A DNA stretch of 63,992 nucleotides, counting the filler, from Rhabdomonas costata (taxonomy: Eukaryota): assembly GCA_019059605.1 (NCBI GenBank). It is 30 parts of 30 records of this genome, joined end to end, with 100 filler letters (N's around TTAATTAATTAA, not from the genome) between each part and the next. Parts side by side here need not be neighbours in the genome. Positions count along the whole stretch, not along the records: positions 17,109 to 19,147 come from JAHMHO010006187.1; 29 more parts are not named here. One strand, written 5' to 3'. How positions within the stretch are numbered: position 1 is the first letter of the stretch; the number at the start of each line of letters is the position of its first letter. Shown in pieces: positions 1-63,992 of this stretch. The translations under genes were made by a program, and so were the position numbers. The notes under the pieces are model-generated. The model was not told where the DNA came from. It saw only the letters and a list, made by a program, of their open reading frames with translations, and ran no database searches.

Positions 1-644
1 GGTGGGTGGTGCTCGGTTGGTGCTCGGTAGGACACCTTGGGGGAGCACGCCCTAAGTTCGGCACGTATGGTCGTGCGGCGTCTTTTGCTTGCTCCCCTCC
101 CCTTGTCGGCGCCGCACCACCTCTCTGGTTCTTGCCTCTTTATAAATATATCGGACCCCTCACAGCGGGTGGCAGAGTGTGGTCAACCACAGTGTTCACT
201 GGAACCCAAAATACGTCTCGAGATGTCTTCATCCCACTTTGCATGGGCGCCCAGCGCCTCGCGGCGAAAAGAAAACACGCGAGAGGCGAATGACTTTTCG
301 AAAATCTTCTTTTAACCACCCGGAGTGTCTTGCAAACACTTTCTTAACTCCAGAAAATGAGACGACTCCAAGGGAATCACTGCCCACGGGCCCTCCGCTT
401 CACGTCAGGTCTTTTATCTCTATTCTTCTATCATGTAAGTCATGATGTCATGCAGGCAGCTCATTGCTTTCCCCCCCGTCTCTTGTTTCATCCCGTGCCC
501 GCACGCACAAGTAGAGGGTTTGCCGGGTCCTTTGGGCGTAAGCTGAGGCCTGGGGGTCTTTAAGGGATGGTGCCGTGATGACCTGCCGAGCTGGAAGGGC
601 GCATGTGTTTTCTTTTCGGTGAAGGACAGAAGGAAGTGGCACCC

Positions 645-1757
645 AGCCTGGAACTTCCTGCCTCGATCTCGATGTCTGGGTGGTACCTGTTGGGGACATG
701 GAAAAAGGCGAGTGGTGACCCGCGGGTGCACAGACCCCACAATGGCCGATAGGCTCCAGGTGATCTGCCCCGTGACTGGGTCGATGGCCAGGTCAGTGGG
801 CTGCTTGGAGGTCTGCTGGTAGGAGGAGTCATCGCCCAGCTCGTAGGGTGTGGCCAGGCGGAAGGTGACCCGCTGCCCGTCGTAGTCCGTTGCGGGCATA
901 AAGAAGTCCGACGTCCCTGCGAGGCGTGCGGTGAGCATTGCGTGACTGCTGCGCCCATTCTTCAGCAGTCCTTCGGCGGACGATGCAGGATTGCCCAAGC
1001 CTTGTTGCTGCACTGTGGCGAAAGCCAAGGCGCTCATTTCCGATGTTCTCCGTCACAAGGGTGGTGCGGGTTCATCACAAAACCACAAAAAACCACAAAA
1101 AGCAAAAGCAATTCACAGGAGGTACACATCAGCATTGTGGTACCAGACCACTCCGCGGTGCTTGGCCCTCGAGTCGTGAGCCAAAACGAGGAAGCAAAAG
1201 GTTTTTCAGCGGAATTTATTCTGATGTGTACTGTTCTTTGGGTCACCCAAGATGACTAGGCATCAATTACTCAACCAAAATGCAGGTAACATCGCACAAG
1301 TAAAAGTGTGCGAGGGATTCTGAGGGATACCGGGATTTTTCTAAGCCTGCGATGATACTTCATGTAGAAGATGGCTTTGCAATGGTTTTTTGCTACCTTC
1401 CAACAAATTCCACAGCAAAACCAAAGGTGCATAATTCAGCAGACAAAAAGAGCGGGGGGGGGGCAAGACATGCCCTGGTTGAAAAGCACCAGGGAGGGCA
1501 TGTAGGCCTCCGGGCTGAAGCTGTTGTTGTTCCGGAGGTCCACCACGGCGCTAAGCCGGAAGTGGTACACCCCGTTGTACTGCAGAATTCCGAGCCGGGC
1601 GCTGGCCCCGCTGAGGATCTGCACGGGGTACGGCCCTTCGGTGGCGTAGGTGTGGGTGATCACAGGGTTAATGAAGAACACCCCAGTATCAGAGTTCACC
1701 TGGGTCACCGTCTCGTTGAAGGCATAGGTGTCACCATCGCCGAAGCTCAAGACGTTG
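645..1757 (-). CDS. Partial multi-exon extracellular beta-sandwich (PKD/Ig-like) protein
   Basis: Exons ~1757-1474 (SFGDGD...THTYATEGPYPV, PKD-like), 916-~738 (DYDGQRVTFRL...LAIDPVTGQITW) and ~687-645; coding-like GC3 bias; AG acceptors. The first intron keeps frame only with a GC donor. Confidence 0.55.
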
Positions 1758-2169
1758 CTGATGCGTGCGTGCGTGCATGGCATAGAGCGCGGGCTGTTTA
1801 CTGATTGACTGTTGGTAACCGCTGTGGACTGACGAGCGCTGTTGGCCACATAAGTGCTCGTAAGAGGATCTTCGGAGCGAACAGTGCTGTGTGTGGAGTT
1901 CCGGCTCACTGCCGGGCGTTCCAAATGCGGTACCCTAGCCGCTGCCCAACGGGCCTTCGTTGTGCACCTACTTTTTTCAACCGGCTACCCACTCTGTTCC
2001 ATTGCTGCCCAAGTCTCTGAGTCTCCGCCCTCCATTTTTNNNNNNNNNNNNNNNNNNNNNNNNNNNNNNNNNNNNNNNNNNNNTTAATTAATTAANNNNN
2101 NNNNNNNNNNNNNNNNNNNNNNNNNNNNNNNNNNNNNNNGGGGGGAAGGGGGCTCAGAATCCAGCACAC

Positions 2170-3198
2170 CTCCTCCTTCTGCAGCACCGCCTGGAGGTCC
2201 GCGACCTGCTCGGAGGCCTCCTTGATCTTCTGCAGCCCAGTCACCAGGCGGACAGTCTTGTCCACCAGCTCCGCACGCTTCTTCTCCAGCATCAGCTTGT
2301 ACAGCGAGATCAGCTCCAGGAAGCTCTTCGGGGTGGTGTAGTTGTACCTGGAGGGTGGTTTCGCGTTTTGCATTCACGTCCATACATTCACACAGGCTCA
2401 CACAACAAATGGAACAGCTGTCTGAGCCGAGCGAAGCGGGGGGCAACAGGAGCATCAAGAAAAACCTCTTCTCCTGAGCGTAGTACTGCTTGGAGGTCTC
2501 ATTGACGATCTCGTGGCAGTACGCCATGTGTTCAGCGATGTTCTCCGTCATTTCCGGCCCTCCCAGGTCAATCTCGGAGAGGAAGCGGTTCGCCACACTG
2601 ACCAGCGCCTGGAAAAAAGAAGCAGGGGCGAAAACTTGAGGGACTTCCCCCCTACCTCCGAGAGATCTCGTCCAACGCCAACACACGCCTTACATCATCA
2701 CCCGCCACCAAACAAGAGGTGCCCAAAAGCGAGGCCCAAGGTGCCGTACGTGAACGAATGCTTAACCTATGCCAGAGGTGATTACCACGTCCAAGAAGAA
2801 CAGGACAAAGGGTTGGCGCGGGACGGAAGGGTGCAGGAATGCAACCTGGTGGGGCCAGGGGTGGAACCAGTCGATCACCGTCGTGCTGGCCAGAGCGGGG
2901 AACTGCATGCACCACTGCCGGAACTGCTCTCCCACAGGGCTGAAGCACAGCACGGCGTGCATGTTGTTCCGCACCTTGTTGATGAAGAACTCCCAACACA
3001 CGTCGCGGTTGCCGTAGTCGGGGTGCCCCGTGGCCTTGACCTCGTTCACCATGCTGCCCTCCACGCCCTCCCGCTCGTCCGCCGCGAACAGGTCGGGGAT
3101 ATTCCCCGAGGCGAGCATGTCGTTGAGGTAAACCAGCATCTGCTTGTCCACGATCTGGCTGTCGGTGATGATGAAGCAGTACGTCATGTGCATCCTTC
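2170..3198 (-). CDS. Axonemal-type dynein heavy chain, partial (AAA4 to start of coiled-coil stalk)
   Basis: Exons 3198-2846, 2608-2466 and 2347-2170 join in frame via GT-AG introns. Motifs: LNDMLASGNIPDLF, VRNNMHAVLCFSPVG, FPALASTTVIDWFHPWP, YNYTTPKSFLELI, RLVTGLQKIKEASEQV. Confidence 0.96.
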
Positions 3199-4278
3199 CT
3201 GCTCCGCAGAAGAAAAAGGCCGTGGAGTGCACCTTCTGTCATGCCAAGGACCACGAGAGTGGGGCCTGCCCCGCTCTTTCGTGGTGCGATCGCTGTGGCG
3301 AGGTGCGAAAGACCACTGCTTTGTGGTTGTGGCTGTTTGTTTCAGTGCATTCGGGAAGTGCCGTCCTCTGAGGTCACTGCCTATCAGACAAATGCTGCCT
3401 ATCAGACAGTGACGCAAACGATGGTTCTCCATGTAACGAGTTTCTGTGCATTCCTTCGAGAACTATTTGGTTGGCCTTCTTGCTGGTGGAAATATTGTTA
3501 TTGATCCTCTTATGGGCAACCTTTACGTATGGTTGGCCCTCGTGTGTCCCGTTTGCATGTCAGCTTTCAGCATGAAACAAACTGTTTTATGCGTGGTCGC
3601 CCATTTTTACTCTTTGTTCACAGAAAGGGCACTTCCCGAAGAGCTGCCCTCACCACACAGAGTCTTTAGGTATGCGGAGAACGCCCCTCCCCCCCCCTTT
3701 TTTTGCAATTGCATTTTTGGGGTAAAAGTCACGGAATATGCACAAGTGTTCGTGAAGAGTGCAAACAATTTACAAGAAAGAACGCGAGAGAGATTTGCCT
3801 GAAACAGGATGGGAATGTGAGGTGACAAAAGTGGAATTGGTGGAGGATAATTCAAAACGTCATGGGACGAAACGGAAAAGAGTGGGTCTTCTGAATCTTC
3901 GACTCACTTCGCGTTCATGCGTATACTCACCTTCCTATCGTAGAGCACATGAACGCTCGACATCGAGATGAGAAGAAGAACTGGGAGGTCCAGCTGAAAC
4001 GAGGTATCCTTATTTCCCTCTGGGTTGGCCCGCGCTAGGTACGCTGGTTGTGAGGGGTCATGGCTTCATTCAAGTCAGGCTGGAGATAGACTGTTCAAGA
4101 CTGCTCATCCATGCCTCATCCGAAATGTCGCATGAGTGAGTCGTTCTCTGACGGCAGCGACGCGCGGGCCAACCCACANNNNNNNNNNNNNNNNNNNNNN
4201 NNNNNNNNNNNNNNNNNNNNNNTTAATTAATTAANNNNNNNNNNNNNNNNNNNNNNNNNNNNNNNNNNNNNNNNNNNN

Positions 4279-4579
4279 CCTCCGAAAGAAAACTCCAAGG
4301 GTCGTACCTACGGGAAAACGCCCAGCACCCCAAGCAAGGTGTGCAGAGGATCAGAGACCTGAGCAGCAATGGCCCGTGACCCGTGGGGCTGAAGGGAGGT
4401 TACCAGACGCGTAACGTTCGGCGGGGAGCCGGTTCCGGTACCCGCGGCCAACAGCGCGTGCGCCAGTCAGTCCACAGTGGTCACCAACAACCAAGCAAAG
4501 TCAACCATGCAACACCCAGCGCGCAACGCGCTCAGCACACAGGACAAACACAAACACACACACACACACACACACACAC
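4279..4579 (+). repeat. Interspersed repeat family A, copy 1 (SINE-like, ends in (CA)n)
   Basis: Collinear similarity with 39381-39679, 6955-7152 and 48871-48985; shared blocks include CTCCAAGGGTC, CAGAGACCT, CCCGTGGGG, AACGTTCGG and CCAGCGCGCAAYGCGC followed by a CA-rich tail. Confidence 0.85.
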
Positions 4580-4912
4580 CAGAAGGGCATCCGCGGCCTC
4601 GGTTTCCATGAACGGCTTGGCCTTGTTGCGGTTGTTGACGAACATCCCATACCACGTACAGGGGACGTCGGTGTGCAGGGGCAGCACCGCCATCACGCGG
4701 CGGTTCAGCTCGTGCATCACCACGGCCTTGCGCTCGGGGTCGGTGAGAATGTACTGCAGCCGTTGCTCGTTGATCGACTGGTTGGCAAGGGTGCGCAGCA
4801 CGTCCGATTTGCGGCCCCCTTTGTGCCCGATCCAGCGCTCCAGTTGGTAGTCCTTGTACCGTACGTTCTGCTCCTCCGTGAGCTCCATCCGAATCTCCTG
4901 GATACTCACCAT
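4580..4912 (-). CDS. Exon of a protein of unknown function
   Basis: Open 111-codon frame with strong GC3 bias (MVSIQEIRMEL...EAADALL) ending at a GT donor that runs into (GT)n. Confidence 0.55.
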
Positions 4913-6954
4913 GGTGCCTTTGGTGGTGCGCGATGCAGGATGCACAGAACCCTTTGCCGAACAGAATTCGAAAAGACCCCCTATGAGACCATAAGGTCGC
5001 GGGAACCTGTCATGAGACAGTTCGCTTTAGAGGCAGAAGAAAAAAAGAAAGGCCGAAGGTGCATTCTCTTCACTGATGAGGCACAAACGTGATGCTGAGA
5101 ACCCCTTCAACAACACCAGGAAGAGCTCGGAAGCACCGAAAGTTGACATTTCACATGGGATGCCGAGGATTCTCTCAGGATGAGAAAGAGTGGTGCTATC
5201 TGTCACATCTGCATCACATGGCCAGCCCTTGTGGGTGGCCGTTCTCCGCGTGTGCATGCCAGAAGAATGTGTCTGTACGCGTTTTGGGGATAGGGTACTT
5301 GCTTCCGGAGGCTCTTGCTTGGAAAGAACCTTAGTGTGCATAAGGTGCAGGCGATGGTGTCCCTCGGCCTGATTACATCGTGCTAAAAGAAGTGCGGAGA
5401 TTTGGGATGGGACCCAAAAGGGGGAAGGGCGGGTTGTAGGACCTGAGGATGTTCACACAAGAAATCTGTCGAATGAGGTGAGGATGGCGGAGTGGCCTTT
5501 GGGGCACCCCCCCTTCACCCCGAGGGGCAGCTCAAGATGCTTCCAAAACAGGGCAGTGAGAGGGGGGATTGTGGGAGCGTGCGTAGAGAGGGTGTTGCAG
5601 AGGAAGGCTCAAAACAGTTGAGAGCACAGCGCGTAGAAAGGAAGCTAAGGACCCTGAAGAGAAAGACATTCATGTCATCACGAGACGGCCCCCTTCATCA
5701 TTTCAGCGCTCTCACCTTCGTCCCCTATGCAAGTTCATGCACAACAAACAGAACGCTTTTGAGTGGACTCAATGGAGAGCAACGGAGAACTTTTCCACAA
5801 AATACTTTTTTTGGGGGACGCAATGCTGGGTCAAGCATTCGAGTCGACCATGCCAAAAACCCAGTCAATGTTGACCAATCAGCTGGTCTAAAGATTCTTC
5901 CCGTACCTTCATCCGGGAACCCGAGCTCAACGCATCTGAGTGCGGTTTCGCTTATCTTCTTAAAAGGCACAGGCGCATTTTGGGGAAGGAATTAGGAGTG
6001 CCCTACGGTCCATAGTACAGCTCGGGCCTTGGCGGATCATTGCGCAGGCCAGTGCCCCGGAACCAATCTGAGGTGCAGCTGGAGTGGGTTGCTCAGGGGG
6101 CAAGTAGAAACACTCAGCACTAACCCAGGCCCTCAGTCATTCCATCGACTCTGCTAGACCCGTGCCTCGCATGGCCGTGAAATCTCAAAAGCGCCGAGAA
6201 AGCACAAGAAAGACAAGGTCTTTGTCTCTGAGCAGAGGGGACAGGAAGGGATTTGGGAGTCTACCCCTCCCGCTGAGGCCATAGGCTCCACTGCACAGTC
6301 CAGCCCGACCACCCAACNNNNNNNNNNNNNNNNNNNNNNNNNNNNNNNNNNNNNNNNNNNNTTAATTAATTAANNNNNNNNNNNNNNNNNNNNNNNNNNN
6401 NNNNNNNNNNNNNNNNNCTGAATCAAAACATGTTGCTATAAAGCTCAAATGCGCTTAATTAAAAAAGCGCTAAAATGGGTGTTGTGGGGCGTAACCAAAT
6501 GTCGGAGCCACCTGACGTGGTTGGTGAAAATGCTTGTATCAACGGCATTGTGTACGTTTGTACGTAGAACTTTAAAGATACACATACACAAGACAAGTTT
6601 GTCATATTGAACTGGTTTCAATTGTAACTTAAACTCTTTTACAGTGCTAATATATGACGTTTAATTGCTTTGGAAAAAGTTGTATTATCGTGCACTAAAC
6701 TCACTAATTTCTTCTGCAATCCACATAAAACAGCTTGATGTTATCTGATTTTTCGAAATAATGCGGCTTATTTCAAGATTGTCTGTCCGCAGTTAAGAAA
6801 ATATATTTTTGTATATATTTTACAATGGATGTAGGCGCTTTAATTGGTAGTTAAATTTGAAAATTACTGGTATGTCTAGAAAAGTTTTGATTATAGTTTA
6901 ACAGTTACGGCAGTAGTTTAAAAAGCGCAGCTTCACCACAAAGTTCAGTAACTA

Positions 6955-7152
6955 TATGATGAACGTTCGGAGGTCATAATCTTCCACACGGTATCGTTTA
7001 CTACAAAGGCACCTCTAGCGAGAACAAGTGGCCAACGGAGCGTGCGTCAGTCAATTCACAGTGGTCATCAGCAACCAAGCAACCTGTCATCCAGGAAAAA
7101 GCCAGCGTGCAATGCGCTAAACAAACACAGACACACACGCGCACGCGCGCAT
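6955..7152 (+). repeat. Repeat family A, diverged partial copy
   Basis: GAACGTTCGGAGG...GGCCAACGGAGCGTGCGTCAGTCAATTCACAGTGGTCATCAGCAACCAAGCAA...CCAGCGTGCAATGCGCT plus CA tail aligns to 4412-4579. Confidence 0.75.
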
Positions 7153-10100
7153 ATAACAGAGCAGAAGTCCTGTAACATTTTTAATATAGCAACCAGGAAT
7201 CCTTTCCAACAACACTTTCTAATCCATTTCAATATCTGCTCTCTACAAATGGAGCCTTTTTCAAATACACTTGCAGATGTGTGAAAGTCACAACACTACA
7301 GGAGCTTAATTTCAAGCAAAACATTAGAACTATTGGTTGTTTTTATTTTTCGCGATTTCCATGCTTTTAGAAGTTTCATGCAGTTCAGGAGCTCAGAGAC
7401 CATCTTTTCTAGAAAATGCCTCAAAATTTGACTGCGCTTGCTGGGAAGGGTTTTGTAGGCGTTTTGAAGTACAATTTTTGAGTCACTGTCGACCATAGCA
7501 GGACGTTCTTGTGTTGAAAGCTTTATTAGCCAGAGCTTTTGCCTGCGGCTGACATCTTCTGTTTGAAGTGCGCAAATTTCATCTTTTCTTTGTAAATGTC
7601 TGTGATTTTCTTTTGGTACTTCTGCGAATGTGAAAATATGGGTTCGGCAGTTGTCTTATGAAGCCATACAACGCCAGATTTTGACACTACTTCACCACGA
7701 TATTTTTTTCTGACTGACTTTTACACATTGGTTGCATCAAAGGACCACTTCTTGTTTCCACTCCTCTCATTTATCAGATGTTTTTTCTTTTGCACTTCAC
7801 CCGGTCTTCCGTCAGTTATTCATTGTATTGTAAGTTTTATGGTACACAAACACAATCACCGGGTATTTACCATATACATATATAGCAGTGAAAGTTGTTT
7901 TTATTTTGCTTTCCATAGCAAACACTGAAACACTTTTGAAATGAATATTTGAACAGGCACGGGTAGATGCAAGTGAGGACTTACCGTTCACTGACTATAA
8001 AAGATTGCTCACAGACTCCACCTAGGCTCACCCATATAATGTAAACCCTTCACAATGATAAGCGCTGATTGTGGTAGTTTGTGTTTTATGACAACCGTTT
8101 AGACCACTTTGGCTCGACCACTTGCGCTGACATTTTAACACCTAAATCATATCAAGGTCTGAATGTCTGCAGATAACAAGCAGCACTGTCATAAGTAGAA
8201 AAAATTGGCGAGGAAAAATTTGTTTTAACATCGCAGAAATACACACAAACACAAACAAACAGACACAACTGTCCACAAATTCAAGAGGAATGCAAAAGTG
8301 CATTTACTCCACCCTATCTTCGATTTATCACCACCAATGTGCTGGAACTCTCACACGTATGTCCAGCGATTGAAAGCACTGACTGCGGAGCGCAGAGGAG
8401 TTGCCCATGACATTATTGAAAGAGTATGCAAATTCCAGTATTAGAACCCCAAAACCNNNNNNNNNNNNNNNNNNNNNNNNNNNNNNNNNNNNNNNNNNNN
8501 TTAATTAATTAANNNNNNNNNNNNNNNNNNNNNNNNNNNNNNNNNNNNNNNNNNNNTGTTGTTGGGAACTGGGTATGTTCTGAAGCCTTTGCCCGGATGC
8601 GCTGAAAACCAACCAGAGGACCCTGACATGGGGATGCGATGGGATACCTAGACACGGCAAGTTCGTTGCAGAGCACTGAGATAGCAGAACTTTTGTTTCC
8701 GCAGATGCATCTCACCTCACCACCACCATACACACTCCACCGTCATTTTCACTACTCTGGCTCGTGCCCTTGTGTAACTATGGGAAACAGTTAATCTGTT
8801 TTGCCTCACGGAGTAAAACAAAAGTTTCGGAACGAAACCAGCTTTTTTGACGTTCTCGCCTCAACAGAGAACTTTCGATGCCCCGGTGAACATAGGGATC
8901 GCTCAACCGTAGGACAATCTGAACAACTCGCTAGGAGCCACAAAACCGCACAGTTTCGCAACATCGTTCAAAAAACCCAATCCAAACACTTCGCACAGTT
9001 TTTCGGCACACCAATCACTGTGATCGAGTGGGTGGGGTCCCCCTGCGCCACCGCCACGGAAGGGGCCCGCCCGAACATCGCGGCGTAGTTCTGAGGTGGG
9101 GTGTATACAGGCATTATGTGGTGGCTCCTTGCGAGTTCGTAGCGGAACACAGCACCGCAGAGAAAACAGTACGAATACAACAAAGCGGAGAAGACCGCTG
9201 AAAACCGGAGAACGTCTGCTTTCCTCTACTAATCAATCGTTGCGTACTCGTTGCTGGCTTCGCAGGCGGGCACGACAAACACACTGGCACCTGCAACAAC
9301 AACGGCGTAGCGACAAGCAAAACTGTAGCAATACCTTCCTTCTGAGGCTTTAGTTACTTTTATTTATCCATCCAGCGGTTGTTCATCCGGTGCCACACAC
9401 GGCAACTCTTGGAAAATTCCCTGCTGTGGGGAGCTAGTCGCATTGACCTGACATGGCACTGGAGGGTATTCAGTGCTTCGTTTCACGGCCACTCCGGTGC
9501 CCCTGTGGAAAACACTGGCAGCTAGGGGACAAAACGGGCTTCCCAAAAGTTTGGTAGAACAAAGGCAGGTTATGGGCGGAGCCGTCGGATATGCTTTGAA
9601 CGGAAATGCTGTTATTTGTGGTCCTTGATGCCGTGAACGGTGCGGTCATCACTGCTGGATTTTGCAACCTTTCTGCTGCCTTTCTGAATTCAACGTGAAA
9701 AATCGTATCAGTTAAAGAAAAAACAGCCAATAAAACCAAAGCTCAAGCCCCTATACAACTTAATGGGCAATTTAACGGACACTTTTCGGACACTTTTGAC
9801 TTGATTGTTGCACCCAACCCCAAGTATCTCGCTTTCGCGCTGGATTTTCCTTAGGAAAATGCTAGAAGCTGCACTAATCCATTTTGTCGAAAACGATACT
9901 GGCATGATAACCCACACCAAGCCAGCAAGAGTAACGTTTCTATATGCAAAAAGTGCAGAAATCCATCCAGAAAAGAGGTGCTTTTAAGAGCCATAACCCA
10001 AACTCCAAGCGGTTTTCTTGTGAATTCTTTCCGTGATGCTGGGAGTTAGAGCTTTTCGGCATCTCTGATGATTTCTGTTCATCCAAATACTTTCATACAA

Positions 10101-10815
10101 ACTGTGAACAATGCTGTCGATGTGTGCCTCTGCAGCGCTGTAACCCCGAATCATCGATGTACCAGAACCGAGTGTTCAGTGAGGACCCAGGAAAGACAGC
10201 ACGTCGCAACAATGCCTTCGGTTAAATGAGAGAAACATGCAACCCTCCATAGCCTTCGCCTGCAATCTTATCGTCACCGGAGCGCACCGTCACAAAGGAA
10301 AATAAGACCAACAGAAGCAAAGACACAGACTATGGACAATCCCCCAGCAATCCTGCAGGCTGGGAATTCTGCAAATACAACGCCTGTACAGCAGGGGGTG
10401 AGAAGGTCCTATGACCAGCAGTTCAACGTCCCACACATAACGCACACGCACAAAAACAGAGCGCGTCGTCGAAATTTTCGCCAAACAGGCCCCCTCCCAG
10501 TCCTCAAAATGAAAAGGCCGCACGAGGAAACGCGGACGCCAGAAAGACGGGCGGGCGGGCAACACAAAAAAAAAGAAGGATGGGCACATCAGAANNNNNN
10601 NNNNNNNNNNNNNNNNNNNNNNNNNNNNNNNNNNNNNNTTAATTAATTAANNNNNNNNNNNNNNNNNNNNNNNNNNNNNNNNNNNNNNNNNNNNTGTGTT
10701 GGGTGCGTATGGTTTGTTGGGGATCTTCCCACTGTGCAATGCGCGTCCGTACGGTCCACTCTGTTGTCCATTTTGTGTCCATTTTCGTTTTATGTCCACA
10801 CATTGTCGCGCGCAG

Positions 10816-12732
10816 CCGTTGCTCTTGAAGCTCTGGCGGAGATGACCTCACAGCTTCCGGTTGGTGGGACGGCGGGGGGCGACCTGCAGCCCGAGATGGA
10901 TGACCTCCGCGCATGGAAGAAGCAGTGCTGCCTGGGCCAGGTCTGTGCTGCCCCCCCCCTCCTCCTCTGTACCCTCCGAAATTCCTTTTTCAATTTGAAT
11001 AGCCCATGTTGACGTGATGTTTTCCAGCTGGCAGTCCGTGTTTTGGGAAGCGAAGGACTGCTCCGGCCATTGCCCTCCAATGGTTCCCACCTTTTTGTCG
11101 CTTCCTTCCCTCAGTCCATCTGCACTCTCTGATCCAGCACCCACAAGTGTGGGTGAAACCCCCTTTCATTCCCAGCCCATGCCCATTCCATTTTGTTCGC
11201 TTCACTATAAAACTGAGAACTGTCCATTAAATGAGAGCACCCGGACTTTCGGACTTTATAGCGAAAATAGTGTCGAAAACTGAAAACGAATAGAGGTTAC
11301 CCTTTTTTCCCTGCCCGCGTCGTTGTATTGACGTTTCCCTTGCTTTTTTCCTCGGATTTCTAGCTCTCTCACTCATAATGAGGAACGGGGCACTGGTGCG
11401 CGCTTGACACCGCACACGCTCGTACGGTGCTTGGCCCCTTTTCCTGACCCCAGGGCTCCTCGGCGCGGGTCTTCCTGGGACTTCTGGGGGGCCGCTTCAT
11501 GGGCCATTTTGTGGTTGTGAAGATTATTGAGCTGGGTACCCTGACCAGCCAGAAGCAAGTCGAAAGCCTCATGGCGTAGGCCCCCCCCTCCCTCCGTCCC
11601 TCACTCCATTCTTTGACAGACCAATAGCTTTTTCGATGTCTTGTTGAGAGGTAAGCCTTCGAATGTTTGGCTATGTTGTTGTTGGTGGTCAGCTCAAAGG
11701 TTGACTCACGGCAATCCTGGTCACTCCCCAGATGCTGTAGGAAGCGAGAACCATTCCAGAGCTTTACAACATGCACACACTGAAGGCGCGCAGCACGTCA
11801 CCTGTTGTGGGAGGAGATGCACACCCAAAACTCTGCGCTTCTAGGGAGATCACCCTAATGCGGACCTACCAGCACCCCAACATTGTTCGGTACTACGGCT
11901 GCGACGTGAACCACCAGGACAACACCCTTCGGGTGTTCATGGAGTACTTCCCTGGTGTGTGTGTGTGTGTACGGGGGGTGCCTTCCTTTCCCACGGCGAC
12001 ACGTGAGCATGTGCCTACCGTTGCTCACCCGTGAATGGCTATGCAGCGAACATGAAGCATATTCATACAGATACCCGCTTTGGGACGAACAGAGCAACGG
12101 CAGAGGAACTGACTTTTTTCGTGGGCGCATTCCCCCACGTGGCTGGGGTTTCAAGGTCACCTCTGCAGTGTCGCAGCTTAACCTCTGGTTCTTGCTGTGT
12201 GATATACCGGAAGCCAACCCCAGAGAAGCGCCTCTTCGGAAGTTTTCTTAGCTTTTTCTGTTCAGCGTATGGGAGTGCGGTGTTTGTGTGGGGGTGCCAG
12301 GGGGCTCGCTAACCTCCCTAATGGCCAAGAGCCCCGCGGGGTGCATCGACGACCTGGAGCTGGTGAAGCACTTCTTGCGGCAGGTGGCCGCTCACCACGC
12401 TCCCTGCTTTCCCCGCCTCCCTTTCCATTTTCCTTTTTCCTCGAGCTTGTCCCCTGCGTGACTGCTTTGCCCTCCCTGCCGACCTACCGACCTAAAAGTA
12501 GGTCCCGTGCATATTGCGTGACTTCAGCAGATGCAGCGAGAAGTACGCGGTTTAAAATAACCCTATTTAAGTCCGTTCGTTAACTTCAGAGCCTCTCTCT
12601 GTGAATCGGGGCATAATATGCTTGAAGGTGGTGTAACTGTGGAGGAAAGCCGGGGTTCGCTCTGCATACCCGTATGTCCGCAGATTGTGTGCGGGTTGGC
12701 CTACTTACACTCCAACCGAGTCCCCCCCACCC
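10816..12732 (+). CDS. Ser/Thr protein kinase, MAPKKK/STE11-like, partial
   Basis: Exons ~10816-10940, 11454-11575, 11845-11954, 12301-12383 and 12684-end splice in frame (GT-AG): WKKQCCLGQGSSARVFLG...VVVKII...EITLMRTYQHPNIVRYYGC...VFMEYFPGGSL...FLRQIVCGLAYLHSN. Confidence 0.9.
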
Positions 12733-13658
12733 NNNNNNNNNNNNNNNNNNNNNNNNNNNNNNNNNNNNNNNNNNNNTTAATTAATTAANNNNNNNNNNNN
12801 NNNNNNNNNNNNNNNNNNNNNNNNNNNNNNNNTTTTTTGGTTCGTTGTAGCGCCTTTTTTTTTCGGGGGGGGAGGAATACCGCATTACGGTCGTGGGGCC
12901 CGGCGCCAGAGACCGGGTGTTCCAATATGAAAACCTGATTTCAAGAATTGCCCGAAAGGCATGGAAGACGAAGAATAGAAGGGAGCGTAGGTAGCGACCG
13001 CGGGTGGCCAGAAAAACGCGTGCCAAGCTTTGTGGCGCCAGCCCGTTGCGCAAGAACACAAAGAAAGTACGCACTTCTATTGCGGGACAACGGCGGCGCG
13101 CGCTAGACTTGAGGCGGCAAACAGTTAGGATCTAGGCTCCTTTTTTCTGGAAGGCTTCGTTAACCTTGTATCGGAGGACAACTCTGCAAGGGCGCCCGGA
13201 CGAAGACGGGGAGGAAGAAGAGCAAGTTGCGAAAACCGCGCCAAAAAAGCGTAGACAACGCACATGGGCTCACAGCGGTCATATGCAGCCATACGCGTAG
13301 AGTGTGGAGGCCATCACTCATGGAGACCGTTGTGGTGGGGGAAATATGTCAGACCAATATAGGATCTCAGCTAAATAGCAGGGGGTATGCTGCAATGTGA
13401 CTCGGGGCGGTTTTCATTCGGGACATTTTTTTGGCTGTCGGTCGACGTCAGCGCACTTACCGCGAATCGAATTGTTTGTCTCTCTCCAGCAGCGATAGGC
13501 AACACAACGTAGGACAACGTAGGACAGACACAGTGTGCTCGAGAACTACAGCGCCAGAAGGAGAGGTCATCTGATCCTTCGGACAAGACTGGAAGCCCGC
13601 ACTCGAGAGAAGGCGACGGCAAACGAAAAGGAGAATTGTTCGCGTGCCCCCCCAGCTT

Positions 13659-14278
13659 TCACTCAAAGGTCTCCAGGTCGGGGATCTCTTCATCTTTTGG
13701 GGCTTCCTTCTTCTGCTTCTTCTCCATTCCCTGCGCGATGTCACGCAGCTGGCCCACGTTCTCTGCGCCCAGCTGGTTGATGATTTGAGGGAGCATATCC
13801 TGGAGCTTCTTGGTCTCGCTGTGCCCGCTGACCGCGTAAGTGTTGGAGGGGATGCAAGCCTACGCACAAAAGCCACCCCAAATGACAACTGGGCCCCGCA
13901 TTCATCAACCGTCCTCATGGGAATGACAGTTTTTGTTCGATATCAACGCCACGCGCCGCTTGGTCGTCTAAAACCATCGTGCGGTCTCAATAAACCTTCG
14001 GCAACTTTGGGGCTGTGGGTAAGACAAAGCATATGGAAAAGCACGGGTACCTGAACTTTGGGGTGAGCGAAGTGGATGACATTTCCATTCGCCATAATCA
14101 GATTGACCTCCTCGATGTCACCAATCGGACTCACGCCCAGCTTCTTCAGGGCAGTCTGGAGCTTCTGGTCGTCGGCTGCATTGGTGCGGTGGACAACTTT
14201 CTTCGTGCGCCTCATACTGCCAGCGCCTCCTGTCCGCACAAGCTTGGCCATTTTTTTAAGGTCCTCTTTGCTGGGCAT
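13659..14278 (-). CDS. BTF3: Nascent polypeptide-associated complex subunit beta (BTF3), complete two-exon gene
   Basis: Exon 1 14278-14051 (VRTGGAGSMRR, DDQKLQTALKKLGV, IEEVNL, VIHFAHPKVQ); GT-AG intron; exon 2 13859-13659 (ACIPSNTYAVSG, MLPQIINQLG, EEIPDLETFE-TGA). Confidence 0.97.
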
Positions 14279-15132
14279 TGTGATGCAGCTCTGGGAAATA
14301 CGAAATAAAATACCTGGTCGAAACACGCAATCGAACGACAGAAAATCAACCATACAACAAAAACCGAACCAAACAACAAAAAGCGGAGTACACTGTGCAT
14401 TTAAACCGACGTTTTCATGCACACGATCACTGAATGCGCTATTCTTGTTCAACAGCCACGTCATTCATGCAATCGAAAGCTTCTGACAACACTCCAGCCC
14501 GAGACAATGAGACGATCAGGTTAACTTCAACTATTACAACCGCCCTCAATCCAACTGTTGCGCGTACACGTGCAAAACACCTCACCCGCCAGGGTGCACC
14601 ACATCCCCTTTCCCACAAAACCCCATTTTTGCTCAGCGTGGGCAAACAAGGGCAAACACCAACACCACCCTCTTCCAAAGAGGATTTGCCTAGGATCCAA
14701 GGCGCCTTACACACCCAGGTTGCACCGCAGCCCTTCCCTTCAAACAGGGTTGCCAACCTAGCTGCACTGCACCTCTGAACTCCCTCCTCACTCTCCTTTC
14801 GCGTGCCCGTGGTGGTTATTCCACAACATAAAGCGTGGCTGAAACTTGAGGAGCCGAACCAAAACAGCCCNNNNNNNNNNNNNNNNNNNNNNNNNNNNNN
14901 NNNNNNNNNNNNNNTTAATTAATTAANNNNNNNNNNNNNNNNNNNNNNNNNNNNNNNNNNNNNNNNNNNNGGGTGGTACTTGAAGGCTGAGAGTAAAGCA
15001 AGCTGAGAATATGACAGCAGAAAACGGTAGCATGTTGAAAATGAGCAAATGAAGCCCCCAACTCACAGAGCACCATAGCTGCGAAAAACTCGAACACCGC
15101 AGAGCAGAACGATAGGGACGAGCACAGCACAC

Positions 15133-15913
15133 TGTTTCCAGGCAGCGTTCCACCAGAACTCCAACCGTCGAGCTGGCCGACAGCATCTGCGCAACCTCTA
15201 TAAACTCCTCCAGGTCAAGCCAGGGGTGCTCCCGCCCCGCGGCCTGATGCACCGCTTGCAGAGCCTCGCTAGCCATGCGCTTGTCGGTGCATGGCACCGA
15301 AGCATCGCTGAGCAAAATAACCGTTCAACAGATCATTAATTCGCCATTATACGGTGCTGGACTGATCGCCTGCTATGTTGTTGCGGCGGTCTTGCACCTT
15401 CACCAGCTCACCGGCTGGGTGATCATGCAGCCGCAGTTATGGTGGCAGACCTTCTGCACACTCAACAAGGGTAAAACGAAACTCTGAAAACCCATGAATC
15501 AGCCACCTCTGCTCGCAGTGCTGAAACCACTGAACAATCATTAAAATTCCTACACGCGATAAAAATTGGGGTTTGGTCAACCTCCGCTGTCACAGTTCAT
15601 GGCACGCCTCGTGTGCACGCGCACGGACGTATGCCTCTACGTTCACCCGCTCAGGGAAAACCGCTCACAGATGTGTTCGGCTGGAAACCACTGAGTTTCC
15701 GCTCTGAATTGCCAACTGCGAGTGAGATGGTGGATCTGTGACCTACCGCAACGCCTGAGTGAGGTTGTCCTCCGCGATCTTGCCGTTGGTCGCCGCCTTA
15801 TTGAAAACCGCCTCCAGCACGGACCTGTCCACGGAGTACGATGTAGTGCCCGAAGCCAAGAGTAGGCCCTCGGGGCTCGTGACAGAGACGGAGAGGACCC
15901 GAGGCATCTCCAT
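15133..15913 (-). CDS. Partial protein with degenerate EF-hand-like helices
   Basis: Exons ~15913-15747 and 15307-15133 join in frame through a GT-AG intron: LEAVFNKAATNGKIAEDNLTQALR...LDLEEFIEV. Confidence 0.5.
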
Positions 15914-17108
15914 CGCCGCGGATCGCGCCACAGACAATTAGGAAAACGGATACAGAGATCTGCCCAAAGAGGGAGTGGTATAAAAATGGGGCTGGATTAT
16001 CAAGTGCGACGCGACAGTGAGTGGGACTGGGGTAGGATTGGAAGGTCGCAATCTTCCAAGGAAGGGTCAATTGTATGTGAAGAGAAACAACTGTAAGGAT
16101 CCATGCTGGCACAACAGCCCGGGGGTGGGGGCAGGCGAGAAGGAACCAAGGAACCCAGCAAAATTACTGCTGGTACTCCGGGCTGAGTGCCAGCGTCCTT
16201 CTGGGGTCCACCCCCATGGATGCTGCCCATGTCTGACGCACTGTTCTTATTAAGGCTGCGGGCTGAATGTCAAGAAAGTCCCAGCGCGAGCGCGGAGTTT
16301 GTTAGTTGATCAGATCGGGCCTCCTCCTGACCACGCGCCAGCCGCCGTTTTTTTTTGGGGGGGGATGATTGGTCGATTCGCGGCAACGTCAGCAAGGGCT
16401 TCTGTCAGAACTAAGCAACCATGAGCTGATCCACCAGATTACGACCAAAGGCCGGACTCACATGCACGAGATCGGATGCACGCACTGAGAGACCGTCCTG
16501 GGCAATAGAAGAGGGCATGCAGCATACAGCAGAAAACTTGTCCAACTCATTTGTCATAAGCGGACCCATCCCCATCTATTGTGTCGTTTCAGTTGTTCGA
16601 CAAGACCAGCACCGCACCAGGGACGCAATTACGGAGAAATCCAACGTTCAAGATCAAACCAAGAGCAAACCGGAGATTCGCCGCTAATTGGCGCGCACAC
16701 ACACAGGCACAAAGCCCAACACTGGACTGTGCAGATGCAGACAAACCACAGACAAACGCACACCTCAGCGCGGGCGAGCGGGGAGGAGGGGTCCCAGTCC
16801 AGAAGCAGCAGCAGAGAGGACGGGAAAATCAAATACCCAATTTTTTTCCACGTGCACCAGACGGGCGAAAGGAGACGAGCCACCCGAATTTTGAGAAATG
16901 AGAGCACGAACTGAATGTGAAAGGACGCTTCAAACGACGCACACACACATCACACCGAAGGCATTGAGCGCAAACATACCCAAACCCACACGTCAAGTCC
17001 CAAACAAANNNNNNNNNNNNNNNNNNNNNNNNNNNNNNNNNNNNNNNNNNNNTTAATTAATTAANNNNNNNNNNNNNNNNNNNNNNNNNNNNNNNNNNNN
17101 NNNNNNNN

Positions 17109-17933
17109 CTGAGCGCTTCCGTGTTTGCGTCATGAACTGGGAAGCTCGGCACACGGAGACTGAACTGTTTGGGGGAAAGGACTTGGAGGTCGAGTCTGAC
17201 GAGTGTGAGATCGGCAGAAAGAGGAAGGGCATGCAAGGCAGAGACTCCGACGAGGGCGACTTCCGTGGGTTGTTTGAGAGGAGCTCTGGTCGCCTTTTGG
17301 TAGGGGCATACGAGAAGCTGAACAGAGATCAGGATGATCGCCGCTTCGGTCCCCCTTCTCCTGATGATGTTCGCCCCCTTGTGGAGAAACTAGCCCCGGG
17401 AACGCTCCTATTCACTGATGCTGATGGTGCCAGAGCTTACACCTCTGTCTGTAAGGATTTTGGTATCTTCATTGCTCAGGTGGACCACAACAAGGGAGAG
17501 TTTTGTCGTCAGACTGTTCGAGGCAGACTCCGGGTTGTTTCTACTCAGGGTATTGACGGTGCCTGGGGAAACTTGAAAACCTTTCTCAGAGCTCGTGGTG
17601 GTTGCTCCGCTGACCAATTAGAGAGCTGTGTGAAGGAGTTTCAGTGGCGAAGGAACTTAGAAAAGGACTCTGACCCTTTCATTTCGCTACTGTTGTGCAT
17701 CAAGGATGGTTGTTTTCAGTGACTTCCTCACCCTTTTCTCTGTGCCGTACAAGTGAAGGTATGCCGAACACATATATGTATACGAAACCCCAGTTAGTAG
17801 TGTGTACATACATGTGCGTTCTCGTATTACTCGTATTACTCGTAGCGCTGTGGTTGCGAGGTGAGGGCAAGACACACAAAGGTCTGTGACACAGTGCATC
17901 AGTCGTATCAAAGGTCTTGGGGTCTCGTGGGCC
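17109..17933 (+). mobile_element. Merlin (IS1595-family) DNA transposon; open transposase catalytic domain 17132-17722, 5' end cut by the contig edge
   Basis: IS1595/Merlin motifs VESDECEIGRKRK, GLFERSSG, LLFTD..GARAY, VDHNKGEF, STQGIDGAWGNLK, KEFQWRRN. Possible right end ...TCGTGGGCC at 17933 is tentative. Confidence 0.9.
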
Positions 17934-18058
17934 AGTAGTGTGCAAAATTTACCAAATTGCCCAATCGTGAGACGTTGGCGTCATTTCGAGGAGGCCCTCT
18001 TACGCCGCTGGTCTGTAGGGAAGAGTAACCAAACTCACGAACACACAGGGCAAGTGGC

Positions 18059-18997
18059 TCAAGACGTCGCAGATTTCTCAAACGCAGCCACGAGGCCGTC
18101 CAGGTTTTCGAGGTCCCGGGCCTCGCCGCCATCTGCCGTAAAGTCAGCAGACTCAAAGTCGCACAGCACGAACGAGCCATCTCCGTCCACCAGCACGTTG
18201 TCGAGCTTAAGATCGGGGCCGTAACAGTAGTTGGCCTGGTGCAGCGACTGCAGGGCTGCAGAGATGTGCTCCCGCAGGAGGTCCCTCGTGGGCTGCACGT
18301 TTCGCCCGTTCTTGCTCTGGCGAAAGGCATTGGCCAGGTCCCTCGCTGTGCAGGGGTACGGCCTCATGATGAGGTAGTAGTGGTCGCCGCATTTCGGGGC
18401 GGCTTCGATCTTCAGAACATGGGGGGCCAGCCCGGCACGATGCACAGTTTGGGAGACAAGATACTCCCCATTTCCCTGCGCCACCTTGGCGACGCGCGGC
18501 TCCCCACGCCCGCTGAAGACTTTCAGAAAAGTGCTGTGACCGCCCTTTGCGGTCTGAAACTCGCCGACCACCATCCACTCTTGGTGCTTCTTGAAGAACG
18601 ACGTCGTGGGAAACGCCGAAATGTCTCTCCAGATGACGGAGACAAACGCCTTGAAGGACTCCAGGGACCAGGACATGTAGTGGCTCGACATCAGGAAGTG
18701 CACCTCGGTGTCGGTGAGCCGCCTCTGACAGTGCTTCTCCAGGACCTCGATCTGGGTGACGGGGTAGACCACGCCCAGCGGCGGCGCGGGAAGCTCCTCT
18801 GTGGTGTCGGTGAGCTGCACCGCGCTCTTGTCCACGGCGTCCTCATCGAAGGGAGTTAACAGCTTGTACACCGACACGTCATCGGCGCTGACCCGGGCCT
18901 GCGTCGCCACCGCTTCTCGAAGTTCCTGGAGGGTGCGTCTTGCCAGCGTCAGCCGAGAATACCCTTTCCGGTTGTAGTCGTACACGCACATTTCCAT
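18059..18997 (-). CDS. Intronless atypical protein kinase with N-terminal ubiquitin-like (Crinkler-header-like) domain
   Basis: 312-aa ATG-to-TGA ORF. Kinase motifs RVAKV, LAPHVL, YYLIM, LQSLHQANYCYGPDLKLDNVLV and LCDFE, with only ~30 aa after DFE. N-terminal ~60 aa have a beta-beta-alpha-beta pattern (TLQELREAVA...VSADDVSVYKL). Confidence 0.85.
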   Translation of the reverse strand: MEMCVYDYNRKGYSRLTLARRTLQELREAVATQARVSADDVSVYKLLTPFDEDAVDKSAVQLTDTTEELPAPPLGVVYPVTQIEVLEKHCQRRLTDTEVHFLMSSHYMSWSLESFKAFVSVIWRDISAFPTTSFFKKHQEWMVVGEFQTAKGGHSTFLKVFSGRGEPRVAKVAQGNGEYLVSQTVHRAGLAPHVLKIEAAPKCGDHYYLIMRPYPCTARDLANAFRQSKNGRNVQPTRDLLREHISAALQSLHQANYCYGPDLKLDNVLVDGDGSFVLCDFESADFTADGGEARDLENLDGLVAAFEKSATS

Positions 18998-19891
18998 GGA
19001 GATGGGGGGGAGGGGCCAAAATCACAAACGGAGAGGAAGCTATAGAGAAAAAGAGTGTGCAATGAGCGTAGAACCAATTACAGTTATCGCCTAGACCAGA
19101 GTGTCTTGTTCAGTTAACATGAAAAATGGACATTTACCAACCCAAAANNNNNNNNNNNNNNNNNNNNNNNNNNNNNNNNNNNNNNNNNNNNTTAATTAAT
19201 TAANNNNNNNNNNNNNNNNNNNNNNNNNNNNNNNNNNNNNNNNNNNNGGGGGTGTGGGGAAAAGGGATACAGAACCTTCCATGCACCCGTGTCGGCCTCC
19301 ACAATAACCGTCTGGCGGGTCCGCAGGGCCTGACACAGATCCTCCAAGCAGTTCTCAATGGGAAAGCTGCTACTGTTGGGTTCCTGCAGCTTCATTGGTG
19401 GGATTTATGCTTCGGCATCGGCAGCCATCCCAGCCTCGAGATGGAGCAGAGGAAAATTCCATGTTCGCGTATATGAATGGAGGTAAACCGAATTGAAACA
19501 AGAAGTCAAAATTGAACACACAAGCTAAAGATGCAAAAGAATCAAAAGAAGAGTACAAACAAAAAATATTGAGCCCCGCAGTTTCAAGTCAGACGCGCTA
19601 GTTCGCAGGCATCCGGTTGGGGCTCAACTTCCACCATTCATGCGTGTCCTCCTGCACCTAAAGATACAGAAAAATAAAAAGAATATGGACGGTGGTTGCA
19701 AATGAAGGAGGAAGTTTCTGCAGTAACAATCGAGGTAGCCCAAACGAATGCAGAGCGGGAGCAAAATTGGCAACAAAATGCACCCATGAAAACGAAGACA
19801 AATAAGTTCACAGTGCATGGTCTCCAGACCTCTTGACCCCCACGCCAACTTCGCCCCCCTTCCTTGACCTTGCAACGGCCTTTGCAGGCCT

Positions 19892-20991
19892 CTACCGGGT
19901 GATCATTTCGGGGGGCAAGTGCCCCGAGTTGCCAGTTCCATGAGCCTCACCGTACCATCGCCATATATCGATAGCATTGTAAAGCTCGCGTGGGGCAGGC
20001 TCAGCCGCAGCCATGTCTCGGGCGGCAGCTGCAAGCCCCGGAAGACGAAGTACCGGAACACATTGGCATGTCCCACCACCACCTCCACGGTGCTGGTGAG
20101 GTGCTTGAAATCCGCCTTTCCAGCGCTGGGGCGGCGGACAAATTTGCGGAAGGCCTTCTCGGATCGCTCGGCATGTATTTTGCGCTGCTCCACGGAGGGC
20201 TTGGCGATATTTGTAATCGTAGGCTGCGGCTCACAAGGCATGCCTTCTCGAAGCAAGTTGCACACCTAGCGGAACCAGAGCCGTGAGCAATCGCACATGC
20301 CTGCTAACCATATCACTCATGTGCAAAGTCAGCTTCACTCTCTCACATGATCACAGAAATACAACCCACATCATATGGCAAATCTCACACGACATAACAA
20401 TCATAGAAGAGTAAAATTTTGTCTCTCATGATACACGCCATTCATGGTGAATTAAGCTGCTCAATGAAGTTCGAAAATTCGTCAAACCTGACCCCCAGCC
20501 CATTGCAGAATGCGATCCTGGATTTTGTCAGCAGGGAATAGCACGTGCTCCGCAATAATGCCAGCCGTCTTCCTGGATCTCTACAAGTCAGAACACCATA
20601 AGGCTGAGATCTCGTGGCTGACCAGGGGGCACCCCTGTGGGTCGCACAGCTGCTTCAGCCGCTTCCCAGCCTCCACGGCCTGCTTCACCCCGCGCTCATT
20701 TAGGAAGTTGTCCCCAGAGTCTAGATACTGCCCGTGCCTAATTAGGATGAGCTGTCGTCGGACCGAGCGGGGCGCCGCCGCTGCGGAAGAGTCAGCGTTG
20801 TGGGAGGCACCCTGGTCCCAACGGTCGTCCCAACGCGTGCCCCAGGCCCTTTCCCATGGAGGGACAGAGGACCGGGAGATGCCCTGAGAGGGAAGAAGGC
20901 CTGGGAAGGCGAGAAAAAGGCCTGTGGCACCGGTTACCCCGATGGCAACACCGCCAGCGGTGCGAAGGAGAGGATAGAAGCGGGCAGCCAT
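19892..20991 (-). pseudogene. PGAM5: PGAM5-like mitochondrial histidine phosphatase with an in-frame TAG (20581-20583) and a 1-nt frameshift near the C-terminus
   Basis: N-terminal hydrophobic segment, WDDRWD, LILIRHGQY, SDL*RSRKTAGII, LLREGMPCEP, VVVGHANVFRYFVFRGLQLPPETWLRLSLPHAS. The expected GNSGHLPP lies in a shifted frame that ends at TAG 19892-19894. Confidence 0.8.
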
Positions 20992-21413
20992 CTGGAAAAC
21001 CTGATGCTGGTCTGTGAAGACCCAGAAGAGCTAGAAACAGGAATAAGAGAACAAAGTGATCCAGCCGTGCAAAAGATCGCTGAACAAGTAAAAACGCTTA
21101 CCACAGAAACAGCAAATACACGTACACAGAAATTGAACTCTCCGCTACTTTTTTTGTTCTTCTGTATCTTCTTTTTAATTTCTGATTCAACACCAATGCT
21201 CGAAAAGGCGTCAGGTGTCAAGTCAAATGATACCAAAACTCAATTTACTGAAAGCAAACTTTGGTAGCAGTTACAAACCCCCCCNNNNNNNNNNNNNNNN
21301 NNNNNNNNNNNNNNNNNNNNNNNNNNNNTTAATTAATTAANNNNNNNNNNNNNNNNNNNNNNNNNNNNNNNNNNNNNNNNNNNNGGGTGTTGGGTGGAGT
21401 GTAGGGGACATTT

Positions 21414-22353
21414 TTGTTTATGATGAGACGCACAACCAAAAATGTCCCCTACACTCCGGCCAACAACAAGATGCGCAAGAAGACCAGTACCAAGGGGGGT
21501 CTCGAATGCCTCCAGACCATCTTGAGGATGGGCGACGTGGAGGTGGTCGAGAAGATGCTCGGGTTTCTGAAGCCCGTGGTTACGTGCCCCGGTGGTTCTG
21601 GGGATCTGTCTTTCGTCCCCGGTTGCGGTTCCGAGCCCCGGTTTAAGTGTCACCGGTGCAAACGGGGGCATCTCCGTGCCTCTCACGTTCACGTTCGCCA
21701 GCTGTTCGCTGTCATCCACTAGTTCGCCTACAAAGTCCCCGTTCCTTCCGTGACTGCTGCGGTGTTTGTGGGTTACAAAACTGCGATCAAGATTGATCTC
21801 ACCTGTGGTTAGGAGGCGATGCACGTGCGCCTAGATCTACGGCCAAGCATGAAGAGCGTTCGGGGGGGGGGGTGATTCGGGTCTCGGGGGCTTGTTTTGT
21901 GTCCTTTGCAAAACAAGGCGAGGTTGAGTCCTGCTTTTTCGGAGAATGTTCTTCCCCTCATGCAGAAATTCGCCCGTTCTGGTTCCATCGTTTTCACAGA
22001 CGGTCTCAAGGCTATCGCGTTCTTGCCTCTCTCAAACCTCTGTAATCGTTTTGTGCGGCATGGAGCGAAATGATTTCCTCGTTTAGTCCAGGTACACTGC
22101 TCGATGGTACATGGGGTGACATCAAGAATACTGTTCGGGATCGTGCCATTCTCCACGACTTGATTCCCGACCACGTCAGAGAGCTTCAATGGCGGTTCCG
22201 GGTGGGAGATGATGATATCTCTTTCTGAGTTGGGAAAGGCTGTGCAGCGTCTGTTTGCTCTCTCCGCGTCCTGCAGCACTGCATGTTTTTGGACACTGCT
22301 GTGCTTCGGGACTCTTCTGGTGTCTAGATTTCCAGATATTCCGCCTGGGGGCC
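21414..22353 (+). mobile_element. Degenerate Merlin (IS1595-family) transposon
   Basis: Frameshifted fragments: Zn-ribbon-like TCPGG...FKCHRCK, VLPLMQKFARSGSIVFTDGLKA, FVRHGAK, DGTWGDIKN and HVRELQWR, collinear with the 17132 transposase. Possible end ...GGGGGCC at 22353. Confidence 0.75.
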
Positions 22354-22514
22354 ACAGGATAAACTTAATCTATGGGGGAGGGGGGCCACAGGATGAACGT
22401 ATGCAAACGCGCGCAAGATTCAGTAGCAGAAAAAGTCTGGATGGCATCATCCACAACGCAAGACTCTTTAAACCAGTTCTGAGCTCCCGTTATCCTCAAA
22501 GTCACGGGGGCCTG

Positions 22515-23421
22515 GCCTCCCACAGGACTTACATTGGACCTTCCAAACACCGTAACGTTGCTTAGCCACACTAAAAAGGGACGCAGTCACAACGAAGCCG
22601 CTCGATCACTCCAGGCCACCCAGCACCAACACAAACGACTGCAACAACCGAGGCGGCAACGTCACAATCAACCAGCCTCGTAGGACGGTTGGCAAAGTAC
22701 CTTGTTTTTGACAGTCATTGCAGCATCACGTCGATTTTCGGATTTCCGGCAGAATGCTTGTTTTAGACTGTGATTCAATTTAAGACACGGAAGTCGAAGA
22801 TTATTCGACGTGACATGTCCTTCCTGTCCCTGAGCAATGCGCCAGAGTGTTCCCCTCGAATCGCAGCCTTTGAACGAGACCTTGTCCCACGGTTTTGATC
22901 CGGTAATCCCGTCCAATTGCTTGAGGACACTCTAAAGAAAACTCCTGCCATCAGTCTGGCGCTTTTCTCCACTCCAGGGGCAGTCCGGAATTGTTTCTGA
23001 AGGTTAATGCCACTGAACTCCAAGGGCATCCGTCAACTCCTGAACCCCTGCTCGTGCTGGGAGCGAGTAACCATAAACACCACCAACACTTGCAATTACG
23101 AGACAACCCGCATTTTTTTTTCTGCTTCGTTGTGGTTCCCCTTCCCTTGCGCCAATGATGCGCCCCTTTCAACTGGAATTTGGACTATGCTACAAGAGCC
23201 AGAAAAATGCAACAGGCAAATCATATTACTTCAACCTGAATGTCCCACCTCATCATCTTTACAACCACGGTAAGAATCTCTGCCGTTGCCTCCCACAGGA
23301 CTTACATTGGACCTTCCAAACATCGTAACGTTGCTTAGCCACACTAAAAAGGGACGCAGTCACAACGAAGCCGCTCGATCACTCCAGGCCACCCAGCACC
23401 AACACAAACGACTGCAACAAC
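22515..23421 (+). repeat. 134-bp direct repeat (22515-22648 and 23288-23421), period 773 bp, second copy cut by the contig end
   Basis: The two copies are identical except one substitution (CACCGT vs CATCGT). Confidence 0.95.
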
Positions 23422-24188
23422 NNNNNNNNNNNNNNNNNNNNNNNNNNNNNNNNNNNNNNNNNNNNTTAATTAATTAANNNNNNNNNNNNNNNNNNNNNNN
23501 NNNNNNNNNNNNNNNNNNNNNTGGTATGCACGTGTCCCCTGGGATTCTAATACAAGGAAGTTTCTCCGGGCTTCATTGCCCCTGAAGTCGATGAACGGTT
23601 CCCAGGAGATTGCCGTACAAAAGGGACTGAATTATTTTGGGTGCGGAGGCCAGCCCGCGGCGCGGCCGAAGCGGGGGGTGCGTGGGCGGGGAGGTCCCCT
23701 GGGTTGCGTTGTGGCCTGGATTCTGATACCCAGATATTGTGGTTCACGGGGGGGGGGGGTCGAGTTTCAGCCTCGCACCGCAAAATGCTTGTGGAAGTAC
23801 ACAGTCCCCGTCGCTTGTGGTGACTCTTTTTGGCGGTGGACTCGCTATCTCGAGTACCCCATGACATAGTCATTGACTCCGGAAACGTCCATCAGAACAC
23901 CAGTTATCCAGGCCTTTCCGTTCATGAAAGCCACCACTCAGTCACGATCAGCAGACTATCAGCTGTGCCTGTTGGATGCACAGATGGAACCCAACAGCTC
24001 ACGACACGACCACCGGCATTCCGTTCGTGTATTCCCGGCTGCTTTAATCACCGTCGAGTTTATATGTGAGGACGAAGTTGCATTTTTGTTTGAGCAAAAA
24101 AAATCGTGATGTCAAGCGGTGCAGAGGAAAGCTTAAGTGTAACCGCGAGCAAGCAATCACTTATCGAAGCAGGAAAACCAGCGCCTAA

Positions 24189-24480
24189 TCAGCGCCCAGT
24201 TTCTGCGCGGCCTGTCCGGGCCACCTTGCGCCGCAGCATCTGAGCAGCCTCCAGAGAAATCCGCAGTATTTGGTCCGCGCGGTGCACAGCCAAGTTGTTT
24301 CCCAGAGCGAAGCTCCTGCCCAGCGCGGCGATGCGATGCGCCTCTTCAGGGTGGCTAAGGTAATGCAGCAGCTTTCCCTCAAACTCCGTTCTGCTGCTGC
24401 TGTCGAACTCCACAAGGTGAACCCCATGACGTAGAGGGGGTTCCCTAGGAAGCCTGGTGGTGTCCACAAGGACTAGGGCT
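24189..24480 (-). CDS. Terminal exon of a glycosyltransferase (GT-B C-terminal, CgeB-like)
   Basis: PLRHGVHLVEFD...EGKLLHYLSHPEEAHRIAALGRSFALGNNLAVHRADQIL matches the typical GT-B C-terminal helix pattern. Confidence 0.65.
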
Positions 24481-24799
24481 CCACGGCAATCAGGGGAAGG
24501 AGCTGGGATTCATCCGTGACGCCCAACCGTCCGGATAGCGAAAGTCAAGCTCAATTTAGTCAGCTTTCCAACAGATCACATTGCAGACGATGCAAAAGTT
24601 ATCGAACGCTTTGACAAAATGCCAATAATAAAAAAAATTGCTCTTATTTGCTATCCTCTAGCTTCTTTCTCCTGTCTGTTTGTACATATAAAACGGGTCC
24701 ATGAGCCATCCCCAAAGCCAGGCCCAGAACCACTACTAGATGTAAAGCCAGTGAAAAAAACATTGTCCTTCCAAGGGCCCTTGCAAGCACACGACTGAG

Positions 24800-25559
24800 T
24801 GACAGAAACCTTTGAGTTCAGCATTACGAACGGAGTGAGGAACGCAGTGACGAACGTAGTGAGAGCGTGGCCCGGAGGGCCTCTTCTTCTTACACCCCAA
24901 GAGCCATCCGTAGTAGAGGGTAAGTGTCTGCAAGTCGAGGATTTAGAATGCATCGAGTATTCCAACACTAAAGGATCGAAGCATGGGTCTGAGCGTAGCG
25001 AGGGAGCCATGCGTAGAAGGTAGAAGGAATACAGAAGGCACCTGCGGTAGAATCCCAACACCCCTTCTACTCTTCTCACTTCTCACTCTTCAACTCAACT
25101 CCTTCACTCAGAATTCCAACACCCGTAAATCCTCACAGAATCCTCACTGAAGCAACAAAGACAGAAGGCATAAAAGAACGAAGGCATGGTGCTTGTCGAC
25201 ATGCCGTAGTAGTAAGTGTCTGCGAGTTGAGGATTGAAATGCATCGGGTATCTTGCCTCTGGGTCACGAAGGCATGGTCGTAAGGGCATGCCGTAGTAGG
25301 AGTAGAAGTGAAGGGCACCGCAGGTAGAATGCATCCTCATCTTCCCTTACACTCTTTACTCTCTTTAGCAACGAGCAAGGGTTGAGGTGGAGGGTTCTTG
25401 GCATCATGGGTTTATTCTTCTGCAGTCATGCTGAGTTACTGCATTCTTCACTCATAGTCATGCTGATACCCTTAGCCGCTAGAACCACTCACACCTCAAC
25501 CCCACGACACCCCAACCACCAAGAAGCCCAGAACCCACACACAGAATGCCAAAAACAAC
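24800..25559 (+). repeat. Repeat family B copy with an internal ~290-bp diverged duplication
   Basis: AAGTGTCTGCRAGTYGAGGATT at 24922 and 25214; the AGGCACC..GGTAGAAT block occurs twice; blocks are shared with 29390-29470 and 46374-46392. Confidence 0.65.
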
Positions 25560-25802
25560 NNNNNNNNNNNNNNNNNNNNNNNNNNNNNNNNNNNNNNNNN
25601 NNNTTAATTAATTAANNNNNNNNNNNNNNNNNNNNNNNNNNNNNNNNNNNNNNNNNNNNTGTTGTTGTTAACTTCATTTGTTTATTTTGGTGTTTCCTTC
25701 CTGTATCGATTTCTTGGCCATGGGCTTTGCTTCTGTGCTGCAGAACGTGCCATTGTTTTTCTCTAGGTACAGTTGTGCCGTGATTGGTTGACTCTCGCGC
25801 AG

Positions 25803-26854
25803 GCATTGAGAAGGCAGACTTCCTCTCCTTCCTGCTGCATGGGGAGGTCGGCACGATCCGGCGGCGCAACAAGGCCGTGACCACAGACGAAGGCAGTGAC
25901 GTCAAGAGCGAGCGGGAGTACGACGAGGACGAGGAGCTGGTGCCGCCCCAAGTCCCGAAGAAGCCTCACAAGGTCTCCCCACTTCACTCCACTGCCATCC
26001 ACCCCCATGTGGCCAGTATTCGTAGTAGTTCGGCTACTATTGCACCCTTCTGCACCTTGACAACACTAATCCTTTTCATTTGGGTGACTGGGACATGTAT
26101 AAGCTTGTATTATGTGTATGTTTGTATATGTTTGTATATGTTTGTATATGTTTGCGCGAAAGAAAAAGCGTTTTATTCCGGAAATCGTCGGGATTATGGT
26201 CCGCCGTTGGCTGTCGGCCGTCTGCCGTGGGGTCGCCCGTCGGTTCCACGCATCCATTTTCTATGTGTTTTAATTCCCAATCAAGGCTTGCGTTTGCGTT
26301 GATCAGTCTTTTGTTGTGCAATATGTGGGTGCTGCTTATGCATTTTGATAACCTGGGGGTTGGGCATGAAGATTACTTTTCCCCACGGCGGCGAAGTCAC
26401 GGACGAATACCATTACCTGAGGAACGATGAGGACCCTGACGTGATGGCGCACATCGAAGCGGAGAATGCCTACGCTCGTGCAATTATGGTGAGCCTTGTA
26501 TATTGGTTGATTTTGTGTTGCTTTCTTGAACGTCCACGTTTGTCTCTGTTGTGCCGAACATCAGTGTGTTTGCAGGCGAATGACGACAAGGGTTTCATAC
26601 TATCAACGATCTCGTTGTTTATGGGCCGTTCACTCACTCCCCACACAATGCACAATGTCTGCTAACACTTGTGGTTTGCGACCTCTTCTCCGTTTTCGTC
26701 TCTCTTAGTGTGATACGCAGTCCCTCCAGGCCACCATGGTTGCGGAGTTCGCGTCGCGCAACCTGGAGAGCGACATCTCCGCCGTGGAGCAGATCGGAGA
26801 CTGGTTCTATTACACTGTGGTGGAGAGGGACGCCCCGTACCCCAGGCACTGCAG
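25803..26854 (+). CDS. opdB: Oligopeptidase B / protease II (peptidase S9A), N-terminal part
   Basis: Exons ~25803-25972, 26372-26488 and 26721-~26854: PPQVPKKPHKITFPHGGEVTDEYHYLRN...VMAHIEAENAY...LQATMVAEFASR...GDWFYYT...YPRHCR. Confidence 0.88.
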
Positions 26855-27798
26855 GTCTTTTCCCTTTCCCCTTCCCTCCCCACGTCATTTTGTTTTGGAA
26901 GGGTTTCTTGGAGCGGTGCTAACCATTGCCCATTCAGCATCTCAGAGTCAGGTCGCAAAGACGGGTGTTCTTCTTTGAATTAAGAACAGTTGTCTGTTTG
27001 TTCACGTTTGTTTATTTTGAGCAAGTGTGTGTACAACGCTGGAGTGTGTGGCTCCGACCAGACGACGTGCAAAACTGCCAGCTTTGCTTGCAGCTTCGCA
27101 ATAACGAATGTGGCTTTGGCGAGCGGGACATATCTCTTCAAATCCGAGAGTCATCTCTCATTCCCTTGCTGCCCTATTCCCTCTGCTGCATTTTGAGCTT
27201 CTGAAGGTGGAACGATAGGAAGAACAGCAGCTTTGGTTCGCTTGCAGATTGAGATGGAATGGGAATAGCTTTGAATCCGATCCTCGTCTCGTTTTATAAA
27301 GTACTGTTGTCTCCCTTCAACTGTATGCTCGCTTTTGTTCCGTGCGCATAGGCGGTTCGAGAGCATGGATGGAAAGGTTGCGGGCTCTTTCCACTTCTCC
27401 CTTTGCTTGCGTGGCAACCTCCAACGCAAACCTCAAACCGTTGTCACCGTCGGCCAAGTAGCCTGAGTGAAAACGTAACTGGCCAGCACCGAGATGCCGG
27501 CAAGCTTGCAATGACAAGAAGTCATCAAGGGTAGAATCTGCGTTCATGATGGATACCAATCGTATGGCAAAACCTGGCGCGAGTCCGAACTGCTGGTTAT
27601 TTTGGATCGCATTTTTTCAGTGTGTTAGTTGCTCCCTCTGAGGTCAAGTGTTTTGTTTCTTGTGCTCTTCCCAGGAGCACGTGAAACAAAACCCACNNNN
27701 NNNNNNNNNNNNNNNNNNNNNNNNNNNNNNNNNNNNNNNNTTAATTAATTAANNNNNNNNNNNNNNNNNNNNNNNNNNNNNNNNNNNNNNNNNNNNTG

Positions 27799-28012
27799 TT
27801 GTCAGCCGCAACCGACAACATGAAGCAAAGTTTAAAATATGCTCCCATACCAAATGTAAGTGTTCGAAGTGTTTCCACGTACCCCAACTTCCATTCTGGG
27901 AGATTCACACAACAGCATGGAAGTTGGGGTACGTGGAAACACTTCGAACACTTACATTTTGTGTGGGAGCATATTTTAAACTTTGCTTCATGTTGTCGGT
28001 TGCGGCTGGCAA
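27799..28012. repeat. Long inverted repeat with 96-bp arms (27799-27894 / 27917-28012) and a 22-nt spacer
   Basis: Arms are reverse complements with 3 mismatches; located at the contig start. Confidence 0.95.
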
Positions 28013-28839
28013 GACCAATACTAGACGTCAGAAGACACAGCGGTCTGCTGGGAACAGTGCCATCCCACTTGAAGGAGATAGATATCTATATCACACTTCA
28101 CGGCTTTCCCGATTCTGCCTTGGGAGAGGGGGCGTTAAACGCCCAGCACTGGAAGAAATTTCTAACTTTTCTAAAATTAAAATATGCCCGTTAAAGTGGG
28201 GGAAAAGCATACATCACGCTATTGCTAAAAACTGCCTTTAAACGTTAAAAAATTAAAAAGTTAAAAGTAGTTGACACAGTTAACCCCCATTGTTTCAAAA
28301 TACGCCACCCAATGGAACGTCCGAAGCTGCTGCGCCGCCACCTTCGCACAACGAATAGTTGAATCCCAGTTGTGTTGCCTTCTACAGTGAACTGTTTATC
28401 GGCTGGCGTTCTGCTTTGATAGGTTACGAGTGCTAAACGTTTAACGCCCACCAAATGTGCCGTGGACTAATCGTAAAAAAACGAGCGCAAAAGAAATGCT
28501 TCCGGCGGCGGCTAGTGGGGAAGAAGGGGGTGGGCAATCATCCGCAGCACCAAGTGATAGGCACGCGCCCTTGGATTGTGGGAAGCTCTTCTGAAAAACC
28601 GGAGGACTGTGAGATTTAAACTCCGCCGTGCCTAAAAATGGCTTGTAAAAGCAGTTCGTAACAGGCAGTCGTCATGAGGTTGGTTGGAAAATCAACGGGT
28701 GAAGAGTGGGCTTTCCCAAAGCAAACCGACGGTGCCAGGATGGAGGGATGGGAGCAACCGTTGGGGCGAAGAGGCAAACCCGAGAGAATGAGAAGGGGCT
28801 GGAGGCAGAGCACACAGGACTTCTAGCTCTACACGTTAG

Positions 28840-29833
28840 GTCTAGCGCGAAGCAGGAGGTATGAGCGTAGCAGACACCAAGAGGAATAGGAGATGGAGCG
28901 TAGCGACACCGACAGGAAGCAGGAGGTATGAGCGTAGCAAATAGCTACAGCATAGAAGGAACGAACGAGCGTATAGCGATTGAGTGACACGTTTTACCAA
29001 TGGCTGTGAACGAGCGTAAGCGCATAGCGGTGGAGCGAGTGAACCATTACATCTAGGAGGAACGAGCGGAGCGAGTGACGACATGGTAAACTAAGCGAGG
29101 AGCGTAGCTACGAAGCTTTAAGGAAGGGGACCCACAAACGCAGTGAGTGGGGATAGTAGGAGGAATGGCATCGAGGACACGAAATGCCATGACGACTCAT
29201 GATTGTATCCTCTTCGTCGGGTCTCTCGGTTTCTCGAGCCCCTTCCTCACCCCTTCACTCGTTCCCTCCACAGGCATAAGCACGGTTCCGGTCAGACGCA
29301 TCAACATTACGTGTCACTACGCACTCTCACGTCCTATCGAGTGCTCCGTCCGGGCGTAGCCATACAGGAATACCCTGAGAGTGGAAGGGTACGTAGCGAT
29401 GGTCGTAATGGCATCGCGGAGTAGGAGGTGAAGGCACCGCAGGTATGAATGCCTCTCACTCTCATACCTGGTAGGAATGCTCACATCACCCTTCACGTCT
29501 CACCCTCAACCCCAAAACCCCACAACCTCCAAACCACCAACATCCTCGCTTTGGGAACGCTACAAGCACTGATGAAGCACTGGACATCATGACACCGTAA
29601 TACCACCACTCGACAAGCACTTGAGACACGTGAGACCAACAGAAAGCATGAGAACGTGAGACCAACACACAGACAACGCTAAGCCCTGAACCACCACACG
29701 CTACGAGACACTGACAACCACTATGACACCATGACGACAACACGACCTGCCAACACCACACACCTCGAGATACAAACACACCATGACCATCAACACACAT
29801 CTCCTGACACCGTAACCATGAGACGCAACAACC
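28840..29833 (+). repeat. Repeat family B copy, rich in GAGCGTAGC motifs, with a CA-rich distal part
   Basis: 24-bp direct repeat GAAGCAGGAGGTATGAGCGTAGCA (28849 and 28916); block ATGGTCGTAA.GGCAT...GTGAAGGCACCGCAGGTA shared with 25274-25330. Confidence 0.65.
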
Positions 29834-30021
29834 NNNNNNNNNNNNNNNNNNNNNNNNNNNNNNNNNNNNNNNNNNNNTTAATTAATTAANNNNNNNNNNN
29901 NNNNNNNNNNNNNNNNNNNNNNNNNNNNNNNNNGGTGTGGGTGTAGCACTCTTCACGTGCCTCGAACGATGGTGAGGGCTGCCGGGGTGCTGGTGAGGAT
30001 GACAGCTGCGGTGACCCTGCG

Positions 30022-30190
30022 GTGGCAACAATGACCTTGGCTACTTGCACTTTACTGAACCCGGACTTTCCCCGGGATGCGTTTGTGCGGGAGGTGTTCC
30101 CGCTGCTGCGGAGGTACTGCGCGAAGATCGCGATGTACGCGGACACCGCTGATGGGGCGCTGATGTTCAGCGAGCTGATGAACCGCCAAG
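30022..30190 (+). CDS. Exon of an alpha/beta-hydrolase-like (DUF900-like) protein
   Basis: TLLNPDFPRDAF...KIAMYADTADGALMFSELMN resembles the LxxPD...YxxxxDxAL pattern; GT donor after 30190. Confidence 0.5.
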
Positions 30191-32336
30191 GTTTCTCTCT
30201 ACAATCACCCTTGGAAACAGCGGCATACTCTGAGCGCTTCCTTCCAACTCCCTTCTGCTGGACAGCCGAGATGATACAAAAGCGCGTGATGGAGCGCCGA
30301 TGCAGAATAATGGGTCTCAGTCTTGATGACAGGTCTCCACTGTCTCCAGTTGGGCGCCTTGGAGAGCATTTTGTGCTTTTACGCTGCTCGCATCTCATCA
30401 TCTCAAAAGTTTGAAGCAAGAGCAGAAGATCACAAGACAATTAGGACAAATAAGCACAACTCATGCCCATGTACAATGTTATAAACTGTCCCAGTCACCC
30501 AAACCAGAAACCCCGTATTTCTTTCTCCACGGGTTTTACTCCGAAAACCCCTGACCCACTTCAAGTTGTTCAAGTTGTGGCGCTGGAGACTGGTGACGCG
30601 GACGATACCTTTAGATCAGCAGGTGCGGTATTTTTAGAAAGGAAACACATTTGTGCAAAACATCTCCCCGAACTCTCTCTCTCAGCACTGTGGCGCCATC
30701 CTGAAATTTGGGTGGGAGAGCACAGCAGCTAAAGCATTCAAAGAATTTTCATCCCACCATTCCCCCCTCTCTCTCCTCTCCCTTTCTCTCCAAAATTCTC
30801 AAACTGCGAACAGAAATATTGGCAAAAAAAAAGCGATGCGCACGGCAGGTGCCTGTTTTTGGGTCCTCAAGCGAAAAAGAAACCCAACTGACCGGTCATT
30901 CCCGACAGCACTGATCAGTGGGATTCGTAACACACCACACACTCACACACCTGAGCAAGAGTGCCTTTTTGCGGAGACAACACACACACATACAGTGCAG
31001 AAAAATCACGCAGACAAATATATTCGACCACACACCAAGCATGAACAAAAGGGGCAAAGGGGAATCGGGGGACGGGTGCGAGCGCCTTTGCTGCGGATGT
31101 ACTTCTGCATCACGGAAAGGGAGGTGAAGTTCTGACTGGACAGATTCAGAAGAGTCCTCCGAGCGGTCAGCACCTGAGTCTCGTTTCCCGCCCCTGCACC
31201 ACACATCCACACCAACGTAGACATCGCATCTCTGATGCGTGGTCTTTCCGGAATCTTTAGCATCTGCACTACTTCTTCCAAACCTCTCCCCCGCCTCCCT
31301 GCCAGCTTCCATCACTTGCCCATGCTATGCCTGGACGTACGCATTAACAAGCCCCCTCCTAGTTTTTTCCTGCCTTCCGCCTCCTTTTTCTTTTGTGCTG
31401 TTGCTTTCTGTTGGTGCACAAAGGTGCATCTACCTGTAGAAGATGCTCCTTTTTGGTCGGGTTTGGGTGTCATAGCTCATATGTAGTTGGGACCGGGAAG
31501 GCCTTTCCGGAAAGACCATGCCGTGCCTCCACCATCTGGGCCCATCTAACTCGACCCAACCTGTCCAAACGGCCCAAGCCGATGGCATTTCGTACCTTCC
31601 AAGACAATTTCTGACAGTACACTGCCCACTGTCCAAAGTCCGGCGCAACAACAGCAGATACACAACAGCAACAACAGCAACACAGGCACATACTGGAGAG
31701 GAGTATGGGAGAATACGGGAGAAAAGCGCATTTTGACGGTAGGCACGAGGGGTAAACCGGAAAATCGAAAAAAAACAATGCGCAAGCAGCACTTCAGCAG
31801 TGAAGCGGTGCCAGCAGAGGTGGAGGGATCAGCGAGAGAGAGAGAGACAGAGGAAAGTGCTGATTTTGGGAAATTGCGTTGGTTTGTTCGAGCAGGGAGA
31901 CGGATATACGTGGAGTGAACAGAAAGAGGGGGGAATGGCATTTCCTCTGAACCCCTCCCCCCCACACACNNNNNNNNNNNNNNNNNNNNNNNNNNNNNNN
32001 NNNNNNNNNNNNNTTAATTAATTAANNNNNNNNNNNNNNNNNNNNNNNNNNNNNNNNNNNNNNNNNNNNTTTTTGTGTTCTTTAACAGCTGCGCAGGCTC
32101 CTGCTCGCACAAGCAACCCGCGAAGCTGTTAAAGAATACGAATAACGAATCACGAACTTTTTGGCAACTCTAGCAAACCCTATGCACACACTGAATCCGT
32201 TCATGTGGAAGAAAGCGAACGATTACTTCCTGCTTCCCAGGAAACAGGAAGTCAAGCATTTGCTGTATTTGCCGATATCAGATTAACGCAGATTAATGCG
32301 TTTGGAAACAGAGATCTTCTCTTTGCAGTGTTGCTA

Positions 32337-34060
32337 TCACAAATGAAAGGAAAGGCTTTGCGTCACCTGCGACATCGACATCTCACATTCTGGCTGGAGA
32401 ACGTACACCAGCGCTTCTGGGGCAATCAGCAGGTCCACTCCGCTGCACGTCTTGAGCACGAGCTGCAGCTCCAGAGGCAAGCGGTCGATCCGGGCGCGGA
32501 CAAAGCCGGTCATCGTGTCCGGCAGAGTGGGGATCCGAGCTTTGCGGGTGGACACGTCAAAGGCGACGGGCACCTTTGCACAGAGAAGAGTTACGCGAAG
32601 TCACGCGCACAGCAGTCGCAGTCCAACGCGAACAAACAAGTACACCAGTCCCTAGTCAGAGAAGAAAATCAACAACCACAACGTGTACCTTACCTATAAT
32701 AAAGATCATCACAGGACAGAGTTCATATTAAAGGAGGCTCCGTCCGCTCGCCCCGCCAACACAGGGTGTGCGCGCCTAAGTCCTGAGGGTACCAAGACAC
32801 TTCTCCTTCAACGATCCCCCCCCCGCAATTCTGCAGGAACTTACAGGGATAAGTTAAAAATAACCGCGGCTTACTAGAAACATATAAATCCAAATACCAC
32901 AAACACATAGGCAAATCCAGCAAGCGTAGAATACACATTCTGATGTTTGGGACACCTTGTTCATGGGTGTTCCGCCGCGATTGTTGGTTTCCGATAGCAG
33001 CGGGACCGAAGTAAACATCACCCTCCCCCACATAACACACAACAACATACCCCACATTGCCCAATGTCAGTGCGGCATAATTGGCATCGAAAGGGATCTG
33101 GTCCAATTGTCGTCGCATCCCCGAACAACACCAACACCACAGTCTCTTCTAACCCCTCATGAGTAACTATGAGTGAAATAGCGACTTTGAACGCAACAAC
33201 TCGATCACATTCTCAGGGCACGAAAACACTGCTTCATCTTCAGTGCCACGAAAGCTCAACCAAGGCACCAACATGTGCTTTTCCGCACTGCATGTGCAGT
33301 CACACCAGGCGGTCGCCCTTCACGGCAGCCAGAGGTTCCTCGCAGTCGATAGAATTTCGTAGTAGTCGGGACACCTCGGCGACAAACAGTGGTCTCCTGC
33401 AGATGACAGGAGACACAGTCACGAAAAGGAAGGGGGCTTTGCCACTGTATTCATCATTTCGTCAGAAGCATAAGGGAACGCCTTGTTCAATCGAAAACAA
33501 GGCGAACGAGCAAAGCCGGAAAAAAGCGAAGAAGGCGTATGTCGTTCACATGCCCTGCGGTTTTCCTCATGACGACGTCGGTGATGCGGTGGTCAATCGT
33601 CTGCACACCGGTCGACTTGAATATCGAAATCATAAGTTTCTGAGAGCACGCATTATACAAACATCAAACATCCAGAGGCTTTTGCTCCCCCTCCTGCATG
33701 TAACCTTACCTCTGTGAAGTTTAAATGAGAACGCTGGTAGACAGGGGCTTTCCCTGTGCAACATGAAGGGAGTGTGGTGGCATCCGCTTCGAATGCCCAT
33801 TTTCGCCTGACAAAAGCTTGCACGATGCCCCTGCAAACGGCGGCCCCACCACATTCCAACACAAATTGCCACCTGCACCTCGTTAAATTACCTGGCAAAG
33901 CGAAACAAAATCATTACGACGACGACGATCATTACGCGGTTTCAAATATACCTCCGCCTCCTGTGGAGAGAGCGCAGTCTGTTCCGCACTGATCACTAGC
34001 TCCCCTCCGCCATCGGGAAGTGAGCTAACCAGCTCTGCCAATGCGTGGTGCTCCAGGGAG
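32337..34060 (-). CDS. Soluble adenylyl cyclase (ADCY10)-like / STAND ATPase region, partial
   Basis: Exon ~33398-33307 (RPLFVAEVSRLL) and exon from 32573 (LPDTMTGFVRARIDRLPLELQLVLKTCSGV) match the region following the P-loop in ADCY10-like proteins; upstream exons are uncertain. Confidence 0.65.
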
Positions 34061-34359
34061 GCGGAATCCTGAGTTGCCGCACACACAACCCCAAACACAC
34101 CCACAANNNNNNNNNNNNNNNNNNNNNNNNNNNNNNNNNNNNNNNNNNNNTTAATTAATTAANNNNNNNNNNNNNNNNNNNNNNNNNNNNNNNNNNNNNN
34201 NNNNNNTTTTTTGTGTCCCACGCTCTGACTGGCTGTGTGGTCATTTTCTTTCCGGTCCTTATGTTCTTTTACTTGCGTGATCAAAAGTTCAATCAGAGAA
34301 CGGTACATTTCTTGAAATCAAACAACAGGCTTGTGTCCGACCGAACTCGGATACTGCAG

Positions 34360-35718
34360 GCTGCTGTGGTGCACGATGGCTTGTCTGGGGCAGTCTTGCA
34401 GGCCACGACCTCCTACGACGATCAGGTCAGGACATTGGCTTTCCTCTGTCTGCTGTCCGCTCTTCTGGTGGACTTTTGATCGAGGACCCACCTTCAATTC
34501 TTGGCCTGAAACAATGTCTTTTGTTTTGACTGACAAGTCGGTGTGCACGTAACAGCCTTTGGACGATTTTCTTCTTGGGGCTTGTTTGATCGTTTTTTGC
34601 GGAACCACGAGCACACCCAAGTGGGAAGGTCATTGGTTAAACACGTTCCTCCAAAGAAACGTTTTCTTGACGCTATCACTTTTCCGATATGGCTTTTGTG
34701 GAAACCGCAATTCTGTTTCTGCGTGCTCAGTATCTGCTCACGGTGGGTGCTGATGGAGGATTCTTTTGCCAACGGATTACCGATGCGACTGCTGGGAAGG
34801 CCAAGCCAAAGGTGGGCGTCTTGAACCCCTCCTCGCTGTTTGCCTCACTGCCGCAGGCGATGCGCAGCCTGATCGGATTTTTTTACCACCCTGACCCTAG
34901 GACATACTGGCTCACAGATGGTGACTCACACACATCACACAGCCGAGGATCGGTTTCTCTGCACCTGGTTTCCTTAATGGAAACTGATTACGAACAAACT
35001 GTACAACCTCTTTGTCTGTAAATTCACATCCTTGCGTTGCACATAGGGTTGTGTGAAAAGAAGCTGACAGCTCTTGTTTTGCTGCAACATAAGCTGTGAA
35101 ATGGCTATGGTGAGCAGAGCATGGGTTGGGATGACTCCACTCGTCACTTGGGGTGGCTCTGTTGCAGAGTGTTGACGCGACCGCGACTCTCCTTGGGCGA
35201 TCGAAAGCCTCCGCTCCAGGCTCAGCCGTCGAGGATATCGTTAGCCCAGACGCGTATAGGTGTGTAATCTCCCATTTTGTTCGATCATTGCGGTCCACTC
35301 ACCTCGCTCGGTGGTGGATCAAACACATTTCTTTTTTAAATCGTCTTTTGAAATGAATCTTCTTGGCGCTGTCCACCTTTCTATATGCCAACGCCTAGCT
35401 ATTGGTGGCGACCAGTCCTCTTTTCTTGCATCAATTCAATGCAGTGGCAGACAAAGATTACAACGAAGATGGATTTTCTGCCCTGGATGCTCGCACGTGC
35501 TCAGCATTCAAGAGGCGAAGCTGAAGGCCGACGAGGATCTTAGGCGGCAGCTGGCAGAGCAGAAGATGGCGACTCTGCGGGAGCAAGTGCAGAACCTGCT
35601 GGGGCAGTACCAGCAGCTGCTGGACGCCAACCTCCGTGCGGGGCTGGGGCAGGCCCTGTCCAAGGAGGAGCTTGTGCTGGACCCCACCACAGGCCCAACC
35701 CTGGAGAGGCTCAATCAA
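34360..35718 (+). CDS. CFAP44: Cilia- and flagella-associated protein 44 (WDR52), partial
   Basis: Exons ~34360-34425, 34731-34811, 35168-35259 and 35505-35718 splice in frame: HDGLSGAV..SYDDQYLLTVGADGGFF (last WD repeat), EDIVSPDAYSIQEAKLKADED, LLDAN...EELVLD. Confidence 0.75.
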
Positions 35719-37630
35719 GTGTGTCAAGGAGTTGGGGGCCTTGGCAATAACGAAGCCACACCATTACCTTTCCAAAGCGAGATGGAGGGCAGCTACGTGG
35801 CTCAACGCAATTTTTTTCGTTCAGGAAGGCTCAAGCGCAGCAGAGTTTTGAATCGAGAATCAAGGGGTGGAAGAGGTCGAGACCTTTTTCGCGAGAAAAA
35901 TTGAAAAGCACAAAATAAATGACTCTTGCAGAGGTGCTTCTGAGATTCCTCGGAAGCTCCGAAGAAAGCGGAAAGGCTATGCTGCAAGTATTTAGGCATA
36001 CACAAGTCTGCGCACCGCCTAACGTATGCCTTGAACGAATCCAGCCTGCTCTTCGACGGTGAACAATGAGGATCGAGGAGGAACGGAACGCAGGCATTTC
36101 GTACCCCCTCCCCTCCAAAAAAAAAGAGAAAAAAGCAGAACCCGAACACTCGACCCGAAGAACCCGAAGAGCACACTTGGGCACCCCTTTCACAAAAACA
36201 GCAGGCCGTACCCTTTCACGCCATGTCTATGCCCCCCCACAACNNNNNNNNNNNNNNNNNNNNNNNNNNNNNNNNNNNNNNNNNNNNTTAATTAATTAAN
36301 NNNNNNNNNNNNNNNNNNNNNNNNNNNNNNNNNNNNNNNNNNNGGGTTGTTGTTCAAAGTACCTTCATAGGAATCTTTCAACCAGAAACCAAGAGCGCAC
36401 ATGAAAGCAAGGTACGCTACACCGTACTATACGCTCAGAACTACACGTTCCTATTTTTTTTCGCAATTCATGCGTTACTATCGCAAGCATTATCCTTTGA
36501 ACCAGGACATCCCGAACATCTGGCACGTGGTGTCATACAACATGATTGAATTTAAAAAAGCAATCTCGCGCATGCGGCGCGAGGACATGTGCAAAGGCCT
36601 TCTTTTACTACTATTGCCATTGAACCTTGCAATTGATATACTGAAGACGATGGCATTTGTATACGGTCCGACGACTCCAGGTTGAAGTGCGTCATACACA
36701 CGTTCGTCTGAGTTTCGGGGTGTATATTATATTGTGTTTCGTAATCGTGACGCATGCGGGTCAGAGTTTGGGGTGCAAATGTGGAGCTGCCACTGAATTA
36801 TGCCTTCCGCACACCCCTATGCTGCAACAGGTGTTGGCGCGCGTATGCAGCACATGAACGCACAGCCGAATGCATATGTTCACACCGGCTCTGTCACAGG
36901 CGAGCGAGTTGGTCTCACCGTGGAGCGCGGAGGCAAGTTGTTCGGTACCTCCGTCATTCTTGGGGCTCTGGGTATGCTGCACTGCACTCGATGTAAAGGA
37001 CCTTGCCGAGCAACCTTTTTAGAAACTGTGAGCGTTGGAAATCTTTCGCAGGCCTCTCCTGTTCTCCAGTTTATCGCCTGACCCCGCCTCCAATCCCAAC
37101 TTTTTCTTTTCCTGGACCTTGTTGGCAACTTTTTCAATTGCATTCCTTTGCAGTGTTTGCAGAAATCACCACGAGTAGAAGTGCAAAATTTGACGGCATG
37201 GGATTATTTGACGCCCAAAACGTCTTAGCCATGTGACCGAATGATAGTTTTGATTTGTTCACCCCACTTTTTATTGCCATGTTCACCAGTGTAGGTGTAC
37301 CCGCTGCATCTGTTGCCCGCTTTTTCATAAATGAGCGTCGTGGTGTGCACTGCGGATATAGGTTTTGCTTTCGATTGCGACGCGCGGACGTCCCAGAATG
37401 CACAACCGGTTCGGGTTTAAGTACGTCCGGAAAACGCCGTGCACCCCATTGCTTCCTCTTTTTTTTTTAGTGTCAGTGCTGCAACGCGCCTTGCGACCGG
37501 CTTGTAGCCTGGAGGTGACAGCTTCTTTATCTGTCTTTCCCTCACTTCAGCTTCAATGAGCCGCGTCACAGACCCGCTTAACGGGGACCAGCACGGAGTC
37601 GTTTCAAACCCGTTGCATATTCTCCGGCAG

Positions 37631-37929
37631 ATATCAGCACCCTGGACAGCTCGTGCCTTCTGGGGTTCCTGTGTCCCACCCCGGGGGACCTGGAGGCCGT
37701 CGTGGAGGCAACGGGTGCGCTGTTCAGGCGCCCGGGCCACACCGCGCTGTTCTACTGGCGTCACACGGGTGGAGGCTCCACCACAGCCAGCTCCTCCACT
37801 TCCCCCTGCGCTCCCCAGCCTCCGGCAGACCATGACAACCCGGCATCTACCCCTTCGGGGCGAGAGCGAGATGAGCCCCTGGGCGAAGGCGAAGAAACCT
37901 CAGAGGGAGATGGATTCACCCTACTTTAG
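37631..37929 (+). CDS. ATG4: Terminal exon of an ATG4-like cysteine protease (peptidase C54)
   Basis: ISTLDSSCLLGFLCPTPGDL matches the ATG4 LDPSxxxGFxC motif; acidic tail EEtSEGDGFTLL resembles the C-terminal LIR; ends at TAG. Confidence 0.65.
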
Positions 37930-38704
37930 GGTACCTCTCCCGTATTTCTGTTGCACAAAAAGCGTGATGCACCTCCCCTCCTTCTCACTCACGCTATACA
38001 TGCCCTGCACAACCCTCGTCAATCGCCTTGCCTGCCGTGTTTTTTTTTCTTCCCTGTTCGTCCTTGCTGTGTGTGTATTGTAACTGCGGGGCTGACGTTG
38101 AAGTGTTTCGTGTGGCTAGGGTTGCTGGTGTTAGCATTGGTGCTATTGAGTTGATCAGAAAAGGGAGAGGAAATCGGCGGTTCCTTGAAATTTTGAATGC
38201 TGATGTTCTACGATTTCCGAACTGAATCCAACGATGATGTTGATGATTGCATTTTTGAGCGATGTTTCAGGACCTTGATTTCTCATCGCATTGATGGGCT
38301 ACCGTGAGATGGTGCGAGCACTGTTTCCGTGTTTGTACGACGACATTCCTCGGCTCTAACCTCTTACCACAACACCNNNNNNNNNNNNNNNNNNNNNNNN
38401 NNNNNNNNNNNNNNNNNNNNTTAATTAATTAANNNNNNNNNNNNNNNNNNNNNNNNNNNNNNNNNNNNNNNNNNNNCCCCCTCCCGTTCCCCACACGCCC
38501 TCCCGTTCGTTTTGGCTGTCCTATTTTTTCATGATCGCTAAAATTTGCCAAGGTTAACTCTGGGTGAAAGGGCCACAATCCTCTTTTCTTTGTTCAGTGT
38601 GAATTCTCATTGCTTCTGCACCTCACTTGTGGCAATGGCATCTGTCGGACGGCAAGGTTATTCCACGTTTGAAACTATCAGGCTGGTTTTTCTGTCGTCC
38701 TCAG

Positions 38705-40514
38705 GTGTGGAGCAGCCCTGATGGGATAGCATGGACTCAGGTCAGCGCCCTCACACCCTTCTCGGGGCGGGACGGTCCCACCTTGCTTGCCTACCACGGG
38801 CAGTTGTGGCTGATGGGCGGGAGCGTCATCTGGAGTGGCACCTTCGCCGATGTATGGAGCACCTTGGATGGAATGAACTGGACCAGCCAGCCTGCCATGC
38901 CCATCCCGAACTCCGTGTTTGGGGCGGCCGTGTGGCGCGGCAGCCTCTACGTCACTGGGGGCGTATATCCGTGTTGCTTTAACTACATCTCCATGGTGAG
39001 CGCCCTTGTGGGTGTGCTATTTACTTGCGATATGGATGTTGTTTGCCCATGCCAGCGCTAAGGGGTCCCGAAGCGAAACGAAACAGTTTCATTTCGCCTC
39101 AACGTCGTGTGCAGGCGATGGTTTTCGTCAGATAATCTCAACCACTCAGGGCACTTTTGTATGCCCACAAATACCCGATTTTTATTGAGTTCTTTTATGA
39201 ATAAATCGACGGGTGGGGCAGAGCCAAAAATTTTGCGAGTGCTACCACGTCGCCTGCCCTGTCCACTTCCTTTGGATTCGAATCCTTGCCTACTTTACGG
39301 GAGACGGGTGCAGGCAGACGCACACACACACACACATGGACACGCCTGTAGATACCGGCGCTGCCGGTTCGCCCACCCGTAAGAAAAGCTCCAAGGGTCA
39401 AGGGTCGTTCGCGCAAGAAAAGAAACGGCCCCAGCCCCCCAAGGAAGGAGTGTGGAGTCGCAGAGACCTCAGCAATGGAACAATGCAGGTAGCTGCTGGA
39501 AAAGAGCAGCTGCGCGACAAATGACCCTGGACCCGTGGGGCAGAAGGGAGGTTACCAGATGTGCAACGTTCGGCGGAGCCGGTTCCGGTTCCCCACGGCA
39601 CCGTTCGCTCCAACGGCACCTCTCAAGCAACCAGTCAACCAGGCAACAGCCAGCGCGCAATGCGCCCAACACACACACATGGACATACGACTTTCGCACG
39701 TTACTCCGTCTTTTTTTTGAACAGACAACCGGACCTTGGATACCCCCTAAATAGTAACGCAGCCTTTTTATATATATGTTCTTCTTCACCATTGCAGTGT
39801 ACATAGTTGGCATGCGCAAGGTTAATTCTTATCGATTTTTTTATTATGCGACAAATGCTAGAATAAGATAATGATCAGGGAACAAGGAGTTCCATTTTTC
39901 GCACTCCACGACTAACCTCCAGAGAACATATTGAGCCTTTCGGCTCAATAGGTCAGGTCTACAGGCCGCTGAACCATAGCGTCCCAGGGTACCGCTATTC
40001 ACGAAACTCCTTAGAAAAATCCAGCTACAATGATCGATACATGCGTGCTATTTGTGTGATTGTCCCCGTTCTTTCTGGTATCCAGCGCGAAATATACTTT
40101 TTAAGGAACTCGAACATGTGCTGACCAACCATTTTTGTTCATTGGGGTTGAAAATGGTTGATCGCGAAGCGTGGTTACGTGATGTTTGAGGAAATGGGTT
40201 GCCGACTTTGAAATGATGTGCAGGGCCGACAGTAACCTTGACGCCTACAGCCACACCGAGCGCCAGTTTCACATCCTCATCCTCGCCTACCCCGACTTTC
40301 TCTGTCACCACCACGCCGACCCCGAGCCCTACGGCAACTTGTATTGCAGCCACGAACAGTACAACTCCCACGACCACTCCAACTGCCACTCGCACGCCAA
40401 CCCCGACCCAAAGTACCACCCCTTCCTTCTCTGCTACCGGTACACCCACTGGAAGTCCGACACCAAGCCCATCTTGCACACCTTCCTTTTCGCCTTCGAC
40501 CCCCCCCCACACCC
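38705..40514 (+). CDS. Kelch-like beta-propeller surface protein with an S/T/P-rich mucin-like stalk, partial
   Basis: Exon 38705-38995: [12 protein letters not shown]...GQLWLMGG...[12 protein letters not shown]...GSLYVTGG. Exon ~40224-40514: TPTATPS-type repeats. Confidence 0.7.
39381..39679 (+). repeat. Repeat family A copy inside an intron
   Basis: Aligns along its length with 4286-4579, e.g. GACCCGTGGGGCAGAAGGGAGGTTACCAGA and AACGTTCGGCGGAGCCGGTTCCGGT. Confidence 0.85.
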
Positions 40515-40789
40515 NNNNNNNNNNNNNNNNNNNNNNNNNNNNNNNNNNNNNNNNNNNNTTAATTAATTAANNNNNNNNNNNNNNNNNNNNNNNNNNNNNN
40601 NNNNNNNNNNNNNNGGGTGGTTGTGCATGAATGCACTTCATCGGGGGGGGGGGGGCATAAATGCGCTCATGCCATATTTTCTTGGGAGTGGAGCCGATCG
40701 TCTTACACCCCATTCTCGATGCGGCACGCACACACGCACACGCACGCACGCACACACACACACACACACACACGCACACACACACACAC

Positions 40790-42520
40790 CTTGTTCACAA
40801 TGGCCCACACCAGCCAGTCCAGAAGTAGCAGTACCATTGCGATGTTGATCGCGAAGATCCCCGCGCACACCAGCCAATACACCCACTCCGGCATCCCGGA
40901 CTTCGTGCTGGCCGTCGTCCCGCGGTACTCCAGCAACAGCAGCAGGTTGGTCGTCACGGTCAGCGCGGACAGCGACAGCTGCTCCAGCCGGTGTAGATTC
41001 GTCCAGTTGTGGGGCCGGGCCAGCCAGTGCGCCATCAGCGAAACCGTCAGCATCCACACAGTGGCGTACCTTGGAAAGAACAATTGTGTCCAAGGCGGAG
41101 AATTAAATGGTTTAAACCGTTAAACCATTTTCGGACGAGTGAGAGGAGCAGTATTAGTTTTAAACTGGACATCAAATAACACGAGTTAGGTATACAGAGC
41201 ACGTGGTGGAAGAGGTGACACAGGGGGAGGGGGGACGGCGAGCGCATACATCTGAAGCCGATGGTCCGTGATGAACACCACGATGCACACCATGGCCATC
41301 TTCCGCAGCATCACCACGGCCTCCCAATACCACCGCTCGGGGCGGTACCCCGCCATCAGAAACGTAAACACCTTAAACGCCGTTGTAGGGCCTGCAAAAA
41401 TGACAGGTGGAGGTTGGGGAAACAATAATTGACATGAATGCGGCTAACCTAAAAGCCTGACGTCCATAGGTGCCCCACATTGTTCAGGGGACAACTGTAT
41501 TTTTTTTTGCGAGTGGGGGGCGCAGGCTTATAACCGTTGCTTTGCTTTGGCTTCGGAAAGATTATTTTTGGGCCAGAGCGAACTGCCAAACGTTTAGCTG
41601 TGCTAAACGACCGAACAGAACGCCTTTTCTTTAGGCACTGTTATGTATGTTATTGTATCAGTTCAACGCTGCTGCCAATGACCAACAGCAAACTGTCAGC
41701 AAATATAGGGCCACCGGTCGAATTATTAATTTCCTTGATTTCTGATCACCGTGAAGCACAGGCCCAGCGCAGTTGCGTCGGCCCGAGGAATCAGGTCCAA
41801 GCCACCAAGCTTGCTGCCACCTCCCCCAACTCCCCCAACCACGCAGTACCATTGAGCTGTATATAGGTAAACACCACAATGACGGCGGCCAGAGGGATGC
41901 CCAGCCCGTACCCCAGCGCAAACACCACAGAGAGTAGACGATACAAGTAGTACCCATCCGTGCACTCGATTCTGAATGGGAACCCCCCCAGCAGCCCCGC
42001 CCCATGCCAATCGGCACCTGTTAAGGCTAAGGTGGGTATTCATCATGAGCGGGCCACTTAAAACTCAGACTTGAAAGAAGTCGAAAAGTCGAATGCAATC
42101 GTGCTAAATCCTTCTTTTCCCGGGTTGCTCCTTTTTTTGCCTTGTGTATCTTGGACGTGACCTTCTCAGCTCGCTACGCCGAGTCACAGGCCACCGTTTG
42201 TGACGCATCCGAGGCGCGAGAAGGCTCCTAATTTGAAAACGCGTCCTTCTCGGATCCTTCTCTGCGCAAAATGGGGGTCATTAAATTCCTTTTCTCTCTG
42301 CCGCTCGAGAAGCATACCAGAAGTGCGCAGGTCAGAGAGAAGTGGAGGGGGGCGGGTCGTGGGGTTGAGGCCAGACCTCATGTCCACAGTGAGGTAAGAC
42401 CGCACCTGCCCCTTCGCCACCTCGATGTCCTGACATTGAAACATGTTCGCGCAGGTCTGCAGCAGCGTGGGGTAAATCAGGAACAGCACGATCACCAGGC
42501 TGGCCACCAGAATCTGCAAA
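40790..42520 (-). CDS. Multi-pass membrane protein, C-terminal TM bundle of the type found in large protist surface proteins
   Basis: Four exons (~42520-42377, ~41971-41850, ~41391-41250, ~41069-40790) join in frame via GT-AG: LFLIYPTL..FQC, YLTVDMRIEC, GYGLGIPL, FLMAGYRPERWYWEAVVMLRK, ARPH...LHRLE. Confidence 0.85.
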
Positions 42521-43165
42521 GAGGCCGCCAAACCACTCCCTTGGGTCCGCTTCACTTGTAAAAAAAGCCCTGTCCCTGTGCGACGGGAGGCAAACGTTTC
42601 GTCCGTAGATTCCCGCCGAGCTCTTGACTGCCGTGTTTATTCAACCACACCNNNNNNNNNNNNNNNNNNNNNNNNNNNNNNNNNNNNNNNNNNNNTTAAT
42701 TAATTAANNNNNNNNNNNNNNNNNNNNNNNNNNNNNNNNNNNNNNNNNNNNTCGTTTTTTTCCCCATTTCTGCCGCGTTTTTGGTGGTAGCACATTTCTT
42801 TTGGTGTTGCTGCCCTTTGCAACGGAAACCCACAATTTCAAATGGTCACCAGAAACGTTCTCATCCTGCGTTTTTTTTTTAAATGTGTAGCCCTTTTGCA
42901 ACTCATTGTTCTCTCAGAACTTTCCAATTCGTGGTTGTTTTTCTTCGACATCTTCTTGTTTTGCCCTGTTTGGCTTTCTTGGACACGCTAGATGTGGAAA
43001 TGTACCGTTTACTGCCTTGATAGGTAGCATGCTTTATGCGTATCTCTCTCGAACGGGATTGCTGCAATTACTTCACCCTGCGGTTCGTCTTCGTATTTTG
43101 TGTTATCAAGGCATGCCAGACTGTCTATGCAGCTGCTTCTACTGATTCCTTTGCTGTCAAATCAG

Positions 43166-44641
43166 AACTTTCACGGGGATATCGTACACATGGCTCGGCT
43201 TTTGGATAGCACTCGCGGGAAATCGAGCATTGGGTACACGCTAGAATCGATCACCGAACTGTCTTCGGCGCATCGGGAGGTTGCTTGGGGGGAGGTCTCT
43301 TCTGAGAAAACGGCGATTTCCATGCCGAAAGAGCTTTATCGCTTTTATCTGGAGCATTGCGAGGATGACTCGGAGTTACTCTACCGCACTTACAATAATC
43401 TGAAGGAGCTGATGCGCGGTAAACCTTCACACTTGAAGGGAAAAGGTGCGCACAAGAATCTGTGGGAATTTTACGAAAGACATTGGCGCCCCTTCGGAGA
43501 AGTCCTGACACAGATGGAAATGCGTGGGATGTACGTTGACCGCAGCGCGTTGGAAAAGCGTAAGAAAGCTCTCAGAGAGGATGTCGAGAAGCTTCGCAAG
43601 ATGTTTTGCAACAGAGTCACCCTTCTTTACAGAAAAGCCGCACAATCGGGTGACCTGAAGAAGAACGACGTCAAGCTTTGTGAGCTTCAATACCTGAACA
43701 ACCGCTCACTCCTTCAGATGAAGCGCCTGCTTTTTGATAATGGCTTTCAAGAACTCGGTTCTTCCGCGTCTCGAGCAACAGGGAAAACAGCTTCGAAAAC
43801 TGCCGTCAAATTTTGGGGCCTCGGACTCTCCCAATCTGGTCTGAGGAAGACACGCGGTAATGGAATTTCAATGAATGCTGAGACAATATCAAAGATACTT
43901 CAGAATCCTACGTTTGACGAAGGCTCCAAGTTTCGGCAGCACAAACACGAAGTATGCGATGTCATAAAGGCTCTCAAGGAGGTGAATGAGCAGCAGAAGC
44001 TCGAGCAAAGCTTTTTCCGCCCTCTGCCGGCCTTCGTCGTCCACTCCCGCATTCATGCCAGCCTGAATGTAAACACAAAGACTGGCCGGCTTTCCTGCGT
44101 CAACCCTAATCTCCAGAACCTTCCCACCCTGGCGAAGGACCGGCTCAAGCTCCGCGCGTGTTTCCTGGCCCCACCGGGGAAGGTGCTGATTGTGGCGGAC
44201 TACAGCCAAGTCGAGCTTCGGGTTCTCACTGTAGTCTCGAAGTGCCAGAGCCTTGCCCAGGACTTCAAGGATGGTGTGGATGTGCATTCGAAGACCGCCT
44301 ACATCTTATTTCCGGAAATTCAGGAAGCGGTGAAGCGAAAGGAGGTTTGCATTGATTCGCCGAACGAGGGCCCGGTCTGTTCACCTACTAGAAAGCAAAG
44401 CTTGCCGACGATTAAAGATGTTTTCCCCGACAAGCGGAAGATGGCGAAGACCGTGAACTTTGCCGTGCTGTATGGGCAAGGCGCAGCCGGCTTGGCGAAG
44501 CTTCTCAAGGTGACTTCGGAGGAAGCCAAGCGGTTCCTGGCGGACTGGAAGGCCAATCGGGAGGATGTTTGGAAATGGAAAGGCACGGTTCTAGATGAGG
44601 CTGGTGCTACTGGGGAAGTTTGCACTTTGTTGGGTCGCCCA
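43166..44641 (+). CDS. POP: Family A DNA polymerase of the POP (plant/protist organellar polymerase) type; one 1.48-kb exon
   Basis: POP-like signatures FHGDIVHMARLLDS, FYERHWRPFGEVL, TKTGRLSCVNPNLQNLP, motif A LIVADYSQVELR, HSKTA..FPEIQEAV...IKDVFPDKR, motif B RKMAKTVNFAVLYG, TLLGR. AG acceptor at 43164-43165; probable GT donor at 44642. Confidence 0.93.
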
Positions 44642-45861
44642 GTAACGGCTGCATTGCTGAAAAAGACGGCGTCCTCGGGGGCCAGTGATGCTCATGAAGC
44701 CGTACCGTTGCTTCAGGAATCCCGCACGTTGCCTGTTTTGTGGACGGGAAACTCGAGAAGGTCTTGGACTCAATCTCTGGATCACGCNNNNNNNNNNNNN
44801 NNNNNNNNNNNNNNNNNNNNNNNNNNNNNNNTTAATTAATTAANNNNNNNNNNNNNNNNNNNNNNNNNNNNNNNNNNNNNNNNNNNNAATGTAAGCACCA
44901 AGCTTGTGTTTTTTGTGTTGCGGAGCAAAACAACACCTCTCCCTCCCGTTGAATGTTCTTTGTGAATACGTGCGGGCGAGCCTGCAGAAACTGGGTAAGG
45001 GGGAATGGGGGGCCACTATGTCTGATTTTCTGGCTTGGTGGCGGAATTCTGTGTGCCCGCTTCTCTATTCTGGCCACGCCGTGGGACCAGGATACGGCAG
45101 CCCTTGCAGCAGCTCGCTATTGCAGTCGCCCATGGCGCCGAACAGCGAGAGAAAAAGCTGCGGACTTTCCGTGGAACTGTGCATCCTTCTTAGGCTGCTG
45201 GGACTGTTTGTTAGACCACTTCCGCGCGGTTTGTAAGGGATGAAATGATGCCCAAACTTGCTGCATTTCCCGGTGTCAAGACCTTCAGAAGTCAGTGCTG
45301 TCTAACCTAAGGTTTGCCATGTTTGACGCGTTGCTCGTTGGTAAAGGGTTGCTGAAATTTTTGTTTTTGTCTGATGTTTGGTTCAGCAAATGTCATTGCA
45401 AAGATGTGGTTTTTTAGGTATTATTGTTTGGGTTTCAGGGTAGCGACCCATGCGACGAATCTATAAATACTTCCGTCACTGCACCCTCTGGCAATGTGGT
45501 CAAAATGTTTTGTTTTGTCACAAAAACAGTGATATTTTCACAATCTTTTCGCTGGAATTATTTTGGTAAAAGGGCAGGGGAAATACACCTTACGCCTGAA
45601 GGGTCACAGCCAGAGTGCAAGGACAGCCTCACCCTTTTCGGCTCGTCGATAACGAAGACCTGAGTCAGCCCCCAACAATTATTTCAGACTAAAATGGGGT
45701 GTATATCTATTATGCGAAAACTCAGGGGGGTTGAGCAGGGCGAGAAAGGCCTTCTCCCGAAACCCTTTTTTCCACGAAAATTGACGAAAAAATTTTGCAA
45801 CAGAGGCGTCATAAGCTCCAAGTGGCCTGGAATTGAGCAGTGCACCGCAAGAGACCAGAAC

Positions 45862-45990
45862 CTATATTATTATTATTATTATTTTTATATATTATATTTA
45901 TTATATTATATTATTATTATTATATTTATTACATTGTATTATTATTTATATATATTACATTATTTTTTTCAAGAATTATTTTTTTTTGCT
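45862..45990. repeat. AT-rich low-complexity (TAT)n/(TA)n tract
   Basis: Directly visible in the sequence. Confidence 0.9.
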
Positions 45991-46149
45991 GAAATCGTCG
46001 ATTTTCCACCATCACACTTGATTCTAATGGATTCAAAAAGGCACCGGCACTTGGCATGACTCAATTGGAAAACTTACATCCGATGCACCCGGGAGCTTGG
46101 GACCACCAACCTGTATTTCAATTTCTGCTTTAATCCCGTATTTTTGGCC

Positions 46150-46923
46150 TCTGGGTGTTGCGGTTAGGGTTTCTTAGTGAGGGGTGCATGTTGGGTTTAG
46201 TGCTAGTGGGAATTCCTGGCCTTCAAGCTTGGGGTCTTGAGTTTGGGTTTGGGTGGTTTCGAATTTGGTGTGGGTTTTAAGGTTTTGGTTTTTGGTGTTC
46301 GGTTTTCTAAGTTGGGGTTCTGATTCTGGTTCGGTATTCCGGTATTTGGGTGTTGGTATTCGTATTGGTATTCGTGTCTGCGAGTTGAGGATGCGACAAA
46401 CACATAGTAGTAGTAAGAGGGTAACTATGCCCCTACGTTCCGCTACGGTGTTGTGTCTCTGGATGCATGGGGTCATACATGGGGTCACTTGTGCCAACCT
46501 GTGAGGTACCCGCATGACTCGCCCCATCCCAATTCAGCCTCACTTCAGCACCTGCCCTTGACCAACATGTGGCGTTCATGCCTCGCCTTAGCTGAACTGT
46601 TACCAAAGGCCTTCCACGAAGTACTCCACATTCCATTTTTCAGCTTGTTGTGTGTACTCGTGTTGGTGTCGCTCGACGAAAGACATTGGCACGGCACCAA
46701 CGAAAGAAAGCCTGGATCCCTGGGAAGGCCACACAACGAGAGAGAGAGACGGGTAAGCACTGACGAAGCACTACGCACACACAGAACCCTTCAACACACA
46801 CGAACCCTGCAGCACAAACCCGAAGACAGAAAAGGATACACTACCAGATACACAACCCACGATACCCCTACCACGACACCCAAACCCGAAACGCGAACCC
46901 GCTGCGCCGAATCACCACCCCAC
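46150..46923. repeat. Low-complexity region related to repeat family B (GT-rich left part, CA-rich right part)
   Basis: 19-nt exact match GTGTCTGCGAGTTGAGGAT (46374) to 25216; strand-asymmetric composition like 29480-29833. Confidence 0.5.
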
Positions 46924-47129
46924 NNNNNNNNNNNNNNNNNNNNNNNNNNNNNNNNNNNNNNNNNNNNTTAATTAATTAANNNNNNNNNNNNNNNNNNNNN
47001 NNNNNNNNNNNNNNNNNNNNNNNGGTTTGTTTTCTTTTTTGTCCGATTTTTTGCCCTCCCTTCTGCTTTTCGTATTGTTTGTGTGCTTGCGTGTGTGTGT
47101 GGGGGGGTGCGCAGCCCTTGCACGGTAAC

Positions 47130-48641
47130 CTCTGTGCCTCGGTGGTGCGAGGCCAGCCCTGCCCCTTGGGCCGCAGCTGCCCCGAGATCCACGTCACCCC
47201 AGAGGGCTACGAGTATGACCCCGCTCCGCTCCCGCTTTCGTGGCAGCGGAGTGCGTTGGGAAGGCAGTTGTGGGTGCGAGGGGTGTGGGGGTGCTGATAG
47301 ACTGCTCTCCTCTTCCTTCTTTTGCTTTCTCCTGTAATCTGCAATTCCCGACTCTGCAGTCCCTGCTCCTTTGCTCTTGGCAGGAACCGCAGAATCTGGA
47401 ACCGCCCCCTGAAGACCCCAAGGGCAACTGCCACTGCGGCACGGTGTGCCCGTGCGTGTCTTTTTTCTTTTCGCCCCCCACCCATGTACGCGATTTTCAT
47501 TCTCACATCCGGCTCTCTCTTTTCACCCTTAGCCCCAGAACTCTGCCTGCAAGCCCGCACATACACACACCGCAGTTCCTGCCCCTCGTCCACCGACATT
47601 TCGCTGGCTGTGAAACTCCCCTGTAGCGGACACCACTGCACCGCCTTTTCCCCCATGCCCTCTCCTCCCTCCTCTCTGCGTTGTCAAAGTCACAATCACA
47701 CCTGTCATACCCTCTCTCCGTCCCGTCGCCGTCTGCGTCACGTCCACGTTGTTTTGCTCTTCCAGTCCTCCCACGCCTCTATAGATATCTCTCTCTGTTC
47801 TGGATTTACGCAGAAGCCCTTCGTTATAACTCTTTCTTCTCTCTCCTTCCCCCTTCTTTATCAGTTCGCCGTGCACGCTCCTTGAACTCTGGGCATTGTT
47901 CCTGCATTGTTCCTTGTGAAGTCACCTCTAGGTGTTCTGACCCGCCCCCCTCCACCGCTTTTCCAGGTCTGCGCTGCCTCTGGGACTGAACGGCTCTGAG
48001 TTTGCGTCTGCGGCAGCTATTCAGGTGGCTGAAGTGTATGTGTGTGTGTGTGCGTGCGTGCGTGTGCGTGGGAAAATGTGGTTCCATCTGAGCGAGGCGA
48101 TACTGTCCTTCGGCTTTCTTAATAACCTGTGGCGTTGATGTCCTGCAACAATCTGATGCCCCGCCCAGAGGAGATAGGGGACGGGTGGGGTTGGGGTGGG
48201 GGGAGCAGAGGTGTGGCTAAGGTGTGGGACTTCTGTGTGGAGAAGAAGACGCCCCTGTGGCGTTGGAGGGTATTTTGAAGAGTAGTGTGGTGGGAAAGAT
48301 GGGCAGTTCAATGGGGTGGAAAGAATGAAAGGTGTTCTGGGAAGAAAGAGTGTCAACAGACGCGCACCCTCACCCGGCAGAATACGGATGTTCGCAGGAA
48401 ACCTGACCCTCACCTGCTCTCCCCTCTCCCCCTGTGCAGGCTGCCGCAGCACCGCCCGATGCCGACGCCCAGGCCGACCCAGCGGCTTCCGACTCCGAGG
48501 GCTCCGACTCCGAAGGCAATGCTGAAGATGCACCTCAGCTGCCGCAGCAACAGCAGCAGCAGCAGTCTGCCACTCCTGCCGTCGCCTCGACACCCAAGAC
48601 CTCCACCGATGTCTACGTCCACGACCCCTACTTCTACTCCG
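47130..48641 (+). CDS. Probable exons of a CCCH zinc-finger-like protein with a low-complexity, Q-rich linker
   Basis: CPLGRSCPEIHVTPEGYE (~47160-47212) and exon ~48440-48641 (SDSEGSDSEG, poly-Q, VYVHDPYFYS) with plausible splice sites. Confidence 0.4.
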
Positions 48642-48888
48642 GGTCTGTGCACACCCCGTGGGAGCGTGCCCTTTGTCGGCTTTCTCTCGGCTTCACTCAT
48701 TTCTGCTCTTACAGCGTTGTACAACCAACTAACCTGCCAAATCCAAAGGAGGCGGGCGTCTCAGCCGAAATGCAAACAAACAAAAGGCCACATCTCTCTC
48801 CCTTTCTTCTATTATATCTTGCTCCGCACCTCGCACGCGCGTCAGCCGTTAGAAAACAGTAGCTACGCGACAATGGCCCGGGCCCCGT

Positions 48889-49054
48889 GGGGTAGAAACG
48901 AGACTACCATATGTGGAACGTCCGGAGGAGAGCTGGTACCCCACGGCACCGTTCGCTCCCAAGGTATACCTCTTGCGAGCACCCGTATGAACGGCGCCGT
49001 GGGGTACCAGCTCTCCTCCGGACGTTCCACATATGGTAGTCTCGTTTCTACCCC
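48889..49054. repeat. Inverted repeat with 66-bp arms (48889-48954 / 48989-49054) and a 34-nt spacer, built from repeat family A
   Basis: Arms are reverse complements with 1 mismatch; the left arm aligns with 39535-39612. Confidence 0.95.
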
Positions 49055-49425
49055 CCAACNNNNNNNNNNNNNNNNNNNNNNNNNNNNNNNNNNNNNNNNN
49101 NNNTTAATTAATTAANNNNNNNNNNNNNNNNNNNNNNNNNNNNNNNNNNNNNNNNNNNNGGGGTTTTTGTGCGTACGTTACTTGCATCTCTCACAGGGTA
49201 TAATGGCAGTGCACATTGTCCCCTGGCTGAGGTTCTTTGCCTCGCAGGATGCGGGATGCAGCCAAGACTTGAAGGTGGGGCTACCTCTCGAGACAATTTG
49301 ACGGTTGAAGTGCCTGATTCCCCTGCTACCCCCGCCTGGGCTTCAGACCTGGACCTCTCACATCGCTTTAATACACAGGGATTCCACGGGGGGTCCCTTC
49401 CACTTCACTTCGAGTCTGGTCACCA

Positions 49426-50241
49426 GTGGATAATGCGGGTCTCCTCGCTTCGGTCATGTCTTTTTCTTCAATGGTTCTATCGGACGCCACCGTCCGCTCT
49501 ACAGTGCTGGCAATGGGTTACGTGCCCCTGCCCGCGTCGGTGGCCTCGGACTCCGTGGACACTCTGCTGCAGGCGCAGTGCGGGGGTCGGGCTGTGGCAC
49601 AGGCGGTGTTCTTTCATGGCGGGTCGTCCAAAGAGTCCGGCACGCTGCTGCACACCCTTGCCGCGGCGTACTCCGTGCTCACCCCTGGGGTAGTGCTCAA
49701 CCACCAGCAGGTTAACTGCCCTCTTCTGTCCATACACAGCAGGCGTCATCCATGCTGGCTTCTGATTTTTCGCAATTTCTGTTTTGTGCATTGCAAAATA
49801 CATGAAACATATATTGCCTTGCTGGGGAAAATCAGCGCATCTGGTTACAAGAGATAAGCGGTTATTTTCGGTGCAAATGTAGTTACTGCAAGGGACGTTA
49901 GACAGCCTGGTCAGCAGGTTTTGATCAATAACCATCATCTGCCTACATATGTGTCCCAGTGCATGCGCTCGCTGCATACACGGGTTCCAGTGCGTTTTTC
50001 ATCGGAGAAACTCACCATCCTCCTCTTGCAGCGAAACTCATTCAGCATCTGTCCACATTTTTAGGAGTATTCGCACACGTGGCTCCCCGATTTGCTCTCC
50101 CACCAAACTGAGTTCGCTGTGATCGAGACAAACCCAACCGACGCGTACTACGCCACCGCGGCAGCCGCAGGGATGCCACTGGCCCAGTTCCATTTGGTTA
50201 TCACTGGGGTGGCACTGGCGGTGAACCTGCCGCAGATCCCT
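49426..50241 (+). CDS. Exons of a receptor-like protein with PstS-like periplasmic-binding domains
   Basis: Exon 49426-49710 (AMGYVPLP, FFHGGSS) and exon ~50107-50241 (QFHLVITGVALAVNLP), resembling PstS GYxPLP and xPxxxxxVxxxYNLP motifs. Confidence 0.5.
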
Positions 50242-51996
50242 GTATGGGTCACGCTGGTGATGGTGGTGGTGGTGGTGGTGTTCAACGGGAGCATCAACAG
50301 TCGGGCCAACAGTGCAATCCTTCGGCTGAACCCGCTCATCTCCTTCCCGTCACCATCGCTACTTTTCAAGGGAAGTTTTCTGCTTTTGTGTTCAGTAAGT
50401 GAGATTTTTTGAACCTGAATGATACCGTTCCCACGCCCTAATGGCATCCTCATTATTGCATCATTTTCGTGGTGTCATCGTTCGTTTTTTCTTATTTTCT
50501 CTGCCCCTGCTTCCGAAACTCGATACGCGTGATGGCTTTATGCAATCTTTGGTCTGGTTTCCTTCTTTCACTGCTCTTTTTTTCCGTGTCTGTTGTTCTT
50601 TCATTTCGGTGGTCGGATTGCTGATTTGAGTCCAGGCGTCGAACTTTCATGTGATGTCCGTCCCTGTTTGCAGCCTTGTGTATGTGCATAAGCATGCGGT
50701 TACAAGGATAACGCTCTTTCTTGCCTTTTTATTCAGAAGCAGTGGGGTGGCGTTGATCCTGCGGTACGCTCTGAGCTCGTTTAGCCATCGTGGGCAGCGG
50801 CCTACGGAGCCACGTCGGACTCCCCATGGAATGCGGCGATTAATGCAAGCCTGGTACTCCTGAATAGTTTCGTCAGTGTGGCACAATACGTGCAGGCACG
50901 CAACTTTTTGCGGTGCATGGAAGTGCCGACCAGATTGTCATTTTCAGGTTCCAGCACACTTCCACCAGCCTCCATCAAATGTTTCGTTTGCTTTGAATTG
51001 CAGAAGAAGAAGCAGTGTTTCCGGAAGCCTCCTAAGAGGTTCCTCCTCAAGAGAGGCGTTGTAATCCATGGTTAATAGATATGCACCCCAAGACAAAAAA
51101 ACTCGGATAGGCGGTATCGTTGAGATTCGAGAGCTACGACAAGACTTAAAATCGCTGCCTTCAATTCAATACAGGACAATAGTCGACACAACCCCNNNNN
51201 NNNNNNNNNNNNNNNNNNNNNNNNNNNNNNNNNNNNNNNTTAATTAATTAANNNNNNNNNNNNNNNNNNNNNNNNNNNNNNNNNNNNNNNNNNNNGGGTT
51301 GGTGTGGAAACTGGAAGAAGAGTGCAACCACAGTACCACATAAAACATGAAATATACAACACTGTCTCCTCTACATCGCGCTCATGAGCTGGCCGGATCA
51401 CTCTTGAGGCTGGCAAGAACTGCGCGAGTGTTCGTCGAGTAAAATCTTCGGTCCCGCAACGCATCAGCCAGCACAGAGTTGTTCACAAGGTTGAAATCAT
51501 GTGCCTGAGGTAAAGCAGTAAACCCGTGATGAGATGGAAGAGAGCCCAAGGTATGTGGAGAATGTGATATAATTACATTAGAACAGATGAATGTTCAATG
51601 TAGCCTGCAAAAGAAAAAAGAAAACATGATGTCGAATGATGACTTCACCATTACATTTCAGCGTCTCGGCACCCCACCACTCAACCACTTGCAGCAACAT
51701 GTACGTCGAGTCTCTGACGGGTCCGTAATGAAAATGCTGCAAGCCGCGAAAATGCTGAGAACGATCTGGAGTACGTCTGTTTGTGCAGGCACTGTCAGTG
51801 CGTCAATCCAAGCAGCAGGCGACGGGAATTAAAGCGGCAGCAACATAATTAATGGAAACCGACTGCTGCCACGAAATTTCAAGAATCTATATATAACTCA
51901 GCATTAATTAAATCAAAAATGACCAACAATCTCAAGAGTTAAAGGCCCAGAACATCCAAACAGAAATGACGAGCCAACAGAACTTCTGGCACTCAC

Positions 51997-53331
51997 CTCG
52001 GATCTCGAGGATAGCTGGTGAGAGTTCACCATCAGCATGGCCCTGATTTCCTCCACTACATCATCCGTTGCACCATTTCCGTCAAGACCAAGGTAACACA
52101 AGGTATGGTTTGTCTTGAGAGCCTTTGCTAAGGCGCGGGCGCCCGCCGTTCCAATGGAGTTACCCATAAGCTCGATTTCACGCAAAGGGGAACGGGAGTG
52201 AATCATAGCTGCCAAAATCTCGGCCCCACGGGTGGTGATTCGACCCCCTGCCACATGTAAGCTTCTCACATTCGTGTTGTGAGCCATAGCTTTTTCCAGA
52301 ATTTTCAGGGTTTTGTCCTGCGCCAACCTGCCTTTGAGATCCCGACAAAGGTCAAGAGAAGTTACCGCGGGATCATTCTGGTTAATCTTGTGAAAGTAGA
52401 GCTTCAGGGCACGTGGCTGCTTATTGAGGGTGAGCTCAAACTCTAACTCGCTGAGCATCAACGAAGAGATTTTATTCTCAGAGACTGTAAGGCGAGTTAT
52501 AGTGTCGTTTTCGCGCAACGCGGCCAGCAAAGGTTGGATTCCGTCATCGAGGATCTCGTTGTGGTCAAGGAACACCTCCTCAAGAGGAGAACGATTTGTC
52601 ATGATAACAGTTGCGAGTAGCTGGGCACCTTCTGGACCAAAACGGTTCCCGGTAAGATCAAGACTAACAATGCAAGTGTTATCCAGCAGTCCCTTGACAA
52701 GAAGGACAAGTCCGGGGCCAGTCAGCGTCCTTCCTCGAGGATCCTCACCGGGAGTGATCTTCAGCTCACGAAGCCTTGTGTTATTGCCAAGCAAAGAAGG
52801 AAAAGCCCGTTTCAGGGCAATCGGCTCTCGGTTGAGTGTTAGCGCATTCTCGAGGAGGAAAATACCAGCTTCAGAAATTCCGTTTTGAGAAACGTCACAG
52901 TATTGCAACGAGTCATTGTCAAACAAAGCGGTGACGATCTCGTCAACGGCTTGCTCGTTGATATCCGTTGATCGCAAGTTAAGCTCCCGCAACGTAGCGT
53001 TCTCGGACAAGGCAGCCGCGATGTGTGAGCATCCGGCACTACCCATCGGCACACCATTCACCGACAAAATTTTGAGAGTGCAATTGCTTCGAAGCCAATC
53101 AGCCAAAACTTTCGTCCCAACCTCTCCGAAAACGGATCCCGAAAGATCTAAGGACTCCAGAACAAGTGCAGTGGGAAGTTCGGGCGTCAGCAGTTGCATT
53201 GCATCGTTGTTTAGCGGACCACCAAAACTGCCAAGCTGGAGATCCAAGGTCTGCAGGGCAGTGCCTTCTTGACGAATGAGGAGAACGGCGCGCTTCAGTG
53301 CTCGCGAGGTTCTATTCAATGCAACCAACAA
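51997..53331 (-). CDS. RNI-like (NLRC3-type) leucine-rich repeat protein, long internal exon
   Basis: About 445 open codons of 28-aa LRRs (LxxNxTLxxLxLxxNxIG..GA..LA) in higher-order blocks ending L.LN++P; GTGAGT donor at 51996. Confidence 0.93.
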
Positions 53332-53865
53332 NNNNNNNNNNNNNNNNNNNNNNNNNNNNNNNNNNNNNNNNNNNNTTAATTAATTAANNNNNNNNNNNNN
53401 NNNNNNNNNNNNNNNNNNNNNNNNNNNNNNNTCAAGGCTTCCTGACTCTTCACTCTGTGGCTCTGTGGTCCCCCTTGCTGGATGTTTTGCGCCCTTTTGC
53501 GCCGCTTCTTGCCCCACACAGCGGAGGGACGTGACTACCGACACCACCATGTGGCGTTCAGACTGCCCTACAAGGAAAACGCTGCCTTCACCACAAAGAC
53601 AGTGTTCCTTTCAAGGCGCAATGCGTTCTGTATATCAATAAAGAATCTTCTTCTTCTTCTTCAATATCACACTGCAGGGTTGGGAAAATACGAAATAGAA
53701 AAGAGCCGGAGTTATTTCAAACGGGTTCGCACTACTCGCATTCACAATGATGGGAGTTTTTGTCAACAGTTTTGGAAACCGTTGGAGGTGCGCAGTGGAA
53801 ACGAAAGGGAAGTTAAGCAGACAGAACAGTGACCAGTGAAGGTCAGGACGAGTGGGGATACGCAC

Positions 53866-55430
53866 CGTTCCAGACTCGTCAGCCACCCCCAGCACATCAC
53901 TGCAGTGCCAACCCAAGTCCGTCACGGGGTGCGCCCCCACAAAGCTGTGTAGAAGTACCAGCGGGCATCCCCCCGCGGAGGAAGCCCACGCGGATGGGCC
54001 ACCATACACAGCCACGGAATGCGCCACATCTGCCACCGCAATGCAGGAGTGAGCCTCAGGCGAGGCCACAGTGCTGAGCTCCGGCCGAACCGCAAAGAGC
54101 CGTGGGCTCTGAACAGTATTGCGATCAGAGTGAATCAGCACGACTGATGACGATGTGAATGTCTTTATCTCAAGCGGCAGAGTTTTGCATACATTGAACA
54201 ACTCGTAGATTTTAATTTGCACGACGGTTGCACGAGCAGATCGATGCAGTATGAGGGGCTGCATAGATCAAAAATATTGCACAACGTTATCAGCCAAGCA
54301 ACCTCATGGAGCAGGGAGAAGCGACTCAGACAGAATTGGACCCAGGGTGCGTAACAAAAAAAACCAAGGAAGTCTTGTTGTTGCAGAATTCTGCAGAAAT
54401 AATTGCATCACACTGGATCATAGCAATCGGGGAACACCGAACAAGATGGGGTGAAGTTGAAAACGAATAGAAAATGTGAGTTGAGTTCCAAGAAACCTAA
54501 CTATTGTCCAGGACGAAGACCCTATCCATTTGCACTCTGGAGGAAGCAAATCAACTTTATCAATGCAAAATGGATAGATTCAGGGTGGAAGTAGAAGTAT
54601 AAGATGGGAGGAGGAGCAAGCCTTGAGCTGCGGAGTCAGAAGCGTGCAGTGAACCCGGAAGGAGGAGGCCGCCAAAAATTCGAGCCCTGCGCGAAAAAGG
54701 CGATCTTGCTTACAACAGCCAACCCAGGCTTACAACCCACTTTTTCCAATCAAGAGAGGCGGGCACGCTCACACAGAGAGCCCTAGCACACCCTCACCCT
54801 CAGATGCACACCTTCTTCGACAGGAAGGATCAGAAGCTCTATGCCACCGAAGCTCACAAACTCAAGCGAGAGCTTTTGCTCACTCCTGAGGGGAAAACCA
54901 AGACCTCAGAACCCGGATAAATGCAACCGTAAAAAGCAGGCACATCATTACGGCATCCGACAAAACGCTTTGCTCTCATTATTATTGAGAAAGTGCAGCA
55001 CTGCGTCTCAATCTTAAGAGCCGCCGATGTAAGGCTGTTCTCAGTGTTGTGCAACGGACTACAAAGTAGTTGACAAGTTCCATCTTGCAATCTCACCTGT
55101 CAAAAGTCAAAAGCAAGGCCCATGGCCCCCATGAGAATAAGGCATTTGGAACCACCAACCGCATCTTCGATGAATATTGCAAGCCCGCAACCAATCTGGC
55201 TCCGATCTTAGTGTGAGTCGCTGATCCTCGCATACTTCACGGCAGAACTGGTGAACTTGTTGGGCAACAACTTCAGCACACTGCAGTCAGCAACCGTCCA
55301 TACTCTTAGCGAGCGGTCTGTGCCTGCAGAGGCCTGTGCCCCCATCCGCGACAGCACAAACAGGCGACTCATGGAAATCCTCAAAGCAAGCCTCAGCACG
55401 TTGCACGACTGCCCGGCAAAGGACGAGCGT
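53866..55430 (-). CDS. WD40-repeat protein, partial exons
   Basis: ASAGTDRSLRVWTV (~55330-55290) and HPVTDLGWHCSDVLGVADESGT (~53935-53866), each followed by a GT donor. Confidence 0.65.
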
Positions 55431-57318
55431 GCATTCTCGGAATCAGAGGGATATTTCCCACAAACCNNNNNNNNNNNNNNNNNNNNNNNNNNNNNNNNNN
55501 NNNNNNNNNNTTAATTAATTAANNNNNNNNNNNNNNNNNNNNNNNNNNNNNNNNNNNNNNNNNNNNCACTATGTATTTGGTTCTCTGGATTCGCCGCATC
55601 AATAAACTGTCCAGCGGTTTGGTTGACGGACTTGCGATATGCCAAAAGGCTGTATGCCAGTCGGTGGATTTCGGGGGCAAAGCCGAAGCAGGCCAGGTGT
55701 CTTTTCTATGTGCCAAACAGTGGGCCTCCCGAAACGCTGCGTGACCGGTCCTTGCACTTCAGGCCTGTTACCACTCCTTGGCGGCTCTTTCCTTTCAAAT
55801 CTTGTGCAAATTTTCCCAGTCAAGCAGACGTTTTATCGACGGACCGTCACGATTTATGGTGCATGAAGTCTTTAAACACTTCGCGACCAGGGGCAACAAT
55901 ACCTCGAGACGGGGAGGGGTGGGAGTGGATAGCCCTCACCACAAAGAGATGGTACTGGAACGTCTTTTATCCACCGAGAACACGAAGGTTTGAAGATCAA
56001 GGGGCTGGGTCGTACAGCGGGAAACCGCACTTTGGGGTGGTGTTTTTGGGACGATCGAAGGAGTATCCTTCATATGAACTCAGCACACAGCTGATCGAAA
56101 AATGGCCAAAACGGACGGATGGATCAAGAGATTAGGAAATCGAATTCAGGGAGACGGGGTAAACCCAAACCATACCGTGAGGTTATGGAAGGACGTAGTG
56201 AGCAAAGTTCCCTCTCTGTGCTGGGTGAGGGGAAGCTGAAAGTTATCCTTCTCGTCGGCAAGCACGGCTTCGGCGAGGCCATGAACAGCAGGAGGACTCT
56301 GCTCGCCAGCATCCACAACAACATCGGCAAGAAATGGCGAGGGGCTGGGCACCGCGATGGGAGTAGGTGAAGGGCTGGGCTCCGACCCGAGAATGGGGAT
56401 CACAGACATTCGCTATCCCTCGGACGGAAAACAATGGCAGAGAAGAGATGTGCCTGAATTGAAGCACGGCGGTAGAAAAAAAGTGTCGGGGGAACACGAA
56501 GGGCCCACTTTGCTGCACGGCAACGCAGTGTTTTGGGCTGCCAGCTGTATATATAAACGGATTCGGCTTTAATCTACCGAGTTTTTTTTTCATTCTGCTG
56601 GGCCCAAAACTCCTGGCTATTTTCTTTTTCGAAGACTCAAGTGCATCTGCTCTCTTTCAGATCTGATTTCTTTCAGCAGTTGAAGGAGTTCCCTTCCCCT
56701 TCACCGCCTTGCGCCCCTTCTTGGGGTTTTTCAAGAACGGCATCTGCTTTGCCGCACTTGCGGTCGGGAATAGTTACGTTCTCGAACGAGCCCCGAAACG
56801 AATTTCTATTTTTTTATTGTCCGTGCAACACTGACGAAGCAAGAGCCCTGAATTGAACTGAACTGAATTCACTTAAGATGGATGCCCCTTCCTAAGTGAA
56901 AAAATGCGGTACGTCCAGCGGCCAAAGAGAAGAGGTTGCCCAAACATTTTGCAAGAGCCCATTGATCGGTGTTCCGAAAACAGGGCAACAGCACGCTTGC
57001 GACAGGCGCTCGTCACGTTCATTCAAAGGCGACAGGGAAGCCAAACCTTAGCAGAGGATTCTAATAATTTTCTTGACAGCCAAAACGGGGATCAATCCAG
57101 AAAGCCAACCTCGCAGGAAAAAACGGGTGCAAAGTAACCGCATGAGGGGAGCTGCATCTCTCAGAACACACGGGAAACATACACAGAGAAAACACACAAC
57201 CAAAAACCCCACGATGGAACGATAGGTGTGGACACACTTCACACATAAGCAATACCGGCCAGAATAAAAACATGATGAGCAGCCAAGCTGTTCAAAAAAA
57301 AAAGGAAATGCTTCCAGC

Positions 57319-57602
57319 TCAGGAGAAGACAGTGTAGGTGCTCGCATGAAGTACAATCGAGCGGGTCGACGCGATGCATCCCATGATACCCACGCAGGTC
57401 AGCGACACAGCGATGACAACGTTCACCCAGAACTCCAAGCTGCGGACGCTGGGCCGGCGAACCTGAAGCCAAAGTACCGACGGCAGCACAAACGTGGTGG
57501 GCGTGGTGCCGATCGCACCAACCAGACCCATCAGGTCCCCGAAGAACGGAAGCAGCATCGCCAGGAAGGCCGACGAGCAAACGTACAGCACCCGGTAGAG
57601 GA
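57319..57602 (-). CDS. Amino acid/auxin permease (AAAP; LHT/ProT/GAT-like), C-terminal exon
   Basis: AMLLPFFGDLMGLVGAIGTTPTTFVLP...ASTRSIVLHASTYTVFS-TGA. Confidence 0.92.
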
Positions 57603-57702
57603 NNNNNNNNNNNNNNNNNNNNNNNNNNNNNNNNNNNNNNNNNNNNTTAATTAATTAANNNNNNNNNNNNNNNNNNNNNNNNNNNNNNNNNNNNNNNNNN
57701 NN

Positions 57703-58987
57703 CGTCATGTTTTGCTGATGTCCCAGTACATGTTGCCCGTGTCCGGCTCCACGTCCACTCCGAAAAGCTCACCGTGAGGGAGACCCAGGTAGAGGCTTGT
57801 GGGTCCGTTCCCAGCAAGCGCGGTGAGGGACAGCGCGATCTCCTTCCGCAGATCCGCAGGGGTGGGGTTGGCTTTTGGATGGCAGCAGCGTAAAATCAAT
57901 GGAGCTAGGTAGTATCTCTTGTTACCTATTAACCAGAGACCACGTCATGAACCACTAGAGGATCCTTTGGGATCCGAATGATGGAGGGAAAGAAGCAGAA
58001 GCAGATTGATTTCTAAATGTATCAAAAACAACTTGTCGAACCGCGCTGCTCCATGACCAGGACCACCCCGAACACAACAAGTTTGACAAACTAGAGACAT
58101 AGCGAGCTTGTCCGAGCACGGTGAAGTTGTGGAAGGATCAAATGGAGAGAAATGGGGAACGCGTCTTGCGTCTTGAGTCGTCGGAGTGGGTTCGGCGATG
58201 CTCAAGGCCACAATATGCGTCAGTTTGTGTGGCAAGACGGAACAGCTTACTTTGAAATTCAAAAGGATGGGAAGAACGCGTGTGTGGATAAAACTCCCAG
58301 GTTTCGGAATAATAACGTGGGCAAATTTGAGGCCCAATGTGACCACGCCCGCACGCCAACATAAACACAAGCACCGACGAACAATTATCTCTCGTGTCAT
58401 CCCTTGAGAGAGACGTGAGACACCCCGCAGGATGCCTGCTACAAAGACCGCGTGACACCTTGCCTGTTTAATGCTTAGGGCAAGTACACAAACCTTCATA
58501 AACAGAAAAAAGTATTCTTCAAAAGGGTTAATGATCATTCATGGAGTCAATGAGGGGGGGCGCATATCCGCCATGAGCTGCGCCAGGATTGTGGATCAAA
58601 ACGCAGCAAGTGGTCCCCCCCCCCCTTCTTTGGGGTTAGATGGTTAGATAGGCGAGTTAACGAGGCAACAGAGGTCCCCCCAGAAACCATACCAGGGCTG
58701 ATGTCCGACTCGGCGATGTCCAGCGCAAGCTGGCCTGCTGCCGTGGTGATGGTGCCCAGGAAGCTCACCACCTCGTCCTCCACCACGGTGCACGCCAGGC
58801 CGCGGTAGCTCTCCCCCACCCACCCCAGGGCATCCTCCGCGTTGGCCCGGATCAGCAGGAACGACACCGCCCCCACGGCCCCCAGGGAGGCCACCGCGAG
58901 CACCACCAGGGGCACCCACATCGGCACCCTGAGCTTTCGCTGGGAGCCGGAGCCCGCCACCGGCTTCGTCATTCTCTCTCGCTCCAT
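57703..58987 (-). CDS. N-terminal TM plus extracellular Cache-like sensor region of a receptor (cyclase/kinase type), partial
   Basis: Exon 58987-~58693 with a TM helix (VPLVVLAVASLGAVGAVSFLLI) and a long helix; exon 57843-57703 with SLYLGLPHGELFGV, resembling Cache YxGxxxGxF. Confidence 0.5.
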
Positions 58988-59880
58988 AATTGCTTTTTAG
59001 CGAGAAAATGCCGGAATGGGTTAGTGCGAGAGAGAAAATCTCTCAGTGAGGTTTCAGGAGTTTGGTGAGTATGTCTGTTTGGAGTAGCACGAAAGAAGAG
59101 AGGAGTGTTTGGGATAGCCCAAAAGCAAACAAGCGGGTCAGCAACGTTTCTGAAGGCCAAAGGTCACCAAAAAGGCACACATGCAGCCTAGAGACCAAAG
59201 GGCACAACTTTTTTTTGTATCAGATGAAGTTGCCAGTCCGTGTTAGGGAGAAAAAACCTTCCCTATTGTAATTGGTGGAAGCGGAAATCATGTTTGCATT
59301 GGTAATCATGACTTCTTTTTGGTGATCACGGGACACAGGTACAAGCTCCACAGCAACCCGGGTACTGCGTTGCGTTATGTTGTGTTTGAGTTTTGGTTTG
59401 ATGCGTTCAAGCGCAGCGCGTAACACGACAGCCCTGAGCATGGAAAAGTTAATTTTAAAGAAGCAAGGATTCTTGGGCGGCGTGATGATCCCCATAGTGG
59501 TAGCCATGGGAATCATAGCTACTCCCCCCCTACCATTATCACATTTGCACCGAAAGCACAAGCGTGCCCAGCATGCGCCAGCGATCGCAGCAGGTTGTGA
59601 TGCGTGGACCGGCAATAAGGGCGCATGGGACAAACAAAATAGGCAAATATAGCTCAACGGAACGGAAGGGACGGGAGGACAGGACAAACCCAAGCACTGG
59701 AAGGAGAGGGAAGGAGAGTTGGGCAGTACTGTGCACCGNNNNNNNNNNNNNNNNNNNNNNNNNNNNNNNNNNNNNNNNNNNNTTAATTAATTAANNNNNN
59801 NNNNNNNNNNNNNNNNNNNNNNNNNNNNNNNNNNNNNNGTGTTTTGTGGATTGCTTAAAAGGTCAATCAGGGGAATAAAA

Positions 59881-60065
59881 ACGCCCTTTCAACAGAATAA
59901 AAATTAGCAAATTAGTCTCACTTTGTATCCAGAATTATCTGGACGCCGTTCCCGGCGATTGTGCCGTGCCTTGCCGTGCTGCGCTTTGTTCCATTTCGTT
60001 ACTAGCGGAAAGGAGGATACGCCCTTTCAACAGAATAAAATTAGCAAATTAGTCTCACTCTGTAT
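59881..60065 (+). repeat. About 47-bp direct repeat (59881-59928 and 60019-60065) flanking ~90 bp
   Basis: ACGCCCTTTCAACAGAATAAAA(A)TTAGCAAATTAGTCTCACTYTGTAT occurs twice. Confidence 0.9.
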
Positions 60066-60673
60066 GTGCTGAAAATTGTTCAGAGGAACATCCAGAACTT
60101 CTTAAATACAGTATATATACCGTAGGATGCGTGTCATTGAGAGATGGGCGTGAAACGGTATTACCGCCCATACACCTGCCTTGTATACCGAAATATGGGC
60201 AAAGGTAGGGGGGCTTCCGTCTACTCCTGCGCCCCTTGCTCCCCTTTAACATGCTTGCTGATTTGCAACGCCACTCAAGACCGATCTCTTTCAGGCAGGA
60301 ACCTCAGACAACGTTCCTGCCTCAGCAACCCGCTCCTGCCGCGCCGCGGACTGACCTCCGCCCCTTAAATTCAACTGTCTAGTCGTCCGTCAAAGCCCAG
60401 CAAAAAAAAGGTCCACACCGGCAGACTGTGGTATGAAAAGGCTTTTTGATTTCTCGGCCCGCTTCTCAGAACGCCGTGAAGCGGTGTTGAACGCCCCTCC
60501 CTGTAAAAACGGCTCAGGTTAGAGACTCAATGAAAAGGCATCGTTTGTTAGAGATAGTGCAGGGCATAATAGAAGTTAAACTTTCCTTTTTCGAACCTTG
60601 CCAACTTTTCTGTGTGTCCTTGTTCTTTCTCTAATTCTGGATTCTGGATTGTTCCGTCGTCGCTCTTCTTCAG

Positions 60674-61445
60674 ATTCGAGCCTGGGAAGGAGACCTGGGC
60701 GTGTGTTTTCACCGCGGGAGGTGTGTCACGTGAAAGCAGCGCCTACTGTACTCTACGTAGATACGGGACCTTTCATGCTTCCCAGGGCTCCAGGGCCGCG
60801 GGGAGTGATCCCCCACTTGCACAATGGTGGATGATGTTGGTGCCAGAAGCAGGCAGGCTCGGTAGGACAGCCCTGACAAACGCAGTTTTGCCACGGAGAG
60901 TTGCTGCAAGCTGGTGCTGCCGTGGAGGCGCGCAGTTTTGTATAAAACAAGCAAACAAACATTTATATAAATGCTCAAAGAGTGACAGAGAAACGGTGCC
61001 GCAAACAAGTTTGCTTTTCGACCTCTTCAATAATGTCAGGTGTTCAGCAGCACAAAGCAAAACAAAGCACGCGACCATGAAAGCGATTCGTAAGTTCAGT
61101 AAGGAAACCAATGAATTGCAGAGGCGCGAGACAGTCACAATGGGCAAAATGGACAAAATGGGCATTTGCATTTGTAGAGGTGTTGTAGGTGTTCCCGGGC
61201 ACCGCCCAGAAATAAACTGTGGGGGGGGTCTGATTCTGCACCCCCCCCCTCCCCCCGCCCGGCGTGCAGGCTGCTTTGGTGCGCTACAGGGCCTGCTGAC
61301 GTGCCCTGTGGCCCAGGTCAGGCTGCATATGCAAAGCTCTGAGGGCCGCGGGTGTGCCACCGCCGGGCAGGCATGCAGGGACCTCTTGCGCCGCCGGGGC
61401 ATCCACGGGCTGTTCCAGGGCTTGCCCCTGTCCCTCGCCAAAGAG
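60674..61445 (+). CDS. Mitochondrial carrier family (SLC25) protein, partial
   Basis: Exons 60674-60720 and 61270-61445 splice to VFTAGGCFGALQGLLTCPVAQVRLHMQ...RRRGIHGLFQGLPLSLAKE. Confidence 0.85.
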
Positions 61446-63025
61446 GTATGGTCCCTCCGCCGCCGCGGTCGCGGCTGTTGAACAGTGTCAGAGTTTGATT
61501 CATGATGGATGGGGCCCACGTATGGCGGTTGTGAATAACGATGGCTGGAGTCCAAGCGGTAGTTTCCCTTTTTGCATCGTCGCTCCTCTGCGTGTTGCAA
61601 CGGTGAATCCCCTGCATTTCTGAAATCACCAAGGATGCCATGTTCCCGCATTACATTACATTATCGGCTATCTATTCAGCTGCCTCACCAAAACATTTTG
61701 CATCTGCGCATGCGGTGGTGCCCAAGACGATACAGCAGTTGGAATGAACACTATTGTCATGTTGAGGGTAGGGATGGAAATTACGTACCGAAGATGAGTA
61801 GCCCACAGATCAGGGCAGTGGGCTACTCATCTTCGGTACGTAATTTCCAACCCAACCCCAACCACACCCAACACNNNNNNNNNNNNNNNNNNNNNNNNNN
61901 NNNNNNNNNNNNNNNNNNTTAATTAATTAANNNNNNNNNNNNNNNNNNNNNNNNNNNNNNNNNNNNNNNNNNNNGGAGGCATGGAATAAACGTTGATAAA
62001 GCAGGGGCCCAGAATAGCCTGAGATTTGTTGCAAAACATTACCAGAATTAGTTACACACCTAAAAGCTCACAGTTGGAGTGCGTGCTGATTCGGAGTTTC
62101 TGCATGCCGCATCGATGCCTGTAGCTGCTGCCCTATGAGTGCACGTTGAGTCTTTGCCGTTCGTGCGACGTGTTTTCTTTTCACCCTGTGCTGTGGATTG
62201 TGCTTAGAAAATGCCTTGAAGAGAGTGGTACTTTTCCATGCTCACGATGTCCAAGTGGCAAGTTGGAAGTAATGTGCGTCACTTTTGATAGGGGGTCTCT
62301 CCTAAGCTTCACGGGAGCAGACGTTGTTCGTTTGTAGAAAAGCGCACAGACCGCATGAACTCTTGAAAAGCAAGCGATGGAGAAATACGTGCCCCTTTTT
62401 CGCATACCTGGGGGAGCGGCACAGACGAGGCACAACCCATATTGCAGACTAAAGCAGGGTAAGTGAAAAGCCACAACAGTGCCGCAAGATTCCAACCCCC
62501 ACGAAGGGAAACAAGTACACTCAAAAAGGGGGACGCGAAGCTGCAGGAAAAAGGAACAAGACAAGAAAGCAAGGGCAAAATCGTGGACCAATGGAAATGG
62601 GGAGGCACATCATGGATTGAAGGGCAACTGATGAGGTATATGAGTAAGTATCGTGCAGGAAAAATGCGAGTGTTTTCGTTAGAATACGCTCCCTTACAAA
62701 GGATATGGCAATTCCACGAATCTGAATGGGACCGTTATCTGTGTGGCTGCGCAGAATTTTTGTAATTTTAACATTGTCAAAGACTTATATTTGGCGACTC
62801 GGAAACAAAAAAGAGAGCGCAAGAGAGAAAAATGGAAAGAGGGTGAGAATATCTCAAGCAAGCGGACTGGTTTCATCACCAACCATCAGTGTCCCATATT
62901 GTACATTGTATCCCAAAAAACCACACCGCTCGTATCGCTAGAACACCGCAAAACTATCCCCGGTGCCATGCTGTGTACCAGCCTGTGCTCAAAGCAGTCG
63001 TTTTCGACCGTAGGCAGCTCCCCCT

Positions 63026-63559
63026 TTAGGGCTCCGCGTCGGCCAAGCTGTAGCCCGCGCAGCTACGCAGCGCCTCCCATACTATCTGGCGCAGGTGCTT
63101 CGCTCGAAAGGTGCCTCGGGTGCCCGCGACTGCTGGGAGGGGCTGCAGGCAACGCACATGCAAACGCGCCTGGCATAATAGATGCGACGAAACTGGGGCA
63201 ACACTCAGACAACTGAGTTCAACGGGAGCCACGCAGAGCGAAGAATAGGAATCCGACAAGATCGGGATCGGACTTTATCTGCAATGCAAAGCACTCAAAA
63301 AGGTTTCAAGGAAGGGCACAAGTACAACTCGACATCACCTTTGTTTGCAAAGTGACACAGGAGTAGTGGGTTAACGGACGCAGCGTGGCAATGATAGTCT
63401 GTGTTGCTCAATTACACAGTGCCACAAGAAAAATACGGCAGGAGAGAGATGGAATGGAGCGGCAACACCTTGAAGTAGTCAAAGGTGGTGGCGCCATCTT
63501 GACCCCAGCGTGCGAGGATCAACTCGGCGTAAGCCAGGATATACATTCCACAGTCATAA
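63026..63559 (-). CDS. Ulp1/SENP8-like cysteine protease (C48), C-terminal exons
   Basis: Exon 63559-63469 with catalytic-type YDCGMYILAYAE bounded by AG and GT; probable last exon ~63142-63026. Confidence 0.6.
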
Positions 63560-63992
63560 CTGAATCCGGCGAGCGTGCAGAGGCCAATCAAATAAAACCC
63601 GCATATCAAAGCTGTGCATCCACCCAGAGACTTAACGACCTGGGTCGGGTCAAGGCAGCCTTGCACCCCTATTCCGTTTCCCCCGCGCATGAAACAGCAA
63701 TTCGAATTCGAAGTTCAAGGTGCTGCCAAGCCATGGGCAGCTCTTCCAGGTTCCAAGCCATTTCGTTCCATTCGCTTGTACAAACATTGCTTGCCCCAAT
63801 TTTCAATATTACACCCGCCATCACGATGAGAAGATGCCAGCGACTGTTACAACAATGAACGTTCAAAATGGCGACGAGAGCAGATATGTGTTTCGCCGCC
63901 GTTGTACATTTTGTGTGTAAGTCATCCGCCCGCCCAAAACGGTCGCTTTCGCCTATCGAACCCCAACTTCCTCAACTATTTACCAAACCCCC

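Follow-up and report, generated by a model that had tools for sequence, protein, structure and literature searches.

A gene of Rhabdomonas costata encodes a protein, P0001, whose N-terminal module is followed by a protein-kinase-like domain that stops shortly after its metal-binding motif. We consider it probable, if modestly so, that this is an intact, host-adapted gene of a three-member family encoding a compact phosphotransferase built of three parts: an 83-residue N-terminal module, most likely of beta-grasp (ubiquitin-like) fold; a 57-residue family-specific stretch leading into the kinase; and a kinase domain that would derive from eukaryotic protein kinases and keeps all the residues of phosphotransfer. 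An earlier note had read the same ORF as a Crinkler-like effector, and the arrangement of its parts, the identity of its N-terminus and its DNA context are weighed here with that proposal in mind.

The window, meaning the whole 63,992-nt stretch of DNA that was analyzed, is a chain of 30 unrelated contigs of 2018–2039 nt each, joined by 100-nt linkers consisting of 44 N, TTAATTAATTAA and a further 44 N, so that the genuine context of the kinase gene is only the small (2 kb), unplaced contig at 17109–19147 (Table 1). The ORF on this contig is a genuine, intact protein-coding gene. An in-frame stop lies 10 codons upstream of M1, the frame is complete and uninterrupted, as the earlier note had it, and when the 2039-nt contig was shuffled 1000 times, no shuffle produced an ATG-initiated ORF of 312 codons or more (longest ORF 104 codons on average, 274 at most). 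A second protein, P0002, is likewise 312 residues long and differs at 25 of the 312, and the identity is evenly spread over the header (78/83) and the kinase (161/172). The GC content at third codon positions (GC3) is 0.81 in the header, 0.89 in the middle and 0.76 in the kinase, and the overall value lies inside the range of 0.70–0.94 found across seven Pfam-matched stretches on other contigs; the non-coding flanks of the ORF have a total GC of 0.44–0.50. P0001 carries neither a signal peptide nor a membrane segment, the highest 19-residue hydropathy being 0.94. The earlier note described an intronless gene in an intron-rich genome. Introns do exist in this genome, since a dynein AAA_8 profile in the window is split across two frames 76 nt apart; long ORFs free of interruption are nothing unusual in it, as two other contigs show with open frames of 587 and 472 codons. 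No Rfam family was matched anywhere in the window.

Table 1. Features of the kinase-bearing contig (window coordinates; a point marks features given without strand)
Feature	Position	Strand	Basis or content
Contig holding the kinase gene, 2039 nt	17109..19147	.	100-nt N/TTAATTAATTAA/N linkers on both sides
Transposase ORF P0015, 203 codons, open to contig edge	17111..17722	+	C-terminal three quarters of a probable IS1595/Merlin-type DDE transposase; GC3 0.56
Spacer between two convergent stop codons, 336 nt	17723..18058	.	holds tandem repeat 17821-17844
Complete ORF, 312 codons + stop, protein P0001	18059..18997	-	92%-identical P0002; shuffles; GC3 0.79
Minimal protein-kinase-like domain, aa 141-312	18062..18577	-	N-lobe, hinge, helix E, catalytic loop, DFE, one terminal helix
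D280-F281-E282, metal-binding DFG equivalent	18152..18160	-	invariant in 3/3 members
Catalytic loop C258-YGPDLKLDN-267	18197..18226	-	D262, K264, N267 invariant
V169-A170-K171, strand-3 ATP-anchoring lysine	18485..18493	-	K171 invariant in 3/3 family members
Stretch ahead of kinase N-lobe, aa 84-140, of no known family	18578..18748	-	conserved with P0003; no Pfam match
Header, aa 1-83	18749..18997	-	predicted strand-strand-helix-strand, acidic loop, last strand; low-confidence model

It is highly improbable that this contig stems from another organism as contamination. Its small size and unplaced status would fit such an origin, as would the absence of P0001 itself from a collection of 15 billion proteins and the provenance of its closest relative, which belongs to an environmental or assembly record, but its GC, CpG ratio and GC3 do not depart from the ranges seen in the remaining 29 contigs and their Pfam-supported exons. 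The transposase encoded beside the kinase gene matched nothing by tblastn among 72,556 plasmid records and scores far under the cut-off for bacterial IS1595 transposases.

Sequence comparison supports the assignment of residues 141–312 to a divergent protein-kinase domain with a complete set of catalytic residues and no C-lobe beyond the DFG position. The VAK, DxKxxN and DFE motifs reported previously are all present, and the catalytic set comprises the strand-3 lysine, the helix-C glutamate, the catalytic aspartate with its lysine and asparagine, and the metal-binding aspartate; K171, E178, D262, K264, N267 and D280-F-E are invariant across P0001, P0002 and a third protein, P0003. The catalytic loop is as odd as had been remarked, the usual HRD being replaced by YGP in P0001 and by YGR in P0003, and the glycine-rich loop, KGGHS, is also unusual. 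Against the Pfam Pkinase model (PF00069; cut-off 31.7 bits), P0001 (29.3 bits, E 7e-07) and P0002 (31.3 bits) score below the cut-off and P0003 (34.4 bits) above it, and the match of P0001 spans only profile positions 57–153 of 263. A profile of the three sequences gave 101 matches to solved chains at E≤0.01; the best 60 of the 101 are all canonical protein kinases, and they align just to residues ~150–295. A PADLOC search of P0001 yielded no more than a general likeness to kinases (mad6, E 7e-07; PD-T4-6).

The near absence of an activation segment and C-lobe, also noticed at the outset, is confirmed. Only 30 residues follow DFE in P0001, and thus subdomains VIII–XI are missing. When 12 proteins from the kinase searches (P0003–P0014) were compared with the contig by tblastn, nothing significant (E≤0.01) was found below position 18050 that might represent a hidden C-lobe exon, and no kinase C-lobe coding was detected in the spacer beyond the stop codon. 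The spacer does contain a 9-nt tandem repeat (2.7 copies), situated between the kinase and transposase ORFs. P0003, only 31% identical to P0001, ends at the same place, ~30 residues after its DFE; thus the truncation is a family trait.

The family is small, with three known members. At E≤1e-10 P0001 has two relatives among 1.84 billion representatives, and in word-index searches, whether the query was the protein, the three-sequence profile or the header alone, just P0002 and P0003 came up as further members. A scan of metagenome DNA with P0001 yielded no relatives, and the same scan with the profile yielded six loci, generic kinases that match the catalytic loop alone over 23–44 residues; a scan of viral contigs was likewise empty. 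One of the 30 contigs in the window carries the gene, with no second copy on the others. Homology between P0003 and P0001 begins at residue 84 of the latter, and where P0001 has its 83-residue header, residues 3–58 of P0003 form a SAM_1 domain (E 1.6e-06, above its cut-off). As judged from these alignments, the proteins appear to constitute a small family lacking a name, in which a swappable N-terminal module is combined with a minimal kinase; because the family consists of three sequences only, arguments from conservation are thin. The suggestion that the gene might be a conserved housekeeping kinase of the Bud32/RIO type is refuted: the RIO1 and Kdo Pfam models are unmatched at E≤1, and with just two relatives in 1.84 billion representatives P0001 is not a conserved housekeeping orthologue.

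A gene lacking a C-lobe in unplaced, transposon-bearing DNA could also be a dying, non-functional remnant, either of a kinase cut after subdomain VII or of an excerpt from a tandem-kinase array, and the latter possibility gains something from a BLASTP match of header residues 25–76 to subdomains IX–X of a five-kinase protein, P0004 (E 0.018). We regard this as very unlikely given that P0003 stops at the same position at 31% identity, all catalytic residues are intact, and the frame is uninterrupted with host-like GC3 across its three parts. An HMM of nine kinase domains scored the N-terminal 140 residues at -1.4 bits in P0001 and -2.1 bits in P0002; thus this region is not a displaced C-lobe, and the idea that the header might be one is rejected.

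The header of the intact gene probably folds as a beta-grasp (ubiquitin-like) domain, a conclusion drawn from structural models. The beta-beta-alpha-beta order proposed earlier for the N-terminus recurs in two independent AlphaFold runs, both of low confidence, as a strand-strand-helix-strand succession at residues 2–46 with the same order of elements. The header model has a pLDDT of 54.8 and a pTM of 0.41, with residues 54–73 below 50, and the loop at residues 48–73 is acidic (net charge -6) and probably disordered; the model of full-length P0001 (pLDDT 37.5) is useless. On comparison of the header model with 48,161 chains, the best Z scores were 3.9–4.0 and no chain reached Z 5, in a range (under 8) where a match may reflect merely a common arrangement; 39 of the best 50 chains are titled ubiquitin or ubiquitin-like and one more PB1. 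A second structural comparison, over Foldseek candidates, gave the same ubiquitin-like picture, with the PB1 domains of MEK5 and MEKK3 at Z 2.5–2.9, and the Foldseek search of the PDB itself returned nothing at E≤0.001 (best E 1.2). At the sequence level, no solved structure was matched below E 0.29, and the header has no relative besides P0002 in a word-index search at E≤10 or in an exhaustive phmmer search. An hmmscan of residues 1–141 against Pfam at E≤10 retrieved just GRHL1_C (E 0.21), with no PB1, RA, ubiquitin or Crinkler (PF20147) model, although the filters of HMMER drop most matches above ~0.1, so that a very weak resemblance could escape. The low-confidence header model thus shows beta-grasp order and resembles mostly ubiquitin-like domains, though weakly (Z at most 4.0); the same header was not found elsewhere in the 30 contigs.

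Whether such a header makes P0001 a true Crinkler (CR) effector, with an N-terminus that shares ancestry with the ubiquitin-like header of CR proteins and a kinase that serves as payload or regulator of a toxin deployed in conflicts among organisms or inside the genome, depends on features that point in both directions. In the excerpted text of PMC5289972, CR headers are predicted ubiquitin-like folds bearing an LxLFLAK motif placed, in two accounts, on strands 2–3 or on strand 3, further CR headers are helical domains with no relation to these, and kinases are found among CR C-termini. P0001 has a corresponding layout: the header occupies the very N-terminus, a signal peptide is lacking and the C-terminus is enzymatic. 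In P0003 the kinase follows a SAM head, which is helical, as helical headers occur in other CR proteins (PMC5289972, in the part excerpted). The segment VSADDVSVYKL, put forward in the earlier note as the counterpart of the Crinkler motif, is present at residues 36–46, and its VSVYKL (residues 41–46), on predicted strand 3, fits a relaxed form of LxLFLAK/LxLWKV only: VxV replaces the LxL triad, which is described as conserved across all organisms, and strict LxLFLAK and LxLWKV are absent from P0001. Nor does HV[LIV]xxP, a pattern for the HVLxxP that ends the DWL domain as defined in the excerpt of PMC6131194, occur anywhere in the protein, which has no DWL domain. The language-model neighbors of residues 1–83 are three Mucoromycota clusters with Atlas scores of 0.85, 0.85 and 0.82, the third of which has PF20147 Crinkler in 16% of its members; at scores under 0.9, as here, one in three shuffled proteins finds a match too. 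The scan of full-length P0001 against Pfam at E≤1 returned kinase models only, so that no nuclease, NTPase or other toxin domain was found in the whole protein at that threshold, or in residues 1–141 at E≤10. The CR toxin module is described in the excerpted text of PMC5289972 as a nuclease of the REase or HNH kind that is often accompanied by an NTPase or kinase, and the kinases there are coupled to REase domains, whereas P0001 has no nuclease.

The nearest parallels within this class are CRN/CR proteins with kinase C-termini, such as CRN8 of Phytophthora infestans, which in the excerpts of PMC5289972 and PMC6131194 share with P0001 a small predicted ubiquitin-like module at residue 1, a C-terminal kinase, no clear signal peptide, seemingly exchangeable heads and mobile DNA nearby, here a transposase gene 336 nt away. 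Compared with the proteins described in those excerpts, P0001 does not match the Pfam Crinkler model and lacks LxLFLAK, HVLxxP and the DWL, REase and NTPase domains, its kinase is truncated after subdomain VII, and the expansion typical of CRN gene families is not seen, with one of 30 contigs carrying the gene and three members known. On balance P0001 appears Crinkler-like in layout while its membership is unproven, and true membership strikes us as fairly unlikely. The assignment made in the earlier note was not supported, there being no PF20147 match, strict motif, toxin domain or second copy in the 30 contigs, and the toxin or anti-parasite role attached to it may be entertained only conditionally.

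The link of Crinkler effectors to mobile elements, cited in the earlier note, has a counterpart here, in that the neighboring ORF, P0015, encodes a probable IS1595/Merlin-like transposase. It matches NF033547 over profile positions 60–214 of 215 (E 1.6e-12; 47.8 bits, below the cut-off of 75) and PF12762 more weakly (E 0.0023; 18.4 bits, below the cut-off of 27), and it lies tail to tail with the kinase gene. The kinase gene might thus be cargo of this transposon, or have been captured by it, and spread with it. The two genes are convergent and close on a 2-kb contig left unplaced, as is usual for repeats, and a second, frameshifted transposase of the same kind is present on another contig at 21876–22228. 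That decayed copy, however, has no adjoining kinase, no other DNA in the window matches contig 17109–19147, and GC3 contrasts sharply between the kinase and transposase genes (0.79 vs 0.56). Among the marks considered for Merlin/IS1595 elements (terminal inverted repeats and 8–9 bp target duplications), long or terminal inverted repeats were not seen in the contig, which ends inside the transposase ORF. Transport as cargo is accordingly quite unlikely.

Most known kinases that stop directly behind the DFG motif are either bacterial effectors or belong to a small set of ancient housekeeping enzymes. Bud32/PRPK, RIO and Kdo (KdkA/WaaP) are small kinases with a short C-lobe ending soon after the metal-binding aspartate. 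P0001 is similar in size and in its short C-lobe, and residues 243–310 match the NCBIfam Kdo kinase model PRK01723 weakly (E 2.4e-04; 20.2 bits against a cut-off of 142), but its best matches, among those listed, are canonical protein kinases. Signaling kinases of the Ste11/Byr2 and MEKK2/3–MEK5 types are headed by SAM, RA or PB1 domains, have complete catalytic domains and act in conserved pathways; SAM and beta-grasp heads are both protein–protein interaction modules. The likeness lies in a SAM (P0003) or predicted beta-grasp (P0001) head before a Ser/Thr-type kinase, whereas the catalytic domain of P0001 is incomplete and its header matches no PB1, RA or ubiquitin Pfam model. According to the excerpted text of PMC12756638, the effector kinases OspG and NleH of enteric bacteria are without subdomains VIII–XI yet autophosphorylate, and OspG becomes active when ubiquitin or E2~ubiquitin is bound to it, a requirement that hints at what a ubiquitin-like module might do next to a minimal kinase. 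That subdomains VIII–XI are missing is a trait shared with P0001 rather than evidence of kinship; as described in that excerpt, OspG and NleH are proteins that bacteria secrete and that contain no ubiquitin-like domain themselves, whereas the gene for P0001 belongs to a eukaryote and has host-like codon usage, and neither name appears among the matches listed (the best 60 of 146 and the best 60 of 101). In a limited literature search, no description was found of a eukaryotic kinase with a ubiquitin-like or SAM head that is devoid of subdomains VIII–XI.

If P0001 works, as we propose, as a compact ATP-dependent phosphotransferase, it may autophosphorylate or act on a closely held partner. Its chain ends one helix after the DFG equivalent, so that both the activation segment and the substrate-docking lobe (subdomains VIII–XI) are missing. 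Lacking a platform for substrates, the kinase would rely on the N-terminal module for recruitment, oligomerization or activation; the SAM domain at the same position in P0003 fits an exchangeable interaction head. The ORF with its codon bias, the kinase motifs, the conserved early stop, the exchange of heads and the adjacent transposase are observed here; the beta-grasp fold, enzymatic activity and the function of the head we infer. A bolder proposal, which we rate as unlikely, is that P0001 represents a eukaryote's own OspG-type minimal kinase, with a built-in ubiquitin-like domain (SAM in the relative) that replaces the C-lobe by docking to activate the kinase or by head-to-tail assembly, and that it belongs to a new Crinkler-like branch of conflict proteins, each a header joined to a payload, in the transposon-rich DNA of a free-living or flagellate protist.

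At present, P0001 is the product of a well-supported orphan gene of unusual architecture and is not a demonstrated toxin. If its header were truly of Crinkler type, that class of effectors would gain in range and in the variety of its payloads. A minimal kinase encoded by a eukaryote, descended from eukaryotic protein kinases and equipped with an exchangeable ubiquitin-like or SAM head would in turn be a compact natural test case, showing how little of the kinase fold suffices and how an accessory module replaces the substrate-docking lobe.

The kinase gene, an ORF whose product is termed P0001, is a real gene. An in-frame stop sits 10 codons upstream of its first ATG. Shuffling its contig 1000 times gave longest ATG ORFs with a mean length of 104 codons and a maximum of 274, and 0/1000 attained 312; the complete, intronless frame of 312 residues described in the earlier note is thereby borne out. 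The GC3 of the gene is 0.79 overall (0.81 in the header, residues 1-83; 0.89 in the middle part, residues 84-140; 0.76 in the kinase part, residues 141-312), the total GC of its non-coding flanks is 0.44-0.50, and seven Pfam-matched stretches measured on other contigs have GC3 values of 0.70-0.94. Its codon usage is thus that of the host, evidence against an origin by contamination. A relative in a public assembly, P0002, also has 312 residues and is 92% identical to P0001, its 25 differences leaving identities of 78/83 in the header, 48/57 in the middle part and 161/172 in the kinase part; the header of P0002 is conserved to the same degree as its kinase part.

The spacer TTAATTAATTAA, with 44 N on either side, has 29 copies in the window versus 0 expected by chance, and cutting at these spacers gives 30 pieces of 2018-2039 nt ordered by falling length. 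The window consists of 30 unplaced contigs strung together. Features on separate pieces are not genomic neighbours, and the real context of the kinase gene is therefore only 17109-19147 (2039 nt). The other 29 pieces, though no neighbours of the gene, still serve to sample the assembly it comes from. Every open frame in the window with 110 codons or more, 139 in total, was scanned with Pfam. The matches were fragments of commonplace eukaryotic genes (dynein AAA_8, NAC, His_Phos_1, the prolyl oligopeptidase N-terminal domain, family A DNA polymerase, LRR_6 and mitochondrial carrier), with no further kinase and no Crinkler domain. Since the dynein AAA_8 domain is split over two frames, introns exist in this genome, and the exon pair (GC3 0.82-0.94) is direct evidence that short ones occur. 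Two other contigs hold open frames of 587 and 472 codons without interruption; by that measure the intronless 312-codon ORF is nothing exceptional in this sample. The top solved relatives of the polymerase frame are bacterial Pol I enzymes, the apicoplast PREX polymerases being far weaker (E ~4e-11).

Features located in the window, with positions counted along its whole length
Feature	Position	Strand	Details
Linker between pieces	1-63992		100 nt: 44 N + TTAATTAATTAA + 44 N
Dynein heavy chain, two adjacent exons	2141-3238	-	AAA_8 profile 78-193 and 193-241; ~76 nt between
IS1595/Merlin-type DDE transposase ORF (P0015)	17111-17722	+	203 codons; intact as visible, cut by contig edge
9-nt tandem repeat	17821-17844		CTCGTATTA x 2.7; spacer between transposase and kinase genes
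Kinase gene ORF	18059-18997	-	312 codons + stop
Near-palindrome	21388-21465		Very start of contig; 35-nt arms, 89% complementary, 8 nt apart
Decayed second transposase, same kind	21876-22228	+	Frameshifted; contig 21385-23421; tblastn with P0015, E 0.002
Open frame with family A DNA polymerase domain	43028-44788	+	587 codons; E 6.5e-47; runs into contig end
Uninterrupted frame, RNI-type leucine-rich repeats	51916-53331	-	472 codons; LRR_6, E 2.4e-18

The neighbouring ORF, P0015, aligns with profile positions 60-214 of 215 in an IS1595 transposase model (E 1.6e-12), its 47.8 bits falling short of the 75-bit cut-off, and weakly matches Pfam DDE_Tnp_IS1595. The IS1595-type domain defines in eukaryotes the Merlin superfamily, of which there are reports from several protist groups, and the related IS1595 family is described with one transposase gene (PMC8101967). 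The GC3 of P0015 is 0.56, well under that of host genes and unlike that of the kinase gene, and tblastn against 72,556 plasmid records gave no match for P0015. The decayed copy on another contig yields peptide pieces that include ...SIVFTDGLKAIA... and ...GTLLDGTWGDIKN..., and the near-palindrome at the start of that contig could mark the end of a transposon or form a hairpin. The 2-kb contig of the kinase gene shows no evident inverted repeats. P0015 and the kinase gene are convergent, with 336 nt between their stops, and given this arrangement and the decayed copy elsewhere, the association of the kinase gene with mobile DNA is real in positional terms.

Residues 191-292 of P0001 align with profile positions 57-153 of 263 in Pfam Pkinase (E 7e-07) at 29.3 bits, just below the cut-off of 31.7; P0002 scores 31.3 bits and P0003, a distant relative with 31% identity, 34.4 bits. 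A profile of these three sequences matched 101 solved chains at E ≤ 0.01, of which the best 60 are all canonical protein kinases aligned only to residues ~150-295, MSK1 being the best among the matches listed (E 2e-05). No RIO1, Kdo or APH model of Pfam matched P0001 at E ≤ 1, and NCBIfam gave weak kinase-type matches only (LanKC, 4.6e-06; Kdo kinase, 2.4e-04, residues 243-310). Invariant in all three members are K171 (V-A-K), E178, D262, K264 and N267 within C-Y-G-P/R-D-L-K-x-x-N, and D280-F-E; the usual HRD is YGP in P0001 and YGR in P0003, with DFE in place of DFG. The motifs singled out previously (VAK, the odd catalytic loop CYGPDLK and DFE) are present, and the active site, as judged from these residues, is chemically complete.

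P0001 stops 30 residues past DFE, in a tail in which the models put one helix, in keeping with the near-absent activation segment and C-lobe reported earlier. Such an ending could be an annotation artefact or reflect a missed exon, a reading rejected on two findings: P0003 stops at the same point despite its low identity, and tblastn with the 12 proteins of the kinase search (P0003-P0014) returned nothing significant (E ≤ 0.01) at contig positions lower than 18050. On these findings the absence of the activation segment and subdomains VIII-XI is a family trait.

When 1.84 billion representatives were searched exhaustively with phmmer, 13 sequences scored E ≤ 0.001. Two of these are true relatives, P0002 and P0003 (the latter at E 3.6e-15, spanning residues 84-284 of P0001); the remaining 11 are generic kinases touching the catalytic core only. 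No extra member was found in 5.8 billion clusters by word-index search with the protein, the profile and the header alone, or in viral and metagenome contigs scanned at the DNA level. By these comparisons P0001, P0002 and P0003 form a tiny, unnamed family, and its small size across the databases searched refutes the alternative, raised in the earlier note, of a conserved housekeeping Bud32/RIO orthologue. Another protein from the phmmer search, P0004, found as a weak match to the catalytic loop, has 1533 residues with five tandem complete kinase domains at a period of ~290-300 residues.

The header has no sequence relative besides P0002 by phmmer or word-index search, and none among PDB sequences better than E 0.29. 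A full-length AlphaFold model of P0001 (pLDDT 37.5), useless as a whole, places in the header strands at 2-7 and 12-17, a helix at 23-33 and strands at 41-45 and 74-78, and the header folded alone (pLDDT 54.8, pTM 0.41) shows the same order with a short helix at 52-55. The strand-strand-helix-strand-strand order is that of the beta-grasp, and the beta-beta-alpha-beta start noticed from the sequence is recovered in these low-confidence models. When the header model was compared exhaustively with the structures of 48,161 chains, none reached Z 5, the best being a ubiquitin fragment (1gjz; Z 3.9, rmsd 2.8 over 49 residues); among the best 50 rows of this comparison, judged from titles, 39 are ubiquitin or ubiquitin-like and one is a PB1 domain. 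Re-examined Foldseek candidates agree (best Z 4.0). Foldseek against the PDB gave no match at E ≤ 0.001. The header model has beta-grasp topology, and the header probably adopts the beta-grasp fold itself, so far as a weak model indicates. The header is without a signal peptide or membrane segment, and residues 48-73, modelled without confidence, are acidic (net charge -6).

Homology of P0003 to P0001 begins only at residue 84, which argues that the conserved family unit is residues 84-312; residues 3-58 of P0003 match a SAM domain (SAM_1, E 1.6e-06, above cut-off). The unit comprises a 57-residue lead-in with no assigned fold and the minimal kinase, preceded by an N-terminal module that, judging from one distant relative, appears exchangeable. 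This apparent head swap, seen in P0003 alone, is the best evidence for the modular reading of head plus kinase advanced before.

CR proteins combine a header, with a predicted ubiquitin-like fold or elsewhere an unrelated helical domain, with enzymatic C-termini, ~1/6 of which contain kinases, these being coupled to REase nucleases; the class is present in free-living eukaryotes too (PMC5289972). The gene for P0001 resembles Crinklers in its header-plus-payload layout and head swap, but differs in that every sequence-level membership test run was negative and no nuclease is present. Pfam gave no match of the header to Crinkler PF20147 and at E ≤ 10 only a chance-level GRHL1_C (E 0.21), and the strict motifs LxLFLAK, LxLWKV and HVLxxP (as defined in PMC6131194) are absent, with only the relaxed pattern VSVYKL at 41-46. 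Language-model comparison of residues 1-83 gives as neighbours three Mucoromycota clusters of small proteins (0.85, 0.85 and 0.82), the third with the Crinkler Pfam family in 16% of its members, which at such scores is only a lead. Owing to the failed tests and the absent nuclease, P0001 is not filed as a Crinkler; its kinship with true CR proteins is unlikely, and it is described as working like a header-plus-payload protein. What had been observed in the earlier note is confirmed, and the interpretation given there finds partial support.

The make-up of its active site argues that P0001 binds ATP and transfers phosphoryl groups; lacking a C-lobe, it would presumably have no substrate docking of the ordinary protein-kinase type. 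Among known kinases, the deletion of subdomains VIII-XI seen in P0001 is that of the bacterial effectors OspG and NleH, which autophosphorylate despite it, OspG being activated by binding of ubiquitin or E2~ubiquitin (PMC12756638). By this analogy, the N-terminal module may supply what the minimal kinase lacks: the beta-grasp module of P0001 would give the kinase a docking, oligomerising or activating surface, and the SAM domain of P0003 would fill the same role. The key structural claim stands on a weak model, and the family is too small for comparative tests. The gene is best described as encoding a minimal kinase headed by a probable interaction module, and it belongs to an unnamed family of three; its architecture is both unusual and testable.
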